Origin: Dimorphilus gyrociliatus
Lineage: Eukaryota; Animalia; Annelida
Reading direction: 5' to 3'
DNA: 64,000 nucleotides
Assembly (NCBI GenBank): GCA_904063045.1
Contig: CAJFCJ010000001.1
Location: forward strand, 2,418,001 to 2,482,000
In this document: positions 1 through 64,000 of the stretch, piece after piece
Position numbering within the stretch: the stretch's first letter is position 1
How the letters are laid out: each line of letters begins with the position of its first letter
Translations under genes and position numbers: made by a program
Notes under the pieces: model-generated
Told to the model about the DNA's origin: nothing
The model's input: only the letters and a program-made list of their open reading frames with translations
Databases searched by the model: none

Positions 1-224
1 ATTTAGAGTATGATATTTAAAACTGTAAATGTTCTTTTTAAGATTTCAATTAGACGATGGAATACGGTTTTCCTCTCTTTTTATATTATATGGTAAACAT
101 TGCACATATGAATAATAATCAAGCTATATTTATTAGACAGATTTAGGCCAATAGTATTCGACCACAATGTCCAATTAAATTGACTAAATAATTGATTCTG
201 ATTATAATCATTCTGTTCCTACAG

Positions 225-623
225 GGAAACTATATATATTGGTACTACAGACTTCAATCCAAACGATATTTCAACTATGATCCAACAAATGGGTCACAAA
301 TACCAAGGAGATCAATATCACCTTCTACATAAAAATTGTAATCACTTTACGGCAGAGTTTTGCAAGGTATAATTTCTCATTCTTACTGTCTTAATAATTT
401 AATGACAATCTATTAAATATATTAGTATATTATTTTATTATTCTTTCAGTTATTAACGGGCAAGGAACCTCCTTCCTGGGTTAATCGATTAGCTTCCGTT
501 AGTTCTTACATCCCGTTTCTAGAAAAAGCATTGCCAAAGGAATGGTTAACACCAATGGCTTTGGAGACGTCTCTTAATCAAACTTGCTCCGAAACTACTC
601 AAAATTCTGCTGTGCTAAAATAG
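225..623 (+). CDS. DESI2: PPPDE-family desumoylating isopeptidase 2 (DESI2), last two exons; 5' exons not identified
   Basis: Exons 225-366 and 450-623 (GT-AG) translate to [10 protein letters not shown]...[48 protein letters not shown]. This matches the DESI2 catalytic NCN motif and C-terminal signature. Not in the ORF track. Confidence 0.9.
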
Positions 624-2237
624 CATCTACTAACCTATTTATTCATCTTTCCACATACTCTACTCTCATCTCTTGACTCCACATCATCGATCTCATATAT
701 ATAAATCGATTCATATCACGTTCAACGCCTACCCAATATTTTTTCTTTTTGTTTCCTTGATTTATCTAAAAGGATATATTTTTATTCTTATCGACTGTAT
801 TTTTTCTTAATTGTATCGGTGTAATCTATATATTGCCTGTACCAACAAACCTGATGGGTTTTTTTCCCCTTATTTTTTAAAAAAAGAAAAAGAAACAAGC
901 ATTTTAGTAAACGTTGAAGAGAAAGACATTTACATATATATAAATGAGGAATTAAATAGAAATATGAAGAGAGAAAGAGAGAGAGAGAGAATATTAGAAA
1001 AAGCATGACAGCATCCATCGACAAACAAACAAAATAGGCCTAAGCTTGGTAAAAGGGAAGACCCTACAAATATTTTTAATAAAAATTGGATAGCTTAAAA
1101 TATTGATAACATATTTTATTTTTTTAAAAGGAAATTATTGGACTTTAGAATACAAAGAAATGGGAATTTAACATTTTTTTTTCATATATTTTTAAACATT
1201 TTATAATCCGTAAATAACTCTATTTATATTAATTAAGAAGCTTAAATGTAGGACTAATTTTGTGTGCCTTTTTTTCGCTTTTCATCCATTATTCCTACTA
1301 TTGGTGAAGAGTAGACGATTTTTTTTTTAAAAGTATTTACTCTATGTAAAAAAAAAAGGGCTGACAGTCTTGTCTTACAATTAATTTCACTCGTAAATAG
1401 AGAATTACTCCGGAGGGTAAACCTTCTCAGGGAAAATATTAATTGAAAGACCAATCTCCTTCGTTCTGATTTTTTTTACGTACCACACAACATGTGCCGG
1501 CTTAGCTTACATGCCATTGTAGGTTACCTACAGATGGCATTGTAACCTTTCTACTAAGAAAGGTATAATTAACCCTTGAAATGTACAATTACATGAGCAG
1601 TCAATACACGTATTCAGTTTTAACTACTAAGGCCCACAAATAAATAATAAAGGTAAAAGCGTTTCTTTGGATAAGTAAAATCTGTATTTATTAAATTTTC
1701 AAAAAAAAGGATGACGTCAGTTGCGAAAGGTAATTAATAAACCTCGCCGTAGGATATTCGTTATGTACTCATTTTTCTCGCTTCATGGATTACAATTTAT
1801 ATATTAAATGATTTGTGAGAAAATATCAAAACACGACAAAGGTTTTTACCGTCCTTTCGTGACAAAACTACAAAGAAAAAAAAATCGCCTACATCCTTAA
1901 ATATGTTCTTTTCTCTTCTATTCACCATATCTATCGTCTATTTTTGTCTTATATCTTCCGATAAGCAGTAAGTTTTCCAATACTCGTTATCAATGGTGTG
2001 CAGCTGAGCAAATTATGTGATGCGGTAGTGTAAAGAGGGGATCAAGGGAATAACTTTTTAATAGATTTTATATTTGTTATTCTAATCTTTGTCCTTCATC
2101 TTCTAAACTATAATTTACTTAACTCGAAAGAAGGAATGGAATAAATTGTAGGCGTATGAGTTTATTTAGACGTGCGACGAGAAAAAAACACGTGACTCGG
2201 AGAGTAAAACCAATGATCGGTCGAGAATGAGCGAGTA

Positions 2238-2309
2238 AGAGAGAAGAGAGCAGAGAGCGAGAGAGAGTGAGAGACAGACAGACAGACAGACACACACATA
2301 GATAGATAG
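2238..2309. repeat. Compound microsatellite (AG)n/(AGAC)n/(AC)n/(AGAT)n
   Basis: Seen directly, just upstream of the SLC16-like gene. Confidence 0.85.
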
Positions 2310-2398
2310 GCAAAAAGAAAGAAAAAGACAAAAGAATAAATCACATTGCTAAAGAGAATACTACTGGCTACTACCTAGAGATCCATGAAGAAAATAAT

Positions 2399-4592
2399 AT
2401 GAAAAAAGAAAATAGCCGATTGGATCGGAAATCCTTGTCGGAAAGGAGAGCAGCCGATTCATTGCCTCTTCCTGCACCTTTGCCAAAGAGAGCTGATTTT
2501 GGCCACTACTATCCCGATGGTGGATTCGGATGGGGAGTTTTGGCTGTAGCTTGTTTATCTCATTTGGTATTTGGCATGCATTTTGCTTTCGGATCATTAA
2601 CAGAGAATATCAAAGGAAAATTCAAGATAGACGATTCTTTAGCAGGTTGGCTGGTCATTTTTTTCTTTAAACCTTATACTCATATTTTTCCACTTTGATA
2701 ATATGTACGTTAGAAGAGTTCTCTCTTCATTTCCTCCCCATCGATTTTCCCTTCTCTTCCTTCCCTCATATTGTCTCCTGTTGTAAATTCCAGTCTGAAA
2801 AATTTAACCAATAGGATGAGTTTAAAAGAGAAATACAGAAGAACCGGAAAAGAGAAATAATCAGCAAATCAGAATAATTTCGTTCCCTCTTTTCCACTTA
2901 GGCAACCTTTACGTGTTTCAAGTATAACGTCTTACCGAATTAATAAGATTCGATACGTATCATCAATTTCTGTTTGTTTGATGAATATTGCTTAATCATG
3001 CATTAATAACCATATCCAGTACATATATATATTTACTTCCTATAATTGACTAGTGATTAGCTAAGATGTAATAATTGAATAGTATTTAGTTACATAATTC
3101 TATCTACATTTCAGTTTGGTTGGCGCCTTCAGGATTATCTGTAACCCATTTTCTTGCTCCCATTATAACTGCTTTGTGTAGAAGAAAATCAACAAGACTA
3201 TTAAGTGTGATAGGATGTCTTCTTTGTACTCTCGGAACGCTGTTTATGTCTTTTTCAACTAAGATTAATCATCTATTCATAAGTTACGTATGCGTAGTAA
3301 GCATTGGAACATCTCTAACAACTGCGACATCTTCCGTAATGGTTGCAAGATACTTTCGAAAGAAAAGGTTATTTGCAGAAATGCTGCTATCATCTTCCAC
3401 AGGAATTGGATGTTTAATCTATTCTATTTTGTACCGATACACAGTTAGGTAAGTCGTAGTTTAACATTGAAAATGAGATTTATTGTCTGATTACTTCCTA
3501 ATTTAAGTTTAAATGAATCGTAAAACCTATAGATTAGTGTAATCCTTCAATAATATCGCTGTGGAAAGAATGATAATTCTTCTTTTGAAACAGGCGATTA
3601 GGATGGATAAAGTCTTTACAATATATGACAATCATCACCTTATCAACAGTTATTTCTGGGATATTGTATAGATCTCCTTCCCTTTATCATCCTAGGAGAA
3701 GGGCGATGCTTCATGTTAAAAATCAGCGAAAAACTAAAAATCAACGGAGGGAGGAGAAAATCAGCTATTTCGATCTGAGCCCCTTACGCATGCGCAGTTT
3801 TAAATTGATGGTATTTTCTACAGCTCTAATTTCTTTTGGCTCTTTTATTCCTTTTGCTATTCCGGTAGGTTTATTATTTCCGTACTTTCCAAGTCATTTA
3901 CGTAACTTGTGATACTTTTTTCCAAGAAGAATAGTGCAACAGCAATACTATCAATGGCGTGCGGTTGGCCAGTTGGTAGTGCATTAGTCGGCTTGTTAAT
4001 TAGGAAATGGTCTATTCCCGGTCAATATTTAATTCAAATATCCTCATTCATCTTGGGAATGTCATTAATATTATCAACAATCCTTAAAGATCATGTCAGT
4101 CATATATTTTTTAGTATTATTTATGGCATGGGAATTGGTTCCTGGAACTATTCCTTAAGATATCACTCGTATAAGACCGTGGGCTGTAAATTGTCTGAAG
4201 TATCGTGGTCTTACCAAGTATTTGCTCAATCATTACCCACATTATTGGGATCTCCAGCGGTTTTTTTCACTAATGAAAACCTAGGTACTAGTTATGGTTT
4301 TATTATTGGTGGGTGCTCTGCCCTTTTGGGCTGCTTGATAATCTTTTCCTGGGCGTTTGTTGCGAAACATCAAACGAATCAAGAAGTTCTCAGAGAGGCT
4401 CACTTGAAAACGAAAATTTTTCAAGAGGATTCTCTTTCAGCTATGAAGGTGTCTGATGAATTTAACTATAGATTAAATAAAGAAAATTTAGCTCCGAATA
4501 GTTGGTCAAAAGAAGAAAGAGTACAGGAATTCGTTCTTCAAACCTCCAATAATAGTTTACCTCTACCAGAATGTTTATCAACTGCTGTTTAA
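2399..4592 (+). CDS. SLC16/monocarboxylate-transporter-like MFS protein
   Basis: Exons 2399-2645, 3115-3448, 3594-3864, 3927-4592 join in phase. PDGGFGWG TM1 motif, YFRKKRLFA loop motif and multiple hydrophobic segments. Confidence 0.85.
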
Positions 4593-4763
4593 TATAGAAG
4601 TTTACTGCATCTTCATTTATCAAGATATACGAGAATGAGTGCGAACTATTTATTACAACCCTCACTAATAAAAAGTATCTCTTAGAAATTTTGACCACAA
4701 AAAAAGAATTAATTTATTTGCTACATGACACGTGAATAATCAAGTTCAATTATAGTATATCAA

Positions 4764-6784
4764 CTACTTTCTTGAAGATCTGTTCTCGAGTGCATTTGGT
4801 CGACGTGGAAAGAATCCCCACTGCCTAACACTCTCATGATTAAATACAGCGAATTTATGATCCATAGGTAATTCTGCGTAAGTGAGCATTAAATTATCAA
4901 GGTAGTGACTTCTCGAAAACTATACTCACTTGCAATATATTGAAGTTGGGGTACAGCAACATCTGCATATTTTCGTATTATATAACCCCATAGTGTATTC
5001 ATGCACGGTTCAGGCGAATCGTCACATGATTTTCCATCCGTAAACAAAGATCCCCAACTAAGTGATGTTAAATATTCCTTTTCATCTTGAGAAGGTTCCT
5101 GAAATTAATTTGAATGAATTATAATGTTTTAACCAATAATTGTTGTTTTTATTAAATTTTCGTAAGCGGCTTTTATTACAGTTGATTTATATTTCTTTAT
5201 TTTTGGACTATCTTCGAAATGCTCGTGAAACTCCCAATCTTCAGCTTCCATTTCTTCTAGAATGAGAAAGTTATCCCAATCGGCAAATCTTTTAGATGGG
5301 AATACGTCGGATCTAAGACTATCTCCAAAAAAGAGTATCTGTTTAGTTAAGATCATTTATTTTATTGAAACATTTATAATAAAGTAGTGATTTTATTACC
5401 TTTGGTTGGTCTTTTCCAGTTTTCTTTTTCAAGGCTTTCATTAGTATCTCCTTATTTCCTTGCAGGTAAGTTACGTTAGGTTTCATTTCATGAACAACTG
5501 ATCCATGACCTCCCTCATCGTTTACTTCGTACATCGGATTACTTCCCGAGAAGAATGCAGGCTTTCTTGCCAAAGTGGCATTAAAATCAAATAAATCTGT
5601 CCACTCTGTGCTAAATATATATTTTTATATATTTCTTCAAAGTAACCTAGTTAAGAAATACCCGTAGGCGTGATCTAGCACGAATTTTGCACAATCATGA
5701 TATGCCGAAGTTACAATAAACATAACTTTATTAAGTTCTCTTATCTTTTTCAACCATTGGCATACATCTTCAGGAGTTTTTTCCAAAAATCTTTCAGGAT
5801 CCTCTTTTAAACTCTTAAAGAAAGTTTTGTTATCTGTTATGTTATAAAAGTATATCTATTATTGTTTAGAAAAGAAAGCAATTTGTATGATGAATACTAA
5901 CCAGCAAAATTTTTATGGTTGTACAAATGACGGAAGCCATCCATCACATCACTTTCAACAGTACTCATTTTCTTTGCGACCAACTCTTCATCTTTCTATT
6001 CATATTTAAAATTAAATAATTGTGTAGATTTAAAATGAAAATACTACTATGTCAATGTCTTTTAGGGCTACATCGATTACTTTTGCAGTGACAACAATTC
6101 CAGGCATATCAAAAAAGTTCTCGAAAATACGGAAGCGAGCTGGAAATTAATACCATAAGATATTTCTCAATTAAAAATATATATAAACCCACGTGGTAGA
6201 TTGTCAACAGTCTCTATCAAGTCCTTAAACCAGGGGAATATCTTACCATCACCATAAATATCTTGGATTTGTTCGTCATTAAGTGCTGTACTTCCAAGAG
6301 TTGCCCTGATATGTTAAAATAAAACACAAGTTCATAATTAAAGAACATGTATATATTTTTTTACAGATAGAGGCGTTTACCTTAATATGAAGCCATTTTC
6401 GGAGAGTTTCAGAAATATACCGTGTCTCTTGTCCAGAATTAAACCTCTTACACTAAGAATATTTAGTAAAAAAAAATATAAAATTTTATTACTTTTAATG
6501 TCGCTTATTTTTCTTACTTACCATAAATCCTTGAAATGAGAAAAAGGTTTCTTCATTTCTTCTGGATAATTTCTTTCCGAAACTAGAAAGTCAGTCATAA
6601 GGTCGTGCATTGTCTAAGGATCACACCACGTGAAAATTTTATATAATTTTTCTATTAACAACCAACTTACGTTAAATAGATTGGGAATTTTATATTTAAC
6701 AAGGGTATGATCAACATCAAAACCAATTGCGTCATATTCGTCAAAAGACAAACTTTTAGGCTGTTCTTTAACTTCGGCAGACAT
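4764..6784 (-). CDS. NT5DC1: 5'-nucleotidase domain-containing protein 1 (HAD family)
   Basis: Multi-exon. Starts MSAEVKEQPKSLSFDEYDAIGFDVDHTLVKY (HAD DxDxT motif), then FENFFDMPG, ARKPAFF, FFGDSLRSDVFPSK, WDNFLILEEM, and ends LPMDHKF...FFPRRPNALENRSSRK*. Confidence 0.9.
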
Positions 6785-6900
6785 ATTGTTCTGTTTAATA
6801 CCCCTCTTAGTTAACAGTTCGGCATATATCTTTGAGCGATATTAGAGCTATCATTGAGTATTTGATCTACGTACTTGCGCAAGATTCTATGTCATGTAAG

Positions 6901-6912
6901 TGCGCATGCGCG
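6901..6912. promoter_or_regulatory. NRF1-type motif TGCGCATGCGCG in the NT5DC1/RAP1 divergent promoter
   Basis: Matches the YGCGCAYGCGCR consensus, within a 219-bp head-to-head gap. A CRE-like TGACGTAA follows at 6918-6925. Confidence 0.55.
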
Positions 6913-7003
6913 ATCGTTGACGTAAAAAAAGCTTGGCGGTTCAAACTATTTGTAAACATATCCAAAAAATCAAGTAAAACTTTCGAGATTATCCAGATCC
7001 CTA

Positions 7004-8108
7004 ATGATGGAAAATCATCCAATATTCATAGATAGGGAAGGTAAAAGTATGCAGTTCGCTCTAAGCCCATGCGACATAAAAGAAACTATTAGAAAGCAGA
7101 TTCAAGTTAGTTTTCGAAATATTCTCTTATTAATTTCAATTATCGTTGTAAACGGATAAATCAACTGTAATTGTTAGTAGTTGTCTTTTATAGTCCTCGA
7201 GGATTATTAATTTTTCATAAAATTAAAACAATATCTGTGAAATAATAGATTAAAATATGGCGATCAATCTACTGCATGAAGTGTTAAAAAATATTTAAAT
7301 TATTCGAATTTTTTATCCAGGAATACGGTGGAAGTATGGTTGCACCTCATAAAATTCATAAGGGAGTTATAAAGTAAGTATTTCGATATTTATTGTTGTA
7401 GAAAGATATTAATGATTGGAATGGAAAAATAGATTAAGAAAACCTGGACCATGCGTTTCTCCGGAAGAAGTTTCCGTTCAATATATTACAGATTGCATAA
7501 CAGATAAAAAGCTATTAGATATTAAAAAGTACAAGTAAGTTTTAAATTGTGAAATCTTTACTAAAAGAAGAAAGAAATATTATATTTCTTTAGATTTGAA
7601 AATATAATTGTCGAAACAAAAGAAGAGGATGATATTAGCCTTCCAGACGTTAAATTAGAGAGTCCACTAGAAGAAAGTGATAGTCCTAATATTAGTCAAT
7701 CACGTAGAAAATCAAAAATGTAAATATGCTGGAAACCATTCTATTCTATTTTAATATGAAATTAAACGCATATTTTTGTTAAGACGTCAACCTTATACAA
7801 AAGAAGATGATGAGGCGATAATCCAATGTATATTAAAACTGAAAGCATCAAAATTGGTAAAAGGTCGAGCTATTTGGACAAAAATCGAAAAGAGTCCTGT
7901 AATATTAAATTCAAAAGGAAATCTTAACAAACTTTCTAACGCCATATTTCTTATACAGCCATCTCAATTGAAAGGCCGAACCTGGATGTCTCTAAGGGAT
8001 CGCTATTTAAAAATGATAATACCAAATTTAAAGGCCTATGGATTAAGTTCAACAAACGTAGAAATTCTAAAATTGGATTTTAAAAGGAATACTTCAAAAA
8101 AAACTTGA
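7004..8108 (+). CDS. TERF2IP: RAP1/TERF2IP-like telomere protein (BRCT + Myb)
   Basis: Exons 7004-7105, 7321-7373, 7433-7534, 7594-7719, 7784-7898, 7959-8108. The BRCT-like part reads IFIDREGKSMQF...EYGGS...VSVQYITDCITDKKLLDIKKY. The Myb part RQPYTKEDDEAI..VKGRAIWTKIE..RTWMSLRDRYLK resembles the Rap1 Myb domain. Confidence 0.8.
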
Positions 8109-9078
8109 TTTTAAACCTAAAACTTTTACCCGCAAGCGATGCGCAATCGTAGCTAACTTTGAATGAACTTTTACTGCTTTTATTATTACTTTTACCAGCT
8201 GAAAAATAAACGTATATAATGAATATTGTAAGACTTATCTGTTTGTCAGGACGAAAGAGAAAAATAACGACAAACGAGCTGAAACAATATTCATGATTCC
8301 TAATGCCATATATAAATATGAAAATATCGGTTTTTTTTTTTACTTATACAGTTAATCCTCAAATTTCCTAACATACTGTATGTTTGTACTATTATCTATA
8401 TGTATTACCTTCCCTGCAAACCGGATGTATTGTCAATTGTCTATCATCTTGGTTCCCCCAAATCGATGAAAATTGCAAAGAACCAAAAAGAAGAAATCTA
8501 TTATATGAAATAGAAATGAATTAATTATTAATTATTAGCGCTATACTACTTATTATCTTGCTCCGTAGTACTTCCGATAACTCAGTAGGCCGAATTTCAC
8601 TTAGTTGTGACTAAATAATGTTTTTGTAGACACGTGAAATGCTAATTAATATGTCATTTCAATGTAATTACTTTTTGTGGACACGAATGAGACAAAGATA
8701 TCAAAGTTGTAGATCCCTTTGTAATTGAATATATTAACATGAAGTTTTTTTTTGTATAATTGATAAAACTCGTTTACGAATTGAAATATTTCCCTCTTTC
8801 ACTTCTTGTGTCTTTCCCCTCCTTTTGCTTCTCTTTATTAAAACGTCAAAAGTTTTTTATACTATTTACCAAAGAACGTAATAGATTGCTGTAATGCAGT
8901 TTATGTATACATATAGACATAGATATGGGAAAAAAACAAAATTTACACACTTTGATATAAAAGTCTTTTGTGATAAGAGCTTGACGAATTCATTAGAAGA
9001 TTTTTGCTCTTTTAGATAAAAATTATAAGCCAACGATAAAAGGCCACTAACTGATAGACCGAGCGTTCAGAAGGTATT

Positions 9079-10467
9079 ATGAACCCGTTGTTTAAGCGTA
9101 ACGTCGACGACCTCCTATCGTCAAAATTATGGAGGGCAGCTATAGGGGAATTGATAGCTACTTTTCTATTAATATTTCTTGGTTGTGGAACTGCTTTGTC
9201 CGAAAAGCCAGGAAATCCAAAAGATGCCCAATTAGTTAGAGTAAGTTTATCATTTGCAAGTTTGGTTGGACTATTAGTTTGGGTATTTGGTAATGTTTCT
9301 GGAGCTCACCTAAACCCTGCAATTACGTTGGCTCAATTGTTCTCTAGGAGAGTAGGAGCAGTGAGGGCGTTAGTCTACGTTTGTGCTCAGGTAAAGTAAA
9401 TACTTATTTAAAAAGAAAAAAGTTAAATAAAAAAAGATATCGTACTTCCTGCTGTAATTGAGAAGACGGAAGAATTTAACGAAGATTATAGATTGGCGCG
9501 TGAAACTTTGCATATGTTGTTAAATATTTAGTTCTTAAGAACTTGATATAAAACACTTTTAAAGTTGCTTTTCAATTTCTATTCTAACAGATGGGAGGAT
9601 GCACTTTGGGAGCACTTTGTTTGAAGTTCATAGTTAGTAAAGAAAGGAGAGAGCAATTAGGTATTACTTCCGTTCAACCAGATATTGAAAACGCTCAGGC
9701 TATTGGTCTTGAGATATGTATAACCTTTGCTTTGGCTATAACTGTATTTGCCGTGACCGATAAATCTCGGGAAGACGTTGGTCATGGTATGGCACCTTTA
9801 GCCGTCTCTTTTGCAATCTTGACCACTCTACTAATGGCCGTTTGTATATTTCTTTTCTGAGAGAAAAATACTTAAAATTCTTATGAAGTAGATACCATTT
9901 CAAAGCAATCCGACATAAAATTTTTATCTTATCAAGTAGGCTCTTTTTGTAACCGAAGCAAATGATTATCACTTTACCGTTTTTATATATAGTGTACAGT
10001 ATATAGTCTATACATATATTAGTGTAACATATATAAAAAATCTTTATACAGTGTGAATTATCCAATGTTATGTCTACCATTGTGTTTTCTAATCATTTAA
10101 GTTAAAGATTGTACTTTTTGTACAGGTATTATCTCAAACATTGATTACCAATTAATGGTTTCAGATACCATTGACTGGAGCCAGCCTTAATCCAGCTCGT
10201 TCTTTTGGACCAAATGTCGCTCTAGCACAGTCATCTGCATGGAAGCAACACTGGATATATTGGATAGGACCACCAGTCGGTGCAATTTCAGCAGCATTCA
10301 TCTACGATTTTATCCTTGCACCAAACACTTGTTTAAAGAAGATATCCAAATATTTTACAGATCCAGATTATGACGTACACACAAATTATAACGAACAAGG
10401 AATAACTTTTGGAGATTTCAGAGACCCTCAATCAAGTCAAGAACAAAAAATATACACAGTATCATAA
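9079..10467 (+). CDS. Aquaporin (AQP4/AQP1-like MIP channel)
   Basis: Exons 9079-9390, 9591-9839, 10165-10467. Both NPA boxes are present: [10 protein letters not shown] and [13 protein letters not shown]. Confidence 0.95.
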
Positions 10468-10616
10468 CACTGAATGTATAGATAAATAAATATAAATAGA
10501 CAATAGAAAAAAATATACTATATACCTTCTCAATGAAGAAAATCAAAGAATACATGATTTTTGTAACTAATGACGAATTAACTTTTAATTATTGAAGAAA
10601 GAACTGTCCGAATTAT

Positions 10617-10620
<4 letters not shown>

Positions 10621-10648
<28 letters not shown>
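10621..10648. repeat. (TA)n microsatellite
   Basis: Seen directly, downstream of the aquaporin stop. Confidence 0.9.
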
Positions 10649-10651
<3 letters not shown>

Positions 10652-11743
10652 TTATACTAAACAATACATGGAAATTTACATATTATAAGAATAATAGTAT
10701 ATTTATGCATTTAACTATAAGCTATTAATCATATAATAAAACTAAGTTTGATAAGAAGAGCTTTTTTCTAACAAGGTTGAATTGCCATCAATTTTCACCT
10801 TTTACCTAGAAAGAAAAAAACTATTAATAATCTAATTTATTTATTGAATTGAACTTGAAAGATAATATTACTTTTCTCTCTCTTTCTCACTCTCTCTTAA
10901 AGTTAATAAAACACTTATTTATCTCATATAGTATCTCCCTAGCTTTTTATATCATTTTTTTTGGTTTAAATAGTTTCATTTTTTATTAGTTTACAACTAA
11001 TAAACCAGGGATTAGTTGAAGAAACATTTATATATATATATATTTAATTATTATTCATTTATTCATTAATTAATATTCCTTAAAATATGAATATAAAGAA
11101 TTCATTAAATGTGATATTGTTTGTTTTTCTTTTTTCTTTTAGCTAATCAATGATAAGAGTATCTTTTAAATGCTTCAGGTATCTATTTATATGCTTGAAA
11201 AAATTCTATTATTCTTCTAATCAAAGTAGTATACTAATAGATTTAGTGACTATAAATAACCCTATACTAATACATATGTACATTAATGTTTATGTTATGC
11301 CATCTACTGTTTTCCCAATATTTCGTGATGTACTGATTTACTTCGGCTTGTTGCAGTAATTGACGCCTAGGCGATTATGATAGAATAACAAGTAGGTTTT
11401 GATCTTGCTTTCTGAGAAAAATTCATTATCACTGATTTTTTATTTATTATTATTTTTTTTTTTGATACATTGAGCTTTTAGATGAATAATTACAGAGGAC
11501 GTGGGTTATAAGATAGAATATCTGATCAACACGCCCAGCATAAGTGTCGTGCTATATCTTTTTAGCACGCTACTGTGCACTTGAAATGTTTATAGTTGTT
11601 AATATATAGTGTAACTTGGTGACTTGCATTATTTTAATTTTTATAATTCCCGCTACATTTTTTTTGACGAATTTGACCGATGAATGACCGGTTTGTAGTT
11701 TCGGTAATAGTTAACCGGTTATATCAATATTCTCCCCTTATCA

Positions 11744-11753
11744 ACCGGAAGCG
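11744..11753 (+). promoter_or_regulatory. ETS/GABP-like motif ACCGGAAGCG upstream of PIGK
   Basis: CCGGAAG core about 40 bp before the ATG. Motif match only. Confidence 0.35.
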
Positions 11754-11791
11754 GCAACCAAAGAGTGAACGAAGGTATTTAGGGAGAAAAC

Positions 11792-13190
11792 ATGCTGCTC
11801 TATCAACGGATTAGAGATAATACTGCGATCTTCTTTACAGTATTAAGCTCTCTATTAGTATTATGTCTAGGACAGGTTCGATAATTGATAAATATGCGAT
11901 TTTTAAATATATAAATAAATAATGATTGCTTTTAGTTGGACAAAAATGTTGAAGATGCTTTTAAAAGTGGTCATACAAATAATTGGGCTGTTTTAGTGGA
12001 TACATCCCGATTCTGGTTCAATTATCGTCATGTAGCTAATGTATTATCGATTTATAGAAGTGTAAAGCGTCTTGGTATACCTGACAGGTTTCATTTTTGT
12101 TCTTTTAATATTAATGAATAGCTATAAGAGAAAATCTATTTAAAAAGTCTATCTATTCATGTTTCTTTTTTTCCCAATACTTTAGCCAGATTATATTGAT
12201 GGTTGCAGACGACATGGCGTGTAATCCAAGGAATCCCAGAGCTGCAACAGTTTTTAACAATCAAAATGAGAATATAAACGTTTACGGTGACGACATCGAA
12301 GTAGATTACAGAGGTTATGAAGTAACGGTTGAAAACTTTATACGAGTTCTTACTGGTAGAGTTCCACCATCTACGCCTCGGTCTAAACGCCTATTAACTG
12401 ACGATAAAAGTAATATACTCATCTATATGACTGGTCACGGAGGCGATGGTTTCTTAAAGTTTCAAGATGCAGAAGAAATATCAAATATAGAATTGGCTGA
12501 TGCATTTGAGCAAATGTGGCAAAAGAAACGTTACAACGAGATATTTTACATCATAGAAACTTGCCAAGCCCAATCAATGTATCAGAAATTCTATTCACCA
12601 AATATATTTGCGATGGCATCGTCATTAGTTGGCGAAGATTCATTGTCTCATCATGTAGATCATTCAATTGGAGTTTACGTTATTGATAGGTAAAAGTTTG
12701 TTTAATATATAATATTTCATTTATTGATGAATTAAAGATAAAATTTAAATAGTATGAGCTTTTTTATTACTTTGTTTCTTTCCTCCCCCGCCAAAGGTTT
12801 TTGATAATTAAAATATTCATTTCTTTCCACAGATTTACCTACTACGCCTTAGAATTTTTAGAACGTATTAATCAGGGTAGTAAGAAAACACTGGCTGAAT
12901 TTGTTAAAGTTTGCCCTTTTTATAAATGTCAATCTACTACGAATATAAGAGAAGATTTATTTCAAAGACCAATTTCTAAAGTTTTAATAACTGATTTCTT
13001 TGGTAGTGTTCATAAAGTTAAAGCATTCGATAAAGTTAATGTTACAGTGGATGTGAGAAAAAAAGTTATTGATCACTGTCAAAAGGATCCGTCTTCGTCA
13101 TCCTGTAAGAAAGAAGAGTTGGATATCGATATTGAAGGAACTGATACAAGAAGACTGTTTTCATACGCTAAGCATTATCCATTTGTTTGA
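11792..13190 (+). CDS. PIGK: GPI-anchor transamidase catalytic subunit (Gpi8)
   Basis: Exons 11792-11875 (signal peptide), 11936-12087, 12186-12689, 12833-13190. [20 protein letters not shown], catalytic TGHGGDG and ETCQA. Confidence 0.97.
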
Positions 13191-14457
13191 AGTTTTCTCT
13201 TTTCTAATGTTATAATTGTTAATTTAATTTATATATACAAGTATATATTTACAGATATATTCCATCTCTTTTTCTACAAACAACTGTATCAATTTATTAT
13301 TGTATTTGTATATTATACAGTATATATTAGTATACCGTTTATTTTTAAATTTCATTCAATATTTGAATGAAAAAAACGCTAAGATAAATATAGCTCGAGA
13401 GGCGGAGGAGTCTGTGTATATTATATTACTAATATAAAAGGGTATAACAAATAGAATCTGGGTAATTTACATTCTTTTTCATTTTACAGAAAAATAAGTA
13501 AATTATTATTTTATATACCAATTGAATAAAGCTTTCTTTTTATCACTAGATGGAGTTATAATCTAAATTGTGTCAATACTTATCGTTTATCCTTCACACT
13601 ATACTATTCAATAATCCGCCTCTTATGTGTATCTTCACTTTGATTGTAATCGATTGTTAATAAAAGAAAGAAGAAACGTAACCGTCTAGACTTTTTCAGT
13701 TATTTTTTCATAAATATTAATAATGTATTCATTATATAACTAAAAAACAATCTTCTCTAGAATATACTGTACTGTATATGTTTAAAATACTAATATACAC
13801 ATAAAAAATTGTTCAATCTAGTTTTTTAATTAAAAATCTAACTAGGCCTATTTAAAAAATTATATATTTAATTTCCTTATTTATTCATAGATAATAATAA
13901 TAATAATAATAATTTATATTTATAGATAAATGTGCTTAAATATACATAAATAAAATATATTACACGCAAGCTATTTTAAATAATCGTTAAGAATTCCTGT
14001 ACTCTTTCTCATAAAATCACGAAAATCGAGATCTATTAAAAAGGGAATAATAAGAAAAAAGGATTTTTAAACATAGACGCCTAGTTGAAAAAAAAATTCT
14101 GTTTTTTAGTACAGTATACGTTAGATTTATAAAGGAAAGTAGATATTTCCTTATAGGATAAGAAGGCACGCTAAATGTCGTTTCAGTTAATTCAACATTC
14201 TCAGAATTGATTAGCTAACAGAGTTAATCGATAATTCATTCGCTATATTCTATAGACGAATTACCATCTTACACCCTACCCGCGATAATAATTAGAATAA
14301 GGAAGAGATTGCGCTTCCTATACAAATAGTGAGTTTACACATAATATGTAAAGAGTATATGCAAAATTTGTTTCTATATACACAACATACAAGTTATACA
14401 AATTTGTAAACAATATACAAACGTATATATTAGTATATGTCCTCATGCATATAAAAG

Positions 14458-14482
14458 ATATATATATATATATATATATATA
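14458..14482. repeat. (AT)n microsatellite
   Basis: Seen directly. Confidence 0.9.
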
Positions 14483-14952
14483 CTGTATTTATATTGATAA
14501 ATATCATAAATATGCCCTTAATGTTTGTTATTAAGGAAACAGTATATCTTTAGTATTAACACTTATTTTTTGCTGCTACGGCTTAATTGTGCAAGGTGGG
14601 AAATGTTAATATTTTTTACCTGGAAACGGGCAAAACATTTTTTATAGACCTATATTAGCTATCTTATTTAAGGTGAAAAAAAAGCAGGCAATGACTATTA
14701 GCTACAGTTTATTATTCATAGCGAATTTTAGCGTTAAAAGCTTAAATTTTTTATTATGCTAAAAGTTAAAAACATATCCGCTTAACCGGTTTCTTTATTG
14801 GAAAGACCTAAATATTTTTTGGTTTATAGTGTATTTGATAGGTTAATGAGGTTTATTTTATAAATAATAATTATAAGAAAGAGAAAGAGAAGGAGAAGAA
14901 AACGAAGCAGTTTTCACTGATATAGAGAACAAAGGCCGGATAAATATATAGT

Positions 14953-15000
14953 GAGAGGAAGAGAAAGAGCGAGAGAGAGAGGGGGGGGGGAAAGAGAGAG
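14953..15000. repeat. (GA)n polypurine tract with a poly-G run
   Basis: Seen directly. Confidence 0.8.
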
Positions 15001-16132
15001 TAATTGAAAATTATATATTCGAATCGTGCTTTACTAAGAAAAAATGTAAAAGGGATAAATGTCTTTTTATGCTATGCACGATTTCTCCAGATTTTATCAT
15101 ACGTATATGCCTATTATACCGGAAGGGATTATAGAGCATAAAACTAAAAGTTAACATATACTGGTATATATAATTTCTGCTTAGTCAAGAATATAACAAC
15201 TTGTTTTCATAAAAAATAAATAAATGAATAAATAAAAGGAAACGTCTGTTCGTTCGGCTAAAACTTACATTTCATTTGAAAAACCCTCGGGCCAACTTTG
15301 TCTTTTATATCAAATAGAAAAATGTATAACGGATTTCCTTCTTCTATTTATTTACTATATGCATCAATACTTAGATACGAATTAACTGTATATCTATAAA
15401 TACATATGTATTGTATTTAAAAGAAAAACATTAGTAAATACATACCACAGTTCGTTTCTCTCTCGGACTTAAAAGCAAACAATTTCAGAGTGGTTTAGTT
15501 AGTTTGCAAGGGGAAACACCTTCTTGTGCAGATATTAAGTCTACAGAGGTAATATTGTCTTTTGTACACATATACCATTATAAATATACCTTAATAGATA
15601 TAGCTTTAAAAATGCTACAAGACAAATTTTAGGCCTAACTATACAGGATTGTTTCTTCTATATGAGCGTTGATATTTAAACAAATGTACAAAATATTGTG
15701 TATAGTAGATATAGACGGTAAATTGTCTTTATTTAAAACGTGTACGACTTAGATGAGCGTAAACACGAAAACACCATAACACTGTAAGTAGCGTGCAGTG
15801 TTTTATATAAATTTGCATACCAGGTTAGGCTTATTTATAGAATATCTTAATTGTCTTATCAATATTTTAATTACTTTTAATTTTTTAAGAAAAAAGGAAA
15901 AACAGTAGAGCAGACTTATATCCAAAGCATTATTTAACATGCACCTACTCAGGTAACAATAGACGCTTGTCAACGAGCGCCTCTACGACGGAGGAGAAAG
16001 GTAGGGGAAAGAATATAAAAGGTTACATAGAGAAAACAGAAAAGAGGAGAAGAATAAAAAACCTACACCTGACGTCACCTGCTCTCGTCACTAGGCAACG
16101 CATAGAAAAACTAGCGACAAAAACCTGCAGCA

Positions 16133-17331
16133 ATGCCTCTCGTACTGCACGCTACCAACAACACGACTGCAAACTTTACGAACGATCGCAATATTGGAAA
16201 AGGCCTCACAATTCTACTTTTCGCAGTAGCCGCTACTTTGACAAATGTTATTGTTTTAATAGTTATTAGAAGTACCGCTGTTATAGGGAAAACAGTAGGC
16301 CTATTAATCAACTGCAGTGCTCTGGCAGATCTCCTCTTCGCCCTCATCTACGCGATTTTCGTTGCAGTTGCAGTTCTCTCCTCCGGCTGGCCGTATGGAG
16401 ACAGGGGTAAAGAGATATTTGGCGTTATTAACAGTGTCTTATGGACAATATCTATGTTTTGTGCTTCAATGCTGGCGTATGATCGTTATGTAGCACTAAC
16501 GTCATCTTTACACTATGAAGAATCGTATTTGGCGAAAAACGCGTCAAAAACTTTATACGGAGTATGTTCAATATCCCTAATATTCTGGTGCTTATCTCCT
16601 GCGTGGGCAAAATTCGACTACGATCCAAAGCAGGTAAGTTCTAACATTTTCTCCAACTTGTATCCTTTTAAATAATTAGCTGGGATAGCATGTCAGAAAT
16701 TGAAAAAAAAAAATTCCCACTTTTCCTACTCCTCCTCCTCCTCCTTCTCCTCTTCCTCCTCCTCTACCAATTTTGTTCCATCTTTTCACTTTAATAGGTC
16801 GATTGTATGGTAGTTTGGAGAAAAAATAAAATTTTCGGGTCAGTTTTGGCCACGTTTCTTGTTGGTCCGAATTTACTGGTCTTTCTATTCGCTGGAATTA
16901 AATCGACGCGCCTTTGGTTAATACACGATAAAACCTTAAAAGATGTTATTACGTTCAATACTTGGGCAAAATGTCTAAGGAAAGAGCAATCAACGTTCAA
17001 GGCAGCACTTGCTATAGCCGCCTCTTTTTATATTTTTTGGTTGCCTTGGGCCATCATGCAGATTATCCTAGCCGAAACTGATTGGCGTTCACCTGATCCA
17101 CTGGCCTTTCTTTTTACATGGTTGGGCCATATTAGGTCTACAATAAATTTGGCCTTATTAGTCTCTTTCAACGATTCTTTCCGAAAAGTGCTAAAACGAG
17201 TGCTGAAGAAAACTTTTACAAGGAAAGTTTATCCTGGGGCTTATCATGCTTATTATTTATCTACGACACACAGGAACAGCATTACTTTATCCAACACTAA
17301 TAATTTCACTTGCAGTACTATTCGCCTCTAG
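16133..17331 (+). CDS. Orphan class A (rhodopsin-like) GPCR
   Basis: Exons 16133-16633 and 16798-17331 join in phase 0. Seven hydrophobic segments, ALADLL (TM2), YDRYVAL (TM3), FWLPW (TM6) and N-terminal N-glycosylation sequons. Confidence 0.88.
16728..16764. repeat. (CCT)n tract in the GPCR intron
   Basis: Seen directly. Confidence 0.8.
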
Positions 17332-17681
17332 GAAAAAGTAAGAAAGCTGGAATTAGGCAATGGGATGGCAAATTTGGTTGAAAAAGGGGAAAAGTTAACA
17401 AATTTTGTGATGTCAAACATAATTATTATTTATAAAAGTTATAGTCTTAAGTCATCAATTACTTATATTCTTTTTGTATTGTTTTTTTTTATTTTATTAC
17501 CAAAATAGCTAAAACAAAAAAAAAACGATTTCAAAGAGAACACGTATGCAACGTACTTTTTTGCCTATATTTTCATATATACTGTACTGTATATGCATTT
17601 ATACATCTATTTTATTAACTAATTAATTTACCTTTTTATTTTTATACATTTATAAAATGAAGGAATTAGAAAAAAAAGTAA

Positions 17682-20453
<2,772 letters not shown>

Positions 20454-20764
20454 CTTTGGCTCTTAAGTCAGACAACCGGTTTATCGTTCAACAAAAGCGC
20501 GTCGAACCTGCGTTTTAAAATGGCCACCCTTTGCGCTATTTTCGTATAAATTTAAGGAATGTACTTAATATCTGTTTGATAGTAATTATTTGTATTTTAA
20601 AACAATAAAAAAAATTATCGGAAAATATTTTTCGTGATTTACGATTTAATACGTTATAAACCATAAAAACTATAAGGGCATATCGGATCGTTCATTGCGA
20701 TTCGATATTTTCGCATGTGTACCGGTAAATAAGTGAATATTTATCTCATTTAGAATTCAGCAAA

Positions 20765-24884
<4,120 letters not shown>

Positions 24885-25176
24885 AATTCTTTATCATTTC
24901 TTATGCATTTTTTTTTTTAAAAGTATGGTTAGTTTTCTTTCTTTGTACATAATAAACACTTAACGCAAGTTTTGATGATTGTAAGATCATAGACATGTAT
25001 GGAAATTATTTACGTAAGAATTGTAAACGAAAAATATTCAAATATTTTTCAAATGTTTGAATACTCTTGATTGTATAACGAAGAATATTATTCGAATTGG
25101 ATTGGAAGCTTTTGTTTAAGGCGTCTACTTCATTAAATATTCAATAGATAAAGTGATATAAAAAGCCTGTGCAAAG

Positions 25177-27843
25177 ATGAATAAAGAGATCAATAGCGAA
25201 TCAAATCATTCAAAAAACAGTTCGTTGAATTTGACGCCGTCTAAAGAGAATCTATTCTATGATATAGATAATAGAATAAACGCTCATAGAAAAGATTGTA
25301 TTACTAGAGTAACTAATATAGACAAGTCCAGCGAGGGAAATTGGTCGAAAGTTAATTTAATTTCAACGTGTGACGAATCTGTTTCATCAAGATTTCAATC
25401 ACAATTATTACGACACGCAGTGTCAGATTCAAGTCTCTTTAGTGATAAATTCAAAAAGGTCTTGATAGAATTTAAACAACGTTTTACATATCGAATATTT
25501 ATTAATATAACATTTAGAATCTATAAAATAGATTACAATTAGTATGGATAAGGACAATAAAAAAGACTATATGAAGAATTCAAGAGAAAAAGTAATGGAA
25601 TCTATATCAAACGAATCAATTATGTCTTATTTAAAGTACCGAAGGGGAATTAATCAAGTAGAAAATGGAAAATTTTCTTTAAAAACTTGCACTAGTATAA
25701 CAGATAAATCTGAAATTCTTGAAGATACTCAGATGATAAATTCTATTCATGATATTTCTAAAAATAAACCAAGTATAATAAACGAAAACCCAGTAAATTC
25801 TATAAGATTATCTCATCCAGAAAATCATACGAATGTTGACGTCACAAGTGGAGAAATGAGTAAGGGTACATAGCAAAAAAATGAAGAAAACTTTCCTATT
25901 CAAATATCTTTTAATTTAAGAGAGCATATCGAGAAAATACGACGATAACGATAAGAAACCTAGCTACCACAGTCCAAGAAATAACGACCTACAAGGTAGA
26001 TAAAGCACTTAATTAGCACCTTTCAAATCATTTATTATAAATCTCTAACAAAAATTTATTAATTATAGATAAAGAGATAAAATCTATCAAAGGTATCCAA
26101 AGCGAGCAATATACAGATTTGGCTATAAATATAATATCAAATATTGAATTATCAATAATTCATTCATTAAAAGAAAACCAAGATATTAATATAGTAAGAT
26201 AAAAAAAACAGTAAGAAAGACTGTTATTCAATTTTTTATATGTAAATAGTTTTTAATTTATTTTTTTTATTAAAAAAAAAGGATTATAGTCAAATAAATG
26301 ATGATTTAAAATTACTCTTAAGGGATAAGCATTATTCTATAGATAATATAGTATTAAAGTACGTATGAATAATTTATTAAGAAATCTATAAGTAATACTA
26401 TATTTAAAAAAAACAGAGAGTAAGTAAGATAGAGAGAGAGAGAGAGAGGTATTATCTTTTAATTTTTAACTTTTTTCCTCCCTTTTCCACCTTCAAGCAA
26501 ACAGAAAAAGGACTTTTCGTTAGAAAAAGATATCAATCGCCTATTAGAATTTCTAAATAAAGTTTTATTTTATAATTATTTCAATTAAATTAATTAATTA
26601 AGTAATTAATTAATTAAAAGGAAAGTTTACTAGTTTCGAAGAATTCGTCTATATTTAGTCTCGATAAGAATCCAAATGAATTAACCGATTTGACACTGTT
26701 AGATAATGGAGGTGATAGAAATCATTTAGTGAAATTATGGTTGAATGATTATAAAAATGCAACTGGCAGGGTAATTGAGGTGGAGAAAGCAAATTTTCTT
26801 GTTCCTAGATTGCCGATTATCTCGGCTAATGAGGTACCATTTTTTCTCCTTTTATTTCTCTAACAAAGAGAAAGCAAATGAGTTTCTTATTTAAGCTTTC
26901 AGGCGTTCAAGCTAATCTCAACGGTCTAAAATTTCCAATACCGAAACATTGTTTGTTTCAAGATGAGTATAGTACTACTTATCCTTGTTCTATTGATGGA
27001 AATACATTAGCAATTAAATTATATTCTTCTAATCGTCTTAACGTTGTTCATATAATAAAAGAAGCTAAACTAATGGAATATTACAGCAAGCTTAATATTA
27101 ATAATTTAGTACCAAAATTTAAAGGTCTTTTATTAATTGAAAATCAAGGGATTAATGAGAGAATTTGCCCTGTTGGTATTATATATCAAATTGTATCGGA
27201 TCCTTTAAAGTTTAATTGTATATATTTAACAAAAATATTATCATACGAGTTGGAAAAACGACAGAAAAATGATAAATTCCTCTACGATTGGGAATGGATA
27301 TTAATACTTATTCAGATTGGTCTAAAATTGGATAAAGTTCATAGATCATATATGATTTTAAACACAATTCATATAAATTCAATTGTATTCTTTTGGGATG
27401 ATAAATATGGATTTATTAATCCCCAGTTTATTAATTTAATAAACTGTCAATTTATTTCAACAGTAACAAGGTTAATAGTTTTATTATTAATATTAGGTTT
27501 TTATGTTTTTGTCTTCCTCTCTCTCTCTCTCTCTCTGTCTTTCTTTCTTTCTTATCTTGTAATATAAATAAAAAGGAATATATTGACATTTTATAGAAAC
27601 GGTAAGAACGATAAGAAGAATAGAATTAGTAGACATGGAGGAAGTTGCGCAACAGATGTTATCCTATTTGGGAATTTAATTAGGAAGGTTAACAATGATT
27701 TAAGTTTAAATTTGAATGGTATTTGTCAACATTGTCAGGAGAATACGCCTATTTCAATGTGGTGGTCGTTAAATCAGCTTCTATTAGGCTTATTCCAATG
27801 CTTATTAAAGAATTTATCAAAAAGAGGCGTAGAATTTTCGTAG
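25177..27843 (+). CDS. Uncharacterised protein: low-complexity N-terminus plus degenerate protein-kinase-like domain
   Basis: Phase-compatible GT-AG exons link ORFs at 25177, 25532 and several small exons to 26896-27470 and 27597-27843. The kinase-like part has TLAIKLY, KEAKLM and TDVILFGNLI. The 5' exon chain is less certain. Confidence 0.6.
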
Positions 27844-28591
27844 AATTAAAGAACATTTTCATTCTATTTCTTATTATTTAAGTAATGGCTTTCTTTTATT
27901 TATATTTATATTTAAACAATAAAAATGATAAAGGATAAACTTAATGAATTTTGAATTGCTTTAAAAAGTGAGTTAATGAGTTATTAATATAAATGTAAAA
28001 TATAGTATTTATATGAATAAAGGAACATCAAAGAAATAAAAAAAGAATGATGAAACTTTATATTTAGCATATTCTCAGGAATTCCGAGAAATTGCAAACG
28101 TTATTCTTTTACTATTCGACGAAATGGAACGGTCTGTAATTGATTTCGAAGTAACATTTCAGTATTGACCTTTTGAGAACATTTTCAGTGAAATGGTCGT
28201 CAACAGGATAAGTTTTGTTAAAAAATCTACGCAGTTTAATTAATATTTAAGAATGTTTTTCCATGTTTACGAGAATTAACAATTTATCAGCATTATGGTA
28301 AGATGAAATACGCGCCCTCTATGTTACAGTACTAAAAACGTGATATTTGTCTCGATTTTCAGTTGGCTCTTTAATTTCGGTAAAACCCAGTGAATTAATC
28401 TTTTATTAATCTCCCTATGCACTTTAAAAAATCAGGAAATATTATTCGTAAAAGTTATACTTTGATATTGTTGTTGCCATAAAGTACGTAAGTATTAATA
28501 TTAACCCTTAAAAATTATTATTTTTAACATTTTCACCACTGATATATTTATATTTCTTCCCCTTTGAAAAAAAAATACAGTAAAAGATAAG

Positions 28592-30124
28592 ATGACAAAC
28601 ATTGGATTAACTTTCCATAAAACGATTACTGGTCATCAGAAAGATGTCAATTGGGTTTCATTCTCTCCTGATGGACAACTAATAGCAACGGCTTCGGCTG
28701 ATAAGTCTATTAGATTATGGAAAGCAACCGACTTTACCGAAATCTCATCCTCACCATTGATTGCTCATACATTTGCTGTCAACTGGGTGGATTTTAGACG
28801 AGATAGGGATCAAATTGCGTCGTGTTCAACGGACGGAAGGGCTTTGCTGTGGGACACAAAAACGGGAAACCAGCTTCAAACAATTTCTAATGGCAATCAA
28901 AATTCACTCAGGGTTGGTCGTTTTTCGCCTGATAGTTCGGAACTAGCCATCGGTGCATCGGACGAATCGCTATCTATATGGAACATAGATAGAGGCAAGT
29001 TAGTCAGGCGATATAAAGGTCACGAAGCTACAGTTCTCGCTTTAGCATGGTCGCCAAGTGGTCTATTTCTTGTATCTGGCTCTGCAAACGGCGATTTAAG
29101 AGTATGGGATAGTAAATACGGACATTGTAAAGATTTAGCTTATATATTAGATGCTCACGATCTTGGTGTTACCTGCATTGAATTTTATAAAAAGACTGAT
29201 TGCCCAAACGTATACAAACTCGCCACTTGCGGAATGGACCATTTAGTTAAAATATGGCTGTTTTCAGCTGGACCACCTGGCACAACTGACGTTCATGTTT
29301 CGAATATAACAACATTCAAAGGTCATGAAGCCGCCGTCATGTGCGTAGCTTGGTCTCCTTCAGGAAAAATTTTAGCATCTGGGGGTGGAGACCATACTAT
29401 CCGTCTTTGGAGTGCGGATGATGGATATCAAATAATCAGTATTCTTGGACACTCTCGCTACGTTACCTGTATTTCTTTCAGCCCCGATGGTCAATTATTG
29501 GCTTCAGCATCCAATGATAGGGCAGTAAATATTTGGGGCGTAAACGGCAAAAAAGAAAAACTTGAGAAGCTGGAAGTAAGTAGTGTTAGCAAGTGGAGTG
29601 TACAAGATGTGCAAAGGTGGTTGGAAGAAAATCGTTTACACAATCACGTTAATGTGTTTGTTCAAGAACAGGTTTGCCAATTATACTCTACAATCTTCGC
29701 TTCTTTATTTACTTTCCTTTTTTTTGTATATATGCAATATTAGATTACGGGTGATCGTCTGTTAAGTATTAACGCTGCCACTTTAACGGAAAATCTGAAC
29801 ATATCTAGCTTGTCGGATAGAATGAAAATTCTCAGCCTACTATCTGACTTAAAGCGGTCAATACCCTATAGGCCAGATAAAGGGCAGAAGCCTAATGGTT
29901 TAAATATAGACGAGTTTCTACTATGCCCGATAACTATGCAACTCTTAAAAGATCCAGTGATTGCTTCTGACGGTTACACGTACGAGAGGGATGCTATACA
30001 GCAGTGGCTGTCAACTGGCCACAATCGCTCACCTGTTACTAATGAACAACTGGAAAATACCAAACTTATATCAAATAGAGTAATCAAAATTCTACTCGCA
30101 GAACATGTTTCTAATTGCAAGTAA
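28592..30124 (+). CDS. WDSUB1: WD repeat, SAM and U-box domain-containing protein 1
   Basis: Exons 28592-29671 and 29744-30124. WD40 repeats, SAM (WSVQDVQRWL..FVQEQITGDRLL) and U-box (EFLLCPITMQLLKDPVIASDGYTYER). Confidence 0.95.
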
Positions 30125-30528
30125 AGCGTTTTCCACCGAATTAATCACCTTTGGGAGCTACAGAATAAAGTGAATATGCCTTTATATTCTTCGCCATAGT
30201 GTCAACTGTTTTCTCTAAAACATAAACCTACTATTTATTACATAATCTGATCTACTAAATCTTTGCAATCTAATTCGAAATTATCGATTCCAATCTTTGA
30301 AAAATATCAACTGCGTTCTCTCCTATTTATATTACAGAAAGCAAAAAATTACAGTTTCTAAATATTTCAACTACTACTCTACCTGATTTCTGCACTGAAG
30401 AAAAAGCTCATTGTAACAAAAAACTGTTAATTTAAATATCTTTTAATAATGTAATATGTAATTTGTGTATGATATAGCATGTTTGATATGTCCTTTTATT
30501 TTAATAATATAATAATTGAATACAAATC

Positions 30529-32185
30529 TTATTTAATAGATTTTATATGATCTTCTGTAGGACTAGGACCTTTTCCAACCTGACAAATTATCAAATAAAC
30601 AGCATTTAACAAAAGAAAACAACTATCAATGACAATATTCTTACCTTTGTATAAATGCAATGTTGAATATCGTTTGCGTCGAATTTTCTCCAGTAATTAT
30701 TAATTTTCTCCATTAATAACTTAAAAATATCAAAATATACATCATTATCCTAATAGAAACGAGTCTACTTTATTTTTATTACCGAGTCTATATTTTCATT
30801 CAACTTAGGGATTTCGTTTCCTCTAAAGACTTCTGCACCAATTTGAAATGATTTGCATAAAAGAGACGTCACGAGCTGTGCATTTTCTTCTAAAAGATAA
30901 AGGCAAGCATTTGGACCAGCGTCAAAAGTGTATGCCACCTTTTTTTTTCATTTCAGTATAACATTAAATAAATAGATTAATGCAAAAAACATGAAATTAT
31001 ACCTTATTAGTTTGATGAAAGTCATTAATGGAATGAACAACATATTGAATAAATCGGGAAGTATCATTCATATAAGATATTGGTGGATATGTATCGAGAC
31101 AGATGGCGTGTAGTTGATTACTATCCTGAATATTTGGTAAGGATAAAAAATCAGGATATAATCGTCAAATATCAGGAGACAGAAATATCTTACTCTCATT
31201 GTTAATTCAGCAAACTCATCAAAATTTTTTTGTAAAATAGCTTTTTCCATTTTTCTCATCATATCTGGTACAATTTCTTTAGCTCTCAATTCTAAGAGGC
31301 GGCTTGTTTCGACACTTCGAGCCATTCCTCCAGTACTTGTCGTTGATTTATGACCAGCATTAACAACTATTATTAGAACTCGCATATCAGGCCAATGATT
31401 TTCATCTGCTATTTGGCGTGCTATAGAATCTTTACTATTCGTTCCTTTATCCCAAGCAACCCATCCTCCTAAAACACTACGACAAGCGCTTCCCGATCCC
31501 TGTCTGGCTATCTCAGAGAGATCTCCTTCAATTTCATAGAGATTAGCCAAAGCACTAACTGTTTTTTAAATTGGTTCAACAAGATATTTATAATTAAAAT
31601 GAGTGAGATGAAAATAAGCCTACCCAAGCAAGCAAATCCAGCAGCAGAGGAGGCTAATCCTGCAGCAGTAGGAAAGTTATTACAAGAGCGAATTTCAACG
31701 TTCCAACTAATGATTTCATTGGATGGATTTTTTTCTAAGGCCAACTTTTTTACTATAATAATTGAATATATAAATAAGTAAGTTTGATAGTATTTGAAAG
31801 TTCTTTGAATTATTGACTAACTTGTCTTTATTACATTCTGAATACGAGTCGAATTAATATCTTCTCTTTTGCCATTTAGCCACAAAGAACTTTCTTTAAA
31901 TTCCTTTGAACAAGCTACAGTTGTCTTTGCGCACATCTAATTTAAATTTCATCTATATTAATACTTATTACTTCAAGTTTTATCTATTAAGTTGGCTTTA
32001 CCACATCTTGATCAAGGGTAGCACTTAAAGAAGAATTTAATGGTAATATAAGCTTGTCATCTCTTTTCCCCCCTTAATGTTTAATAAAGTATATAATAAG
32101 ATATTATAGTTAATTCTTGTTCGATAGACTTACAATATTTAACAACAGCTATATTTACAGGAGCCGTAAACGTTACTGTTTTCAT
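30529..32185 (-). CDS. MVD: Diphosphomevalonate decarboxylase
   Basis: Multi-exon. [61 protein letters not shown] and [11 protein letters not shown]. Confidence 0.97.
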
Positions 32186-32949
32186 GCCGCTTGTTCTGTT
32201 TTTTATTCTTAACTAGACCAACATTTGTCGTCTGCTAAAACGGATATAGAAATGTAAATAATTTTCGTATACAGTATATACTGAATGATGTCTTTTATTA
32301 ATGTTTATTCAAGAAACTTTCAATATTATTAGAATTGAAAATTGACTAAGTGTCCAATAAAGATTATACTGTATGTGTTAATATACTGTATTTTATAAAA
32401 AAAAGAAGCTCTTAATTAAAGCCGTCTATATAACATTTAGGACAGTTTATTGAGAATAAAACTTCTTGTTTGTTATATTTAAATAATATTAGAGACAGGT
32501 AGCAAATGTAAGGAGTAAAGAATGCAAATAATGAGTGGAAATAGTTCTGATATATTACAATTGACTAAATTATTCAACGATGGAGTTCTTTTTTAGTAAC
32601 ACTTAATTTTTATGCTATAGAGTAGTTGAAACGTAAAATAGCATTTATTAATTATTTAAAGTAGTCAAATATATCAATTTTCTACTAGGAAAAAGAGGGA
32701 ACGTAGATTTTAAATAATCCCTGGATCAAGAAAGGGGAAAAAAACAAGTTAAGGCCTGGATAACCGTCTCAATCTTCGCAAGACATTTTCCAAGAAATTT
32801 CTAATCGTGTGGAGGGAAAAGGCAGATAAATTACCTTGTAGATGGCGCTATCTCTTGAATACAGTCATAAAGTCTTGTATGAAATCACAATTTAAGAAAG
32901 AAGAATGAGATAATACAAGAAATACAGGTGAATTATTAAGTTTAGAAGT

Positions 32950-34371
32950 TTAGGTTACAGGATTTCGTACAATAAACCTAAAATTAACTTTTCGATCTGG
33001 CTTCTTAAATACAGATGTTTTTGTTCCTAATTTTTCTATTCCATTCTCTTCTATTCTAAAATTTTGTAGTAATTTTATAACAGCCAAATATATCTCTTGT
33101 TCGGCAAATCTTCTACCAATACACATTCTCCTACCGTAGCCGAATGGTAGGAGACATCCTGTTGGTATTTTTCGTCTTTCCCCAGATGAAGTCAACCATC
33201 TTTCAGGTTTATATTCCATAGCATTTTCAAAGTATGTTTTAGATTTTGCAATTGCTTCGCAATTAATTACTAAACGAGTTCCGGATGGTATTTCGTAATC
33301 GCCAATTTTCATGGTTTTTCCAATGATTCTATTTGTTCCCGCAATTGTCGGAAAATAAATACGAAAACTCTCTTTTAAGCAGGCCTTTAAATAGTTTAAT
33401 TTATTAATATCGTCAAACTTTAACTCATTTTTACCGATAACCGTATCAATTTCTTTGTGTAATTTTTCTTGAACTTGTTGATTTTGCGATAGATTATATA
33501 ACAAGAAACATAAAGAATTTGCGGTAGATTCAACTCCCGCTTGTAATAGAGTAATTGCCAAATCGATTTTCTGCCTCTCTGTCCAACTGATATTCGAAAG
33601 GGAAGCAATTATGTTCAAGTCTTTGTTATATTCCTCTCTCCTACCGTTTTCTAGGAAACCTTTGCATATTTCATCAATTCTCTCTTTAATAGCTAAAAAT
33701 TCTTTGTAGAATGGTGTTTGAAAGTGTAGAAACAGTGGTATCGTAAAACATGACTTGGCAATCATATCAAAATACCTTTTCATAAGTATAACAAACTCTT
33801 TGTTTTCTGGATTTGGATACATTCGTAAAGCTCCCAAACGAATACCAAAAGCAACGGTTCCAATTGATTCCATAGCATAATTAGTGATATCCTCTAACGA
33901 ATCGGGAAGAAGTCCGTTTTCGTCAGATTTACTTTTAATATAATCAACAAAATCATTTGAAACCGCTATCTGAGTTTCTAGATAAGCCGATGCTGCAGTA
34001 GGATGTGCCATTATCTTTTGAATAGGCTGTCTTGACTTCCACCAGTTCTCACCGTTACCCATAAGACCTAGTTCGTAGTTGTTGTATTTATTTAGAGCCT
34101 CAAAGATAGGTAGGAGAGTTCTAATGGGATATTTAGATTCGTTTTGCATGACTTTAACAATTTCCTGAGGATTTGCAACATGAACAAACGTAACACTACC
34201 GAGATCCTCTTTGAATATATCACCATATTTTCTTCTATAATGAACATAAGCATCGGCTAATCTATCAATAGTATAATTACCGAATATTGTATAATTGAGT
34301 AAATTTCCAAAGAAAGGTAATCCTTTTGGACCAGGAATTGAAGCAAATGACTTTCCAACTTTTGAAATCAT
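32950..34371 (-). CDS. Cytochrome P450, mitochondrial-clan-like
   Basis: Single uninterrupted ORF. IPGPKGLPFFG, NGENWWKSR, AGVEST (I-helix), KESFR, KPERW and heme motif PFGYGRRMCIGRRFAE. The start codon is uncertain. Confidence 0.9.
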   Translation of the reverse strand: MISKVGKSFASIPGPKGLPFFGNLLNYTIFGNYTIDRLADAYVHYRRKYGDIFKEDLGSVTFVHVANPQEIVKVMQNESKYPIRTLLPIFEALNKYNNYELGLMGNGENWWKSRQPIQKIMAHPTAASAYLETQIAVSNDFVDYIKSKSDENGLLPDSLEDITNYAMESIGTVAFGIRLGALRMYPNPENKEFVILMKRYFDMIAKSCFTIPLFLHFQTPFYKEFLAIKERIDEICKGFLENGRREEYNKDLNIIASLSNISWTERQKIDLAITLLQAGVESTANSLCFLLYNLSQNQQVQEKLHKEIDTVIGKNELKFDDINKLNYLKACLKESFRIYFPTIAGTNRIIGKTMKIGDYEIPSGTRLVINCEAIAKSKTYFENAMEYKPERWLTSSGERRKIPTGCLLPFGYGRRMCIGRRFAEQEIYLAVIKLLQNFRIEENGIEKLGTKTSVFKKPDRKVNFRFIVRNPVT

Positions 34372-34890
34372 GTCAACAAGTAGATTAAAAAGATAAAAAA
34401 AAGACACTTGTCCTTATATCAATTGGAAAAAAACTGAAGTACATTCAAGCTGAAACTTTCGTGTTCAATTGAAACTATTTCCCAATATCCTACAACTAAA
34501 TATACTTGACGTAGGTTATTTAGGTTAAATTATTAGTTCGTCCGGTACGAGTAAAGCAAAAATTTATAGCTTTATGTGTAGGCGTTGATGAAACAAAATT
34601 GGATAAAGAGACATTATTTACATATTAAAATAATGTATTCATAATTGAAAAATTTAAATAACAACTGTACAGTATTTATACAAATAATGTATTGCAAATA
34701 GTATATAAAACACTTATAAAGAAGAGTATACAGTAGATTGAATACTCTTTTTTTTTGCTAGCTTTTTCCTTTATCCACCCCCACCTAACTCCTTGAACTC
34801 TGTTAGGCTCTTTTTCTTTACTATATACTGTATATATATATAGTTAATTTTAGAAACAAATCATTGAACTAATTCAATTTTATGTTTGTG

Positions 34891-35510
34891 TTAACTATTT
34901 TTGAAATCAGGATTATTTGCCAATGCTTTATCCAAGGTAGACAGTTCTGATAATTCTGTTTTCAATTTTAATCTTAGAATATGACGCATTAAATCTTCTC
35001 TATGAGCATTATCTTTAACACCAATTGCATTCAATTTCCAATCGTTTAAATTCAATAAGCAGCGACCACTTATATCATTTTCAGTAAATTTTTCGCTATA
35101 TAGACCATGGTATTCAGGAGCGTGATTTTTCAGCCATTTGCAAACTTCGTCACTAGACCAAAAATAGGTTGCTCTTTTCTTTTCTTGTTCTTTTTCCTAT
35201 TAATAGATAAATATATTATTATATTAATAAAATATTTGACCATATTGCTAAATTGTAATGGAAGAGAATTGTCCTTTTATTTTTAATGTTTGATTAGTAC
35301 TAGTTGAAGATTAAGAGTAGTTGAAATATTTTCACTGATAAACTTATATCCTGCTTTTTTTTATTATTATTATAAAATATCTAATAAATATAACATTAAG
35401 GTTATAAATCAATCTTGATTATATGTAATAAACATTTTAGAATATTATCGAATGACAAAATCCTTTACCTTTGTTTTAGGTGTTCCCTTTATGATACGAA
35501 ATGCGGACAT
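34891..35510 (-). CDS. Small SAM-only adaptor, aveugle/SAMD10/SAMD12-like
   Basis: Exons 35510-35469 and 35196-34891 join in phase 0: MSAFRIIKGTPKTK/EKEQ..YFWSSDEVCKWLKNHAPEYHGLYSEKFTENDISGRCLLNLNDWKLNAIGVKDNAHREDLMRHILRLKLKTE. Absent from the ORF track. Confidence 0.85.
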
Positions 35511-35918
35511 GACAGACAAGTCATATGTATTAAAAAATTGTTGATTAGTTTAATGCACAATTTTATTTTTTGTTTGATATCTTGATCCAAGAAAAATATG
35601 GGCAAATAATCAATAATGAACAACGGCTCGTAAAATTAAACATTTGGCGGAGCCACTGTCGTATGATTTTGTACAAATCCACAGAGTCCGCCATATTTGT
35701 CACATGTACTCTCACATGACTATTTGTTTGTTCCCGTGACTCCAACCATTAAACTTGTCTATTTGAAAAATCAACAAAAAACATAAAGATGGATATGCTG
35801 GAAAATAGTCTGGAAACGCAGTTAGTAGCTATGTTTGAAATCCATAAACAGATAATTCTGATACCCTTCCCCGGCCTACTTTTTTAACTTTCGGCCATTT
35901 TGGTTTTGGCGCGCTATC

Positions 35919-35928
35919 GTCACATGAC
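35919..35928. promoter_or_regulatory. USF/MiT-type E-box GTCACATGAC upstream of USF
   Basis: Motif about 90 bp before the USF ATG, in a divergent promoter. Confidence 0.5.
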
Positions 35929-36019
35929 TAGATCACGTTGTCGAGTTGCGCTGCTCTTTACGTTCTATTAAAGAAATATTCTTTTCTCGTCAATAAACTA
36001 TATTTAATTAATAAAAATA

Positions 36020-37746
36020 ATGAAAAAATCCTCCTCTAGAGACACGAAATCTGCAACGTCGGAATTGGCGAATAATACGCAAGATTTAGGTAAGAATTTC
36101 ACGCTTAAAACCTTAAAGAAACACTTCTGTTTCAAGAATAAATCTCTTAAAAAGGCAATAAATTCATTCAAAAGTTGTAAAGAACGCTAGTAAAATACAC
36201 GAGTTTATAAGTCTAAGGTTGAAGTTTCATATATATCTAACGTGGAAGAAAAAGTTATTAAACATATTTTCTATAATAACGCAGTGGTTTATTTACTGAT
36301 GTTGGTCTTACTACGAAGTATATAGTTTTGACTATCATTGTCTTAAAATTGAAAGGATATACGTAAATTAACGTACCAAACAATAAAATATTGTTAGTAA
36401 ATATTGCCCTAAATCCTTAAGTGAACAGCTCTTATGTGAAGGTGTTGTTGTCGTTATCGTTTCTTAATGGTATCTTATACACATATTTATATTGAAATAT
36501 AAGCATTTTACATATTTTTTGTTACAAATTAATAAACGGACGAAACCGTTAAATGAAATCACAAAAATGCGTCAGGTTGAACGGCTTCTTTAATAGCGAA
36601 AAACGCTAGTTTCTTGTTTTTCTTGTCCATTCTTTTCTTCTATTTTTCAATATTTTTATTTTTAATAGAACACAGATTTATTTTGCTCTTTTTTTTTCAG
36701 AATCTAATGATGATAGCAACGGTAATTAAACTACACAAATTATGACTTTTTTAAAAATATCATCCTATTAATGTCACAATCTGTAATTTATAATCAATAC
36801 TATACTTTTTTCATGTAGCTAATAATCAGGTAACATATCGGGTTATCCAATTTAATAATGGTTCGGAAGTGGAGAACCAGTCGCAAATATTAGGTCAAAC
36901 GGGAATTACGCATGTTCTTCCAGCTGGAAGTTTTGCTAATGGTTCATCAAATTCCCCATCAAATGAAGATGCTTCTAATTCAGCCAGGTTTCTTTTCAAA
37001 TATCTTTAGTTTATATATATTTCATTTTCTTTTGGATAATTAGTATTTATATTACTTTATTGTTCAACTATAGATTTACTTACGTTTCCGGAAGTGGTAC
37101 AGATGCGCAAACAATAGAAAGTCTAGGCCAATTACAGACTGCTCAGGGTCCTTATGTTGTTATGATGAGTCATCCAGATGTTATACAGGCTTCTAGAAGT
37201 ATAGCGCCCAGGTAACTTTTATTGAACTGTGATTTGTAAAATTCAGTTTGAAGTATTATTTAAATATTTTAAATAATTGATTAAAACCAAATTGACTTAT
37301 AATTAATGCAAATTTATTCATTTTGATTAATTTCTATGAAAATTAACTATAGATCCGGAAACCGATCGTCGGGTGGCGATATAAAAACTTCCAGGGACGA
37401 AAGAAGACGAGCTACCCATAATGCTGTCGAAAGAAGGAGAAGAGATAAGATCAATAATTGGATCGTTCAACTTTCGAAACTCATTCCTGATTGTGCTGTT
37501 GACGGAATGAAAGGCGGTCAAATGTCAGCTCAGAGTAAAGGAGGAATTCTGGCCAAGGCTTGTGATTACATCAATGAACTACGTACTAAAAATGAAAGAT
37601 TGGTTGAATCTCTACACGAAGTGGAAAGGTTCAACACGAATCGAGACGCATTAAGGGACCAATTCGAGGAATTAAAAACAGAAAATGCTATGCTCAGACA
37701 GAGTTTATCGGAAGCTGGTATTGCTGTACCAGAATCTCACTTCTAA
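36020..37746 (+). CDS. USF: Upstream stimulatory factor (bHLH-zip)
   Basis: Five exons. NQVTYRVIQ, USF-specific region (YVVMMSHPDV..RSIAPR) and RRRATHNAVERRRRDKINNWIVQLSKLIPDC..SKGGILAKACDYI. Confidence 0.95.
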
Positions 37747-38673
37747 CAACTACTTGTACATATTTGACTTTCTAGCTTTTTGCCTATCGAAATTCCGTAA
37801 CATTGAAAAAAAAAGTGAAGGAGCCTTTTTCATTTTTTTCTGTTAAGCTCATTTGTTTCATATAGTGCTTCTCCGTTATTAAAAGTCTGTAGTAAGTAAA
37901 GGATAAAAGAAACGCCTTGATTGGATAATTTGAAAAATTTAATTATAAAATTCTAAAGTTAAGGTAAAGGAAAGCGTAAAAACAACGCTACACTTTTTAA
38001 TTGCTAGACAAAAAAATTTATCATCTACATTTTCATCATTTTATCTGTTAATACATTTTTCATACAATTCAAAAAAAGAGCGCCAAGTTATTTTCGTAAA
38101 TTGATTAATTCACCTTAGTTACCAAATTAACATTTTATATCATAAACATGGCTCAATTCTATCTAATTGGAATTTAGTTTTAAATATAATTTCGTAAAAT
38201 AATAAAAGTTGAAGGCCAATACAAAATAGCAACGATTGGTGTTTTGTATAGTGTGAATTGCTAACGTTATTTCCTCTTTGTCAATGGTTAAGTTTCCATA
38301 ATGTTTGAAGTAAGTGAATATAATATTAAATTGTAGTTTATCTAGAAAGAGCGTTTGAAAAATTTTACTACCTTTTTTTGGATTAATTATATCTAAATCA
38401 TCCTATTATTTGTCTAAAGTAAATATACAAGTCACATAGAGGATGACCAGAATATCTAATCATAAAAAAGGTAGTAATTTGAACAATATTATTAGTTTTA
38501 GGAATATAGTTTTCTATTACATGATTAGTGACATTTCTCAAGCTTTTAAAACAATCACGTGGTCCAAACTTAGCTGAATATTTTTGAATATATTAATAGG
38601 TCATTAAGTTATAAAAATTCGTTACATAAACCATAAGATTTATGTAGGTATGAAATTTTGTTCCTGAATATAG

Positions 38674-41672
38674 AAATACAAAAGCCATGTTCGTGCTATA
38701 AAATCAAACAACAATTCAAGACCGAATTCAAGCACATTGAATGAGGATGTTAGAAGAGAGAATGACTCAACAGACATTGACGTAAGTTGTGCCTCTACTA
38801 ATATTTGTTTGAATCAAAAACGATAACTTTAATTGATTAATCCAATTAGGAAAAAATAAAGCAATTTTGGTCAAAAGTTGATGAGCAATGTTTAAGATAC
38901 GAAAAGGAACAAACAGAGACAAAACCCATCGAGAGAAAGAATGGAGGATTTAGGGTTGTTAGGTTATTCGTTTCGTCAACATTTGTAGACTTCAATTCCG
39001 AAAGAGAGATTCTTGTTAAGAAAACATTTCCCGCATTAAAAGAATGGTGCGAAAAACAAAGAATACGTCTGTTTGAATGCGATTTAAGGTGGGGTGTGCC
39101 GAGGGATTCAACGACTAGAACAACGTTGCTAACATGCTTCGAGGAATTAGATAGATGTCGAGAAGCCCAAAAAAACCAGCCTGTCTTTTTAAATTTGACT
39201 GGAGATAGATATGGTTGGATTCCAGGTATGGATGATATTTCTCAAGATATTCAGGAAAAATACGAATGGCTTTATGGATCATCCATCACCTTTATGGAAG
39301 TACTACATGCCGCTTACAGAAACAAAAATCCCAATGCTGCATTTTTTATAAGAGATAGTTCGTTTTTAAAAGAGTTACCATCAGACCTCAATCATAGATT
39401 TCGACAGGATGATGAATTTAGCAGAAGACAAATTCAGGTAACATTCTAAATCTGAATTTTTAATAAGAATAATAATATTCTGTCCTTTAATTTTCAATTT
39501 TAGTTGTATAAAGAAAACGTTAAAAAACGCTTCCCCGATCAAGTTTTCACGTACAAACCGGAAGTTGAGAGTGTAGATAAAACTTCTAGTCAAGTCAAAT
39601 TGACCAATTTGGAAGAATTTTCCAATCAGGTTCTTACATTTTTTAAAAGTGCGATATCAAAAATATATCCGCTGGAAGAGGTCCAACCGGAAGTTGAAGT
39701 AACCCTTATGGATAAATTGGAAGAGGAACAAAATTTATTTATTGACTATAAAACTGAATTAGTCTTTGGAAGACAAATTGAAATAGATAAACTCAAAGAT
39801 TGTTCAAATGATAATTTTCAAAAAGATTGTTTATCTGAATACGGAGGAAAAAATGATGATAAGTCTTATGAAGGTATAAATTTAATCAACAATAGGGAAA
39901 TAGAAAATTAACAAATACATTGCATCTCATTTCAGAATTGAAAGAAAAATTCAAATCATCAGATGACGATGAACTATTGAAATTAATTCTTGCTGAGCCT
40001 GGTATGGGAAAATCAGCAGTTTTAGCTAAACTAGTCCAAAAAATACAAGAGAATGATGAAAATGATTTGTTTTATCATTTTGTTCCTGTGTCTGCAACTA
40101 CTAGAGAATCTTCTATAATAATAAAAAGAATGTTATCTTTTTTTATAAAAGATGAAAAGGGTAACTTTTAAGATTGTAATCGTTAAATTATCAATTTTAA
40201 TCATCTTATTTTAATAAAAGAATTAAAAATCCTGGAAGAGAAACTCCCAGAAGAGATGATAATTTCATTATTGGCTTATCTTCGAAAGAATCCTGTTAAG
40301 AAAAGAACGTACATACTAATTGATGCTGTAAACGAGGTAATTATTAATTATTGTATGTTATTAGATTTGTACAATTCTTTATTAAAGATGCGCTCATCGG
40401 GATCACATGAACATTTGAATTGGTTACCTCCGACTTTTCCAAAGAATATTCACTGTTTGGTTAGTTGTAATACAGTTCATCAACACACTCTAAGGAAATT
40501 AGCGGCCAAGCAACCTCTTGTTTTTTCGCTTACGCCCTTGGATAAAGAGAGTGTCTTGAATATAATCGACTATTATTTGGGAATGTTCAATAAGAAATTG
40601 GATAGCCATCAGAAACAGTTGTTAAGCGAAAATGACGGAGCGTCAACTCCATTATGGCTGAGACTTGCTTGCGAAGAGCTAAGAATCTATGGGGATTTTA
40701 ATACTCTTTCGAAAAAAATTGAGTTACTTCCAAACGACCTAAAAACGTTAATTGAAGATATCTTAAAAAGACTTCAAACTGAGGCAGCAATTGAAAATCG
40801 CAAAGCACTAAATGGTACGCTATGTCTTTTGTACGCTGCTAGAACTGGACTATCGGAAGATGACATTCCTGTGCTGTTAGGTTCAGAAAATGAGCCAATA
40901 GCCCCACTCGTATGGGCAGAAACAAGGAGACTGTTGAAACAATTTCTTCGTATTATTTACGAAACGAGAACTGGTTACGAAAGAATAGATTTTATCCACG
41001 ATTCAGTAAGATTAGCTGTTAAATCAGTTCTTCTACCGGAGAGCAAAGATACCATTAAATGGCACTATAAATTGGCTAATTTCTTATTAAATGATGCCAA
41101 GAAGGCTCCATTTAGTGTCGACGAAATTCCCTATCACCTGGAGGCCTCGTATCAAAGAGGGAAATTATTAGATTTCATGAGAAAGAATCCATTATCACAA
41201 CGTATACCAACGTACGACAGGGCTCAATATGTCAATGTAAATAAGAATAATAGCCTTACTATAGATATTATAAAATTTTGTTGTTTTTTCTAAACAGAAT
41301 CTCAAATGTACTTCATTCGTTCACTCCAACTTATCTAAAGTTAAAAGTCATTCGGAGATAGAGATGACAGTCTGTCATATCTGCCAAACTGGTATGAAAG
41401 GTGGATTAAACCCGATATTTAATAGACCAACAGAGGCATGTTATATTTGCGGTCAGTGGTTAGGTTCAGGTCATCTGAATAAGAATAAAATATATATGTG
41501 CATGCAGCATAGTAATATGTATAGACATAATTGCGTTCTTTGCAACTCATTCCAAGGTTCTATGAAACAAAAGGATAATAATTTGTATGTTTGTCATCAA
41601 TGTACTTTTGGTTATAAGTATAATCTATGCAATTATTTGGATACTACAAATGAATCGGTTGAAGAATCGTGA
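38674..41672 (+). CDS. DUF4062 + NACHT/STAND NTPase with C-terminal Cys-rich zinc domain (TEP1/NPHP3/NWD-like core); first exon unresolved
   Basis: Exons 38674-38781, 38850-39437, 39504-39873, 39936-40160, 40221-40336, 40388-41236, 41298-41672. RVVRLFVSSTFVDFNSERE..DLRWGV, Walker A AEPGMGKS, Walker B ILIDAVNE, and TPLWLRLACEELR. Confidence 0.85.
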
Positions 41673-42376
41673 AAAATCAATTAAAATAAAATTATTCCAA
41701 TCCTAAACCCAACTAAAATTATATAGTTCAGGTGTTACATACCAAGTATAATATATATTAATAACGAACTATTGTAACAAATCAATGTGCGTGTTAGAAA
41801 TTTCTATGTTCTTAGTTATTGTTTCTATAGGATAAATTTAAAAAAAAAAGACTAATTAGAGTACAAGCTTATTTTTATATTGACACGTGTGAATAATAAT
41901 TATGATGTTTATTATATGTTAAAAATAATTTATGAAATATTTTTGTCATCGTGATAAGCTATTATTGCGCATATCTGTAATCTATAATCTCTATATTATA
42001 TAGTATATATATATGTATATACTAATATATTCTTATCTAACTATTTATTGTATATAACTTTTAAGAAACAACAACAGTAAAACGAAGGCCGGAAGTAAAT
42101 TTTCCCCTGAAGAAACTAGCTCGTTAACTATCTATATGTGACCTAATGAAGTTTTCAAGGAATTAGATTACCTATTCCTCCCTCCTTTTCTCCCTATTTT
42201 TATTTATTTTTTATATGGCTCTTTTCTTGGAATTCTTACGAAAATGTCCCTAAATTGTCTTTATTAACTTTTCGAAATATTTTATTAACTAAATTTAGAA
42301 TTAACTTACACAAGTTTTTTTTCTATAATTCGAATGTAAATCGAAAATCGGAACGTTATCCTATGAAATTTATAAA

Positions 42377-42409
42377 TCATGTGACTGAATCACGTGATAT
42401 GAGAATTGG
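42377..42409. promoter_or_regulatory. Tandem E-boxes TCATGTGAC and TCACGTGA plus an ATTGG (CCAAT) box upstream of KLC
   Basis: Motifs at 42377-42385, 42390-42397 and 42405-42409, about 140-170 bp before the putative ATG at 42550. Confidence 0.5.
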
Positions 42410-42549
42410 ACGCGTTATTGATTATGCAGCGTCTGTCTACCGTCTAGTTTCAGCAATTCTATCAAAAATCGACGTAATTTTTTACAAATTCCAATAAGTT
42501 AAAGATTTTCAAAGAAATAAGAGTTTAAAGGTTATGACAGAACCTAGGT

Positions 42550-53162
<10,613 letters not shown>

Positions 53163-54032
53163 GAACAATGTGCTCTAGCTCTTCTTTTGTATAATCATTC
53201 CATATCCGAAACATCATTTAAAAAATTGATCATTTCTTTTTTGTTCTATATTTATTCCATATCGTTTAATTTTTTTTTTGGTTTCTTTTTCGCTGCCAAG
53301 AAAGAAAGATGGGAAAACGAAAAAAAAAATATATTCAAACCTTAATTTGCTTGTATTTAAGAAAATAATCCATTTGGAGAAAAATTAAGAAAAAAAGGAG
53401 AATATGTTTTATTTTTTTTGTCAGATGTTTGCAAATGTTCATATAAATATTTATATATATAATTATTTATTTATGAAAACAAATCCAGTAACAAAAGCCA
53501 ACTAAGTAATATTTAAACGTGCTGCGCGCTCTGTCTATATATATATATATGTATTTATCGATATCTCTTTATGAGATCTCTTTTCTCTCTTATTACATCT
53601 CGCTTTTATCGTCGATTAGACTTGATTTGTGGAAAGACATTTGTGTTATTTTTATTTTTTTTGTCGACGAAAACGAAATAAAAAATCCTAGTCAAACATT
53701 TAAAAAAATAATAAAAATTTCTAATAAAAAAAAGTCATTGAAATCTCCCTTTTTGTTTTTTTTTTTTTAAAAAAAAAGTTACAATTCTTTTTAACGGTTT
53801 CAATTTTCTTTTTTTATATAATTCAAGCACACAAAAACAAAACAAAAAAAATTAAAATTAATGAACCTTATAGAAAAATATAGAAAGGAAAAAAAAACGG
53901 ATCACAGCAATTTTATTGCACAAGTTTTCTTTTTATGTATAAATAACATTAGTATATATTTATATAAAATTTGGAAAAATAGTGGGAGTCTTTTTTTTTT
54001 TATAAAAACAAAAATTATCATAGAAATTGTTG

Positions 54033-56657
54033 TTAAACAATGTATATATCAAAATTATCGTGTCTAAAGCGCATTTGGGCTTCTTGTAATATACGAATTC
54101 GAGGACCCATAGGTATTCCTATCTTACTTAGTCTTTCTTCCGTCATGTATGGTAACTCTAACATTCCTATACCTTCTTTGGAAAAGTTTTCAATGTATTT
54201 CTGTTAAGGGAGATAAGAATAACAAATATTAGTAATTAATTATGCTAATTTATTCATATGGATAAATTATTTTCTTTGAAAATATTTTCATTTCAGGTTC
54301 GGAATTTTTCAATCAAAAGCTGAGAAAAAATGTTTATTGTATGCTCTTTTATCCTTTCATGTCAAAGTAAAGAGGCTGAAGGCTAGGGGAGGGTATTTTC
54401 TTATTCTCTTTTCGACTTTTAATAGCTGAGAAATAAGGTATCAGAACGAATCATTACGCTTTTCTACCTTTAATAACTAACCCTTTAACCCTCGACCTAT
54501 CCCTCCCACCAGTTCTCACAATTGTTAAGTCTTATAACACCGTAGAAGAAATTGATCCTTACCTCGTAGCCCAAATTCTTTAAAAATAACTTGAGTAATG
54601 GCGGCTCTTCACCAAAAAATTTGGTTAGTTTGTCAACTCTCTTTGGGTTTGTCATGGTTGGTACCCACCCTCGAAATCTGTTCCAATCGTTAACTTCCGG
54701 TTGGTTATAAGAATTATTGTTTGGGGTATTAGCATGACTTTGTTGAGGATATTTGGCGTTTGTGTGAGCGTGTCTCTGTTTTTTTACTTCGACAAGATCG
54801 CTCTTAATTGATTCCATATCACGATAGAGGGCACTATGCGCTCTCATCTCTGATGAAAGATGAGCGACGCTTCTTGCCAAAGTGACTACGTGAGATTCAA
54901 GACGTGTGAACCTTTTATTAATATGCTTGAACTGATGTGAGGAAGCGGAATGTCCTGCTCTACGATGGTGACCTCTACCTCCTTTCCTGCCGCTAACTGA
55001 TGAGGCGGAACTCAACGACCTCCTCGAATCTACGTGCCTAAGCAATTGGCCGTACATCTGTTCCAAACCTTTCACCTGCTTTTTAAGGTCTCTGTCATCT
55101 CGAGCTCTTCGTATAACTGGTATCTCAGGAGTCTCTGGAGGTGTAGAGCCTGGCGGTGGTGTCAACGGTGGTGTGTTGGACGACAAAGCGGGAAGCGGAG
55201 GTGTTACTGACCGGGAAGAGTCGATATCATCATTTTGAGCTTTATGCAGAGGACCTCTATTAAGTGGTTGAGCTCTAGTCAATGAATTTTCTCTAGAACC
55301 AGTAGCAGGCGACCTCCATTTATTATTACTTGGTCGGCTGTCCACCCGACTTTCAGGTAACCCGTTGAAGTTTGATCGAATGATATTTTTTCTCAACTGC
55401 GGTGATTTGGCCGGAGAAACTGGTCGATGCTGTATTGGTAACTCAGATGGGGGTGAGCGAACTAGATCTTCACGTTTGGGAGAAGGAGGCGGGTGCCTGT
55501 TGTAATGCATATCTGGGGGAGGCCTTGACGGTGGCCTTTCAACTCTCTGAGTTTGTTGTACTGGTATAGGCGTTCCTGCGTAAGGTTGTCTCATGTATGC
55601 TTTCACCTGATGCCCTCCGGGACTATCGGATTGAGAATTTCTACTAGGAGAAGTACTCTGACCAGGAGGAGGAGTCCTCGGTGGATGCTGCGAATAAACT
55701 GTTGGAGGGGTTTTTGAGGGCATTTGTTGATTTTGTTCAAATCTCGATTGAGTATAACTTCCCCTATTATATAACTTATTGCAGACATTTCGAAGATCAT
55801 CGTTATTGCTGTCGCTGTTCAAAAGGAATATTTTATTAAATAAAAGGAAAAGGAAAACATTCAAATCTATAGTTCAATTCGTCAATTGACGAATCAGAAA
55901 TCAATTTAGTCCTATATAATCTTGTTGACATTTGTCTACTTATAGCAATAAATGCTACTTAAAGAATTAATAGTGCAATAATTAAATCTCTCTTCTACCT
56001 AAACCGCACACCATTCCCCACCCCTCACCCACCCACCTCTACCCGTTCAACACCCCTATAAATACAATTCCCATAATGCCAAATAAACACTACACACACA
56101 AGTATGAAAATAGATTAAATGAGTTTTATGACCCTAGAATTATTATAGCATTATAGAATAACAACATAGAAAACCTATTCAACTATAAGTACTAATAGTT
56201 AATCATATTTCAAATAGTAAGGGCGGAGAAAGAGAGTGGATGAGGTTTTGGGAGGGCGGGCAGAGGAAAGAGATAGAGAGACAGATAGACAGACAGACGG
56301 GAGACAAATAATGTACTATTAGTCAATTATGAAGTTTATATATATACTAAAACTTTAATAGCAGTAATAAATCGAATTGAAAAAGGAAAGATAATAAGAA
56401 AGATCAGTATCTGTGTTTTTTATAGCATGCCATTTTCTATTACCTATGAAAATATTAAGAATTGAATTAGAATGATATAAATAAACCTGATAATTAAAAT
56501 ATGCTAATATTAATTTAGACATTTTCCATAGAAGGATTACTTGATTTCATAGCACAGTGTTAATAAACTTCTTGAAGATAGAAAGAAGAGAAGAATGGGG
56601 AATAAATTTTTTATTGATATTCTATTAAAATTACATTTTTCTTTCTTTTTCTCAATT

Positions 56658-56706
<49 letters not shown>

Positions 56707-58510
56707 TAAAGGATTTTTAATAGCTTTTTTCTCTATTTAACGTGCTCTTTATAAGAAAAATTGTCATTTCTTACTTTTGATTATTAGGATTATTTGAATT
56801 TGTTTGAACTGATGGTGGTCGAGACATTCTGGGTGGCAAGGCTGGGCTATACTGAGGTGGATGTCTATAGCTCGGTGTTGGTTTTCTGTCTTGTAGCTCC
56901 TCTGCCTCTTGTTGGAAGGCGCTGTTTACGTGTCCATTCATTTGGCCTCCTGTTTCGTTGAGCAAAGCGACTAGGTGTTGTCGTACGGCTCCCTGAACCT
57001 CTTGGCTGGGTGAAGAATAATCTGGTAATTTCTTTAGAGGTATGCTGTCGCGTCGAGGGGGTGGAGGTGGCAAGGAACTCGAAGTAACCAACGATGACGT
57101 CGTAGATCTCACCAACCTCAAATCCGGTGGTCTCTGCTACAATTAAATAAGTATTAAAAAACTATGCCAAGTGATGGATGAAGGATAGCAAGTAGCTGAC
57201 GATAAGAAGGACAATATTTGATGGAAACATAAACGTGTACACTCTCTCTTTTAACGAACGCATTCAGGCGTCTTTTCCCAAAATCACGCACGCATTCGTG
57301 TTTACGGTTGGCCTTTATGCTTGAAAGAGTCTACCCCTTTTTCAACGTCGCTTTATTAACCGAAAATTGGTTTAATTGAAGAAATTAAAAGGCGAAAATT
57401 CTTTACCTAGGTGTGATATTTTAAAGTCTATTCAAGTTTAAAAGGTTTAAACGAAGAAGAAATGAATAGTTAGTTAGTTATATATAGTTTAGCTAGCTAG
57501 CTAGCTGGTTAGATTGATAGATAGAGTCTATGTAAAATATAGAATATTGAACAGGCTCTTATCACGTTTTATCTATTAACTTATAAAATAATATGTCAAT
57601 CTTGCACCTGAATTTAGTGCTCTGTTCAAAGTTTTTAACTAGAACTAAATATACGAACCGAATAAGCCATTGGAATAATATTTACAACTAAGTTTCTTAG
57701 ACTATGAATAACGTATGTGTAAATATGACTAAGTAGTAAACATTTCTTTCTCTCTCCCCTTCCCCCGCCCTCTCTCTCTCTCTCTCTTTCAAAATTTTTA
57801 TTAAATACTCTTTCCTTCCTTCCTCTCTCTCTACCTTTCTCTGCTTTCCTATTCTCTTTCGCTCTTAATCGATTGCTTTTATACCAGTTTACTATTTTCT
57901 CTTTGAAAATTTGCCCATTATGTAATTAACTATTGTTATTTAAAAGTTTTTATTTACCACCTCAATTAAAAGGAAGGTCTTAATAAGAGTCTCTTTTTTA
58001 CTCCTCTTTTATAACAAAAGAATCAAAGGTCAACGTTATTCTCACCTCTCGTTCACAAATGAAAGAGAGAAAAATACCTAAATGTAACGCCTGATAGAAC
58101 TCAACTATAAAAAAAATAAAGAAATAAATAAACAGATACCTTTTTTGAATAGACGCTGTCTTTAAAGGATCAAAGCCTTCTGACCTTAAGACGCACCTAT
58201 GACATCTCTCTTTCGTAGAGAAAATACTTGGTATATAGGCAACAGACGGATTGGTCGGTTGTGCCGATTTTTTAAAGAATGTTTTACCTTATTCGTAAAT
58301 ATTAAAAAAAAAAAGAAAAGGTTAGAGATTGGGATAAGAAAGTGCCTAAAATCACGAACAACCGAAATATAAACAATAAGGAATAAAGAGATTGCCTTTA
58401 ATGTTTGTTTAAAATAGGCCTACAATAACGTTGAAAACATTAGTAAAACAGTCGACTTGAACAAGGCTGAACAAGCTTACCTCTAACCGCCGGTTTTGAG
58501 TTTGATACAT
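54033..58510 (-). CDS. Proline-rich scaffold with coiled segment and C-terminal SAM domain (resembles the C-terminus of invertebrate SKIP/SASH1-like proteins)
   Basis: Exons 58510-58481, 57136-56775, 55814-54563, 54200-54033 join in phase. RLESHVVTLARSVAHLSSE, LTKFFGEEPPLLKLFLKNLGYE/KY..IGMLELPYMTEERLSKIGIPMGPRIRIL. Confidence 0.75.
56662..56706. repeat. (CT)n microsatellite, intronic
   Basis: Seen directly. Confidence 0.9.
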
Positions 58511-60046
58511 GGCTTTTTTTATAGGATTTTAGGTGGTTTTTTTTATTTTTTCAATGTTTATCCTCTTATATTATAACAATTAATCTTTACATATTCCGGA
58601 TTGAACAAATGTCTCTTTTAATGCAATAAAATATATCTTTTTCTCTATTCTCTGGATTATTTGGGAAGCACGTTTATTTTCCAGGCGGCCATGATCGATC
58701 ACCGTATAGAAGCTCAATTACTGCTTATTGAATTTTTCTCTAAAAAGGAACGTGCCAGGGCAGGTGCTTGTATTTATCGTTGCTCGATAGACGGCGCTGC
58801 TCGTGTCTTTTATAGTTTTATTCAATACGAACTATTTAAATAGAGGGTTACCCTCCCCTATTCCCATTTTCCCCCTTCTGCCTTCTCCGTTCAATCTTTG
58901 CTTACCCGCATCAAGCCTCTTAAACTTTCAAGATCGCTTATTGATAGTGGAGGGAAAATACTCCAACGCTAAGCGATCGTTCGAAAGCTATCTGCCAATT
59001 GAATTGAAAATATCTTCAACAAAAAGATAAACTAAATCTGGCCTTTGTTATATTGCAGTGCAATATTTACATTCTTTTATTGGGAGGCAAATAAAAATTC
59101 AGCCTACAACTAGTACGCGTTCAAACAATAAAAAAAAAGAAGGGAAGATGCAAAGGATCAAAAGAGAGAGAGAGGCATTCTTATTTAATATTATAAATTT
59201 ATATATAGCATACATTAGTTAGTGCGTTATTGATTGAATAAAATAATATTTTATCTTAACTTGATCGCCCTTCGTCCTCTCTCAACATACTTTTTTTAAA
59301 CAAATTTACTATTTTCCTTCCAATGTTAACACTCTTATTCATTCTCACTCTATTCCTATTATCTTCACTATTATCTAGTTTTGACAAGGATAAAGCGCTG
59401 TTAAAGACACAAAAGTTTACTTATTCAAGTATAATTATAGATGAACATTTACTAAGAATAGATCAGTAATCATTATCAACTTATTTGCTAATTTATAGAT
59501 TATTCTTTTATCTCGCATACTCTCTCCTCTTTCTCTTCCACCTATTCCCTTGTTTTTCATACCCTTTGAAGTTTAACGATTTCTTTCCGGTCAATCCTGC
59601 ACTAGTAGTTTACTTGAAATTTCTAACGCAAAGTATCAAAATTCCTTTTTGATAAACCGCACTTTGTTATTGAACTACAGTGAAGAGATTGTCTATGGAT
59701 TTCCTTTTAAGTGGTCTCTTATTTTTTGAGAGTTTAAGCCTAACTAAAGAAAATAAAGTATCAAGAAATACAGTAATACTATAGATATATAGATATAAAA
59801 TATCATTTATGAATGATAATAAAGAAATTGTAATAAATAATAGTAGTATAATGCTGCTAATAGATTCAATAGAGTGCAGGAAGTTCTAGCATTTGGAGGG
59901 TTGTTGTACTGTTATTTCTTTTTTATTCGAGGTAAAATATAAAGAAAACCAAGCTGTTTGGTAGATATATTATGAGTTTAGGTCGAGTTATACAAGTAGA
60001 ATTGTTGAAAAGACCTTAATTATCTTATGTAAACGAACAAAAGCCT

Positions 60047-61439
60047 TCAATCTTCGCTATAGTGAATTTCAACCAATTGACTCAATTTAATAGATTCTTC
60101 GCATGCGTCCGCAATCTCGCTCACTCGAACCGTTGACCTTTTACAGATTTCCAACGTTTTTCCCGTTCTTACGGCGTCTATAAACGTTTCCAAAGCATTT
60201 ACATAACTTTCGGCGTATCTTGAATTGAAAGACCATTTTAGCGGAGTGCTCAATTTTCCTGATTTCGTAAACGATTCAGTAGAGTCTTGAAATTGAAAAT
60301 TAGACGTCAACATTCCAGTTTTACCATGAATCTAATTAAAATAAATAAATAGGCCGATTTTAATTAGGTTAATTAGTTGAATTAAATTGATTTACTTCGA
60401 GTCTCTGATCATAGCCAAACTCTGAGAATCGACTTATTTCTATAACACCAATAACGCCACTATCAAACTTTAAAGTTATAACGGCCGTATCCCAATCATT
60501 CATTTCACGAATTCTACTATCGTGAGCTGTTGCAACCGCAAATACTGATTTAGGATATTCATTTAAAATCCAACAAATCATATCGATATCGTGAACTGCA
60601 CAGTCGTGAAAAAATCCACCAGATGATTTTAAATAATCCATAGAAGGTAGTGGACAATCCCTACTGCACGTTCTTATTGTATATAGTTTACCAAGATTAT
60701 CTTGTCTAATTTGTTCTTGGATTGATGAAATACTAGGATCGAATCGTCTAAAGACATAGAATGATTTATATAGGGATCATTTCAAGAGTATACTATCTAA
60801 TTGACCTGTTGAAAGAGCAGAATAATGGTAATTTAGACTTTTCAGACAAGTCGTAACATTCTTTAGTCGCCTGCAATGATTTGGAAATAGGTTTTTCACA
60901 AAATACCGCCTTTCCTATAGGACGAAATAGAAGAAGGAAAATATAATAAGGTCAATAACCTGAGACAAAAAGAAGATAATAAATTTCAAGGGAATTTACC
61001 ATTTTCCAAAGCTGTTTTTACCAAATTTTCATGCGTAAATGTTGGAGAACAGATTAGGACAGCACTAACACTAGAAATTAACAATTTAGACTTTAAATCC
61101 TAAACGAAACAGACTTATACAATAAATTTACAAAAAAGCTATATTTAAAATACAGATGGCGTTAATGTGTAAACGTGTGTGTATGTTTTTTTACAATTTT
61201 CAATATCGTGTTCTCTTAATTACTACTTACTTTTCATCATCAAACACCAATTGAGTTTCGTTCGGTGTGCAACAACGTGTACCATCAAGACAGTATTTAT
61301 TGATTATTTCTTTACAATGATCCAAATCTACGTCAATTAACCAAACGACTTGTATTCGAAAATTCTTGATACAATTCATTATATGAATTGATCCAGCTCG
61401 ACCTAAGCCAAAAATTGCAACACCAGTCTTTTTAGACAT
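60047..61439 (-). CDS. Gfo/Idh/MocA oxidoreductase, myo-inositol 2-dehydrogenase-like
   Basis: Exons 61439-61231, 61070-61000, 60914-60806, 60747-60396, 60331-60047. GVAIFGLGRAG, VFCEKP, FNRRFDP, SRD, GGFFHDCAVHDID and YDQRLE. Confidence 0.9.
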
Positions 61440-62233
61440 CTTTCTGATTTTCTTTTCCTAACCGTCTAGTTTCTTTTCACGTTAAGAAACGATCAGCTGT
61501 TAAAGATAGTCTTTATGTGTTATCCGAAATACTCTCTTGACAACCAGTTTATGTTTAGTTCGAGTCAAAGTTGTTTTTTTCTTATTGTTTAAATATAAAT
61601 TCTATTTATTTTAATGTCCTATTTTTATTCTAATATCAGAGAAGGTCGTCATATTTAGATATCTAAACCTAAGCTGAATACTTAATATCCATTAATTAGG
61701 TTAGAGTGTAATAACGTTCTCACCGACCTAATTGTAGTTCGTTAGAAACAAGGTTAAGCTAGGTCAATAATCTAGAGACGTGTGAATAAAACAGACATAC
61801 GAAAGAGTATAAAAGAGGAACATCCCCTAGGTGGAGTAACTTGTATTATCTTTCAAAGTACTCTGTTTATGAGCTTTAATTATCAAAATTTTGTCAGTAG
61901 GAGAGGCAAGAAGATTAGTAAAAGCCATTAAAGCTTGACATTCTTTTGTCCCCCTACCAGAACAATTTACATGTAATAAAAAAGGGCAAAGATAGTTGAA
62001 TGGACAAAGGTATATTGAAAAAAAAAATTAAGGATATCTAATACAAAAAGATAGGAAGGTTGTCTTAAAGCAGAACAAAACTCTTTAGAATTTGATGTAA
62101 GTAGGGTTTTTTTCTGTAAAAATAAAAATATATAATTTTGTTTTTTTTAAAAAAAAAAGTAATTTTCCTTTCTTTCTTTCATTCTCTTCTTTTTAATTAG
62201 GCTTTTCATTCTATTCTTCAATCTGGTTAAAAT

Positions 62234-63240
62234 ATGATCAAATTACAAATCTTCCTTATAATAGTAATATTAATGATATTCAATTGTGAATTTAAAGTAG
62301 TGATTAGCAAAGAGTAAGTATATTATTATTATTATTATTATAATATATACAATAATTTTATTAATTAATTAGACTAGAATATTCATATGTTAAACCGGAA
62401 GTGTTTATTGAATTTCACAACAGTATTAGAAGTAAAGTAAAAGCTTCGAATATGAACGAAATGGTATAATATAAACAATAATAATAGTGTATAATAAAAC
62501 TGTATATATTATATAGTATTGGGATGAAGAATTAGCATTAAAATCGGGTCGTTTAGCCAGAGAATGTAAATATAACTATCCTCAAGTTGATGGATGTAAT
62601 GGACTACTTATTGCTCACTCTCCAAGTTGTTAACATGTTAGAATTGTTGATTATTTTTTAATAGAATCTTATTTATTCAACAGTACTAGAAAATGATTTA
62701 GTAAAATATATGAATAATATATGGTGCAATAAGGATAAATACTGTAATGGTAGTAATAAGTTATATAGGTCAATAGATGAAAAAGAAAGATTTCCGAATC
62801 AAGATTGTAATCGATATTCTCGAATTATTTGGGCTGAAACAAATAAATTTGGTTGTAGTATGAACGTATGCGGAAGGATATATAATTCAACTGCCGACTG
62901 TAGTGAAACTGGATGCATACTGTTACTCTGCCTCTATTCACCTTCGTAATTATTTGATTTATTATATATATACTATATATTTTCTTTCATTTATCGATTT
63001 TATATCTTTTCTTATTTGTTTAGTTTTAGGAGTAATCAACCTAATAAAGAGATTTACTCCAAAGGGGATTGGTGCACAAGTTGCCAAGATGGATTAACTT
63101 GCGATAAAGAAGAGACAAATGGTTTATGTAGAAATAACACTAAACTGCAATTGCAACAATTATATCTATATTCAAGCGTTCAATCTGTATACCAGTTAAA
63201 TATTTTTACGTTAATTATCTCCCTAGCTAACCTTCTATAA
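62234..63240 (+). CDS. Secreted or membrane-anchored CAP (SCP/CRISP/GLIPR1-like) protein
   Basis: Exons 62234-62313 (signal peptide), 62373-62463, 62517-~62628, 62684-62945, 63030-63240. FHNSIRSKVKASNM, YWDEELA, IIWAETNKFGC, LLCLYSP, Cys-rich hinge and hydrophobic C-terminus. Confidence 0.85.
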
Positions 63241-64000
63241 ATAAAAGTTTGTAGAAAGAGAAAGTTGAGAGAGAGAGAGAGAAGTGAATAGATAGATGTA
63301 AAAGCGGGAAAATACTATCAAATTTTCCTTCTATTAGTAACAGACCTTGCGAATAAATAGCGAAATAAAGAAATCTTTCAAGGTCATATCGGCTAAAAAA
63401 AACTGTACTTTAGGGGTTAATTAATTAGGTTAAAAGCTAATTTTAGTAGCATTTAACAAGTGAAATTTTTCTCTTATGCATATATAGGACAGAGTTAGAT
63501 GTTTGAAAGTATTTAACGAGGTCTTTTCAATAGGAAATACGATAAAAAGACACAATACTCTACGAGATAAGTTTGCCTCGTTGTTAACAATTTATGGGAA
63601 ATTTTTTTTTAAAAAAAAAAGAAATACATTATTAATATTAGAAAATTAATTTATACGAATTCATTTTCTTTTGCTATTAGACTTATAATTAGAGTGTAAT
63701 TTAAGGTTCATTTAGTTATCGGACCATGAATAAAGGATGTATGAGTAATCAAAATCTGTAGAATGTATCTTCAAGGGTATCTATTTGAAACATACGAGTT
63801 GATGGTATATAAAGAGTCTTGTAACATTTGCCTGTATATTTACTGGATAAACAATCGTCTTACAAATGGGCCATGATTTCGTAAAAGTGTTGAAAATAAT
63901 TAGGTTAAAGTTTTCAGGTATAGGACCATTAATAAGGATTCTTTGTACGTTTAAACCATTCCATTTCTCTTACTTTTTATCTCTTCTTCTTTCCCTCATA

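Follow-up and report, generated by a model that had tools for sequence, protein, structure and literature searches.

A DUF4062-NACHT STAND protein of Dimorphilus gyrociliatus ends in a Cys/His-rich candidate zinc module where its relatives carry TPR or WD40 repeats

DUF4062-NACHT proteins such as NPHP3, NWD1/2 and TEP1 have been tied to TIR-like NAD+ hydrolysis only recently. A gene on the + strand of a 64-kb window of Dimorphilus gyrociliatus (the window being the whole stretch of DNA analysed) raises two questions: what is the Cys/His-rich exon that ends this gene, and what could it do at that position? A sequence-only reading of the locus had proposed a PHF5A/Rds3 zinc knot co-opted as a sensor. 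Our analysis favours, with a probability of roughly 0.6, a DUF4062-NACHT STAND protein whose repeat tail has been swapped for a lineage-restricted candidate zinc module.

The gene model was first derived from the sequence and then compared with a spliced transcript contig of a public run (X1). It comprises 8 exons encoding a product of ~879 aa. A single 3003-nt contig matches the model exactly and spans all 8 exons, skipping seven introns, every one GT..AG, with joints at 38309/38674, 38781/38850, 39437/39504, 39873/39936, 40160/40221, 40336/40388 and 41236/41298. Because the contig reproduces all of these joints, the Cys-rich last exon is spliced to the NACHT exons, and it lies with them and the DUF4062 exon in one mRNA, a connection on which the sequence-only reading depended. 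Exon 1 (38219-38309, covered by 91 nt of the contig) contains the 5' UTR and the start ATG at 38301-38303, which is followed by two codons. An upstream ORF of 5 codons occupies 38284-38301, its terminal TAATG overlapping the start codon. Exon 2 (38674-38781, bounded by the transcript joints) adds 36 codons with no recognised domain, and the 3' UTR runs from 41673 to 41953, where the contig ends. All domain and homology searches were run exon by exon and not on the joined 879-aa protein.

Exon 3 (38850-39437) encodes a TIR-like DUF4062 domain. It was identified by Pfam (PF13271; E 5.5e-8, 33.3 bits against a cut-off of 24.7) and by a match to the crystal structure of the TEP1 TIR-like domain (PDB 11gz_A; E 2.4e-22 over 163 residues). 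When the TEP1 residue numbering was fixed by matching the published R908, R954 and R976 to the structure chain, exon 3 proved to keep the Glu that corresponds to the catalytic E1008 of TEP1 (motif SITFMEV) and the equivalent of R976; at the position of R908 both orthologs have Val. DUF4062 has been described as a TIR-like NADase that adjoins NACHT in NWD1, NWD2, NPHP3 and TEP1; mutation of R908 reduces the activity of TEP1, and no NADase activity was seen with the purified human proteins NPHP3, NWD1 and NWD2 (bioRxiv 10.64898/2026.05.01.722283). The DUF4062 domain of the present protein is a putative NADase. Exon 4 (39504-39873, delimited by the transcript joints), which matches no Pfam family and ends in phase 1, forms the linker between DUF4062 and NACHT.

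The NACHT domain starts in exon 5 (39936-40160) with the Walker A motif PGMGKS and continues in exon 6 (40221-40336), joined to it in the transcript, with the Walker B motif YILIDAVNE; the two agree with the GxxxxGK[ST] and hhhhD-plus-acidic patterns, respectively. Exon 5 alone scores below the cut-offs for both NPHP3_N (2.7e-4, 21.6 bits; cut-off 24.8) and NACHT (1.2e-3, 19.2 bits; cut-off 26.7), because the domain is split across three exons. The intron that follows exon 6 is 51 nt long, in frame and stop-free, yet it is removed in the transcript. Exon 7 (40388-41236) holds the remaining NACHT sequence, a winged helix and a helical arm, as judged from alignments with an ortholog and with two paralogs of the same genome, C29 and C19. 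Paralog C29 exceeds the cut-offs for NACHT, NPHP3_N and nSTAND1, and it is collinear with both exon 5 (E 2e-5) and exon 7 (E 3e-25). In the alignment with C29, exon 7 is 30% identical to the NACHT/HTH_NWD1 exon; across the two paralogs the identity of the NACHT/helical exon is 32-35%, and to the ortholog P0002 that of exon 7 is 71%. Pfam, the Walker motifs and this collinearity together bear out the earlier proposal that DUF4062, an NTPase and a helical region precede the last exon. The gene is an expressed, single-copy DUF4062-NACHT STAND NTPase of the group that includes NPHP3, NWD1/2 and TEP1.

Five paralogs in the genome have an identified tail: TPR repeats in C29 and C19, and WD40 repeats in the genes labelled C4, C26 and C11. 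The last part of exon 7 aligns with the segment of paralog C19 that lies immediately upstream of the TPR region (E 9e-6), and the end of exon 7 lies approximately at the point where the TPR region of the paralogs begins. No exon of the present gene matches TPR or WD40 in Pfam, and the transcript terminates 281 nt past the stop codon of the Cys-rich exon, which upholds the earlier claim that these repeats are absent here. A CxxC-rich open stretch was found at none of the 15 other DUF4062 loci of the genome. The C-terminal TPR/WD40 array is replaced by one short Cys-rich exon, and the protein has three parts, as had been proposed: an N-terminal DUF4062, a NACHT switch together with its helical region, and, at the C-terminus, a separate module in the place that TPR/WD40 occupies in the relatives. 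'Sensor' may nevertheless be the wrong word for the third part, because the nearest paralogs, on contigs 29 and 19, resemble NPHP3, a protein that serves as a ciliary scaffold and not as an immune receptor.

The coding part of exon 8 (41298-41672, including the stop codon) specifies a 124-aa Cys/His-rich module. A regular expression for C-x21-CxxC-x18-CxxC-x16-CxxH-x7-CxxC-x16-CxxC-x8-C matches its translation (41298-41669) at residues 4-111, so that the 12-ligand pattern is exactly the one claimed before, with a single ligand at each end and five pairs between them. The candidate ligands are residues C4, C26, C29, C48, C51, C68, H71, C79, C82, C99, C102 and C111 (11 Cys and 1 His), and Cys makes up 8.9% of the exon product. 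In six frames of the window this is the sole open stretch with at least three C..[C/H] pairs within 110 residues, and five pairs were reached in 0.7% of 200,000 shuffles of the exon's own residues. A test for internal repeats found that the first and last CxxC knuckles share 16 residues (E 0.003, one pair), a similarity too small to claim a tandem duplication within the module.

The module is present in a single copy in its own genome, and further searches added the ortholog alone. An exhaustive phmmer search of 1.84 billion representative proteins returned one 50-aa fragment of the ortholog and no further relative; a word search that took the final 75 residues and exon 7 as queries, and whose length window excluded full-length annotated relatives, found only the one ortholog; and a scan of metagenome contigs for the pattern gave 419 matches, none of which was confirmed. 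Comparison with the sequences of solved structures gave no match at E up to 10, and a literature search found no published description of this architecture or of PHF5A joined to NACHT. AlphaFold2 run on the two-sequence alignment produced unusable models, with mean pLDDT of 31.1 for the whole exon and 33.1 for the core (residues 22-113).

Such an orphan module, found in two species only and modelled with very low confidence, could have been added recently to a truncated NPHP3-like duplicate and be largely without structure or function. Its faster evolution than that of exon 7 (58% against 71% identity to the ortholog) also fits this explanation. However, the syntenic ortholog (L002) keeps 12 of the 12 candidate ligands as well as H9 and H100; pN (0.26) is a third of pS (0.77, saturated); and the orthologs hardly differ in the final 24 residues, which surround the last three Cys. 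Moreover, the transcript contains the spliced exon, and the neighbouring genes have kept their order. Since the module was found in two species only, the conservation amounts to a single pairwise comparison, but on this evidence we regard a functionless tail as very unlikely.

If the tail is a conserved domain, is it a PHF5A/Rds3 zinc knot? In that type of triple-zinc trefoil ('triquetra') one zinc would be held jointly by the two terminal single Cys and the middle pair, the other two by pairs 1 and 4 and by pairs 2 and 5. The ligand order of single, five pairs, single is real and conserved in the ortholog, and BLASTP of the module against the PHF5A of its own genome gave one 28-residue alignment (25% identity, E 0.024, a single pair). 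The local similarities quoted in favour of the knot, around CV[IL]C and C[DH][EQ]C, are thus present, but they amount to this one alignment, and these 28 query residues fit another PHF5A site just as well (E 0.035). The candidate ligands of the module gave no collinear alignment of the full set with the zinc ligands of PHF5A. The Pfam PHF5 model (gathering score 26.7 bits) matched neither the module nor the ortholog at E up to 10, hhalign gave a probability of 4.6% over 25 columns, and PF03660, searched through the entire genome in six frames (E up to 1), retrieved only the true PHF5A, on contig 7, which shows that the genome also encodes a normal PHF5A. The spacers differ as well: those of PHF5A are 3-12 residues, whereas those of the module are 16-21, longer by a factor of two to six, and differ by indels of 1-5 residues from one ortholog to the other. 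Rds3p binds three zincs through 12 Cys ligands, four to each zinc (PMC5091781), whereas the module has one His among its candidate ligands (CMQH, or CHQH in the ortholog). The AlphaFold2 models are too poor to bear on topology in either direction. Taken together, the 28-residue match is a generic CxxC...CxxC similarity, and at the level of sequence the module has no detectable relationship to PHF5A. A co-opted trefoil knot is accordingly highly improbable. The PHF5A link would have been the surprising element of the locus, and it lacks support.

The weak fold leads that we did obtain, from sub-threshold Pfam matches and protein-language-model neighbours, were PHD-like, Prok-RING, LIM and double zinc ribbon, and none was PHF5. 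The neighbours score 0.84-0.86, which is below a meaningful level, and the nearest of them carry LIM or Prok-RING domains. The sub-threshold Pfam matches at residues 77-106 (zf-HC5HC2H_2, 0.027; Prok-RING_2, 0.69; zf-UDP, 3.4; and FYVE_CARP1-2) all belong to cross-brace families. They raise the possibility that residues 48-102 form a RING/PHD/FYVE-type cross-brace, in which case the tail would be a second effector, a ubiquitin ligase or docking domain, and not a sensor. This segment reads C-x2-C-x16-C-x2-H-x7-C-x2-C-x16-C-x2-C, with the C3HC4 ligand order of RING. The RING consensus is C-x2-C-x(9-39)-C-x(1-3)-H-x(2-3)-C-x2-C-x(4-48)-C-x2-C, and both x16 loops fall within its ranges. The spacer between ligands 4 and 5 does not: it is 7 residues in the module, whereas RING has 2-3 and PHD 4-5. 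In addition, no cross-brace family reached its cut-off, neither AlphaFold2 model is usable, and the conserved ligands C4, C26, C29 and C111 are left unaccounted for, so that we consider a cross-brace distinctly unlikely. A LIM domain consists of two fingers with 16-23-residue loops and a 2-residue linker. The module resembles it in its two 16-residue loops, but its linker has 7 residues, ligands 3 and 4 come in the order C..H and not H..C, and LIM (PF00412) gave no match at E up to 10. As with RING, four further conserved ligands lie outside residues 48-102.

Most likely, the module is a series of ordinary CxxC...CxxC fingers of the zinc-ribbon or treble-clef kind, resembling LIM or RING, whose origin or divergence falls within this annelid lineage. 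It would most likely bind about three zinc ions. Its position suggests a sensor or regulatory role. Other STAND proteins offer an analogy for the mechanism: the tail might bind a partner or ligand, either protein or nucleic acid, or might keep the protein closed; its release would then allow the NACHT domain to oligomerise, and oligomerisation would bring the N-terminal TIR-like domains together, the condition that activates TIR-type NADases. A bolder version of this account, which we hold to be unlikely, is that the module is a new three-zinc fold confined to dinophilid annelids, and that it senses a ligand for, or autoinhibits, an animal STAND protein with a TIR-like (DUF4062) NADase output. 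If true, the protein would be the animal equivalent of the TIR-STAND immune switches of bacteria and plants, except that zinc fingers and not repeats would do the sensing. As the module is an orphan, its value hinges on its folding and binding something. The natural swap of ~300-600 TPR/WD40 residues for a 124-residue candidate zinc module offers a compact, tractable test of C-terminal function, and it adds a further case in which an animal STAND protein has exchanged the domain at its sensor position.

Compared with known systems, the module shares with PHF5A and Rds3p the order of 12 candidate ligands and the short match described above, but PHF5A is a free 110-aa protein, whereas the module forms the C-terminus of a STAND protein of 879 aa. 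In plants, NLRs with integrated zinc-finger (BED) domains also combine a STAND immune-type NTPase with a small zinc-binding domain that replaces the repeat sensor or stands beside it. They belong to the NB-ARC clade and to another kingdom and use another zinc finger, and the likeness is one of analogy only. TEP1 is similar in that a TIR-like DUF4062 adjoins NACHT, and the present protein agrees with it at the catalytic Glu and at R976; TEP1 differs in having Arg where the present protein has Val at the R908 position, and TEP1, NWD1 and NWD2 all carry WD40 propellers, which this gene does not. NPHP3 and the paralogs C29 and C19 share the order of DUF4062, NACHT, NWD1-type winged helix and helical arm, and the DUF4062 of the present protein is 48% identical to that of the paralogs. 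The first residues of the two paralogs are MGC, a likely lipidation site, and about 300 aa of TPR form their C-terminus, whereas the present protein begins with MFE and ends in the 124-aa Cys-rich exon.

A 3003-nt contig from one public run (X1, 2017) places on the window with zero mismatches and omits exactly the seven introns, all GT..AG, of the DUF4062-NACHT gene, which reads as eight exons in the sequence (joints 38309/38674, 38781/38850, 39437/39504, 39873/39936, 40160/40221, 40336/40388 and 41236/41298; 3' end of the contig at 41953). Because exactly these introns are skipped, the Cys-rich last exon and the NACHT exons belong to a single spliced RNA, removing the possibility, raised with the sequence-only reading, that the last exon is not spliced to them. 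The start codon, at 38301, belongs to a short exon 1 that precedes the coordinates first proposed; the stop codon is at 41670-41672, and the exon lengths add up to a coding sequence of ~879 codons. The introns reported at this gene (51-68 nt) are in accord with the median of 66 bp in the published 73.8-Mb D. gyrociliatus genome (bioRxiv 10.1101/2020.05.07.078311); the assembly used here has 77.9 Mb in 349 contigs, and the window is AT-rich (~30% GC). The transcribed first exon also holds, at 38284-38303, a five-codon upstream ORF with its ATG at 38284 and its TAA at 38299-38301, which shares one base with the main start codon (TAATG), so that termination could be coupled to re-initiation.

The Cys/His pattern first proposed for the last exon (coding part 41298-41672) matches residues 4-111 exactly, and the cluster is the sole one of its kind across the six frames of the window. 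The pairing of its ligands is non-random given the composition of the exon, as five pairs arose in 0.7% of shuffles. A syntenic ortholog with the same exon series was recovered from Logan assemblies of three other runs, flanked by a bHLH gene upstream and a kinesin-light-chain-like TPR gene downstream. The window has a USF-like bHLH-leucine-zipper gene directly upstream on the same strand (last exon 37336-37746, motif ERRRRDKINNWI), and gene order is conserved since a bHLH gene occupies the equivalent place on the ortholog's contig, L002 (5560-5922, Pfam HLH); the kinesin-light-chain-like gene lies at 14556-15493 in L002 and at about 44000-50000 in the window. Identity to the ortholog is 58% in the last exon and 71% in exon 7. 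The last exon is under purifying selection, as pN is 0.26 against a saturated pS of 0.77, which makes ligand conservation informative: the ortholog retains 12 of the 12 candidate ligands together with H9 and H100, while the inter-ligand spacers of the two species differ in length by 1-5 residues.

The last exon had been likened to the triple-zinc knot of PHF5A/Rds3, a kinship that our comparisons do not bear out. The PHF5 Pfam model matched neither ortholog's module at E values up to 10; in a six-frame scan of the whole genome it picked up the genuine PHF5A on contig 7, with scores of 90 and 26 bits, and had no match in the window. The two motif similarities cited for the knot fall together into one 28-residue BLASTP alignment (E 0.024) but are not specific to that site, the same stretch also fitting the second CVIC...CKEC unit of PHF5A (E 0.035). 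Profile comparison by hhalign gave a probability of 4.6%, and the pairs are spaced by 18, 16, 7 and 16 residues in the module versus 3, 12, 8 and 10 in PHF5A. Rds3p binds three zincs through twelve Cys in a left-handed trefoil built from three treble clefs (PMC5091781, PMC4506424), whereas one pair of the module contains His. AlphaFold2 with the two-sequence alignment returned a pLDDT of 31.1 for the whole exon and 33.1 for the core, and for this reason we regard the knot, very improbable as it is, as unsupported rather than excluded. The ligand string can also be read as C3HC4 in RING order, although the 7-residue H-to-C spacer is an exception to it, or as a pair of LIM-like fingers that have x16 loops and are joined by 7 residues; neither is established, and the module has weak, sub-threshold matches to PHD-like, RING, FYVE, LIM and double-zinc-ribbon families. 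With the Cys-rich exon as query, an exhaustive search through 1.84 billion representative proteins matched only a 50-aa fragment of the ortholog, and no further relatives came from word searches, from a scan of metagenomes or from the animal's own genome. In sequence terms the module is thus an orphan, apparently restricted to two related species.

The spliced model was searched exon by exon, and the word search is length-limited, so that full-length annotated relatives from other animals lie outside its reach. Within the same genome, searches with the DUF4062 exon identify 16 other loci and those with the NACHT/helical exon identify six; the closest paralogs (48% identity in DUF4062) are on contigs 29 and 19. 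Walker A (PGMGKS) is in exon 5 and Walker B (YILIDAVNE) in exon 6; exon 5 alone scores slightly below the Pfam cut-offs for NACHT and NPHP3_N because the domain is split across three exons. The contig 29 paralog encodes the entire region in a single exon, exceeds the NACHT, NPHP3_N and nSTAND1 cut-offs, comes close to that of HTH_NWD1, and aligns collinearly with exon 5 (E 2e-5) and exon 7 (E 3e-25); on these alignments, the NACHT assignment is supplied by this closest paralog. Directly after Walker B, the 51-nt intron 40337-40387 keeps the reading frame and contains no stop codon; it is spliced out in the one transcript contig seen, and if retained would add 17 residues within the NACHT domain.

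Exon 3 (38850-39437) is a DUF4062 domain (Pfam, 33.3 bits against a cut-off of 24.7) and aligns at E 2.4e-22 to the TIR-like domain of TEP1 as solved by crystallography (PDB 11gz_A). In a 2026 preprint, DUF4062 was shown to be a TIR-like NADase fold adjoining NACHT in human NWD1, NWD2, NPHP3 and TEP1, of which, as purified proteins, only TEP1 had NADase activity, an activity reduced by mutation of R908 (10.64898/2026.05.01.722283). On TEP1 numbering anchored on R908, R954 and R976 as given in that paper, our gene retains the R976 equivalent and the Glu aligned to the catalytic E1008, the latter being kept also in the ortholog and the two closest paralogs. At the R908 position our gene (motif SSTFVDF) and its ortholog have Val, and those two paralogs have Lys or Arg.

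The sequence-only reading had further stated that related proteins end in repeats absent here, and this holds within the genome, because the paralogs on contigs 29 and 19 carry NPHP3-type TPR at the C-terminus, the paralogs on contigs 4, 26 and 11 carry WD40 propellers there, and none of 15 other DUF4062 loci scanned has a CxxC-rich open stretch. The end of exon 7 matches the contig 19 paralog immediately ahead of that paralog's TPR region (E 9e-6), and in our gene 19 further residues then lead into the Cys-rich exon. The reading that we favor, at a probability of roughly 0.6, is an NPHP3-like STAND NTPase that would have lost its TPR array and N-terminal lipidation motif and gained a small, putative zinc module. 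In this same reading, which here draws on position and on known STAND/TIR proteins, the module may serve as a C-terminal regulatory or partner-binding part, and the TIR-like domains would be brought into contact when the NACHT oligomerizes. This does not imply a role in immunity, since the closest relatives are NPHP3-like genes of the ciliary type. NPHP3 has a known N-myristoylation/palmitoylation site, and both paralogs of DUF4062-NACHT-TPR architecture (139000-147000 on contig 29 and 2260500-2268500 on contig 19 of assembly G000) start with MGC, likely such a site, which our gene does not have.
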